Shown piece after piece: positions 1-35,139 of a DNA stretch of 35,139 nt. The position numbers and the translations under genes are program-made. The notes below the pieces were generated by a model, which made no database searches, was not told the origin of the DNA, and saw only the letters and a program-made list of their open reading frames with translations. This DNA comes from Campylobacteraceae bacterium (GTDB taxonomy: Bacteria; Campylobacterota; Campylobacteria; Campylobacterales; Campylobacteraceae): the NCBI GenBank assembly GCA_031276365.1, contig JAISNG010000110.1:1-35139 (forward strand), read 5' to 3'. The first letter of the stretch is position 1. Each line of letters begins with the position of its first letter.

Positions 1-3
1 AAA

Positions 4-288
4 ATGAAACTAAAGAAAAACATGAAAAGCGATTTTGACGAGCTTTTAAAAGAGGATGGTGTTTTTGATGAAGTCAATGATATAGCGATAAAAAGAGTAA
101 TCGCTTATCAATTGGAACAAGAGATGAAAATCCAAAACATCACAAAGACTAAAATGGCTGAGATGATGCATACAAGCAGAGCGGCAGTCAATCGCTTGTT
201 AAATCCCGATAATAAGTCATTGACTTTGGATACATTGCAGTCAGCGATAAATGTATTGGGCAAAAAACTACATATTGCTATCGTGTAA
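4..288 (+). CDS. XRE/HigA-type helix-turn-helix protein (antitoxin-like)
   Basis: 94-aa ORF. It has an acidic N-terminal stretch followed by an HTH (KTKMAEMMHTSRAAVNRLLNPDNKSLTLDTL), typical of HigA-like antitoxins. The ATG is at nt 4, so any upstream partner lies outside the window. Confidence 0.6.
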   Translation: MKLKKNMKSDFDELLKEDGVFDEVNDIAIKRVIAYQLEQEMKIQNITKTKMAEMMHTSRAAVNRLLNPDNKSLTLDTLQSAINVLGKKLHIAIV

Positions 289-420
289 AAATATCGGCGA
301 AAATAACGCCGTTCCCGTATAAAAATATCGCAAAAAATACATATATTTTTTGATTATTTTCATATTTTATACCATAAAACACTTGACAAGTATAGTATAT
401 TTTACTACATAATCAAATTT

Positions 421-448
421 AGCCCGCAATAATTAACGGGCTTTTGTT
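421..448 (+). terminator. Rho-independent terminator-like hairpin
   Basis: AGCCCG (421-426) pairs with CGGGCT (437-442) around a 10-nt loop, followed by TTTTGTT. Confidence 0.5.
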
Positions 449-472
449 AAATTGCGCTAATAGCAAATCACT

Positions 473-1213
473 TTATGGCTTATTGCTATCAAATATAATT
501 CCATTTGCCGTCAAAATATTAGCAGTTTGAGACGGACTGTCTGGCATATTATTTGCTGTAACGATAGCTCCTCCAAGTACGTCTAACTTTATGGGATAAT
601 CAGCGGAATCTATAGTTGGGTTTGGAATATATGCGGTTCCGCCTGTTATTCTTATTGGGGAATATGGTGCCCCACTTCCTCCATATGGTTGAGTAGATAC
701 AAAAGTACTATTGGGCAAATTAATATAGGCAGACGTTGTATACAATGGACCTGTTCCTGCTTGAAAAGTATTAGATGAACCGACAACAGATGAATTGGCG
801 GCCGCAAAAATAATGAAGCTTAGATTGCCGTTATGTATAAAAGATTTTGATGCACCAAAGAAAATAGTACTACCGTTTTCCAAAGTAAACATGACACTAT
901 TAACTCCACCATTAATTGTTATAGATTGATTGAAAATCGGAGTTTTTGCATTATTTATAACAAAAATATATTGCCATGAACCGCTCGTTGTTCCTGTTGT
1001 TACGGCATCTTGACCTGTTATTTGGCACCAAGACAAATCAACATTTTTGATTGTAGTAGTTCCTGACAATGAATAACCAGACAACAATTGAATTGTTCCT
1101 GTAACACCATTTGTATGCTGTAAAGCAGAAACATAATTTAATGCTGACTGCAAAGAAGGATAGTCTCCATTTGCGCCTACTGTGATTGTAAAATCATTTA
1201 TGGCTTTTTCCAT
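473..1213 (-). CDS. Right-handed beta-helix (pectin-lyase-fold-like) protein; possible tail spike / depolymerase-type accessory protein
   Basis: 246-aa ORF with RBS AAAGGA. It is Gly/Asn/Ser/Thr-rich with repetitive short beta-strand periodicity, and the N-terminal GDYPSLQSALNYV resembles the start of pectin-lyase-fold enzymes. The gene is AT-rich, has its own upstream AT-rich promoter region, and lies beyond gpD. Confidence 0.4.
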   Translation of the reverse strand: MEKAINDFTITVGANGDYPSLQSALNYVSALQHTNGVTGTIQLLSGYSLSGTTTIKNVDLSWCQITGQDAVTTGTTSGSWQYIFVINNAKTPIFNQSITINGGVNSVMFTLENGSTIFFGASKSFIHNGNLSFIIFAAANSSVVGSSNTFQAGTGPLYTTSAYINLPNSTFVSTQPYGGSGAPYSPIRITGGTAYIPNPTIDSADYPIKLDVLGGAIVTANNMPDSPSQTANILTANGIIFDSNKP

Positions 1214-1392
1214 TTTTATCCTTTAATGAATATATTGGGATTTTAATCCGCCGCTACTCACACAAAAAAGTTATTCATAGGCAACTCCTGAAAAAATTTG
1301 TATTATTGTAATATATATAAATAAAAATTATCTAAAAACGATGAATTAATTGGTTCATCACAATTTATATTTTATGCTTCAAGTGAGGGCGG

Positions 1393-2355
1393 TTAGCCCT
1401 CAAATTCAACCGATATTTTATAGCCTGAGCCGTCAAAGCTGTGCGATATGCTTATGGCTGTAAATTCTCGGTTGATTTCATTGATTTTAAATTTTTGACC
1501 GACGCGGAACTCTTGCCCTTGCGTTTCCAAGTTTCCAGTTACGCCGCCGCTTTGCAGGTCCCTAAGCTTTGCCTCTCCTATTTTTATAGCTTCGGTGTCG
1601 GATTTTGGTTCGCTTATCCTCATTTTATATATTTGCGTTGTACCGCTGCCTATTTTTAACTCTTTAATGACGCCTTCGTTTTTATCTTTCCACTCTACTA
1701 TAACTGCATCATATACATTTCGGTTTGCATCGGTAATCTCCAAGGAGTATAAAGAGTCAAGTGCAAGCTTTTTAATCGTCAGAGCATTAGTAGAACCGAT
1801 TGTTCTAACTTCATCAATTTTTACACTTTTATCTCTAACATAAATCGTATTGTTTTTTTGAAAAATACGAAATCCAAACTTGTATCCCAATAAAGTTAAA
1901 AATGCCATATTCGGCGTGTTATTTTGCAATTCTGACGCAATTGCACACTCTTTTGCAGACGCAGGGATATCAAAGTCCAATTTTTCCTCTTCCGCAATTG
2001 TTTTTACGATATTTTCTAAATTTGTATTATTCCAATTGCGTGATTTTCTCTCTTTTTGCGCTGTTGCGAAATTCACGGCGGTTGCTCTTACCTCCGTTGT
2101 TTTTTCAACATAGTTTTTTGTAATGGTTTGCACGCTAAATGCGCCGCATAAAAAGAGCTTGCCCTCGTATCCAAGATGTAATTCAAGTTTTGTTCCGAAC
2201 GGTTTTTTTTCATATAATCCCGCAAGTGTGAAACTTATCTCGTCGCTTTGTAGATTCTCTTTATCGTCATAACTTAAACTTATAAGATTTTTTGCAATTT
2301 TTTGCGTTATATCTCTATTATCTGCAATAAGTTTAAACGACGGTTTGATTACCAT
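1393..2355 (-). CDS. gpD: P2 gpD-like tail protein (late control D family)
   Basis: 320 aa, last gene of the U-X-D block. The N-terminal KPSFKLIADNRDIT and overall layout are typical of the phage_GPD family. Its start overlaps the gpX stop. Confidence 0.85.
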   Translation of the reverse strand: MVIKPSFKLIADNRDITQKIAKNLISLSYDDKENLQSDEISFTLAGLYEKKPFGTKLELHLGYEGKLFLCGAFSVQTITKNYVEKTTEVRATAVNFATAQKERKSRNWNNTNLENIVKTIAEEEKLDFDIPASAKECAIASELQNNTPNMAFLTLLGYKFGFRIFQKNNTIYVRDKSVKIDEVRTIGSTNALTIKKLALDSLYSLEITDANRNVYDAVIVEWKDKNEGVIKELKIGSGTTQIYKMRISEPKSDTEAIKIGEAKLRDLQSGGVTGNLETQGQEFRVGQKFKINEINREFTAISISHSFDGSGYKISVEFEG

Positions 2356-2540
2356 AACGGCGCCTCTTTTTTGGTTTCGTTTTTGGGTGTATCGGGCAAA
2401 TAAACTATATCTTCATCCTCTAAAAGAGGCTTCAATCTTGCATTCAACATTAAAATTTGTTCAAATTGTTCAAGCGTGCCATAATATTTATAAACAATAG
2501 TATCAAGCCGTTCGCCTGTATGCGCTATATATTTAACCAT
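2349..2540 (-). CDS. gpX: P2 gpX-like tail protein X (LysM-like)
   Basis: 63 aa. GERLDTIVYKYYG...ILMLN...LP...APLW matches the P2 gpX pattern (GDTLDAICVRYYG...NLWE). Confidence 0.85.
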   Translation of the reverse strand: MVKYIAHTGERLDTIVYKYYGTLEQFEQILMLNARLKPLLEDEDIVYLPDTPKNETKKEAPLW

Positions 2541-2910
2541 TATAATCCCTTATAAGTTTCAATGTAAAATTTTGCGCCAAAAATGCGCCGTTGGGCATTA
2601 AAGCGCCTTGTTCCTCGTCTATGCTTGTTATCACAAACTTGCCTAAAACCTTACCTGTTCCAGTTGCAAGCGTATAAGACTTTTGTTCTCGCGCTAACGC
2701 ATAAAGCTTGTCCATAACACTGTTTTTAGCTCCCCTTAATGGGAGCGTTACGCAGGCTATCTCTATCTCCTCCTTTTGTTTTTTATTTGCGCCCAAAAGG
2801 GCGTAATTTCCCATGCGCTCCTGCGCATTAATATTATAATCCGTACTGCGCTTGAGTGTTTGCGGGAGAACGGCGCTTTCAAATTTAAATCCGCCGAGAG
2901 AATATATCAT
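2533..2910 (-). CDS. gpU: P2 gpU-like tail protein
   Basis: 125 aa. LGGFKFES..LPQTLKRSTDYN resembles the P2 gpU N-terminus, and the gene sits between the tape measure and X. Confidence 0.8.
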   Translation of the reverse strand: MIYSLGGFKFESAVLPQTLKRSTDYNINAQERMGNYALLGANKKQKEEIEIACVTLPLRGAKNSVMDKLYALAREQKSYTLATGTGKVLGKFVITSIDEEQGALMPNGAFLAQNFTLKLIRDYNG

Positions 2911-5063
2911 GCGAGACTCCTATTTTGAGCTATTTGTTTATCTTTTTCGAGAGAGCTTTTTACTGCGTTAACAAGCTCTTTTTTGAACTCTTTGAAGTCA
3001 AATTTTCCGTCTTTGCCTGCCGCGATTAGAAAATCCCCGTTAAAAGTAACATTTACACTTCCGCCCATACTGCCCGAGTCTATACTATAATTTTCACCGC
3101 TCGGTTCATAGGCATCGTTTATAACATTGCTTGTCTCTATGCTTTTGTTTTCGTTTAATTCAACATTTTCATCGTCTCCGAAACCTAAAAAACTTTTGAT
3201 GCCGCCCCACCATTCGCCTATTTTTTTGCCTATATTTCCTACCCATTCAAATTTACTGCCCAGCCAATCCAATGCCGCGCCTATACCTTTTAGCATCAAT
3301 CCCAAAGGCGACCATTCAAAAACCGTTTTTATGCCGTCCCAGACTGTAGAACAAATCGTGCCGAGCCAACCCATTTTATTTGCGACCCAAACGACTGCAG
3401 CAACAAGCGCGGCAATGGCGATAATAATCAACCCGATAGGATTTAAACTCATAACTACATTCAATATCCCCTGCACAATAGTCCATGACTTTATAGCTTT
3501 TATTATCGCTCCTACCCAGCCAAACATAAATTTTATACCGCCTCCTGCAAGAACAAGCGCGCCATTTAAAAAATTAACGCTATTTGTAAAAAGTATCGTT
3601 TTTATCGTTGTAAGCTTCAAAACGATTGATTTTTTTATCAGTGCCGCAGTGCTTACAGTTGTTGCGCCGCTCTCGCCAAGAGTTGCGATTTTTGAAAAAA
3701 TGGAGGCGTTAGCGGCATTTAGAGTTGCTATCTTCAAAGTGTTTTTTGCTATAGCCGCGGCGATAGAAACGGTTTTTAAAAGCATAAATGCGCTAATGCT
3801 GTATATAATAATTTTTGTTAAATTTTTATACTCATTCATAAAATCAACAATATTTTTTACCACGACAGCAAGACCGCTTGCAAGAGTTTTTAACAGCGGT
3901 AAAAATGTATCGCCTATGCTTATGCCAAGTTCGGCAAAAGCGTTTTTCATTTTTGTTATGGCAACTCCTGTCGTTTTATTGCGTTCGTCAAACTCTCTTT
4001 GCATGCTTCCTGCGTATTTTGTCTTATTCGAAACCGAATCAAGAGCCTTATCATACTGCCCCATACTGCCGACCAATAACGCTATATCGTCGCTGACACC
4101 CTCGCCAAAAAGACTTTTGATGACTTGCGGCAAATCCCCTTTATCTACACTTGAAAGTGCGTCCAAAAACACATTTATAGCTCCTTGCGCGTCAGTTGCT
4201 ATCATATCTTTCATATCTTCAGCGGTTAGCCCTATTTGTTCAAGCGTATCTTGGAACTCTTTGCCTTGCCCTAAGGCTGTTGAGAGAGTTAAAAGCATAG
4301 AGTTTATGGCAGTTCCTGCTATCTGTGGACTTTTGCCGAGAGATAAAAAGGTAGATGAGAGCGCAGCGGCTTGGTCTCCTGTCAAGCCAAACATTTTTGC
4401 ATTGCCGCCGATGCGCGCCATGACTTCCGTTACATCTCTTGCTTTAACGCCAATAGTGTTTGAGACAGTATTCATAGCATCGCCAAGCTCCTTAGCCTCT
4501 TCAATGCTAAGAGCGTAAACATTCATTATCGTTGCCATAGAACGGCTTGCGTCGTCCGCGCTCATATCAAACGCCGTTTTCATTTTCGCAACAATTTCGG
4601 TAAACTCCATCAGCTTGTCTGTTGCGATACCCATTTGCCCGCCTGACGCAGTAATAGACGCAAGTTCAGCCGCGGCAAGAGGAATATCGCGCGTAAGATG
4701 TTTTATCTGCTGCGAAAAAAGTTCTTCCTGCTCTTGGCTTGTAAAATTGACAACTTTTTTTATATCTGCCATGGCGTTTTCATAGTCAATCGCAAGCGAT
4801 ACGGATTTGCCTCCGCCAAGCATGGCGCCTATCTTTCCTATGCCCATAAGTTTGCTTTTGAGCGCACTGTTATTTGCTTGCAAAGAGCTTATTTCGGATA
4901 GATTTTTATCATAGGTTTTTAATTCACTTTGTAAGCCTTCAATGCCTGCTTTTGTTTTTTTCGCCATTTCGCTAAGCTCTTTTAAACCTGTCGTAACCGT
5001 TTTAATATTCGTAAGTCCGTGTGCTGCAAAACCTACCGCTATACCTAAAACCATCTTTTCCAT
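2907..5063 (-). CDS. Tail tape measure protein
   Basis: 718 aa, helical and Ala/Gly-rich, with a hydrophobic central segment. It lies downstream of the tail chaperone genes. Confidence 0.9.
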   Translation of the reverse strand: MEKMVLGIAVGFAAHGLTNIKTVTTGLKELSEMAKKTKAGIEGLQSELKTYDKNLSEISSLQANNSALKSKLMGIGKIGAMLGGGKSVSLAIDYENAMADIKKVVNFTSQEQEELFSQQIKHLTRDIPLAAAELASITASGGQMGIATDKLMEFTEIVAKMKTAFDMSADDASRSMATIMNVYALSIEEAKELGDAMNTVSNTIGVKARDVTEVMARIGGNAKMFGLTGDQAAALSSTFLSLGKSPQIAGTAINSMLLTLSTALGQGKEFQDTLEQIGLTAEDMKDMIATDAQGAINVFLDALSSVDKGDLPQVIKSLFGEGVSDDIALLVGSMGQYDKALDSVSNKTKYAGSMQREFDERNKTTGVAITKMKNAFAELGISIGDTFLPLLKTLASGLAVVVKNIVDFMNEYKNLTKIIIYSISAFMLLKTVSIAAAIAKNTLKIATLNAANASIFSKIATLGESGATTVSTAALIKKSIVLKLTTIKTILFTNSVNFLNGALVLAGGGIKFMFGWVGAIIKAIKSWTIVQGILNVVMSLNPIGLIIIAIAALVAAVVWVANKMGWLGTICSTVWDGIKTVFEWSPLGLMLKGIGAALDWLGSKFEWVGNIGKKIGEWWGGIKSFLGFGDDENVELNENKSIETSNVINDAYEPSGENYSIDSGSMGGSVNVTFNGDFLIAAGKDGKFDFKEFKKELVNAVKSSLEKDKQIAQNRSLA

Positions 5064-5065
5064 AC

Positions 5066-5090
5066 ATTTTCCCTAATTTTGTGCTATAAT
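5066..5090 (+). promoter_or_regulatory. Sigma70-type promoter with extended -10 (TGCTATAAT) and T-rich -16
   Basis: ATTTTCCCTAATTTTGTGCTATAAT. The -10 ends 7 nt before the ATG at 5098. This block is near-identical to the one in front of the repressor gene (30222-30247). The 14-mer TTTTGTGCTATAAT recurs on the minus strand at 33977-33990. Confidence 0.55.
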
Positions 5091-5097
5091 TATAGAC

Positions 5098-5280
5098 ATG
5101 GAACTAATATCTAAAAAAGATAAGCGATTATCTATAATATTATCGCTTATAGCAGGCACTATCGGCGAAATTTTAACTCCGTCAGAATATCCAGCTGGTA
5201 CGGGATTTATGGCAGGGATAATATTCCTTTTAATTATCATTTTTATAGCCATAATTATCCTTTCAGACTTTACCCGTTAG
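5098..5280 (+). CDS. Small two-TM membrane protein (moron; probably leaderless mRNA)
   Basis: 60-aa ORF with two hydrophobic segments (LSIILSLIAGTIGEIL and GFMAGIIFLLIIIFIAIIIL). It lies in an AT-rich gap between the E' stop and the tape measure start, on the opposite strand, directly behind a consensus promoter. Confidence 0.4.
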   Translation: MELISKKDKRLSIILSLIAGTIGEILTPSEYPAGTGFMAGIIFLLIIIFIAIIILSDFTR

Positions 5281-5643
5281 ACACTTTCAAAATCTTTTCA
5301 GAGCATTTCAAATACTCTCCAAAAACTTTTATATCCATATCTATCATTTCTTTATGCCCAAAGTGCAGCACATGCGCGACAAGAGCGAGAGCTTCTATGC
5401 TCACGCCCCTGCCGCATTCCCTAAAAAACCCGTAATTACCGCCTGAATAGCGTTAAAATCGCTGATATCAAGCGCTTTTATTTCGCTCTCCGTCATATTG
5501 CAGCATCTTGCCGCAACGGATATACCCTGTTTGACTTCGCCTGCATTATTTTCACTTGCCTCAACTATAACGCCGACGGTCGGCGCATGTATAGTTACCT
5601 CTTTGTCTGCAATCTTTAATTTTATAGTTTTACTGCGTGCCAT
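5270..5643 (-). CDS. gpE+E'-like tail chaperone made by programmed -1 frameshift
   Basis: Slippery heptamer T_TTT_TTA in the zero frame (GGT TTT TTA). The -1 frame then stays open for 50 codons (RECGRGVSIEALALVAHVLHFGHKEMIDMDIKVFGEYLKCSEKILKVSNG) to the TAA at 5272-5270. That extension length is comparable to P2 E'. Confidence 0.65.
5401..5643 (-). CDS. gpE: P2 gpE-like tail assembly chaperone (zero-frame product)
   Basis: Start taken at MARSKTIKLK (ATG 5643-5641), preceded by AAGGAG. The gene sits between tube and tape measure as in P2. The longer ORF start at 5718 lacks an RBS and would abut the tube gene. Confidence 0.75.
   Translation of the reverse strand: MARSKTIKLKIADKEVTIHAPTVGVIVEASENNAGEVKQGISVAARCCNMTESEIKALDISDFNAIQAVITGFLGNAAGA
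5422..5428 (-). promoter_or_regulatory. -1 ribosomal frameshift slippery heptamer TTTTTTA
   Basis: Seen directly in the sequence. It lies 6 codons before the gpE stop, the same position and sequence type as the P2 E/E+E' site (TTTTTTG). Confidence 0.65.
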
Positions 5644-5721
5644 TTTTTTCTCCTTAAATTTAGTCCCTAAATTATAGGAACCTCTATTTTTTCGTTCTTT
5701 AACGACTCTAAGAACCAACTC

Positions 5722-6225
5722 TTATGTCAAATTTGCGCGCAAATCTGCAAAGAAATCTCTCCCGCCAATCATGCAAATCATATTCTTTGCATCCACTAAA
5801 ATCACCGGAATACTATCTATCACAAGCGAATAAAAATGTACGCTCACTTTTATCTCCTGCTCTACAACTTCTCCCGCATTCCATGCGCTTGGCGTTATAG
5901 ATACGATATCGCCTGTTACCACAACGATGGCGGGTTTGGACTTGCCCTCATCGTAGATAGAGCCTTTGAAAACCAAAGGCACTCTGTTTTCAAATGTATT
6001 GATGCCGAACGCTAAAAACGTATTGGCGTCAATGATATTCAGCTTAAAACTAAGCTCCATTTTTTCAAGCGCGCCAGCCGCATAATCAGCGCTTACCGCA
6101 CCGTTTGTTTCCACGACTTTTTGCGCAATCGCAGGGAGCTGTAAATCTTTTGTAACTCCCAAATATCCCTTGCCGTCCAAGAATGCGTTTACGTCTTGTA
6201 TTGTATTTGGTACCAATTTTCCCAT
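5722..6225 (-). CDS. FII: Major tail tube protein (P2 FII-like)
   Basis: 167 aa. The N-terminal NAFLDGKGYLGVTKDLQLP resembles P2 FII (LFNDGNNYMGVVESVTLP). It follows the sheath gene. Confidence 0.85.
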   Translation of the reverse strand: MGKLVPNTIQDVNAFLDGKGYLGVTKDLQLPAIAQKVVETNGAVSADYAAGALEKMELSFKLNIIDANTFLAFGINTFENRVPLVFKGSIYDEGKSKPAIVVVTGDIVSITPSAWNAGEVVEQEIKVSVHFYSLVIDSIPVILVDAKNMICMIGGRDFFADLRANLT

Positions 6226-6235
6226 TTTTTTCTCC

Positions 6236-7363
6236 TTAACCTAAATTTGCAAGAAGCGTTTCGCTCCAAGCATCTGAGTAGATAAAATTAAGCTGCAGCG
6301 TTTTTACTATAGGATTATTTTGCATTCTTATGTCAAGGTAAAATTTACCTGCCGTAATGTTTGCTTGAGTGTTTTGCGCCGCATTCCATGACACATCGTA
6401 TCCTACTAACACATTAGCTCCTTTTAAAGCCCTTAAAAGTTCCTCAACGCTAAGTTTTGCATACAACAATTGGTCTGCCCTTTTGTCTATTGCGAACAAA
6501 ACGCCTTTTTGGCAAGCTTCACTAATTCTGTCAAAAATGCGCACCCTTGTTAAATCCTGCCAGACAGCATCTTGGTCAGTAGTCTCTTCTCCCCACAATC
6601 TCCATCCCTCTTGTCTTATTATCGTACCAATGTGAGCAGAACGAAGTCTGTCAGCTTCGCAAGTCTCCCCTAAAATAAACTCTATTGGCCGCTCGGTGCC
6701 AAATGTACCGTTAACTACACGATTTGATACGCTGTCGCTCCAGCCGTATTCCCATTCGCCGTCCGTTTTGGCTCTTAGTCCGGCATAATAAGCAGAAAGC
6801 GGTTCATATACATAATCATTTGTATCTTCACTCCAAACTTTTACTTTTGGATTGAGGAGTAAAACTCTGCGGCTGCCAAAACTGCCCGCTTCAGTTATAG
6901 CCGCCGTTTCGCTCGTCGCTGCCAAATCTATAACTCCCACAGCGTTTAATCTTTCCGCTTCCGCCTGCAATGTACTTGCAACTGCACTAAAATGCGAATA
7001 TTCGGGCGCAATTAGAATATTTGGGATATAATCAAACTCTGCTTTTGCTCTCCTAAACGCCTCTATCGCGTTCCTGCAGGCAGTAGTAGTCTCTCCTTCG
7101 TTTGCGCCGACAGTAAAAACACTAAAAATTACAGGCGTTTCAACAACCTGCTCATCTATAGCGCGAATCGCCTTAAGTATACTGCCCACAGCGTCCGCAT
7201 CTTCTAATACTTTTTTAGCTGCGCTTACGCTGCCGTAGTAATAAAGCCCGTCCTCTATGCCCTCTGCTGTTCCTGCTATGCCGATAGGCGTAATGCTCTG
7301 TATGCTTATCGGTCTTGCGGCTTCCGCGTCTACCGTAATGTTTACACCAAACTGTGCTGCCAT
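6236..7363 (-). CDS. FI: Contractile tail sheath protein (P2 FI-like)
   Basis: 375 aa, immediately upstream of the tube gene, with sheath-like N- and C-terminal regions. Confidence 0.85.
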   Translation of the reverse strand: MAAQFGVNITVDAEAARPISIQSITPIGIAGTAEGIEDGLYYYGSVSAAKKVLEDADAVGSILKAIRAIDEQVVETPVIFSVFTVGANEGETTTACRNAIEAFRRAKAEFDYIPNILIAPEYSHFSAVASTLQAEAERLNAVGVIDLAATSETAAITEAGSFGSRRVLLLNPKVKVWSEDTNDYVYEPLSAYYAGLRAKTDGEWEYGWSDSVSNRVVNGTFGTERPIEFILGETCEADRLRSAHIGTIIRQEGWRLWGEETTDQDAVWQDLTRVRIFDRISEACQKGVLFAIDKRADQLLYAKLSVEELLRALKGANVLVGYDVSWNAAQNTQANITAGKFYLDIRMQNNPIVKTLQLNFIYSDAWSETLLANLG

Positions 7364-7867
7364 TTATTTCTCCTTATTAAAAATTGGAGCGATATACCAC
7401 TCCCAAAAACCAAACTTTAGCGTGCTATAAGCCCGCACCGCCCAAAAGAATAGCTTACATCTCACCCTGCGGTTATTAAGCTGCAGAGCGTCATAAAACC
7501 AATTATCCGCCTGCTTAAACGCTTCTAATGCGCCTTGTCTACCTGCTCTGTTTTTTACTCTTTTCGTCTCTTCGTAAAACCTTATAACGTTGTCATATTG
7601 GTCGTCATGTCCAATACACGCCGCGATGATAGACGGGCTGAACGGGTGAACGCCGAGAATAGAGCAAAAGATAAGAGGTATGCTGCCTCCATCCGTCTTT
7701 GTCCCTTTCTTTACCGTGTAGCCATTTATCGTAAAATCCTCCACGACTTCGTACAGCGCGCTGTTTTTGCCGCCCACAGGACGGATAATCGGCGCGGATA
7801 CAAGCTGTTTTTTTGGCTTTGAGAACCAATTAATAAAAAATCCCGCGATTAAACTAAATACTCCCAT
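7364..7867 (-). CDS. DUF1353-like protein
   Basis: 167 aa with an N-terminal hydrophobic segment. The motif KTDGGSIP matches the DUF1353 hallmark (TDGASIP). It is directly downstream of the long fibre gene. Confidence 0.55.
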   Translation of the reverse strand: MGVFSLIAGFFINWFSKPKKQLVSAPIIRPVGGKNSALYEVVEDFTINGYTVKKGTKTDGGSIPLIFCSILGVHPFSPSIIAACIGHDDQYDNVIRFYEETKRVKNRAGRQGALEAFKQADNWFYDALQLNNRRVRCKLFFWAVRAYSTLKFGFWEWYIAPIFNKEK

Positions 7868-7877
7868 TTTTTGCTCC

Positions 7878-10661
7878 TTAGTAAATTTGTCTTGCGAATA
7901 TGCGCATGTTGTTACCTATGCCTTGCCCGCAGACGATGTAAAACTTCTCGTCTGTAACGTTTGTAACGTAGCAGGTAAATGCGCAGTCTCCGCCGTAATT
8001 TATGAGGTTATGTATATCTACGCTTGCACCTGCGCTAAGCGTGCTTTCGTTAAAATAGCGCGCCTGCGATGTGCCGCTGTATTGATGCTCAAGGTGAGCG
8101 ACAAACGCCTTTGCATCGGATGCGGTGTTTAGCAGTCCAAAGACAAACTGCTGCGACGTACTCCCTTTTCGTAAAAAGAAACGTATGCCAGCAAGATTTA
8201 CCTCTATTTGCGCGCCTGTGGCAAGGTTCTTCCCATGCGCGCTTCTGCCCTTAAAATCGCTTGCACTTAAATCCTCAAATCTTAGATTTGTAATCGTGCT
8301 TTTTAACTCATTTATAGCACCAATAAGCGTTTTTGCCGCAGTTGCTAAAGAGCCGACCAAACCGCCGAACAGTGAATAAAGCGTTGAGGCAGGAGTAATA
8401 TCCGCCACTGTGCTTGAAGAGCTTGGAGCGTTTGCGCTTATCTGCGAGCTTTGCACCGCGCCGTTTATTTTTGCGCTAAGCGGCGGAGCTATCTCCTCTT
8501 CAGCAATTGGCTGTGCGGTAAAATCTCTTATTTCACTATTAACAAGCACAATAGGAAGCCAGCCGTATGTACCGTCTCCATCCGCGTCTCCCCACACATA
8601 AAGCCAAGTAGCAAGCGCGTGCAATTCGTCCTGCTCTACATAAGCGTAATCGTTCGGTTTTGGTTCGGTTATCGCGTTTAGCGTCGTTTTATCATAGGTA
8701 AGCGTCGTGTAATTCGCCGCAAACCCCGTTCCCACACCTGTTGTGGAAGTTACCACATCAAGCGCGCCCATATCGTAACTGCCGCCTGAGACTAAAACAA
8801 AGCTTGTAACTCCGCCCGAGCCGTTTACCTCAAGCACGCGGATAACTGCGGGCGTATGCTCCTTAGACGAGTGAATGTATATCAAGTCGCCGACAGCATA
8901 AAGCGTTCCTGCGGTATTCGGCGTTGCCGCGCTTATGCGAAACAGCTGCCCTTGAGAGATAAATGCGTTATTCACACTTCCTCTGTTCCGCCCGTTTTCG
9001 CTAAGAGCCGCAACGCGGGCGATTTCGCTCTCAATATCGCTAAGCACTGCTGGCAGAGGCTTATTGCGCGAGGTGTCATGTATTGCCTCGCTTGGGTGCT
9101 GATTGGCAAGCGTGCGCCCTGCAAGAGCTTCGTGCGTGTTATTACCAAAGTATTGTTCTCCTCCAACAAGCGCGCGTTTTGGGCTGCGGATTGAGACAAG
9201 TTTTATACCGTAGGGATTATCCCCATTTGCGATTGAAGTGTCGTATTGATAGATAATTTGCCACATTGCGATAATTTCGGGCATTGGAAGTCCGAGCGAT
9301 TTAAATTCGTCGTTTATGCACTCATCTTCGCTGTTATGCGCACGGTTTCCTTGTATAACTTTTATCGGGTAAAGTTTAGCGTTAGTAGAGCAAATCCAAT
9401 AGCTTATATACTGCCCATCCTCTAACTCCACCTGCGTATCTGCCGCGCCTGCGTTATTGTAGGTTGGTACGCCGTCTTGATTGATTTTAACGCTTAGATA
9501 TTCGCTCACAGCGTCGCTTGCCCAAACACCGAAGGCGTCTTGGTAAAGAACGGGAGCTTTCAGCGGGCGGAGCTTTTGTTCTAATATCTCTTCCGCAACG
9601 GCTGTGGCGTAAGGAGTTGCTGCATGGCGGATAGTAAACTCAAGCCCCTCGTCAGAAAGTCCTAAATCCGCCAAATGTATCTGCGGGTCGTCTTCTCCCG
9701 CAACGTGGTAATTCACGCTTCCGCCGTTTAACCACGTCGCGCCAAACTCGCGGTGATGGAGATAGTGGCTAATAGGATTGCGCGCGGCTTGATGGCGTTC
9801 GTCTGCTGCTAAAATATACTTTTCGGCGGAATTTGGATTAAAATAGACATACGCAACTATTATGTGATCTAAGCTGTCTGGATACTGCGCGCTGGCTAAT
9901 CCTGCGCCGTCATCTGTATAGATGATATACCTATTGCCTGTCCAATCTATCGTTATCTCATCTTCATACTTCGTAAAAATTTTGCCGTGGAATGCGATGT
10001 CAAATCCGCGCTCTGGATCTTTTGCCCTTATCGTCATTTTATAAGGGTCGCTTGAGAATATTATTTCGCACTGTTCACGGTCAATAAACCCCGTCCCAGC
10101 ACCCATAGTGTTTTGATAGGTGCTGAGGGCTTGGCGGGCTTGGGCTATCTCAGCTTCGTTTGCGGTTATACCCTCAAGAAGTACTCCCTCCTGTGCGCCC
10201 GCTCTCTCAACTTCGGCGTTCAAAGCCTCTGCGGAGGCAAACAAGCCTGAGGGAGGCGGCACAAGCGTTACGCTCTCCGTACTTCCTACAAGCATCATAA
10301 CTTTTATTTTTAGGTCTGTCGCGCTGCCCTCCGCCATTGTCTCTTTATACTGCTCGGGATAATTTCCGACAGCGATAAGGTTGTTGTCAGTGTCATATAC
10401 ACCAATCTCCCTTATATAAAAGCCTCCGACATCAAGGGGGATATACCCTTCCGCAACCGCAACGGAGTTATTCGTCGGGTGGCGGTAAAGCGCGCTGATG
10501 GAGGTGCGGTAAACTTCGTTTGTTATGTTTGTCATGCTTGGATTTGGCGTAATTTCGCCGTCGCCAAGCGCAATAGAGGATAGTTGCAACTGCCCCTGAT
10601 TCGCCGTCATTTCGGCTATCTTTTGCTGTCCGATTGTGGTTAGTATCATCTCATAGCTCAT
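7878..10661 (-). CDS. Tail fibre protein 2 (long; P2 gpH-type N-terminal domain)
   Basis: 927 aa. The N-terminal ~140 aa (ILTTIGQQKIA...ALGDG...GGFYIREIGVYD..NLIAVGNYP) is the fibre baseplate-attachment domain. It is paralogous to the N-terminus of the 11136-12605 product. Confidence 0.8.
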   Translation of the reverse strand: MSYEMILTTIGQQKIAEMTANQGQLQLSSIALGDGEITPNPSMTNITNEVYRTSISALYRHPTNNSVAVAEGYIPLDVGGFYIREIGVYDTDNNLIAVGNYPEQYKETMAEGSATDLKIKVMMLVGSTESVTLVPPPSGLFASAEALNAEVERAGAQEGVLLEGITANEAEIAQARQALSTYQNTMGAGTGFIDREQCEIIFSSDPYKMTIRAKDPERGFDIAFHGKIFTKYEDEITIDWTGNRYIIYTDDGAGLASAQYPDSLDHIIVAYVYFNPNSAEKYILAADERHQAARNPISHYLHHREFGATWLNGGSVNYHVAGEDDPQIHLADLGLSDEGLEFTIRHAATPYATAVAEEILEQKLRPLKAPVLYQDAFGVWASDAVSEYLSVKINQDGVPTYNNAGAADTQVELEDGQYISYWICSTNAKLYPIKVIQGNRAHNSEDECINDEFKSLGLPMPEIIAMWQIIYQYDTSIANGDNPYGIKLVSIRSPKRALVGGEQYFGNNTHEALAGRTLANQHPSEAIHDTSRNKPLPAVLSDIESEIARVAALSENGRNRGSVNNAFISQGQLFRISAATPNTAGTLYAVGDLIYIHSSKEHTPAVIRVLEVNGSGGVTSFVLVSGGSYDMGALDVVTSTTGVGTGFAANYTTLTYDKTTLNAITEPKPNDYAYVEQDELHALATWLYVWGDADGDGTYGWLPIVLVNSEIRDFTAQPIAEEEIAPPLSAKINGAVQSSQISANAPSSSSTVADITPASTLYSLFGGLVGSLATAAKTLIGAINELKSTITNLRFEDLSASDFKGRSAHGKNLATGAQIEVNLAGIRFFLRKGSTSQQFVFGLLNTASDAKAFVAHLEHQYSGTSQARYFNESTLSAGASVDIHNLINYGGDCAFTCYVTNVTDEKFYIVCGQGIGNNMRIFARQIY

Positions 10662-11136
10662 TATTCTCTCCCCAAATTATTTTTTCCAAATGTTTTTTTG
10701 ACGCGCTTTTTTCTATCTCTTGGTATAAAGCATTTCGTTTTTTCAGCAGGGCTTGAAAATTCGCGCCTATCGCGTAAATAAGCTCTTGCGCCTGCCTCAA
10801 ATCGTACTCATGTTCCACCGCGTGAAAGTCGTAATAGACGACTTTGGCGAGGCCGCCGCTTTTCGCAAGATTAAGCGCGTAATCAAGCTTAACTATCGTA
10901 TCAAAGTCGCAGTGCCACTCTATGCCTCCGATAACCAATGAACCATTTATCTGTGCGTCGTGTGCCGCTTTTATCTCCGCGTGCTTTGCCGCTTTTAGTT
11001 CGTTTATGTTTTGCGCAGGCGTGCTTAGAACAAGCTCTCCGTTTTTTATATTAAGCGTTTTACCGCTTGCATTTGCTTCCGCCGCTTTTGCCGCGTATTC
11101 AAGCGGGTATGCGGCTGCGTATTCGTGTAGCGTCAT
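10651..11136 (-). CDS. DUF4376-like protein, putative tail fibre assembly/chaperone
   Basis: 161 aa, immediately downstream of fibre gene 1 (TAATG overlap). The pattern KAAKHAEIKAAHDA...GGIEWHCDFD...L resembles DUF4376 domains found in fibre-assembly proteins. Confidence 0.45.
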   Translation of the reverse strand: MTLHEYAAAYPLEYAAKAAEANASGKTLNIKNGELVLSTPAQNINELKAAKHAEIKAAHDAQINGSLVIGGIEWHCDFDTIVKLDYALNLAKSGGLAKVVYYDFHAVEHEYDLRQAQELIYAIGANFQALLKKRNALYQEIEKSASKKHLEKIIWGENNEL

Positions 11137-12605
11137 TATGCGTACCTCCCTATGACTAAAAATCCGACATCTGAGGTAAAGCGCCCCTCAAAGCTCACGC
11201 TTGACGCGCTCTTGCTATAAACCATGAGGGTGTTCCATGTGTCGTCTCCTGCGCTTGCATTCTTATGGAGAAAAGCAACAAAATTACTATCAACAAAAGG
11301 CGTGGGAAATGTAATACTCCGCGCTTGCCACGCGTTTATGTAAGAAAAGGAGACTACGCCGCCTTGTTCCAACCGCCCGCTTTTATACTTTCTATACCAT
11401 AGTTTTTTATCATCGCTCTCCCAGCGCTCAATCACGAAGTCAACGTCCGCGCTGATATTGGAAAGGTCAATATTCGCCTTTGCGTTAAGCGCGTCTAAAA
11501 AGCCGTTCCACACGGCTGTTGCGTCGCCCTCAAGAGTATCGGCAAGATGCATGATAAGCGGGTATCTCATCTGTTTATTTCGCGTTTCAGTACTGCTTTG
11601 CTTAACTTCTTTACTTGTTATTAACCTGTAGTAGTCGCTCACGGAAGTCGGCCATTCGCCGCTATTTACGCTACCGCCGTTACTGCCGTTCCAATATGTT
11701 TTTTTAGCATTTATGTCTGCTGGCTTGTAGTTAGCAGGGGAAAAATTCGTCGCGGTAGATAAAAAATTTCCGTTATTATCCGAATAACTCCCAAATAAAT
11801 GAAAATGCTCGCCAAAATTATCCTTGTAGTATTTGCCATTTTCTGCAGCATCCAAAGCCTGCGTAAGCGCGTTTCCGCTCATAATTGTGGGGACGCGGAA
11901 GCGTTCGTTTTCTAAATCAAGGGCGAAAAAACCGACGCTGCCGTCTGTATATTTTGTTCCGTTCAGATAGTCTGCAAACGTTGTGGTCGGGAAAACTCCC
12001 GCGATAAGCTTTTCCCATAGTGCTGGAAATAGCTGTTTTGTGTAGGTTGCGCCGTCAAGCCTTACCCAGCCTAAAGGAACATCACGTCCTGCATAAAAAC
12101 TTACAGCTCCGATGGGGATAGTACTGCCGCCCTTTTCTTTCAGCGTCGCCTCTACCCACTCTTGGGTGGCTAAAATTTGCGAAGTATCCGTAACAAGCGT
12201 TACAACAGCAGCGTCCCCCACTTCCATCACGGCTTTAATCTTAAATTCGGAAGAGATACCGATAGATGCTGCAGGCTTATAGGTTGCGGGATAGTTACCC
12301 ACAGCTATCAAATCGCCCTCATCGTCGTATATGCCTATCTCGCGCACCCACCATCCGCCGATGTCTTTTGGGACGTAAGCCTCGCAGACGATTTGATTTT
12401 GGATGTCTGGGTGGATAGAGACATTATTAAGCGGCGCGCGCCATTTAAGATTAAAAAGCGATGTCTGCGCTGCGCTCGGGCTTATCTCTGCTCCGCCGCC
12501 GTCTCCTAAAGCCATCTCATACGGTTTTATTTTCGCACTGTTCGCGATTGCTGCGGCAACTTTTGCTTTTCCGATATTCGTAAGAATTATTTTATAATCT
12601 TCCAT
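11136..12605 (-). CDS. Tail fibre protein 1 (gpH-type N-domain plus tail-collar-like domain)
   Basis: Start taken at MEDYKIILTNIGK (ATG 12605-12603, RBS GGGGAG), 4 nt after the gpI stop. It has the N-terminal fibre domain, then PIGAVSFYAGRDVPLGWVRLDGATYTKQLFPALWEKL, which is typical of phage tail collar domains. Confidence 0.8.
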   Translation of the reverse strand: MEDYKIILTNIGKAKVAAAIANSAKIKPYEMALGDGGGAEISPSAAQTSLFNLKWRAPLNNVSIHPDIQNQIVCEAYVPKDIGGWWVREIGIYDDEGDLIAVGNYPATYKPAASIGISSEFKIKAVMEVGDAAVVTLVTDTSQILATQEWVEATLKEKGGSTIPIGAVSFYAGRDVPLGWVRLDGATYTKQLFPALWEKLIAGVFPTTTFADYLNGTKYTDGSVGFFALDLENERFRVPTIMSGNALTQALDAAENGKYYKDNFGEHFHLFGSYSDNNGNFLSTATNFSPANYKPADINAKKTYWNGSNGGSVNSGEWPTSVSDYYRLITSKEVKQSSTETRNKQMRYPLIMHLADTLEGDATAVWNGFLDALNAKANIDLSNISADVDFVIERWESDDKKLWYRKYKSGRLEQGGVVSFSYINAWQARSITFPTPFVDSNFVAFLHKNASAGDDTWNTLMVYSKSASSVSFEGRFTSDVGFLVIGRYA

Positions 12606-12609
12606 TTTT

Positions 12610-13299
12610 TTATGCTCCCCATGCGATAGATACTTGGCTTTCATTAATGACCGCGCAAGCGGCAAAAACAGTTATGTTCACTTCATTCACGGGCGCGGAT
12701 TTTGGAGATATTTCGGTTTGCTTCACATTGTAAGGCGCAATACCGTAATTTATCATGCCCATTATTTCAACCCCGTCTGGTACAGAAGCATTGATGGTTA
12801 TCTCATCAGCTTTCTCCGCCCCCAGCGCTAAGCGTATATCGCCTTTGATGTCCAAACTTAATATTACGCTCTCTAAAATAGAGCGCGCGTTTTTATATCT
12901 GCTCGCCGTTTTTACAAGGCGGTTTACTAAATCCTCTGCCGCATTCCCTGTAAGTTTTGCAAAAACGCGGAAATGGTACGGTTCGCCGCCGTATTCCATC
13001 CACTCCTCAGCCCCTGCGTCTTCAAAAGTTATCGCAAGCGCGCGTTTAAGCGCGTACGGCGTGCCTGCGTAAAGATGGATTTGAAAAGCGTCCTGCAAAA
13101 GCTCTCTTGCTTTTCCCTCATCAAGCCCGCTTATATCCACATCAAGGCTTTGCGCCAAATGCGGTAAAATCTCGCTTGGGCAGGTTAATGGCAGGATAGA
13201 TATAACGCTTATATCAAGAGCTTCAAACCGCTCGCCTGAGAGCATATCTAAGGCTTTTTGTACCGCCGTTTTGTGTGCGGGCAGTAATGTCTTTACCAT
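12610..13299 (-). CDS. gpI: Baseplate/tail protein I (P2 gpI-like)
   Basis: 229 aa. LLPAHKTAVQKALD...ILPHLAQSLDVD is characteristic of phage tail protein I. It follows gpJ. Confidence 0.8.
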   Translation of the reverse strand: MVKTLLPAHKTAVQKALDMLSGERFEALDISVISILPLTCPSEILPHLAQSLDVDISGLDEGKARELLQDAFQIHLYAGTPYALKRALAITFEDAGAEEWMEYGGEPYHFRVFAKLTGNAAEDLVNRLVKTASRYKNARSILESVILSLDIKGDIRLALGAEKADEITINASVPDGVEIMGMINYGIAPYNVKQTEISPKSAPVNEVNITVFAACAVINESQVSIAWGA

Positions 13300-14390
13300 T
13301 GCGCCGCCTCGTATTGTAGGTTCAATGATGTTATTTCATAGAATTCGCTCGCTTGCGCGATTTGGTTTTCTATAGGCGTGGTGATAGTAACCCTATACAC
13401 GCCCTCTTGGTGCAATGTTTTATACAGATAAGACAAATTTACATCTTCGCCAAGCGCAAATCTTGTTTTTGTCGCTTTTATTTTCGCGTCAATTTCGCTT
13501 TGGCGAGATAAATCAAGGAGTTCTATCGTTGCGTTCACCTCAAGGCTTTTTGCCTCTGCCATCTCTACGCTTACAAGGTCGGTTAGAGGTCTTACGTCCT
13601 GTCCGTTGAGAACCTCCAGCACTTTGTCGGCAATATCCACATTGTTTAACGTTTTTATGTATACAATTACTTCGCCCGCCGCGTGTTCGCTCGCCACAGC
13701 CGCCTCTTCCACGCGTCCATCGCTGCTCAACGCCCAATATTGGTATGCGCGCCCGCTTCCTGCAGTGCTGAACCTATCAAGGCCAAGAATAGCCCGCTCT
13801 CTGAATGCTTCGTCGCTCTCTGCGTCCGCGCCGTTTGTATACTTTGTTGTCTGTTCTGCCTTGATTACGAAAGGTAGAGGGTTTTGGATATACTCTGTCT
13901 TTACGCTGCTCTCTTTTATATACTCGTCAAGTTCTAAAGTGCCGAATGCTTCGCTTGTCCCTGCTTCTATCGTTACGCCGTTTGCACTGTTGCCGCCGAT
14001 TAACCTCGCAATATCGCCTTTATCTGAGCGGAATATCGCGCCAAGCGGGACTGTAACGTCTACGCTTAGCACGGCTGAGAGTGTAAATTTAACCGTTGCT
14101 GTCGGTTTTACGCCTTGTATTCGCTCTACGCCGTAGAGCGCAACGATATTGTCCAAGTCTGCGCCGTTTGCGTATGGTATCAGCATGCTTAATATGCTGT
14201 CGTTTATCCTTGCTCTTAAAAGCATTTCGCGATATGCAATAGCTTCTATAATTGCACTGTATGCGTCGCTCTCAAGCAGTTCGTAATCGGGAATTTTATC
14301 GGTAAACAGCTCTTTTATTTCGTTTTTTATGTCGTTATAGTTTAGATTTTCAATCACAGCTGGATAAGGTAAATTGGATAAGAAGCTCAT
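13293..14390 (-). CDS. gpJ: Baseplate J-like protein
   Basis: 365 aa, in the W-J-I order of P2. Its start overlaps the gpW stop. Confidence 0.85.
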   Translation of the reverse strand: MSFLSNLPYPAVIENLNYNDIKNEIKELFTDKIPDYELLESDAYSAIIEAIAYREMLLRARINDSILSMLIPYANGADLDNIVALYGVERIQGVKPTATVKFTLSAVLSVDVTVPLGAIFRSDKGDIARLIGGNSANGVTIEAGTSEAFGTLELDEYIKESSVKTEYIQNPLPFVIKAEQTTKYTNGADAESDEAFRERAILGLDRFSTAGSGRAYQYWALSSDGRVEEAAVASEHAAGEVIVYIKTLNNVDIADKVLEVLNGQDVRPLTDLVSVEMAEAKSLEVNATIELLDLSRQSEIDAKIKATKTRFALGEDVNLSYLYKTLHQEGVYRVTITTPIENQIAQASEFYEITSLNLQYEAAQW

Positions 14391-14668
14391 ACCGTTGCCT
14401 CCACAGTTTCGTTATTGTCCAAAACAAGCGCGATGTTTAGCTTGCCCTCTATTAGGCTTTTTAGCCTCACTTCGCTTATTTTTACGCGCGGCTCCCATCT
14501 CTCTATCGCCTCAAACGCATAAGTCGTAAGGTCTGCGCGGAATTCATCGTCTATTTTCCTGTCCACCAACTCAAACAAGCGGCTGCCGTATTCGGGCAGC
14601 ATAACGCGGCTTCCAAGCGGCGTTATAAGAATATCTTTGATGCTCTCTTGCACGGATACGTAATACAT
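14387..14668 (-). CDS. gpW: Baseplate wedge protein gpW/gp25 family
   Basis: 93 aa. SIKDILITPLGSRVMLPEYGSRLFELVD is the GPW_gp25 signature. Confidence 0.85.
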   Translation of the reverse strand: MYYVSVQESIKDILITPLGSRVMLPEYGSRLFELVDRKIDDEFRADLTTYAFEAIERWEPRVKISEVRLKSLIEGKLNIALVLDNNETVEATV

Positions 14669-15360
14669 TAGTCTCCGCCTCCGCCGCTGTTATCCTGCGT
14701 CCTAATAGCTCCGAATTTATCATAGAGCAGTCCGCCGCTTGCCTTAACGTCGCCTGTAACGTCAAGAGGTCTATCAATCTTAAACTTTCCGCCCTCAGCT
14801 TTCATAACCGAACCGCCTGCTCCGCCGACCGTTACAGTATTACCGACAACTCCTGTTGCCGTTACGATGCCATCTACCGTTACATTGCCTTTTACGCTTG
14901 TTTCAGGGCAGGTAATCTCCGCTGTGCCTGCTTTTGCGCTTATATTTTGTGCCTCAACTATTGCGCTTTTTGCAACAGTTATATTAGCGCTGCCCTCGAT
15001 GTTTATCTTTACATCGCCCGCAAATGCGGCGGTGAGTGTTTTGGTTTTTGTATCATAGGAGATAACTGTGCCGTCTGCATACTCAATTATCTCTTTACTT
15101 TCTGATGCGTCTTTAGGGACAGGAAATTTTATATAATTCAATCCTCTTAAAATAACTCCGCTGTTAATATCATTTTCGGTACTTAATACAATTACCTGCT
15201 CTAACACTTGGGCAGGAATGAAATGTATTTTATAACTGTTTGCAGCAAGCTGCAATATATGCAAAAAATCTGTAACAAGTCCGCCCGCTATTTGTACTCT
15301 CGCTTTTGTCTGATTGGCAGATACTTCGCTTATCAGCCCCGCTTCAATTAAAAAATTCAT
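14668..15360 (-). CDS. gpV: Baseplate assembly protein V / central spike
   Basis: 230 aa with an OB-fold-like N-terminus (GLISEVSANQTKARVQI..G), a beta-helical repeat region and a Gly-rich C-terminus. It sits upstream of W. Confidence 0.8.
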   Translation of the reverse strand: MNFLIEAGLISEVSANQTKARVQIAGGLVTDFLHILQLAANSYKIHFIPAQVLEQVIVLSTENDINSGVILRGLNYIKFPVPKDASESKEIIEYADGTVISYDTKTKTLTAAFAGDVKINIEGSANITVAKSAIVEAQNISAKAGTAEITCPETSVKGNVTVDGIVTATGVVGNTVTVGGAGGSVMKAEGGKFKIDRPLDVTGDVKASGGLLYDKFGAIRTQDNSGGGGD

Positions 15361-15665
15361 TTTGTCTTACCTTTTGTCATAAGACTTATAAAAATATTTC
15401 CCAAAACCACAAGCGCGTCTGTGCCAAGATAGCTTGCTATGCCTGCACACGCGATAGAAAATCTCTCCGTACTAAAAAAATAGTAAGTCATCTCAAATGT
15501 TATATAAGCAACAAACACTGACGCCAGTGTTCCTGCTGCGATTTTTTTACTTTTGGTTTTTTTATCAAGACCGTTAAAATTGGCTTTTGTGCTTAGTCCC
15601 ACAATCGCGCCTAAGAGCGCAACAATCACAAGCCATAACCATAAGTAAATTTTTTCCAAGCTCAT
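15357..15665 (-). CDS. Holin-like membrane protein
   Basis: About 3 TM helices and a basic C-terminus (MTKGKTK). It is the last gene of the lysis cassette. Start taken at MSLEKIY (ATGA overlap with the upstream stop); the maximal ORF starts at 15680. Confidence 0.5.
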   Translation of the reverse strand: MSLEKIYLWLWLVIVALLGAIVGLSTKANFNGLDKKTKSKKIAAGTLASVFVAYITFEMTYYFFSTERFSIACAGIASYLGTDALVVLGNIFISLMTKGKTK

Positions 15666-15970
15666 TTTTCGCCTTTGCATGCTTTTAGTGTGTTTTCCAA
15701 ATCTTCCGCGTAAACATATATGTTTATTTCGTCTCGGACAATATCGCTGCTATAAGGAGCTAAAATCGGGGAAGCTATACCGCAAGCCACAGGCGTTTTA
15801 ACCTCTACCGTCTTAACAACCTCCACATACTCTTTTCCCGCGCATCCTGCAAAAAACAATGTAAGCAGCGCATAAACAAACAAGGAGACAAACATCATAA
15901 ACCCCGCACAAACGATATGCTTAGTCATTTTGCTTAGCAGACTTGGTTTTTTTATGCGCTTTGCTTTCAT
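15662..15970 (-). CDS. Lipoprotein, o-spanin-like (Rz1-type)
   Basis: 102 aa. Signal peptide ending in the lipobox LFFAG|C. It is adjacent to the i-spanin-like gene. Confidence 0.55.
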   Translation of the reverse strand: MKAKRIKKPSLLSKMTKHIVCAGFMMFVSLFVYALLTLFFAGCAGKEYVEVVKTVEVKTPVACGIASPILAPYSSDIVRDEINIYVYAEDLENTLKACKGEK

Positions 15971-16023
15971 GTTTTGCTTCTTTGATTTTTTTTCTCAATA
16001 TACTGTTTGGTGTGATGTTTGGA

Positions 16024-16395
16024 TTAGGTCTCATTGTTCCGCTCCTTAAAGAATTTTTTATGCAGCTCATCTATCAAAAACAACTTTTCTTCGCACGTTT
16101 TAGCCTCTTTTAACTCTTTTTCCCATTTTTTCGCACTGTTTTTATGCTCGTTTATGAGCAAATTAACCGCTCTTTCGGTGTCTATTTTTATTTTTTCTAT
16201 TGCTTCGTTTTGGATATTAAGTTCGCGCAAAAGCAGATTCGTTTTCTGCTCTGAAAGCGCTTTCGCCTGCACGGACGCATTTAACTCTGCGCCCAAAAAT
16301 TGAATTTTTTGATTTTTCGTGTATATGATAAACGCGCAAAAAAAGAGCGCTGTAAGTGCGCTAAAAAGTACTATTTGATAGATTCTGCTTGTCAT
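16024..16395 (-). CDS. i-spanin-like (Rz-type) protein
   Basis: 123 aa with an N-terminal TM helix, then a long charged coiled coil. It is directly downstream of the endolysin gene. Confidence 0.55.
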   Translation of the reverse strand: MTSRIYQIVLFSALTALFFCAFIIYTKNQKIQFLGAELNASVQAKALSEQKTNLLLRELNIQNEAIEKIKIDTERAVNLLINEHKNSAKKWEKELKEAKTCEEKLFLIDELHKKFFKERNNET

Positions 16396-16398
16396 CTT

Positions 16399-16839
16399 TT
16401 ACCCCAGCTGCATAATCATCGCAAGCTCTTCGGCGCGTTTGGGACTGTCTTTTTGCGCCCATTTGCTCTTTAGCATCTCATACGCCGCTTCTTTATACTC
16501 GCCTTTTTCAAGCGCTTTCCACATACGCGCAAATCCTAAAAGCCCCCCCACTCCAAGTTGATAAGACATATTATAAATAACCCTTTTTCTATTTTCGCTC
16601 ATTGTTTTTATAAAAGGCTTTTTAACGTTCAATTCGCTCATTGCACATTCCAAACGATTTTTAAGGAGAAATTCCGCTTCGTTTTCAGTTATTTTATTTT
16701 CATTTTTTACCAACTCCTTCTCAAAATCGCTTAACGGCAGTTTTGTGCCGTAACCTATAGTCTTAAAACCGTTTGTGTCGTTATAAGCCGTAAGCCGTAA
16801 ACCTTCATGTCTTTTTATCATTCTTATAAGCTCAAACAT
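16399..16839 (-). CDS. Endolysin, T4-lysozyme-like (GH24)
   Basis: MFELIRMIKRHEGLRLTAYNDTNGFKTIGYG aligns with the T4 lysozyme N-terminus ([30 protein letters not shown]), including the catalytic Glu, Asp and Thr positions. GGGAGA precedes this ATG. The maximal ORF starts at 16851. Confidence 0.9.
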   Translation of the reverse strand: MFELIRMIKRHEGLRLTAYNDTNGFKTIGYGTKLPLSDFEKELVKNENKITENEAEFLLKNRLECAMSELNVKKPFIKTMSENRKRVIYNMSYQLGVGGLLGFARMWKALEKGEYKEAAYEMLKSKWAQKDSPKRAEELAMIMQLG

Positions 16840-17249
16840 CACATCTCCCATTTTTCAGCTGCGTATTTGAATAATACTTTAAGCCGTGCGCCCGCATAAA
16901 AGTTGGTATCTTGCGCGCTTATCATCTCATCACCGCTAAATTCGCGGTAACACACAATATCTTCCTCATCGTCTTTTTCCTCAAGCGACTTTAAAACTTT
17001 CAACATAAAAACGCGCAAATCCTGCATGCTTGTATCGCCCGCGCTTACCACGATGTCTATCTCTATATTTAAATTGTGAATCGTTGAACCGCTTGTGTCG
17101 TTGTTTGCATTATCGGCAACATCGCGAATAATGACTGCTGGCAGCTCTTCGCGGTTAAGATTTATCGCCGTCCATTCATAGACATTATTGATACCATCAA
17201 TTGCCGATAGTCTCGTTTTAATCGCATCAATAATATCTTGGCGTCTCAT
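16839..17249 (-). CDS. Head-tail connector / tail completion protein (family not resolved)
   Basis: About 136 aa, between the connector genes and the lysis cassette. Start taken at MRRQDIID (ATGA overlap with the upstream small ORF). An alternative ATG is at 17264. Confidence 0.45.
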   Translation of the reverse strand: MRRQDIIDAIKTRLSAIDGINNVYEWTAINLNREELPAVIIRDVADNANNDTSGSTIHNLNIEIDIVVSAGDTSMQDLRVFMLKVLKSLEEKDDEEDIVCYREFSGDEMISAQDTNFYAGARLKVLFKYAAEKWEM

Positions 17250-17365
17250 TTCTTTACTCTGCATCTTTGGAGATGTGGATTTCCGCCTGCCCCGCGATGA
17301 CGCAGTATCGCTTGCGCGGGAATGACGGAAAGGGCGAGGATTTGCGCATTCTTTTGCAACGTCAT
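17246..17365 (-). CDS. Small ORF (39 aa), translationally coupled at both ends
   Basis: MTLQKNAQILALSVIPAQAILRHRGAGGNPHLQRCRVKK. Its ATG overlaps the TGA of the 106-aa gene, and its TGA overlaps the ATG of MRRQD. It fills an otherwise unexplained ~100-nt GC-rich gap. Confidence 0.3.
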   Translation of the reverse strand: MTLQKNAQILALSVIPAQAILRHRGAGGNPHLQRCRVKK

Positions 17366-17682
17366 TTGAGTCTATCCTCGCTAACGTATAGAGTTGTTGT
17401 TCCGTATATTGTCGGAGTTTTATCCACGATATAAAACTCTTTGCCGCGAACCGTAACCTTGTCGTTTACGCGCACCTGCGCAACGTCCGCACTCAAAACT
17501 TCCAAAAACTGAGAACTTGCCTCAACGGCACTTATGCCCTCAAGGACGCTCTCGCTCTTTTGCGTTAGAACAACATTGACATCAATCTCGCCGTAACTCC
17601 CAACAAAACGGGCGCTCTCGCCCGCTTCGCCGCTCTCTAACGCCGCTTTAATGTCTTTTATAAGCAAGTCAATAAGACTCAT
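17362..17682 (-). CDS. Head-tail adaptor / head closure-type protein
   Basis: 106 aa. Its position after the capsid gene and its size are typical of HK97-type connector proteins. I saw no decisive motif. Confidence 0.45.
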   Translation of the reverse strand: MSLIDLLIKDIKAALESGEAGESARFVGSYGEIDVNVVLTQKSESVLEGISAVEASSQFLEVLSADVAQVRVNDKVTVRGKEFYIVDKTPTIYGTTTLYVSEDRLK

Positions 17683-17993
17683 TCGGCATCCTCAAAAGTT
17701 TCTACCAACTCAATCAACTCTTCGCGGGTCTCATCGCCTGCAAGCGCAATGTCAAGCTCTTTGGCTTTGGTTTTCAGCTCGTCATCGCTTAGTTTTTCAA
17801 GCGCGCGTTTTGCCTTTTTACCTTTTGATTTTACAGAAGAGGTTGATTCTATATTGACTTCCAACTCCTCATCCTCTGCTGCGTAGCCTACCGCAATAAG
17901 TTCTTTGGCTTGCACTGCGGCGACTTCATGCGTCTCCCCGACAAAAAGATTTTTACCGGGGATAGCTGTATTTACAAGAATTCTTACTCTCAT
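17679..17993 (-). CDS. Small capsid-proximal protein with HeH/SAP-like C-terminal motif
   Basis: Start at MRVRILV (ATG 17993, RBS GAGGTG). The C-terminal LSDDELKTKAKELDIALAGDETREELIELV resembles HeH/Rho-N type helix-extension-helix motifs, which are common next to phage capsid genes. Confidence 0.45.
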   Translation of the reverse strand: MRVRILVNTAIPGKNLFVGETHEVAAVQAKELIAVGYAAEDEELEVNIESTSSVKSKGKKAKRALEKLSDDELKTKAKELDIALAGDETREELIELVETFEDAE

Positions 17994-18001
17994 ATCACAC
18001 C

Positions 18002-19795
18002 TCAAATCAACGCATCGTCAATTTTTGCGAAGCTCTGCGCCCTGCGAACCAAAGCATCGTAAAACTGATTAACGGTTATCTCAACAACCGCCTCTTTTTT
18101 CTTCGCATATGGATCTACTATCAAATCAACGCCGCCCCAAAAACCGACTATCAAGTCGGCGAAATTGCCAAAAACAATACTTGAAAGATTTGCGCCTGTG
18201 CCTTTTGTAAGGTTTGCAGGGACTTGATTGCTCGTAACATACGAATAACCGTTAATCAAACCGCCGTCTCCAATGTAAAGAGGAAAGCCTGTTTCTTTGG
18301 GTGTTGTTTTTACATAACCTCTTGTCTTTGCATTAATGAGATAACGGAAAGAACCGATATCGGCGTTTTGCACAGCTATGATTGTTTCTAATTCTACAAG
18401 GTCTTTGAATGTCGGAGCCGCGCCGTTTGCGCCAAGAGCTACCAATCCTATACCGGTTGTATTTCTTATACCCGTAGGAGTATTGCCCGTACCGTCGGCG
18501 TTCAACAAGTTCCAATCAATCTTGAGTGTAATCTGTGTTAGAAGGTCGTTTTGAATGAATTGTTCAACATTTAAAGCTGACTGCAAGATAAGACGCTTGC
18601 TGTAAGGCACTGAACCGCCGATACGTTTAGGCGACATGGATTTTTGTCCGAAAGTGATTTCACTGTCCGTAATAGCCCCTATCTCGCTCAAGTCATAAGC
18701 AGTTGAGCTTGTAAGCTGGACAGGGATATCTATATCGCCGCTAAGCCCTGATAAAATAGTCGCATACGGTAAAACTGCCGAACGGTTGCGAAGCAGCTCT
18801 ATAAAGCTCTCGACTTTCAGGTCGGAAGGAACAATGTTTGAACCTGTTGCGCCCTGACCTGTTACAGTTATTGCGCGCCCTAAAACATCAAACGGCACCA
18901 AAATACCCTGTGCTTTGACACCCGTTTTTTTCTGCGCTTCAGATGAAATTTCATACTCAAAACTCGCCTCGTCCTGCGCTTTCTTGTTTGTAGGGTCGGA
19001 AAGCGCGCGTAAAACTCTAAGCAAACTATACTGCTTCAACTCTTTTTCTTCCAAGCCGATAAAACCTGCTTTCGCGTCAATGGGCGCGCCCGCTTTGAAT
19101 GTATCAAGCACTTCGGCGCGGAACTCGTCCACGCTTTTACTCTCGCGGATAGCTTTCGCCGCCGCATCTTGTTTGCCAAATTGTGCGCCGATAGCGATAA
19201 TCTCACTAACGCGCTCCTGCTCTTTAGCCCTCGCCTCATTTTGTAGGGCAACTACATCAATCTCTTTGTCCATCTTTTCTTCCTTATAAAAGTCTAAATT
19301 TCGTCCCACGCCCACAGAATTATCCGCAGGCACCGCCACACTGCTAATCTCCAAAGGCTGCCATTTGGTAACAGTCCAAACATCTTCATTATCGCGTTTG
19401 CCTGTTATGTTTGCTTCTATAACAATGTAACCTACGCTTATCTTCTTTCGGATGCCATCTTTTACGTCGTTATAGATTTGCACGGCAAGAGGGTTATTTT
19501 TGGAAAATCTCACCTCTGCTTTGCCTCTGCTGTCTTGTATCCACGCCTTTTCTACCACTCCGATTTGCGCTCTTGTATCGTGGTCAGCCAAAAGCGGCGC
19601 GGCGTCGTTTAACCTTGTCAGGTCTACGGCATCGGGCTGATGGCTTAATACCTCATAGCCATACCATCGCAAATATGGCTCTTCTGATGAGAAACTAAGC
19701 TCAACGCTCATTTTTTCATCATCTAAAGCCCTTATGCTGCAATCGCCAAAAGCGCATCTATCTTGTTTTTGACCTACAATTTTGTCTTTGCTCAT
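18002..19795 (-). CDS. Fused prohead protease (HK97/S78 family) - scaffold linker - major capsid protein (HK97 fold)
   Basis: 597 aa. The N-terminal ~170 aa are protease-like (LLADHD...KISVGY...VAVPAD). A charged helical linker follows. The C-terminal ~330 aa are HK97-type capsid (SNIVPSDL..., GGSVPYSKRL..., FGNFADLIVGFWGGVDLIVDPY). Confidence 0.85.
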   Translation of the reverse strand: MSKDKIVGQKQDRCAFGDCSIRALDDEKMSVELSFSSEEPYLRWYGYEVLSHQPDAVDLTRLNDAAPLLADHDTRAQIGVVEKAWIQDSRGKAEVRFSKNNPLAVQIYNDVKDGIRKKISVGYIVIEANITGKRDNEDVWTVTKWQPLEISSVAVPADNSVGVGRNLDFYKEEKMDKEIDVVALQNEARAKEQERVSEIIAIGAQFGKQDAAAKAIRESKSVDEFRAEVLDTFKAGAPIDAKAGFIGLEEKELKQYSLLRVLRALSDPTNKKAQDEASFEYEISSEAQKKTGVKAQGILVPFDVLGRAITVTGQGATGSNIVPSDLKVESFIELLRNRSAVLPYATILSGLSGDIDIPVQLTSSTAYDLSEIGAITDSEITFGQKSMSPKRIGGSVPYSKRLILQSALNVEQFIQNDLLTQITLKIDWNLLNADGTGNTPTGIRNTTGIGLVALGANGAAPTFKDLVELETIIAVQNADIGSFRYLINAKTRGYVKTTPKETGFPLYIGDGGLINGYSYVTSNQVPANLTKGTGANLSSIVFGNFADLIVGFWGGVDLIVDPYAKKKEAVVEITVNQFYDALVRRAQSFAKIDDALI

Positions 19796-21270
19796 TTATT
19801 GTCTCCTTTGTTGTTGCCTTGTATGGAAGCAAGCATTTGAAATATCTCTACATCGTTTGCTATCGTTATGCCCATTTGTTCGCGCAAATCTTGGTCTCGT
19901 TTAATAGCCTCATAAACATCTTCAAGGTCGTAACCCATTTCACTCGCAACCATAGAGGGGGCTTTTATGCCTGCTTTCATGGCTAAGATATTGGCTGTAA
20001 TATCTTTTTGCGGGTCTACCCACGCCCAGCGGCGCGGCATGAAGAATGGTTTGTGAAGTTCATCAAACTTGCTTAGCGGCAGAGGAACGGCTTGTGTCAG
20101 CAAAGCCATTTGCAGCCATTCCTTGTAAACTTCATTGACAAATTCCTCAATAAACCAGCTCTGAAGATTCATCCACGCTTCGCGTTCATCCAAAACGCCC
20201 GCGCGGATAGAACTGAAGTTATAGCTCTCAAGGTCGTTTGAAAGATATGCGTAGCTTACATCAAGCCCGCTCGCGATACTCCTAAGCACCGCTTTTTCAA
20301 ACTCGGCAAAAGCCGTATTGGGGTGAGATGGATCTACGACTTTCACATCCCACCCGTCAGGGAGTTTTTGCGCCATACCCGGCGTTATCTCGTCTATAGC
20401 GTCTCCATTTGGGGCGGTATCGTCTCCGATATAATCCTCTCCCGCAGGAGATGTATAAAAAACGCCCTTAGAAGCTGAAACGCGGGCGCTCACAAGCTCC
20501 GCCTCTTCGTATGCACCCATCATTTTTAACTTCGTAACAGCGGCATGAACCCACGGCATACCGCGCGCCTGAGAAATGCGGTCGGGCAGAAAGATATGGA
20601 GTATCTCGTTTGCGGGAATGCGGATATATTCGTTTTGGAGTGCGTATAGAGTTTCGGAAGGGTGGTATTTTGTAAGATGGTAAGCGACAGGCTTGCCGTA
20701 AATATCATACTCTATGCCCATTTTGATGTTTCGTTTGTAGTCGTTGAGATTTTCATTCAGGTGGTCTGCTTCAATAAGCTGAAGTTTAAAGCCAAAGTAG
20801 TTATCATTAGCGCGGATTTTGCGTATAATCACTTCACCGTCAATCGCAGTATTAGACACAACCGCGGTACACAAAGAGCGAAAAGAGTATTTGCCGCTTA
20901 CATCGCAGTTGCCTTTCTTGCTCCACTCCCAAAAAGCGTTTTCAATAGTGTCATTTGCCTCTTTATCCTGCGTTCCGTCAGATTTTACAACCTTAGACTG
21001 GAACATAATACCGTTTGGGCCTATGATATTTGAGCCGACCATACGTTTAAATTTCTTCACATAGTCGTTATTTCTCACCAAATCGCGCGAACGGGCGCGG
21101 ACTTTTGAGAGGTTAATCATAATCAAAACGTCCGCGGAAGATTTACCGCCGCTCCAATTAAACAGCAAATCACTCTCTTTGCCGGCATCATAATTGCGTA
21201 CTTTGACGGCGTGGACGGTTTTTTGTGTTGGCGCGGGGCGGAATTTGCGGAAAAAGTCAAAAAGTTTCAA
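19792..21270 (-). CDS. Portal protein, lambda gpB family
   Basis: 492 aa. RNYDAGKESDLLFNWSG...SADVL...VRARSRDLVRNNDYVKKF...NIIGPNGI matches the lambda-family portal N-terminal signature. ATGA overlaps with both neighbours. Confidence 0.9.
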   Translation of the reverse strand: MKLFDFFRKFRPAPTQKTVHAVKVRNYDAGKESDLLFNWSGGKSSADVLIMINLSKVRARSRDLVRNNDYVKKFKRMVGSNIIGPNGIMFQSKVVKSDGTQDKEANDTIENAFWEWSKKGNCDVSGKYSFRSLCTAVVSNTAIDGEVIIRKIRANDNYFGFKLQLIEADHLNENLNDYKRNIKMGIEYDIYGKPVAYHLTKYHPSETLYALQNEYIRIPANEILHIFLPDRISQARGMPWVHAAVTKLKMMGAYEEAELVSARVSASKGVFYTSPAGEDYIGDDTAPNGDAIDEITPGMAQKLPDGWDVKVVDPSHPNTAFAEFEKAVLRSIASGLDVSYAYLSNDLESYNFSSIRAGVLDEREAWMNLQSWFIEEFVNEVYKEWLQMALLTQAVPLPLSKFDELHKPFFMPRRWAWVDPQKDITANILAMKAGIKAPSMVASEMGYDLEDVYEAIKRDQDLREQMGITIANDVEIFQMLASIQGNNKGDNK

Positions 21271-21509
21271 TCTATAAACCTCGTGCGGATTTTTTGGATA
21301 TTGCTTTTACCGCCCTCTATTGCTTCGAGAACGGCAAGTTCATTGCGCCAAAAGTCAAGGAGTTTGCGAAGTTCGGCAATACTTGCCCGCGTGAACGATT
21401 TGTCGCCAATAGTGTATGACTGCAAAGAAGTTGCCGCTAAAAGCTTTAAGCCTTTGACGCAGTCGTCAATGTTCGCTTTTATCTCGTCTTTCGTCCAAAT
21501 CGGCGTCAA
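21267..21509 (-). CDS. Lambda gpW-like head-tail joining protein
   Basis: 80 aa, immediately upstream of the portal gene as in lambda (A-W-B). The pattern L..A...L.....Y.IGD+.FT.ASI.EL..L is gpW-like. Confidence 0.65.
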   Translation of the reverse strand: MTPIWTKDEIKANIDDCVKGLKLLAATSLQSYTIGDKSFTRASIAELRKLLDFWRNELAVLEAIEGGKSNIQKIRTRFID

Positions 21510-21595
21510 TGCGCATCCTTTTTTATATTTTTTCGGATTTTATAAAAAAAGAGGGCATTTTTAATAGATACAAGAAAATGGGGTATTTTGGAGGT

Positions 21596-21619
21596 TAAAT
21601 CCCTAAATTTAGGGATTTA
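21596..21619. repeat. 24-nt perfect palindrome TAAATCCCTAAATTTAGGGATTTA
   Basis: Seen directly. It lies in the intergenic region upstream of the Panacea gene and is followed by GTTCTTATTTTTTTG. It could be an operator or a terminator hairpin. Confidence 0.7.
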
Positions 21620-21741
21620 GTTCTTATTTTTTTGTAATACTAAAAATGGAGAGGGTAAAAATAAATAATGTTTTTTAAGAGTAAAAATGCAAAAATATGT
21701 TATTATTTGATTGAAGTAACAATAAAAGGAACATATGTTTT

Positions 21742-22308
21742 ATGTTTGAAATAAAAAAAATGTTGCAAGTTATTGCTTATCTTTTATCTCTCAATAATGG
21801 CAAAATGAACTTCTTGAAGTTAATGAAAGAACTTTATTTGATAGATAGAGAGTCTATAGCTGAAAGGGATACATCAATATCTGGCGATGTATATTTTAGC
21901 CTGCCTCATGGACCTGTATTGAGCGCAACAAAAAATCTTCTGGATGATTTAAAATTGGGCAAGACGGATAGACATAATCCTTTAAATGATTTTTTGGATG
22001 CTGAAAAAAGCAATAGGTACAATAATATTTACGATATAGTTCTTAAAAAAGTTCCTGAATATGACCTTTTAAGCGAAAAAGACAAAGAATATATAGAGAA
22101 AATATCAAAACAATTCAAAGACTATTCGCCTAAAAAAATAAAAGAATACACACATGAACTTCCGGAATGGACAGATCCAAACGGCAGTAATATCAAAATC
22201 AGATTTCAAGATATCATGAGAGCTTTGGGTAAAAGTGAGGATGAGATTTTAACTGCAAAACAGGAATATGAGCAAATAATAAACCTCAGTAGATATATTG
22301 GGGTATAG
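21742..22308 (+). CDS. Panacea-domain (DUF4065, SocA/PanA-like) antitoxin-type protein
   Basis: 188 aa. KMLQVIAYLLSL..GKMNFLKLMKELYLIDRESIAERDTSISGDVYFSLPHGPVLSATKNLLD matches the DUF4065 core (LKL.KLLYL.DR....G.PI.G..Y.A...GPV.S). RBS AAAGGAAC. An extended -10, TGTTATTAT, lies upstream. Confidence 0.75.
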   Translation: MFEIKKMLQVIAYLLSLNNGKMNFLKLMKELYLIDRESIAERDTSISGDVYFSLPHGPVLSATKNLLDDLKLGKTDRHNPLNDFLDAEKSNRYNNIYDIVLKKVPEYDLLSEKDKEYIEKISKQFKDYSPKKIKEYTHELPEWTDPNGSNIKIRFQDIMRALGKSEDEILTAKQEYEQIINLSRYIGV

Positions 22309-22310
22309 TT

Positions 22311-22742
22311 GTGGATTTTAATGGTTGTTGTTTTTTTGCATCTGATGAACCAAACGTAAATTTCCCGCATTTTATAGTAATAATATCTTCAAGCAATCCT
22401 GAAGGAAATGCCCTTCTTGTGCCTATCTCTTCCATAAAATTTGAAGCGACAGGCGCTTATAAATATAAGGGTAAGCCTTGCAAGTACTATGATGACGCAT
22501 GTGTTTTGGAGCAAACAGACATAGTAACCGACAACGAGGAACAAGTTCTAAATAAGCCATCTTTTATGAGATACGAGTGGGCAAAAGAGATAAATGTAAA
22601 TACGGTTTTGATAAAAAAATTTTCCAAAATATATGACTACAAGTGTAAAATATCACAAAATGTTTTAGGTAAAATACAAAATGGCGCGAAAAACTCAAAA
22701 GAGTTAAAACCTGCATACAAAAAATATTTTGAATATTTTTAA
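22311..22742 (+). CDS. Hypothetical protein; candidate cognate toxin (PanT position) of unrecognised family
   Basis: 143-aa ORF with a GTG start 2 nt after the PanA stop. HFIVIISSSNPEGNALLVPISSIK loosely resembles the MazF/PemK core (RP.LV.S......vvvvP.TS). I recognise no family. Confidence 0.5.
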   Translation: MDFNGCCFFASDEPNVNFPHFIVIISSSNPEGNALLVPISSIKFEATGAYKYKGKPCKYYDDACVLEQTDIVTDNEEQVLNKPSFMRYEWAKEINVNTVLIKKFSKIYDYKCKISQNVLGKIQNGAKNSKELKPAYKKYFEYF

Positions 22743-22776
22743 TAATTTTTGTGCATAATTTTAAAATAGATTATAT

Positions 22777-22805
22777 CAAAAACTACGATATTTGTAGTTT
22801 TTGAA
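22777..22805. terminator. Bidirectional terminator-like hairpin
   Basis: TCAAAAACTAC (22777-22787) pairs with GTAGTTTTTGA (22795-22805) around a 7-nt loop, with an A-run on one side and a T-run on the other. It lies between the convergent 143-aa and RHH genes. Confidence 0.55.
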
Positions 22806-22807
22806 CC

Positions 22808-23017
22808 TCATTCCTCTTTTTTCAGCCCGCTCTCTATAAAACTAATTACTTCACAATAAGCCTCAATCGCCATCTCTATCAGTTTGCTATCACTTACATT
22901 AAACTTTTTGGACATTTCGCTTATTTTGTCAAATGTACTTTCATTTATCCTAAAACTCTTTACAATTCTTAGTTTGCCGTTATCTCTTTTGCGTCCACTG
23001 TTAATATTACCAGCCAT
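22808..23017 (-). CDS. Ribbon-helix-helix (CopG/Arc-like) small DNA-binding protein
   Basis: 69 aa with a basic N-terminus, a beta-strand (IVKSFRI) and two helices (ESTFDKISEMSKKF, SDSKLIEMAIEAY). Its start overlaps the terminase stop by 11 nt. It is AT-richer than the terminase gene. Confidence 0.5.
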   Translation of the reverse strand: MAGNINSGRKRDNGKLRIVKSFRINESTFDKISEMSKKFNVSDSKLIEMAIEAYCEVISFIESGLKKEE

Positions 23018-24842
23018 TTGCCCAGCTCCTTTTTGGTGTGTCTATTTTTGGTTTTGGCGCGGGCGGAATGTCGGATACAACTCCTATCCGCCTGCCTTTC
23101 TGGAGTATTTTGTCGTCTATGCCTGCTATCAAAAGCGCGGCATTGGCATAGTTGCGGCAGTCTATCGCTTCATTTCTGTGTCTGTATTTTTCCCATCTGC
23201 CTGTTTTTTTGTCTCTTTTTTCGGCTGTGAGCTGTTTGAAATACTCTTTGTCGTATTGCGGTTTGCGCGGAAAGTGCATAAAACCAGCCCCTCGTTCAGT
23301 TATCTCAAGCTTTGCGTATATATCGTCTTTGCCCACATTTACGCCTATCGTAAAGAGGTTTATCTTTGCGAGGTTGTTTTTGCTTGCTCTTGTTTTTACA
23401 AAAGGCGCATTAATTTCGCGCGCTCCTTTTATTGCAAATATCCGCCTTAGATATCTTAGCTTGCAAAACGCATAAGCGGCTTTGGTTCGATGCCCGCCCG
23501 TATCTACCGCAGCGGCAAATATCCTTATTTTTGCGCCGTTTGCATATAAAAATGTGCGTTTAAGGTATGCGTCAAGCGCATCGCGCGTTTCAAGATTGTT
23601 CGGATCGCCGTAAATGACTTTGTAGTCTATACTCCAAGTCTCTTCGTTTTTGCCGTATCCGACGACTTCAACCTCAAAGCGGTCGTCTTGCGTATCGACT
23701 CCCGCGGTAAGCACAAGAACATTCTCAGGAACTTCTGCGCCGTACTCCTCAACGCGCGCTTCCACATTGTCAATTTTAACGGTGTCTATCTCATCTTCCC
23801 ATGGTTTAGCGTCTCTTGTGTTTACCCACACTTTCATTTTTCTTATGTCTCCGCGGTTCATAGCTTGTTTTGCCTCAAGAAATTCGGTAAAAATCTCGCG
23901 CCAAGAAATAAAACCGACTGGCGAATAATAAGAGGGCAGGCGGTAACCTCTATGTATGTGTTCGTTTTCGGCTATCCACTTTCCGTTCAATAACATTTGC
24001 GTTTTGTGATGTTCGTCTATAAGACTTCCGCAATGCTCGCATGCATACTTGACATCGCTTGTAAGCGCGTAGCCGTCTTTGTTGTACGTAAAAACAAAGC
24101 CGTTTTTTTCAAATCTTATAAATTCGCCGCAAAACGGGCATGGCATAAAATAGTGTCTTTGGTCGGACGCTTCAAATTCGGCTTCTATGTTGCTTGCTCC
24201 AGCTATCGTAGGCGTGGAATTTATGTATATTTTTCTCATGCTGCCGAAACTATCGGCGCGCTTTTTGCCCAAGTCTATCGGGTCGCCCTCGCTTCCAACG
24301 TCTTGCGGGAAGCCGTCCACATCGTCAAAAATTACAATGCGGCAGGAGAGTGAACGAAAGTTTGCGGGGGAGCCTGCCCAAGCTATTTTGAGCATACCGC
24401 CCGCGTAAATTTTCTCAAATGTGCCGCCGACGTCGTCTTTCGTCTTGCCTCCTGTTATGCGTTTGGCGAGATACGGCATCGCGCGCAAAGAGGGTTCAAG
24501 TTTGCGGTTGTTATGGTCCTTCGCAAGAGTTTCAGTCGGAAGTATCATCAATTGCGAAGATGGGACAATGTCCATGTAGTAAAGCGTCATGTTATTCGCA
24601 ACTTCAGTAAATCCGAGCTGTGTGCCTTTCATAACTTTTACTTGTTGCGTTGGGCTTTGCGGACTAAGTTCTCGCATAATCTCGCGCAAGTAAGGCATTC
24701 TATCCGTGCTGTATTGCCCCGCTTCCGCACTTGCGCCATGCGGCAACTGTCTAAATGTATCCGCCCATTCGTCTATCGTAAGATATGGGTCTGGGGCAAT
24801 AGCAAGAGCGAAAGCGGCGAGAACAGGATTACTCACTTTCAA
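23007..24842 (-). CDS. terL: Terminase large subunit, lambda gpA family
   Basis: 611 aa. The N-terminal DEWADTFRQLPHGASAEAGQYSTDRMPYLREIM is typical of Terminase_GpA, and the Zn-ribbon-like CPFCGE...CEHCG is present. Confidence 0.9.
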   Translation of the reverse strand: MKVSNPVLAAFALAIAPDPYLTIDEWADTFRQLPHGASAEAGQYSTDRMPYLREIMRELSPQSPTQQVKVMKGTQLGFTEVANNMTLYYMDIVPSSQLMILPTETLAKDHNNRKLEPSLRAMPYLAKRITGGKTKDDVGGTFEKIYAGGMLKIAWAGSPANFRSLSCRIVIFDDVDGFPQDVGSEGDPIDLGKKRADSFGSMRKIYINSTPTIAGASNIEAEFEASDQRHYFMPCPFCGEFIRFEKNGFVFTYNKDGYALTSDVKYACEHCGSLIDEHHKTQMLLNGKWIAENEHIHRGYRLPSYYSPVGFISWREIFTEFLEAKQAMNRGDIRKMKVWVNTRDAKPWEDEIDTVKIDNVEARVEEYGAEVPENVLVLTAGVDTQDDRFEVEVVGYGKNEETWSIDYKVIYGDPNNLETRDALDAYLKRTFLYANGAKIRIFAAAVDTGGHRTKAAYAFCKLRYLRRIFAIKGAREINAPFVKTRASKNNLAKINLFTIGVNVGKDDIYAKLEITERGAGFMHFPRKPQYDKEYFKQLTAEKRDKKTGRWEKYRHRNEAIDCRNYANAALLIAGIDDKILQKGRRIGVVSDIPPAPKPKIDTPKRSWANGW

Positions 24843-25482
24843 ACACCTTGCTTAAGTTTTCAAGCTGTGCCGTTATCTCTGTCTCAAGCATTGTTCGGCA
24901 TGTATGTATATCGCTCGTTACTGCAAGCTTTGGCGCAAGCCTTGCAGGGATTCCAAGCATACCGTTCCTCACAATTCTTACGGCATTAAAAACACTTTTT
25001 TCTATCTGCTCTATTGACATGCTTTTTCTCTCGTCCATATTTGCTTTTGCGGTTTTAATGCGTAACTCCTGCATTAATATTCTGCGGTTTAGCTCCTTTA
25101 TGCCGATGTTATTAAGCTCGGTAACATCTTCAGCTAAGCCAAGAGATTTGGCTTCCTTGTTAAGTTTTTCAAGCTCTTTTTGCATCTCTTCGCGTTCGGC
25201 TATTTTCTCCTCGTCGCTCATATCTGCATAGGATTCGTATTTTCCTTGCATATCAAGTAGGTTATTACCGTGCTGTTTTTCTGCTTTTTTGCGTGTGTTT
25301 GCTTCTCTTTGCGGGTCGCGGCGCGGGTCTTTGTATTCCTCTATCGCTTTTATAGCTTTTTCGTAGTCTATCTTTTTGTCGGGGTTTAATTCCACAATGC
25401 CTTTGCGGACAAGTATATTTACATATTGTCTTGTGCAACCTATCTTTCTTGCAAAAGCAGACTGTGTCAATAGAATTTTCAA
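24829..25482 (-). CDS. terS: Terminase small subunit, lambda Nu1-like
   Basis: 217 aa with a TTG start (RBS AAGGGA). It has an N-terminal winged HTH (LLTQSAFARKIGCTRQYVNILVRKG) and a coiled-coil middle. It overlaps the terL start. Confidence 0.7.
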   Translation of the reverse strand: MKILLTQSAFARKIGCTRQYVNILVRKGIVELNPDKKIDYEKAIKAIEEYKDPRRDPQREANTRKKAEKQHGNNLLDMQGKYESYADMSDEEKIAEREEMQKELEKLNKEAKSLGLAEDVTELNNIGIKELNRRILMQELRIKTAKANMDERKSMSIEQIEKSVFNAVRIVRNGMLGIPARLAPKLAVTSDIHTCRTMLETEITAQLENLSKVFESE

Positions 25483-25630
25483 TATAAATCCCTTGTGTCA
25501 ATCTCTTTACAATACTCTTTTGTCAAACAAGATAAAAACCCGCAAACTACCAAAATATCGGGGCTTGCTCGTCCCTCTTCGCTGAAGAGTGCGGGAAGGA
25601 CCCGAGAAATTTTTGTGAATGTGTAAAATC

Positions 25631-26224
25631 TCATTTTTTCAATCCTGTGTAGTAAGCAAGATGATGCTCAAAGCGATTATTGAATGTTTCCTGTGCTACA
25701 GACTGAAATACTTCTATGCCTCTTTGTCCAAGTAGCATGCCTAATGCCGGTGTGGTTGTGGCAGGTTTTATGTCGCGTTTGCCTCGTCCAATTCTTCGCA
25801 TAACAAAAACATTTCCACCAGATTGCATAACAAAGCCTCTATGCAAAGTTTTATATCCGCCCTCGTTGCGTTTAATTTTTACTCTCACGCCATAACGATT
25901 GGCGATTTTGATGCCTTTTTTAAACGCTTTCATCGTGCCTTTATCCACAAATGATATGAGATTTGGCGCGCGATAGAGCTGTTTCGGTTCAACTCTGAAC
26001 TCTAATGTATTTGTTCTGCTTGACTTAAGCGCGAGACGGCGTTTTAGCCAGCTGTCATTTGTGACATTGTATTCTTCACGCGCTATCTTTATTGCCGCAT
26101 TGGTCGCTTTTTTGCCCGCGTCGTTAATAGCGCGATTAGCAGCTTTTTTGATAGTTGCGGCGTTAAATTTATTGAGCTTTTCAATGATTTTTACATCGCC
26201 GACGATAACAACTCCATTTTTCAT
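25631..26224 (-). CDS. Lambda gpZ-like minor tail / tail completion protein
   Basis: 197 aa. LNKFNAATIKKAANRAINDAGKKATNAAIKIAREEYNV....KRRL and the basic middle region parallel lambda gpZ (LSRISKTAVPGAAAMAINRVASSAISQSASQVARETKV..KLVKERA). Confidence 0.5.
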   Translation of the reverse strand: MKNGVVIVGDVKIIEKLNKFNAATIKKAANRAINDAGKKATNAAIKIAREEYNVTNDSWLKRRLALKSSRTNTLEFRVEPKQLYRAPNLISFVDKGTMKAFKKGIKIANRYGVRVKIKRNEGGYKTLHRGFVMQSGGNVFVMRRIGRGKRDIKPATTTPALGMLLGQRGIEVFQSVAQETFNNRFEHHLAYYTGLKK

Positions 26225-27030
26225 GCTGCTTTCTCCAATAATTTCACTCTATCTTGCTGCAAAAGCTCTAAAAATCTTTCATTTGTAAGCGTGTAAAAGT
26301 TTTTATCATCACATATCAGCTTATTATCCTCTCTTTTATAAATGCCTTTAATCTCTTTACCATCAAGTTTTATCTGCACTCTGATGTTTAAATAATTTAG
26401 ATAAACCTGATTTTGCATAAATTTTACGAGTCCGAATGCTCTATTTTCCTTATAAGCTTTTTTATCGTTCAAATAAAACAAATATGCAAATCTCATATTT
26501 TTACAACTTATATTTTTATGCTTTTGGTACTCTTGATAAATTTCATGTTTTTTGCCTACTTGTTTATTTGACAACCTGCATCCGAAATACATATCTTCAA
26601 ATTCAGCGTCATAAAAACAAGCGGCGCTATTACTACTACTTATATTATTAAATTCTTCGGGGAACGGCTGGGGAATTGTATTTTCAGAATGCCAATTTTG
26701 TGGGGCTTCTTGCTGTATTTGAGTGGGGATTTGCTGGGGAAGGGCATTTTGGACAGACTTATAGTGTTGAACATTTTTTAGCATCCAGTGTGCAAAATAA
26801 ATCTCAATTTCTGCCTTAAATTCAATTATCCATTTTTTGGCAGTTTTGTGGTCTATTTTCCACGCACTCCCGTAAAATCTAAATGAATTAATCCTGTTTG
26901 CCTCCATATCGTCATAATAATCCATAAAGGCTTGCGCCTTTTCGCGCTTGCCTTCCCGTTTTAATTCTCTTACATAATCGCTCGGCATCGAAATATAGCC
27001 AAGCCTGTTTTTTTGTGTTTGGTTCAACAT
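26221..27030 (-). CDS. Hypothetical protein (AT-rich, two domains joined by a Q/P-rich linker)
   Basis: 269-aa ORF with an ATGA overlap with the downstream gene. No family recognised. Confidence 0.55.
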   Translation of the reverse strand: MLNQTQKNRLGYISMPSDYVRELKREGKREKAQAFMDYYDDMEANRINSFRFYGSAWKIDHKTAKKWIIEFKAEIEIYFAHWMLKNVQHYKSVQNALPQQIPTQIQQEAPQNWHSENTIPQPFPEEFNNISSSNSAACFYDAEFEDMYFGCRLSNKQVGKKHEIYQEYQKHKNISCKNMRFAYLFYLNDKKAYKENRAFGLVKFMQNQVYLNYLNIRVQIKLDGKEIKGIYKREDNKLICDDKNFYTLTNERFLELLQQDRVKLLEKAA

Positions 27031-27064
27031 GTTTTTTTATCCCCCCCTCGTGCATCGTTTGTTG

Positions 27065-28408
27065 TCATATAAATCCTTTTGAATATCCGCCCTGATAGGC
27101 ATAATCGCCCGTCGGATTATCATTTTGGAAACAACTGTGCATCCCGCAAAAATAGCACTCGCACATTCCAGCCTCGCCGTCCCGCGCTTTAGCTATTATC
27201 ATCTCCGCAGGCGCATACTTCGGTTCTGGCATGTTCGTATCCAATCTCTCATAGTAGCTTGCCCTATACGGGAATATTACCCAGCTCGCAAGTTCTTCGA
27301 TTGCAGAACTCTGCCCCAAGTCCGACAGACTCGGACGCTTATTATTCCTTGCTTCGTTTGCGCGATTGAGCTGGTGCAATACTATAGGCACAATGCCGTA
27401 TTCTTTTGCTGTTTTGATTATGCTTTTTAGTTGCTCGGCAATTTCATTGCTGATTTCATAACTGCCGTTACTCTTTTTTTTGATATGTTTGAGGTGGTCG
27501 ATGATCCAAACCTTAACATGCTTATTGTGCCTAAATACCTTGCCGGCTTTCGCACATAACTGTTCGATCGTTGGATAGTATAAAGAGTGAAGCACCAAGT
27601 TTTTACTATTCTTAAACTCATCAATTATTTTATTTGTATTAACATGATTGATAAACACACCGCGTTTTAAATCCTGAAGATTCTCGTTTGCTCTATTTGC
27701 GACAAGCCTGCGCACTATTTTAGAACCGCCCATCTCAAGAGAGTCAAACAGTACGCCCACACCATTCAAATCGCAATAATTTGCTATCGTGGTTCCTGCC
27801 GCAGTTTTACCCATCCCCGGGCGTCCTGCGATAACAACAAGTTCGCCGATTTCAAATCCCCCAGTTCTGTTATCCAGCGTTGTAATGCCTGTTTTATATC
27901 CCGTTATGCCGTCAACGGCATTCAAGGCATTTTTTACTTCCTGTTCAAATCGAACGGTAAAGTCCCGTATATTTTCTATCTGCGTTCCGATACTGCCGTC
28001 TATTATCTCGTCTGTTTGATTAGAGATAAAATCGGCTATTTCATGTATATCTATACTCTGTTTTGTTTGTTTTTTGATTTCATCGGCAAGCTTGTAAAAA
28101 TATCGATAACTTGCCTTTTTTTGTATATCTCGTATATAACTTGTAATGTCAGGCGTCCAATTCGTGGACATGATGTCCAACATCGCCTGTTCATTCCATT
28201 TGCCGCTTCTCATAAGCTCATTATGCAAAAAATCCTCGCTTATAGGTTCTTCTCTTGTATCAAGAGCTTGCATAGCCTCATATATATATTTATGCGCAGG
28301 GAGATAAAAATCAGATGGATTTAGAGGGTTATCTTCAAATAACACAGGATTGAACAGTATGCTTGCCAGTACTGTCCGCTCTATGTTGATATTGTGAAAA
28401 TTATCCAT
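27065..28408 (-). CDS. dnaB: Replicative DNA helicase, DnaB family
   Basis: 447 aa with a DnaB N-domain (IERTVLASILFNP...AHKYIYEAM) and Walker A AGRPGMGKT. Confidence 0.9.
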   Translation of the reverse strand: MDNFHNINIERTVLASILFNPVLFEDNPLNPSDFYLPAHKYIYEAMQALDTREEPISEDFLHNELMRSGKWNEQAMLDIMSTNWTPDITSYIRDIQKKASYRYFYKLADEIKKQTKQSIDIHEIADFISNQTDEIIDGSIGTQIENIRDFTVRFEQEVKNALNAVDGITGYKTGITTLDNRTGGFEIGELVVIAGRPGMGKTAAGTTIANYCDLNGVGVLFDSLEMGGSKIVRRLVANRANENLQDLKRGVFINHVNTNKIIDEFKNSKNLVLHSLYYPTIEQLCAKAGKVFRHNKHVKVWIIDHLKHIKKKSNGSYEISNEIAEQLKSIIKTAKEYGIVPIVLHQLNRANEARNNKRPSLSDLGQSSAIEELASWVIFPYRASYYERLDTNMPEPKYAPAEMIIAKARDGEAGMCECYFCGMHSCFQNDNPTGDYAYQGGYSKGFI

Positions 28409-28694
28409 GTGTAGTATTTTTCCATGCTAATGGTAAAATGAGATTGTCAATCTCCAAAATTCCAAAAATAGCTTTTTTTGCTCTCTCATCATGCGGGTTA
28501 AGATTATATATCGCGGTTTTACCATTGCGATAAAATTCAATCTCACTGTTCAAAAACTTTTCATGGAAGTTGATAAAAACAGTATTTTTTCTAACTGTTA
28601 CAATAATTACGGGGTTTAAATTGTACTCATCCATTAGATAATCACAAATTAAATTAAATATTTCCTGTGCGTTATCTTCGTATTGCTTACCCAT
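28401..28694 (-). CDS. Hypothetical early protein
   Basis: 97-aa ORF that overlaps the helicase start by 8 nt. Confidence 0.55.
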   Translation of the reverse strand: MGKQYEDNAQEIFNLICDYLMDEYNLNPVIIVTVRKNTVFINFHEKFLNSEIEFYRNGKTAIYNLNPHDERAKKAIFGILEIDNLILPLAWKNTTHG

Positions 28695-28863
28695 AAATTG
28701 CCTTTAAAAGTTTTTGCCGATTAAGCTCTATTTTATCGCTCGGGATAAAAAAACCTCTTAAACGCCTCTCCTCTCTTTTGTCATAAGTAACGGCAAATCC
28801 GAAAATCGGATAATCATCATCGTTTTGCCCGTAAAATGTCTCTACTCTTTTCTCAAATTTCAT
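28687..28863 (-). CDS. Hypothetical early protein (58 aa, below the ORF-track cutoff)
   Basis: MKFEKRVETFYGQNDDDYPIFGFAVTYDKREERRLRGFFIPSDKIELNRQKLLKAIYG. ATGA overlap upstream and an 8-nt overlap downstream. Confidence 0.45.
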   Translation of the reverse strand: MKFEKRVETFYGQNDDDYPIFGFAVTYDKREERRLRGFFIPSDKIELNRQKLLKAIYG

Positions 28864-29072
28864 TTTTTAGCCTTTTTCCATGCAATAAAAAATCTGCATT
28901 CCCATCGCCATATGTGTACTTCTATTTTTAAGTCCCACACATGTGGACAAATATCACAGCATTTTGGGCTGATGGATAAATCAATATCAAAACCAAATCG
29001 TCTGTAATCTTCACACGAATAACCCCAAAAATTCATTACTATCAAGAATCGCCAAAAATCAAAAACTTTCAT
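28860..29072 (-). CDS. Hypothetical Cys/Trp-rich early protein (70 aa)
   Basis: Start taken at MKVFDFW (RBS GGAGTGAGG). The longer ORF-track start at 29177 would overlap the upstream gene. Confidence 0.45.
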   Translation of the reverse strand: MKVFDFWRFLIVMNFWGYSCEDYRRFGFDIDLSISPKCCDICPHVWDLKIEVHIWRWECRFFIAWKKAKK

Positions 29073-29101
29073 TTCAACCTCACTCCATCCAGAGAGTTTT
29101 T

Positions 29102-29302
29102 TTATCTCTCTAAGCGTGCAAAAATTTTCAAGCCTTTTTCGGTTTTTTCGCTTAGTAGCTCGCTCATCAATTCGCACATCTTGTTTATAGCCTCGCCGAT
29201 AACTTTATCTGTCTCTTTGATATCGTCGAATATCTTGTCTTTCATTTTTTTGCCTCTAAAATCCAAAAAATAACACAACCCTTGTGTCGGTTCAATTATC
29301 AT
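29102..29302 (-). CDS. Hypothetical early protein
   Basis: 66-aa maximal ORF. A more likely start is MKDKIFDD at 29245 (RBS GAGG), giving 47 aa. Confidence 0.4.
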   Translation of the reverse strand: MIIEPTQGLCYFLDFRGKKMKDKIFDDIKETDKVIGEAINKMCELMSELLSEKTEKGLKIFARLER

Positions 29303-29368
29303 TCTCGTGGTATCACGGAAATGATTTTGAGTTTATTTTCATTTCAATACGCCCCGCGTAATTCGTAA

Positions 29369-29386
29369 CGGGCGGAGCTCCGCCCG
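29369..29386. repeat. 18-nt perfect GC-rich palindrome CGGGCGGAGCTCCGCCCG
   Basis: Seen directly. It is part of a GC-rich structured intergenic block in an otherwise AT-rich early region. Confidence 0.7.
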
Positions 29387-29440
29387 ATGGTTTCTCCTCC
29401 TACCAAAAAGGGGTTACAAACAATGCCTTGCAGTAACCTC

Positions 29441-29472
29441 CACAGGGCGCATAGGTGGTAATGCGCCCTGTG
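29441..29472. other. Perfect 12-bp stem / 8-nt loop hairpin (CACAGGGCGCAT ... ATGCGCCCTGTG)
   Basis: Seen directly. It lies 11 nt downstream of the stop of the 86-aa gene on the minus strand. On the plus strand, TTTTTATTTTTT follows 8 nt after the stem. Confidence 0.65.
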
Positions 29473-29483
29473 CAAGCTACTTT

Positions 29484-29744
29484 TTATTTTTTGTGCCTTT
29501 GTCCTTTACATTTTTCTATATCCTTGCACATCAAACATTCATGTTTTTTACACTGCTTATAAGTAACGCCAAATGCTCTGCGGTTATAGTTCTCTATCAG
29601 CTTACTTATCTGTTTGTCTGTCAAGCACTCATTTAATTCTTCAATTCTCGCACAGTCATCATCATCGCAAAAAGCCATAAAACGCATATTGTCACAATAA
29701 TACATAGTAAGTAAAAATTCGTCTCTTTCATTAACGACTATCAT
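29484..29744 (-). CDS. Hypothetical Cys-rich early protein
   Basis: 86 aa with 8 Cys, including HECLMCKDIEKC. ATGA-type overlap with the upstream gene. Confidence 0.5.
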   Translation of the reverse strand: MIVVNERDEFLLTMYYCDNMRFMAFCDDDDCARIEELNECLTDKQISKLIENYNRRAFGVTYKQCKKHECLMCKDIEKCKGQRHKK

Positions 29745-29980
29745 TTTTTTACCCTTTCTTGACCAATTTGATTCTCATTGGCTTTGTCCTTTTTGTCTGA
29801 AAACTTAAAAAAAGTTGTAAGATTATCTATCCTATAGACTGTTACGCCTCGTCTTTTAAGTCCCAAGTCATACCTTGGCTCTTCTATCGTCTTAAACAAT
29901 ACCCAAGCTAAGAAAAATAGTACAAGTACTATCAAAATGCTACTTGCTATAACCAATACAGCTAAAATTTCAATTGTCAT
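29741..29980 (-). CDS. Small single-pass membrane protein
   Basis: Start taken at MTIEILAVLVIASSILIVLVLFFLAWVLF (RBS AAGGAG). The maximal ORF at 30058 would overlap the Cro-like gene extensively. Confidence 0.45.
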   Translation of the reverse strand: MTIEILAVLVIASSILIVLVLFFLAWVLFKTIEEPRYDLGLKRRGVTVYRIDNLTTFFKFSDKKDKANENQIGQERVKK

Positions 29981-30164
29981 TTTTAACTTTACGCTCCTTG
30001 TATCTTTGTATAAATGGTTCCCACGCTTTAATCGGTATACCTCTATCGCGAAGCTCAAAAAGTTTTAAAGCAGTTGGAAGTTGTTTGGCTTCTTTTATTT
30101 TTTTGATACTATCGTTGGTATATCCATACTCTATAAGTATGCGTTGAATTTTTTCCCATTTCAT
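29970..30164 (-). CDS. Cro-like early regulator (first gene of the leftward early operon)
   Basis: 64 aa, divergent from the repressor gene across a 114-nt promoter region. It shows weak Cro/YdaS-like features (LPTALKLFELRDRGIPIKAW). Confidence 0.45.
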   Translation of the reverse strand: MKWEKIQRILIEYGYTNDSIKKIKEAKQLPTALKLFELRDRGIPIKAWEPFIQRYKERKVKNDN

Positions 30165-30202
30165 AAGCGAATGATAATTAAATTCCCTTAAAATAACTTA
30201 AA

Positions 30203-30210
30203 ATTATGCA
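30203..30210 (-). promoter_or_regulatory. Candidate -10 (TGCATAAT) of the leftward early promoter
   Basis: Reverse complement of attatgca, 39 nt upstream of the Cro-like ATG. Confidence 0.3.
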
Positions 30211-30221
30211 ATAAGAGAATT

Positions 30222-30247
30222 ATTTTCCCTAATTTTTGTGATAGAAT
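30222..30247 (+). promoter_or_regulatory. Repressor-gene promoter with extended -10 (TGATAGAAT)
   Basis: ATTTTCCCTAATTTTTGTGATAGAAT, 32 nt upstream of the repressor ATG (RBS AAGGA). It differs from 5066-5090 by one T indel and two substitutions. Confidence 0.5.
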
Positions 30248-30278
30248 TAGCTATTTTTAAATGAATTAAAGGATTTAG

Positions 30279-31067
30279 ATGAATAGTTTTAGAAAAGATT
30301 TTTTAAGTGAAAAAATACAAGAAACCTATGGAACAAATGCAAAATTTGTGGAAGCGCTGCGCAAAAATGGAATAGAAAAAACTGAAGATGCTATTAAAAA
30401 ATGGCGACAAGGCAATAGCGTACCAAAAGTAGGTGAACTTAAAGCTATATCAAGAACTCTTGGGATAGAAATACAAGAGTTATTTGAAGAACCCATTTTT
30501 GACGGCATAACTAAAGCAATAAAACAACTTGGCGAACCTGCAAGAAATATAAATAAATATTTTTCAGATATATCTAAAAAAATCACATCATTTACAGAAG
30601 GATTAAATTTTCACAATAAAGAAGTTGCAAATAATGACAATGGGAGGTTTGATATAAATATAATTTGCATACCAAAACTTTCTATCACTGCAAGTGCAGG
30701 AAATGGAAATAACCTCGAAAGTATCGATAAATTTGAAATGGAAGGCATATTGATAAGCGACGCAGATACGCTTAGACTCGATAATAATAAAAATTTAAAA
30801 GCTATAAAAGTAGATGGATATAGTATGATACCTGTACTTTTACCGGATAGTTGGGTAATTTTTAACGATGATGGAAATTTTAGAGGAGATGGGATCTATG
30901 TATTGAACTGGGACAATACACTTATGGTAAAAATTATACAACTTGCTCCAAACGGCAAAATAGAGATTATATCGGCAAACAAAGAATATAAAAGTTATAT
31001 TGTTGATTTAGAGGATTCACAAATAGCATTTAAAATAGTTGGCAGAGTTATAAAATCTATAATATAA
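30279..31067 (+). CDS. cI: CI-like phage repressor (N-terminal HTH plus C-terminal S24 LexA-type autopeptidase)
   Basis: 262 aa with an HTH region (AKFVEALRKNGIEKTEDAIKKWRQGNSVP). The S24 Ser motif is VDGYSMIPVL and the Lys motif is LMVKII. Confidence 0.85.
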   Translation: MNSFRKDFLSEKIQETYGTNAKFVEALRKNGIEKTEDAIKKWRQGNSVPKVGELKAISRTLGIEIQELFEEPIFDGITKAIKQLGEPARNINKYFSDISKKITSFTEGLNFHNKEVANNDNGRFDINIICIPKLSITASAGNGNNLESIDKFEMEGILISDADTLRLDNNKNLKAIKVDGYSMIPVLLPDSWVIFNDDGNFRGDGIYVLNWDNTLMVKIIQLAPNGKIEIISANKEYKSYIVDLEDSQIAFKIVGRVIKSII

Positions 31068-31075
31068 GACATAAT

Positions 31076-32011
31076 ATGAAGTGGGTAATAACTATAATTA
31101 TAGTTCTGATTGCATGTGGTTTGGTGTTTTACATTTTTGATAAAAAAAGAACAGAGAAAAAGCTTGGCAAAAAAATAACTTTTGATGAGTATGCAGAATA
31201 TGTAAAAATTGAGCAAAAGCAACAAAAAGAAGATATGGATAGAAAAGAGGAAGAAAGAGCGAAAAGAATATACGACAACGAGCTTAAAAATATTCGTGAT
31301 GTTTATAAAAAAATAACAGTTAAAAGAAACTTTGAAAGCATTACTTACGATATTCAACTTAAAAAAAGAGAACCCATAAAGCAACATACTGTATTTGTCC
31401 AAAAATACCCAAGGAAAGGCATACAAAGCCTACTTAAGCAATTTAAAAATGATTTTAGCAGCGACGATGATTATTATATGTATGGATCTACTCAAAACAA
31501 TCTTATTGGTTTACTCACAGAAAGGCTTGTAACGCATATTTTTGAGCAATATGCAGAGGATGGTACTAAAATAAGTTCCGATTGGGAAGTATTTTCACGT
31601 TTTCCCGTCGTAAAAGTAACAACGACTATTAAAAAAAATGGGATTGTTAAAACTGTCGCCACGACTACTAATTTTGTAAGCTATATGTCCATAAAAGATG
31701 CTATATATAAATCCTCAATTTCTGTTATTGGCAGTGAGATAGACAACCAAAATCCAAACGATTTTTATGCAGAGGCATTCTTGCAATTTAACACTGAAAG
31801 CAATGTAGATACTAATGAAATATTGGAATTATTTGAACAAGGAATGTCTTTTAATATGTATTTTGTCGGCGGCGCAAGCTATGAACAAATGCTGCAAACA
31901 AATATAACGGCGGAATACGGTAAGCTTAATCCAACAACGCACTATATTATCAATCCTATAGCCAAATCTCTCGACGCGCCAACTTTTGTAAAAAAGGTTT
32001 TAATTGGGTAA
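31076..32011 (+). CDS. Membrane-anchored protein of unknown function (repressor-operon cargo)
   Basis: 311 aa with an N-terminal TM helix (WVITIIIVLIACGLVFYIF), a K/E-rich coiled-coil linker and a ~200-aa C-terminal domain. No family recognised. Confidence 0.6.
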   Translation: MKWVITIIIVLIACGLVFYIFDKKRTEKKLGKKITFDEYAEYVKIEQKQQKEDMDRKEEERAKRIYDNELKNIRDVYKKITVKRNFESITYDIQLKKREPIKQHTVFVQKYPRKGIQSLLKQFKNDFSSDDDYYMYGSTQNNLIGLLTERLVTHIFEQYAEDGTKISSDWEVFSRFPVVKVTTTIKKNGIVKTVATTTNFVSYMSIKDAIYKSSISVIGSEIDNQNPNDFYAEAFLQFNTESNVDTNEILELFEQGMSFNMYFVGGASYEQMLQTNITAEYGKLNPTTHYIINPIAKSLDAPTFVKKVLIG

Positions 32012-33200
32012 AAAATCTTATAAACAGACAAAAATGTTTGCAGACTACCAAAGCAGTATCAGCAATGAGAAAATCGGGCATTTCAGTTTTAAAAGTATCC
32101 ATACAGAGATAAAACACTTGATTTTGAGAGAATGTATCAAACAGTCTGCAATAGTAGCCAATTACTTTGCAAAACTTGACAAAATCCCATCAAAGAATGG
32201 GCAAATTAAAAGATACTGTTATCTTGACTTTTACGCAGGTCAGGGTATGTTTGACGATGGGCAAAACGGCTCCCCTCTGATAGCATTAGAAACCGTGAAC
32301 AAACATATGACATGCATACCTGTATCTTTTGTTTTCTGCGAAAAAGACAAAGCCTCATATGACTCGTTAAATTCAATAACGAAAGACGAAAAAAATGTTG
32401 ATTGTTTTTGCGGCGCTTGGAGAGAAAATAGCCAACAGATATTTGGCGCATTTCATGTCTCTCAATGGGGATTTGCTTTCGTTGATCCGTTTGACAATTT
32501 TAAAACCAAAGAAGAATTTGATATGTTAATTGATTTTTTTTCGCAAACGACGCTAAAAGATATGCTATTCTTTTTTAATATCCAAGCTCTAAAAAGAATG
32601 TTTACAGACTATAGACAACAAGTTCTAAATTTATTTTCAGCAACAGAGGAAGATATAGATCGCGCTGAACATTTCAGTGATGGGATATTCTCCAAATTAG
32701 TTTTGGCAAAAGCAAAAAAAATGAAAAAAAAATTTATCGACGGTGCAGCTATACCAAACAGCACAAATGACAAGTTAAATGACAGCAATGCTTTCTATAT
32801 GATGTTGGTAACAAACAGTTCAGGAGTTATTTTTCCTTTTTATGAGGCTTATGCAAAAACTTTGGAACAGTACAAAAAATGCCAGCAAACAAGCCTTTTT
32901 CCCCAAATCAGCACAGGAGACAAGATACTATCTATATTGAGTAGTAGTTTCATAGGCTTGTCCGATTTATCCAAACAGCTGTTAAGCGAATTTGTTGGGT
33001 GGAAAGAGACAAATTCCATAGACATGTTACCAACAAAAGACAATATCTGCAATGCTATAAATAACCTCATAAAAGATGGTAGGGTACAAATACATTTTAC
33101 GGAAGATGGGAATAAATATGTAGATAAAAGCGGGCTGTTAAGAAAAACTGCATTTTCAAGCAATAGAGCCTTAGAAAATATCGCTATTGCAAAGCTATAG
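32004..33200 (+). CDS. tcmP: Three-Cys-motif partner protein TcmP-like (Rossmann/SAM-MTase-like motifs)
   Basis: 398 aa. HTEIKHLILRECI, YCYLDFYAGQGMF..GQNGSPLIALE and FAFVDPFD match my recollection of the TcmP family. It is adjacent to a DUF5131 gene, as that family is defined. The TTG start at 32004 has AAGG upstream; an alternative ATG is at 32034. Confidence 0.65.
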   Translation: MGKKSYKQTKMFADYQSSISNEKIGHFSFKSIHTEIKHLILRECIKQSAIVANYFAKLDKIPSKNGQIKRYCYLDFYAGQGMFDDGQNGSPLIALETVNKHMTCIPVSFVFCEKDKASYDSLNSITKDEKNVDCFCGAWRENSQQIFGAFHVSQWGFAFVDPFDNFKTKEEFDMLIDFFSQTTLKDMLFFFNIQALKRMFTDYRQQVLNLFSATEEDIDRAEHFSDGIFSKLVLAKAKKMKKKFIDGAAIPNSTNDKLNDSNAFYMMLVTNSSGVIFPFYEAYAKTLEQYKKCQQTSLFPQISTGDKILSILSSSFIGLSDLSKQLLSEFVGWKETNSIDMLPTKDNICNAINNLIKDGRVQIHFTEDGNKYVDKSGLLRKTAFSSNRALENIAIAKL

Positions 33201-33900
33201 GCATCTCATCCCACACTCTGCCGTCAAGCATCTTCCCTGCGGCTTTTTTGTTAAATCCTCCCCACTGCTTGAAAAAGAAAGGGATTGCTTGAGAGACACA
33301 TTTATCTCTTATATTTCTCACCCACTCTTGTTTGACGGCTCTTGCCCCTGCGCCGCTTTCTCCACCGACTATTACCCAGTCTATACTCTCAAGCGGCAGA
33401 TTTGGTATATCTGACAGTAAAGGCTCTATTGATAAAAATTTTATCTTTGATGGGACTTTTGCCAAGTCGTCTATCCTGTAAGTATGTTTTTGCGACTCTA
33501 CCGTTACGCCCATCCATATATTATCGCTCCATGTAAGTTTTAGTGATAACTTCGTCAGCCTTTCGGAGCGTTTGGTCAAGACTTGAAATATATGTCTCTC
33601 TGCCTTGTTCATGACTTCAAATACCTTGGTGATATGCTCATCAGATACGCTGTCATGAAATATATCGCTCATGCTGCATACGAAAATGATTTGAGGTTTT
33701 TTCCATTTCAGCGGTTCGTCCAAAACATCAGGGTGAAACATCACATTAAAGCCGTTTTTATATCGCGGATTGCCCATAGCCTGAAGTCTTTTAGCCATCT
33801 TTTCGGCATAGCAATTTACACAGCCTGTACTTATCTTACTGCAGCCTGTTATTGGATTCCAACTGCTCCCAGTCCATTCTATGTGTGATTTGAGCGCCAT
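33184..33900 (-). CDS. DUF5131 / phage Gp37-Gp68 family protein (three-Cys-motif protein)
   Basis: 238 aa. IEWTGSSWNPITGCSKISTGCVNCYAE, then VIVGGESG and FFFKQWGG, are the hallmarks of PF07505. Confidence 0.8.
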   Translation of the reverse strand: MALKSHIEWTGSSWNPITGCSKISTGCVNCYAEKMAKRLQAMGNPRYKNGFNVMFHPDVLDEPLKWKKPQIIFVCSMSDIFHDSVSDEHITKVFEVMNKAERHIFQVLTKRSERLTKLSLKLTWSDNIWMGVTVESQKHTYRIDDLAKVPSKIKFLSIEPLLSDIPNLPLESIDWVIVGGESGAGARAVKQEWVRNIRDKCVSQAIPFFFKQWGGFNKKAAGKMLDGRVWDEMPIALQ

Positions 33901-33976
33901 CTAACTCTCCATTTTATAATAATTTTATCTATCTCAAGCTTAATTTTCAATCTAAACATTCTGTTCCCCTTCTCCT

Positions 33977-33990
33977 ATTATAGCACAAAA
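33977..33990 (-). promoter_or_regulatory. Promoter of the DUF5131 gene (TTTTGTGCTATAAT, extended -10)
   Basis: This 14-mer is identical to 5077-5090. It lies about 77 nt upstream of the ATG at 33900. Confidence 0.5.
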
Positions 33991-33995
33991 AATAT

Positions 33996-34052
33996 AAATG
34001 ATAATATTATTCCCTAATTAAGCTATGTTTAAAGAGAATAATATTATCATTT
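33996..34052. repeat. Perfect 17-bp inverted repeat (AAATGATAATATTATTC / GAATAATATTATCATTT) with a 23-nt spacer
   Basis: Arms at 33996-34012 and 34036-34052. They lie between divergent promoters: a minus-strand -10 at 33977-33985 and a plus-strand TATAAT at 34053-34058. Confidence 0.75.
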
Positions 34053-34076
34053 TATAATAAATCAAAGGAGACACCC

Positions 34077-34217
34077 GTGACCACTTACACAAAAATGCTT
34101 GTCGGCAATCGCGCTGACTACAGCGTAAAATGGTTTCAAATCATCAAAGGCGGTTATATCGCATATTGGGACGGCAAAAAGTGGGTCGTCGTAGATGTCG
34201 CAAGGCGGACAAAATGA
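34077..34217 (+). CDS. Small hypothetical protein (46 aa)
   Basis: GTG start 6 nt after AAAGGAG. Sequence MTTYTKMLVGNRADYSVKWFQIIKGGYIAYWDGKKWVVVDVARRTK. ATGA overlap with the next ORF. Confidence 0.45.
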   Translation: MTTYTKMLVGNRADYSVKWFQIIKGGYIAYWDGKKWVVVDVARRTK

Positions 34218-34444
34218 CAACCGAAACCTTTTTGCAGGCGCAAAAGATAAAAAGCGACATAGATGAGATAAACATAAACCTTAACTCTCTTGAATATTTT
34301 TCAATTGAGGTTTGTTTTGGTGGAGATGGTGAACAAGTAGCAATCCCCCTTGAACCATACGAAAAAGTTGAAATCGTCAAACTTACCAAAAAGCTCTTAA
34401 CCGAACGATTAAATCGGCTAAATAAGATTTTCAAAGAGTTGTAA
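34214..34444 (+). CDS. Small hypothetical protein (76 aa, coiled-coil ends)
   Basis: Start taken at MTTETFLQAQ (ATGA coupling). The longer ORF-track start at 34130 gives an Arg-rich out-of-context N-terminus that overlaps the 46-aa ORF. Confidence 0.5.
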   Translation: MTTETFLQAQKIKSDIDEININLNSLEYFSIEVCFGGDGEQVAIPLEPYEKVEIVKLTKKLLTERLNRLNKIFKEL

Positions 34445-34641
34445 TCTTTTAACGTCTGCATTCATTGCGGACGTTAAAGGGTTTACCCTTAAATAGCCAT
34501 GAAATTGATTGGCGCGGGATTTAGCGGTTTGACCATACAAAACCGTTTGGTTTTAGCGTTGATAGCATAACAGCGGTAGAAAAATTTATGCTTAATTTCC
34601 ATTATTATAGATTATAATATCATATAAAAATCGGAGTAAAT

Positions 34642-34863
34642 ATGAGTGAAAACATAGTCAAACAGACATGCAAAGAGTTGGGGATAACGCAAAAAGAGCT
34701 GGCGGAAATGTTGGATATACCGCAGCCAACACTTGCAAGATGGCAGGCAGGAGATATTACCAAGATGGCACAAAAAGCGTTAGAGTTGTTGCTTGAAAAC
34801 AAGCAATTAAAAGCTAAGTTGCAAAAAATCAAAGAAGCACAAAATATACTCAACAACTTATAA
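34642..34863 (+). CDS. XRE-family helix-turn-helix regulator
   Basis: 73 aa. The HTH is CKELGITQKELAEMLDIPQPTLARWQAG. TATAAT and GGAG lie upstream. Confidence 0.7.
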   Translation: MSENIVKQTCKELGITQKELAEMLDIPQPTLARWQAGDITKMAQKALELLLENKQLKAKLQKIKEAQNILNNL

Positions 34864-34866
34864 AAC

Positions 34867-34882
34867 TATTCACTCCTGAATA
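34867..34882. promoter_or_regulatory. Operator-like palindrome TATTCA-N4-TGAATA (site 1)
   Basis: Seen directly, 4 nt after the stop of the HTH gene. Confidence 0.45.
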
Positions 34883-34957
34883 TTTTTTATAAATTTTTAT
34901 TCAATAACGAACAAAAACCCTTGATAAACATTCAAAAATAATATAATATTCCAATTA

Positions 34958-34977
34958 AATATTCATTACTGAATATT
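34958..34977. promoter_or_regulatory. Operator-like palindrome AATATTCA-N4-TGAATATT (site 2)
   Basis: Seen directly. It lies between a TTGATA (34921) / TAATAT or TATAAT promoter and the RBS of the next gene. A further TATTCAC half-site follows. Confidence 0.45.
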
Positions 34978-34999
34978 ATTCACTTTTAGGAGTATTACA

Positions 35000-35139
35000 A
35001 TGAACCTAAACGCGCAAGAACTTGACAAATTAGACGATGCCATATCGCAGATTAAAGCGATAGCTCATCTATATGAGTGCGTATTCACATATGCCGATAC
35101 GGTAGGAACGAACACAAGGCAGGATTTGGAAACTGGATA
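35000..35139 (+). CDS. Hypothetical protein, 5' part only (runs off the window)
   Basis: ATG 7 nt after TAGGAG. The frame is open to the window end (MNLNAQELDKLDDAISQIKAIAHLYECVFTYADTVGTNTRQDLETG...). Confidence 0.5.
   Translation, partial: MNLNAQELDKLDDAISQIKAIAHLYECVFTYADTVGTNTRQDLETG

Follow-up and report, generated by a model that had tools for sequence, protein, structure and literature searches.

A two-gene TcmP/DUF5131 cassette behind a prophage repressor and its possible role in DNA modification

Introduction

What do a TcmP-like protein and a DUF5131 protein do when their genes lie tail to tail behind the repressor of a temperate P2-like phage? TcmP and DUF5131, neither of which has a known function, occur widely in phages, prophages, transposons and defence islands, and our literature searches found no functional study of either protein, consistent with the first-pass annotation, which had described them as a gene pair of no established function. 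The window (the whole stretch of 35,139 nucleotides analysed here) contains one more, divergent, example of the pair. Radical-SAM chemistry on DNA beyond spore photoproduct repair would, if true, be new enzymology, and a defence or epigenetic-marking role would, if true, amount to a new principle of prokaryotic immunity. The new elements of the present analysis are the predicted RlmJ-like fold and winged helix (wHTH) of TcmP, the placement of its partner in a group related to spore photoproduct lyase (SPL), the two-gene unit and the linkage to repressors across lineages. The pair is present in two Gordonia terrae phages that can be cultivated, Easley and Fairfaxidum, and on S. meliloti pSymA, which makes the question directly testable.

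Gene order and expression signals

The locus comprises four open reading frames, and these, as well as the 8-nt gap and the 17-nt convergent 3′ overlap reported for them at first pass, were all confirmed from the coordinates. The first gene (30279–31067, + strand) encodes a CI-type S24 repressor (PF00717, 5e-14; a weak HTH match; repressor families phrog_4 and phrog_6201); it is the first gene of a rightward lysogeny operon and is context, outside the cassette defined below. It is followed after 8 nt by the gene of a 311-aa membrane-anchored ORFan (31076–32011, + strand), the stop of which overlaps the start of the TcmP gene (398 aa; 32004–33200, + strand) by 8 nt. The DUF5131 (Gp37/Gp68) gene (238 aa; 33184–33900, − strand) runs towards that of TcmP, and the two overlap tail to tail at 33184–33200 with no terminator between them. 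The motifs quoted previously (YLDFYAGQG, GSPLIAL, FVDPFD, GCSKISTGCVNCY and FFFKQWGG) were all found in the sequence. The TTG at 32004 is probably the real TcmP start, since the KKSxKQT motif, located 5′ of the first Met, is kept in homologues at 43–69% identity.

No terminator-like site was seen on the + strand from 31067 to 33200, confirming that none follows the repressor gene. Because of this, and because its start overlaps the upstream gene, TcmP appears to be coupled to the lysogeny transcript, and the gene order suggests that TcmP and DUF5131 are both expressed in the lysogen. The locus had also been judged by eye to be AT-richer than the structural genes. The computed GC content agreed with this (0.30–0.35 across 30–33 kb vs 0.44–0.49 in the structural genes), but the AT content of other early regions is just as high, and the kilobase of DUF5131 has a GC content of 0.39. 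A megablast search of 30000–34200 against phages gave no match.

The consensus extended −10 promoter ascribed to DUF5131 is present on the − strand at 34004–33977 (TTATCA-16-TGcTATAAT, with a GGAG RBS) and is a candidate. Promoter-like matches in this AT-rich stretch numbered 28 against 22.7±4.5 expected, i.e. not above chance, and the best support for the candidate comes from the sister prophage L001, where the same TGCTATAAT recurs at the equivalent position. A 20-nt inverted repeat (33996–34052; arms 33996–34015 and 34033–34052, 95% complementary) overlaps the −35 of this promoter. An analogous inverted repeat of different sequence occupies the same place in L001, and a copy of the window repeat with three mismatches lies in the cI–cro intergenic region (30171–30185); the repeat may be operator-like. 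A short ORF of 26 aa, preceded by a strong RBS and located 5′ of DUF5131 (ATG at 33959, minus strand), was dropped, as it is not kept in L001.

TcmP and DUF5131 form a mobile two-gene cassette

The survey of complete loci bore out the earlier description of TcmP and DUF5131 as a conserved gene pair. Of the 39 IMG/VR loci that are complete, 37 have DUF5131 or a relative of the radical-SAM type adjoining TcmP, and an adjacent radical-SAM gene was found in 14 of the 15 complete loci from genomes, a survey that covered the window's own clade only. Summed, a radical-SAM neighbour (DUF5131 or PA0069/Rv2578c-like) is present in 51 of 54 complete TcmP loci, showing that the pairing is near-obligate. 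The alternative partners match the PA0069, Rv2578c, rSAM_mob_pairB and spore photoproduct lyase models, and also PF04055 (8e-14).

The window pair resembles the TIGR04474/PF07505 pair in the adjacency of its genes, in a TcmP score above the curated cutoff and in a match of DUF5131 along its entire length. It differs from this pair in general in that its TcmP belongs to a divergent and rare clade, with only two close relatives among 5.8e9 proteins, in which TcmP is almost always convergent with the partner gene. A tail overlap of 14–21 nt is shared by L001, L002 and 14 of the 15 genomic loci of the clade.

The sole contiguous DNA similarity to L001 in the region spans 32010–33930 (75.6% over 1939 nt), and since the similarity covers this block only, the functional unit consists of two genes. 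The dN/dS values were 0.12 for TcmP and 0.09 for DUF5131, and both genes are under purifying selection. TcmP and DUF5131 are a self-contained, horizontally mobile two-gene cargo cassette of a temperate P2-like phage, the host of which is probably a member of the Campylobacterota.

The cassette occupies a variable slot behind the repressor gene, a recurrent home of the TcmP/radical-SAM pair, and the proposal that this slot is a lysogeny cargo site held up. The order repressor, TcmP, radical-SAM gene, with gaps of 3–17 nt, was also found in the IMG/VR loci L017, L042 and L023 and in Gordonia phages Easley (gp38-40) and Fairfaxidum (gp42-44); in the Gordonia phages, which are unrelated to the window prophage, DUF5131 is again convergent and overlaps TcmP by 4 and 11 nt. 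The upstream neighbours of the pair are often HTH, S24 or M78 regulators. These results show that TcmP/DUF5131 is coupled to prophage repressors in several unrelated lineages. The arrangement is similar to that of cI-rexA-rexB of lambda and gp45-gp44-gp43 of Gordonia phage CarolAnn, where accessory genes lie behind, and are apparently cotranscribed with, an immunity repressor, and in CarolAnn such cotranscribed genes provide defence (PMC6426606). The window proteins have no sequence relationship to RexA/RexB-type proteins, and they are predicted enzymes rather than an ion-channel/sensor pair.

TcmP is predicted to adopt an RlmJ-like methyltransferase fold

The HMM search with TIGR04474 that had been suggested at first pass gave a match of 62.6 bits to the 398-aa protein (curated NCBIfam cutoff 53; E 5e-17), and the protein is a genuine TcmP. 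No Pfam family, including the RlmJ family (PF04378), matched at E ≤ 0.1. The AF2 model of TcmP had a pLDDT of 89, and in a Foldseek search of the PDB with this model the top 14 matches were all RlmJ or DUF519 proteins (best E 3e-9; TM-score 0.35–0.54), the best being E. coli RlmJ, the 23S rRNA m6A2030 methyltransferase (DUF519/PF04378). A profile of TcmP sequences also retrieved RlmJ from the PDB sequences (E 0.0016, motif I only), and a fold search of BFVD returned generic methyltransferases only. As hhalign aligned motif I and nothing else of the two profiles, the relationship to RlmJ rests on the Foldseek matches and the order of the motifs. Taken together, residues 1 to about 290 of TcmP are predicted to form an RlmJ-like (m6A-type) class I SAM-methyltransferase fold, followed by a C-terminal winged-helix-like domain of the DNA-binding type; the PF22560 wHTH was detected in 6 of 57 TcmP homologues.

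TcmP and RlmJ share Y-x-D-x-x-A-G-x-G, the GSPLIA helix, a lysine equivalent to K18 of RlmJ and the motif IV aspartate; conserved equivalents exist in TcmP for K18, motif I, GSPLIA, E118 and D164 of RlmJ. Among the 57 homologues, D65-x-x-A68-G69-x-G71 and D151-P152 are invariant, as are G79, S80, P81 and I83. The earlier reading of TcmP as methyltransferase-like, with a motif I and a (D/N)PP(Y/F)-type motif, was correct insofar as both correspond to motifs I and IV (DPPY) of RlmJ, but the likeness to C5 DNA methyltransferases was not supported, the nearest fold being that of an N6-adenine rRNA methyltransferase. TcmP differs from RlmJ in several respects: sequence identity is 14–16%, the RlmJ helical insert of about 45 residues is missing, the C-terminal wHTH is extra, and TcmP has an obligate radical-SAM partner that RlmJ lacks. 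In addition, motif IV reads DPF instead of DPPY, so that methyl transfer by TcmP is not assured, and the substrate of RlmJ is rRNA, not DNA.

DUF5131 is a predicted radical-SAM protein related to spore photoproduct lyase

The PF07505 search, also suggested at first pass, showed that the 238-aa protein matches this family over its full length (328 bits vs a gathering score of 28.9; E 4e-98), residues 4–234 being aligned to profile positions 1–243. The family matches of the two proteins lie well outside what chance would give. The rSAM_mob_pairA model matched with an E of 3e-27, below its equivalog cutoff. Residues C20, C27 and C30 are invariant among 43 partner proteins, and their spacing is CX6CX2C (GCSKISTGCVNC), not the canonical radical-SAM CX3CX2C. 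RadicalSAM.org treats DUF5131 as a radical-SAM subgroup and places it in Megacluster-5-2, beside spore photoproduct lyase in 5-3; SPL and the PA0069/Rv2578c-type proteins, the models of which are matched by the alternative partners of TcmP, share a megacluster with DUF5131. All matches to the SPL and PA0069/Rv2578c families are far below the family cutoffs, and the CX6CX2C spacing sets DUF5131 apart from them. Searches of PDB sequences with DUF5131, either as a single sequence or as a profile of 43 sequences, found nothing. These data suggest that DUF5131 is a three-Cys protein of the radical-SAM superfamily belonging to an SPL-related group, and that the pair may use Fe-S and SAM chemistry.

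Possible function of the pair

We tentatively favour, at somewhat less than an even chance, the reading that the cassette is expressed in the lysogen, modifies DNA in a SAM-dependent manner and has an immunity-type role. The transcript of the repressor would also serve for the translation of TcmP, and DUF5131 would be expressed from a convergent promoter of its own, flanked by the operator-like repeat. Binding SAM, TcmP would recognize a nucleic-acid target, most likely DNA, through its RlmJ-like fold and winged helix and flip a base into the DPF (DPPY-like) pocket; DUF5131 would subject the same substrate to a radical reaction, and between them the two proteins would create, or work on, a modified base in the lysogen. 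The mark might serve an immunity-type role, either epigenetic marking or telling resident from invading DNA. Both DNA as the substrate and the biological role are inferred. In favour of this reading are the near-obligate pairing, the conserved residues and fold matches of TcmP, the radical-SAM features of its partner, the coupling to lysogeny and the PADLOC matches and RM, Hna and other defence-type neighbours described below. Against it stand the DPF motif, the CX6CX2C spacing, the rRNA substrate of RlmJ, the weak match of TcmP to the PDC-M30 A model, the many phage DUF5131 genes that lack TcmP and the housekeeping neighbours at some loci. A wider proposal is doubtful: that TcmP and SPL-group radical-SAM enzymes constitute a new class of DNA-directed immunity, coexpressed with repressors in temperate phages of several phyla, in which TcmP presents a flipped base for a new modification or lesion that marks resident DNA or disables superinfecting DNA.

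A defence or DNA-modification reading was anticipated by PDC-M30 and PDC-M41, PADLOC defence candidates predicted because they lie within BREX, DISARM or Type I RM systems. Like the window pair, these consist of a TcmP-like protein A and an adjacent DUF5131 protein B, and the adjacent window genes match both PDC-M30 models (A, 7e-9; B, 2e-113). Unlike them, the window pair forms part of the lysogeny operon of a prophage, its genes converge and overlap at their 3′ ends, and its match to the A model is weak.

Such candidates, embedded in methylation-based systems, favour an RM-like or abortive defence, in which methylation by TcmP protects resident DNA and DUF5131 radically damages unmarked phage DNA. 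This alternative is unlikely. It is consistent with the convergent genes with separate promoters, an organization found in many Type II RM pairs, and with the neighbours of the pair, which in the surveyed loci include Type I, Type IIG and Type III RM, GmrSD and Mrr genes and, on S. meliloti pSymA, where the copy matches the PDC-M30 models, Hna. One further context is a transposon, and at several genomic loci the genes next to the pair are of the housekeeping type, e.g. purH and the gene of an AMP-binding enzyme. The use of the slot behind the repressor by the proven CarolAnn defence system is another point in its favour. However, in L017 and L042 both genes of the pair lie in one operon behind the repressor, and no protein of the locus contains a nuclease domain, the partner expected of an RM methyltransferase, or other effector domain (Pfam, NCBIfam, PADLOC and PHROG searches). 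The dependency is also the reverse of that expected of a toxin and its protector, as DUF5131 is often alone but TcmP is almost never without a radical-SAM partner: phages commonly carry DUF5131 without TcmP in their early and replication regions (DUF5131 is present in 179 phage records, vs about 13 with TcmP), implying that its basic activity needs no TcmP and need not be defensive.

These solo DUF5131 genes, which lie among phage recombination/replication genes, including those of haloarchaeal and cyanobacterial viruses, would also fit cargo for DNA repair or damage tolerance, in which DUF5131 repairs UV or desiccation lesions in the manner of SPL with TcmP as a recognition or accessory subunit, conferring resistance to stress rather than to phages. 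This agrees with the place of DUF5131 and of the alternative partners in the SPL/PA0069/Rv2578c ('DNA repair photolyase') part of the radical-SAM enzymes, and also with M. tuberculosis Rv2734, a DUF5131 homologue according to the phiE125 record, which groups with recA and recX in a set of genes induced by mitomycin. We consider it rather improbable, since invariant residues of SAM-binding and catalytic type in TcmP are unexpected in a mere recognition subunit, and the neighbours of the pair are enriched for RM/defence genes, not repair genes.

It is very unlikely that TcmP methylates an adenine of rRNA or tRNA and its partner adds a second modification that alters translation, e.g. to guard against anticodon nucleases, antibiotics or toxins that target the ribosome. 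RlmJ accounts for all of the nearest solved structures, a few TcmPs weakly match the RsmD-like Cons_hypoth95 model, and well-known radical-SAM nucleic-acid modifiers (RlmN/Cfr, MiaB) act on RNA, but the partner belongs to a DNA-acting, SPL-related radical-SAM group, TcmP has a C-terminal wHTH domain, and the genomic neighbours are DNA methylases and restriction genes.

The 311-aa gene is outside the cassette

The first-pass annotation had joined the 311-aa gene to the pair as a three-gene module, which was not upheld. The gene falls outside the conserved DNA block, L001 carries unrelated genes in its place, and it is absent from L001, L002 and all other TcmP loci examined; as it never co-occurs with the pair elsewhere, this ORFan was ruled out as a member of the system. 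A search of 5.8e9 proteins returned the self-match only, a full HMMER search gave three weak partial matches, and no family in Pfam, NCBIfam, PHROG or PADLOC scored above threshold. A hydrophobic helix lies at its N-terminus and long helices are predicted; the earlier description of such a helix and of no recognizable family stands. A PD-(D/E)xK nuclease-like C-terminal domain, an idea that arose from the E...D...ExR residues of the weak homologues P0122 and P0123, was not supported; these residues are replaced in the 311-aa protein, its AF2 model is poor (pLDDT 65) and Foldseek found nothing at E < 0.1. The gene is an independent cargo gene, possibly for an exclusion-type protein. The N-terminal TM and charged helix are common to the 311-aa protein and P0124, the gene of which also lies directly behind a CI-type repressor gene.

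TcmP and DUF5131 form a two-gene unit behind an S24 repressor

The region downstream of the repressor contains exactly the ORFs claimed in the first-pass annotation, and the motifs quoted there were all found. On the plus strand, an S24-type repressor gene (30279-31067; Peptidase_S24 match, 5e-14) is followed after 8 nt by the 311-aa ORF (31076-32011), the stop of which is overlapped by 8 nt by the 398-aa TcmP ORF (32004-33200, TTG start). The 238-aa DUF5131 ORF lies convergently on the minus strand (33184-33900) and overlaps TcmP by 17 nt. The absence of a terminator and the AT-richness reported for this segment both held: nothing terminator-like was present on the plus strand from the repressor to the end of TcmP, and GC content was 0.30-0.35 in the region vs 0.44-0.49 in the structural genes. 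Judged from the sequence, TcmP appears to be translationally coupled to the repressor operon. The original observation is thus confirmed; of its interpretation as a three-gene module, the pair is supported and the third gene is not.

TcmP of the window has two close relatives, both placed on contigs. In the sister prophage L001, the S24 repressor gene (26% identity) is followed by genes for an unrelated 315-aa protein and a KilA-N protein, then by TcmP (69%) and convergent DUF5131 (82%), with a TcmP/DUF5131 overlap of 17 nt as in the window; in the second contig, L002, the convergent pair adjoins a MatE transporter. Comparison of the region with L001 showed a single extended nucleotide similarity, at 32010-33930 (75.6% over 1939 nt). 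The first 6 nt of the TcmP ORF fall outside this block, and its other end lies 30 nt ahead of the start codon of DUF5131. With dS close to saturation, the dN/dS ratio was approximately 0.12 for TcmP and 0.09 for DUF5131. Because the DNA similarity is limited to this block and the neighbouring genes in L001 are unrelated, the 311-aa gene, a near-ORFan outside the block and without a counterpart in L001, is cargo separate from the pair.

The 311-aa protein matched no family above threshold in Pfam, NCBIfam, PADLOC or PHROG, its sole match among 5.8 billion proteins searched was itself, and its structure model was poor and matched no known fold. Exhaustive HMMER searching recovered three weak partial relatives. 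The N-terminal TM-plus-charged-helix module recurs in P0124 (L069, 5001-5648), whose gene sits 23 nt downstream of that for an HTH-S24 repressor in contigs of Mu-like phages, which suggests an independent exclusion-type membrane protein. The C-terminal domain (141-310) is common to the soluble 224-226-aa proteins P0122 and P0123. By these sequence matches the 311-aa protein is a mosaic; it may belong to a 'first gene after the repressor' membrane-protein family with exchangeable C-terminal domains.

Distribution and genomic context of the pair

Catalogue entries for the pair already exist (TIGR04474/PF07505; PADLOC phage-defence candidates PDC-M30/M41), and the window carries a new divergent member. 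A literature search on the pair and both families found no functional study. We tentatively read the pair as a two-enzyme cassette, SAM-dependent and expressed in the lysogen, with an immunity-type role; its target for modification would be a nucleic acid, most likely DNA. TcmP would provide target recognition, base flipping and possibly N-methylation, and DUF5131 would carry out a radical step. The result is a sharper hypothesis, together with cultivable phages and hosts of matching architecture.

That TcmP and DUF5131 are a conserved pair, as previously proposed, was borne out by their recurring adjacency across IMG/VR and genomic loci. Of the 40 IMG/VR loci recovered by the TcmP profile, 39 were complete, and in 37 of these TcmP lay directly beside a radical-SAM gene, either DUF5131 or a relative of it, each partner type accounting for about half; most pairs were co-directional and five were convergent. 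Some IMG/VR loci have, between TcmP and the radical-SAM gene, either an additional shorter TcmP-like ORF or a split TcmP (L019, 7077-7961; L015, 5860-6837). The genomic survey, which took in only the window's own TcmP clade, gave 16 loci from Gastranaerophilales/Melainabacteria, Campylobacterales, Syntrophaceae, other deltaproteobacterial MAGs and Cloacimonadota, with convergence and 14-21-nt overlaps in 14 of 15 complete loci. Among cultured phages, DUF5131 occurred in 179 records vs about 13 for TcmP. These counts imply that TcmP needs a radical-SAM partner and that DUF5131 does not need TcmP. Since this dependency runs the wrong way for a toxin and its protector, a strict restriction-modification (RM)-like system is unlikely.

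The position behind a repressor recurs. In Gordonia phage Easley, immunity repressor gp40 is followed after 3 nt by TcmP gp39 and convergent DUF5131 gp38, and then by a metalloprotease, an HTH protein and a tyrosine integrase; in Gordonia phage Fairfaxidum, which has a serine integrase, a repressor unlike that of Easley (gp44) precedes TcmP gp43 and convergent DUF5131 gp42. Directly upstream of TcmP are an S24 repressor in IMG/VR loci L017 and L042, an XRE-type HTH protein in L023, L026 and L036 (one gene further upstream in L033), and an ImmA/IrrE-zinc-ribbon pair in six further loci. Repressor-cotranscribed genes of Gordonia phage CarolAnn confer defence (PMC6426606), a precedent for the slot but not for the TcmP/DUF5131 proteins. 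Other loci adjoin Type I RM genes (L051, L052), a Type IIG enzyme (L060) or Tn7/Mu-like transposition genes (L055); Type III RM, GmrSD and Mrr genes were also neighbours, as were housekeeping genes at some loci. The PDC set comprises 145 untested candidates selected for embedding in BREX, DISARM or Type I RM systems (bioRxiv 10.1101/2024.01.29.577857). On S. meliloti pSymA (L068, 1240000-1280000; 14221-19882), DUF5131 and TcmP (PDC-M30A) are followed by a short TcmP-like gene (PDC-M41A), which is convergent to them and lies downstream of Hna (PDC-S28), and SMa2243 (TcmP) is reported to be co-regulated with hna (PMC12445080). Here one DUF5131 is common to two TcmP paralogues, directly beside a validated defence gene.

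Predicted enzymatic features of the two proteins

HMM searches matched both families named in the first-pass annotation: the 238-aa protein is a full-length DUF5131 (PF07505, 4e-98), and TcmP scored 62.6 bits with TIGR04474 against a curated cutoff of 53. In PADLOC, DUF5131 matched PDC-M30B (2e-113) and also PDC-M41B, and TcmP matched PDC-M30A (7e-9). DUF5131 has three invariant cysteines in CX6CX2C spacing, matches the radical-SAM model rSAM_mob_pairA (3e-27) and falls in Megacluster-5-2 of the RadicalSAM.org listing, beside spore photoproduct lyase (SPL; 5-3); no solved structure was detectable by sequence in a PDB search. The alternative TcmP partners match PF04055, PA0069, Rv2578c, rSAM_mob_pairB and SPL models. 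DUF5131 proteins encoded without TcmP are longer (about 290-340 aa), and their genes lie among early and replication genes (L045-L048: Squirty, prophiGD53-3, RR1-A, PhiCh1), at times close to DNA methylases. Rv2734, which the phiE125 record names as a DUF5131 homologue, groups with recA and recX among the genes induced by mitomycin (PMC5057432). A role of the family in DNA repair or DNA metabolism is hinted at by this solo context and by Rv2734; together with the radical-SAM group of DUF5131, they lend support to SPL-like DNA repair cargo, a reading we consider distinctly unlikely for the pair.

The TcmP AlphaFold model (57 homologues) was of high confidence, with a pLDDT of 89 and a pTM of 0.89, and its best 14 PDB matches were E. 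coli RlmJ, the 23S rRNA m6A2030 methyltransferase, and one DUF519 protein (E down to 3e-9). RlmJ was also found by the TcmP sequence profile, via YvDlyAGkG/YLDTHAGAG and GSPLIA. D65, A68, G69, G71, G79, S80, P81, I83 and D151 are invariant in TcmP, and K27 and P152 nearly so; by motif order, their counterparts in RlmJ are K18, motif I, GSPLIA and D164 of DPPY. E103, invariant within the window's own clade, aligns with RlmJ E118. These matches and the motif order point to an RlmJ-like amino-methyltransferase fold for TcmP, in which motif IV takes a DPF form, in keeping with its earlier description as methyltransferase-like. The RlmJ helical insert is absent. The C-terminal 100 residues form helix-helix-helix-strand-strand and match 'GMT-like wHTH' PF22560 in 6 of 57 homologues. 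RNA modification, suggested by the RlmJ resemblance, is improbable.

Possible operator control of DUF5131 and cargo sites in the phage

The DUF5131 promoter described in the first-pass annotation is present as a candidate (TTATCA-16-TGcTATAAT with a GGAG RBS; 34004-33977, minus strand), although in this AT-rich DNA promoter-like matches taken together do not exceed chance expectation. Its -35 is overlapped by a 20-nt inverted repeat (arms 33996-34015 and 34033-34052, 95% complementary; core ATGATAATATTATTC), related copies of which lie before the HTH gene at 34642 (34611-34623) and in the cI-cro intergenic region (30171-30185, three mismatches). At the equivalent position (10007-10057), the inverted repeat of L001 differs from that of the window and lies beside an identical TGCTATAAT. 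This arrangement is suggestive of an operator acting on the radical-SAM gene. Divergent from DUF5131 is a small ORF (46 aa, VTTYTKMLVGNRADY...; 34077-34217, plus strand), conserved as a protein in L001 (10092-10223).

The minus strand of the window encodes tape measure, tail fibre, capsid-protease fusion, portal, large terminase and DnaB. The terminase shares 71% identity with its counterpart in Sulfurimonas phage SNW-1, which makes a temperate phage of a Campylobacterota host the most likely identity of the window; the integrase end is absent from its contig. SNW-1 has the same layout but other plus-strand genes, a thermonuclease and a TIGR04255 protein, downstream of the repressor-position gene, indicating that the slot behind the repressor is a variable cargo site. 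In this stretch of SNW-1 (L050, 31889-34488), the repressor-position gene is annotated as 'DNA polymerase' (207 aa), possibly a misannotation. Within the minus-strand structural operon of the window, an AT-rich island (21742-22742; GC about 0.31) in the portal/terminase interval consists of two plus-strand ORFs, one of 188 aa that matches phrog_1281, a family of unknown function, and one of 143 aa; it may be a second cargo insertion.
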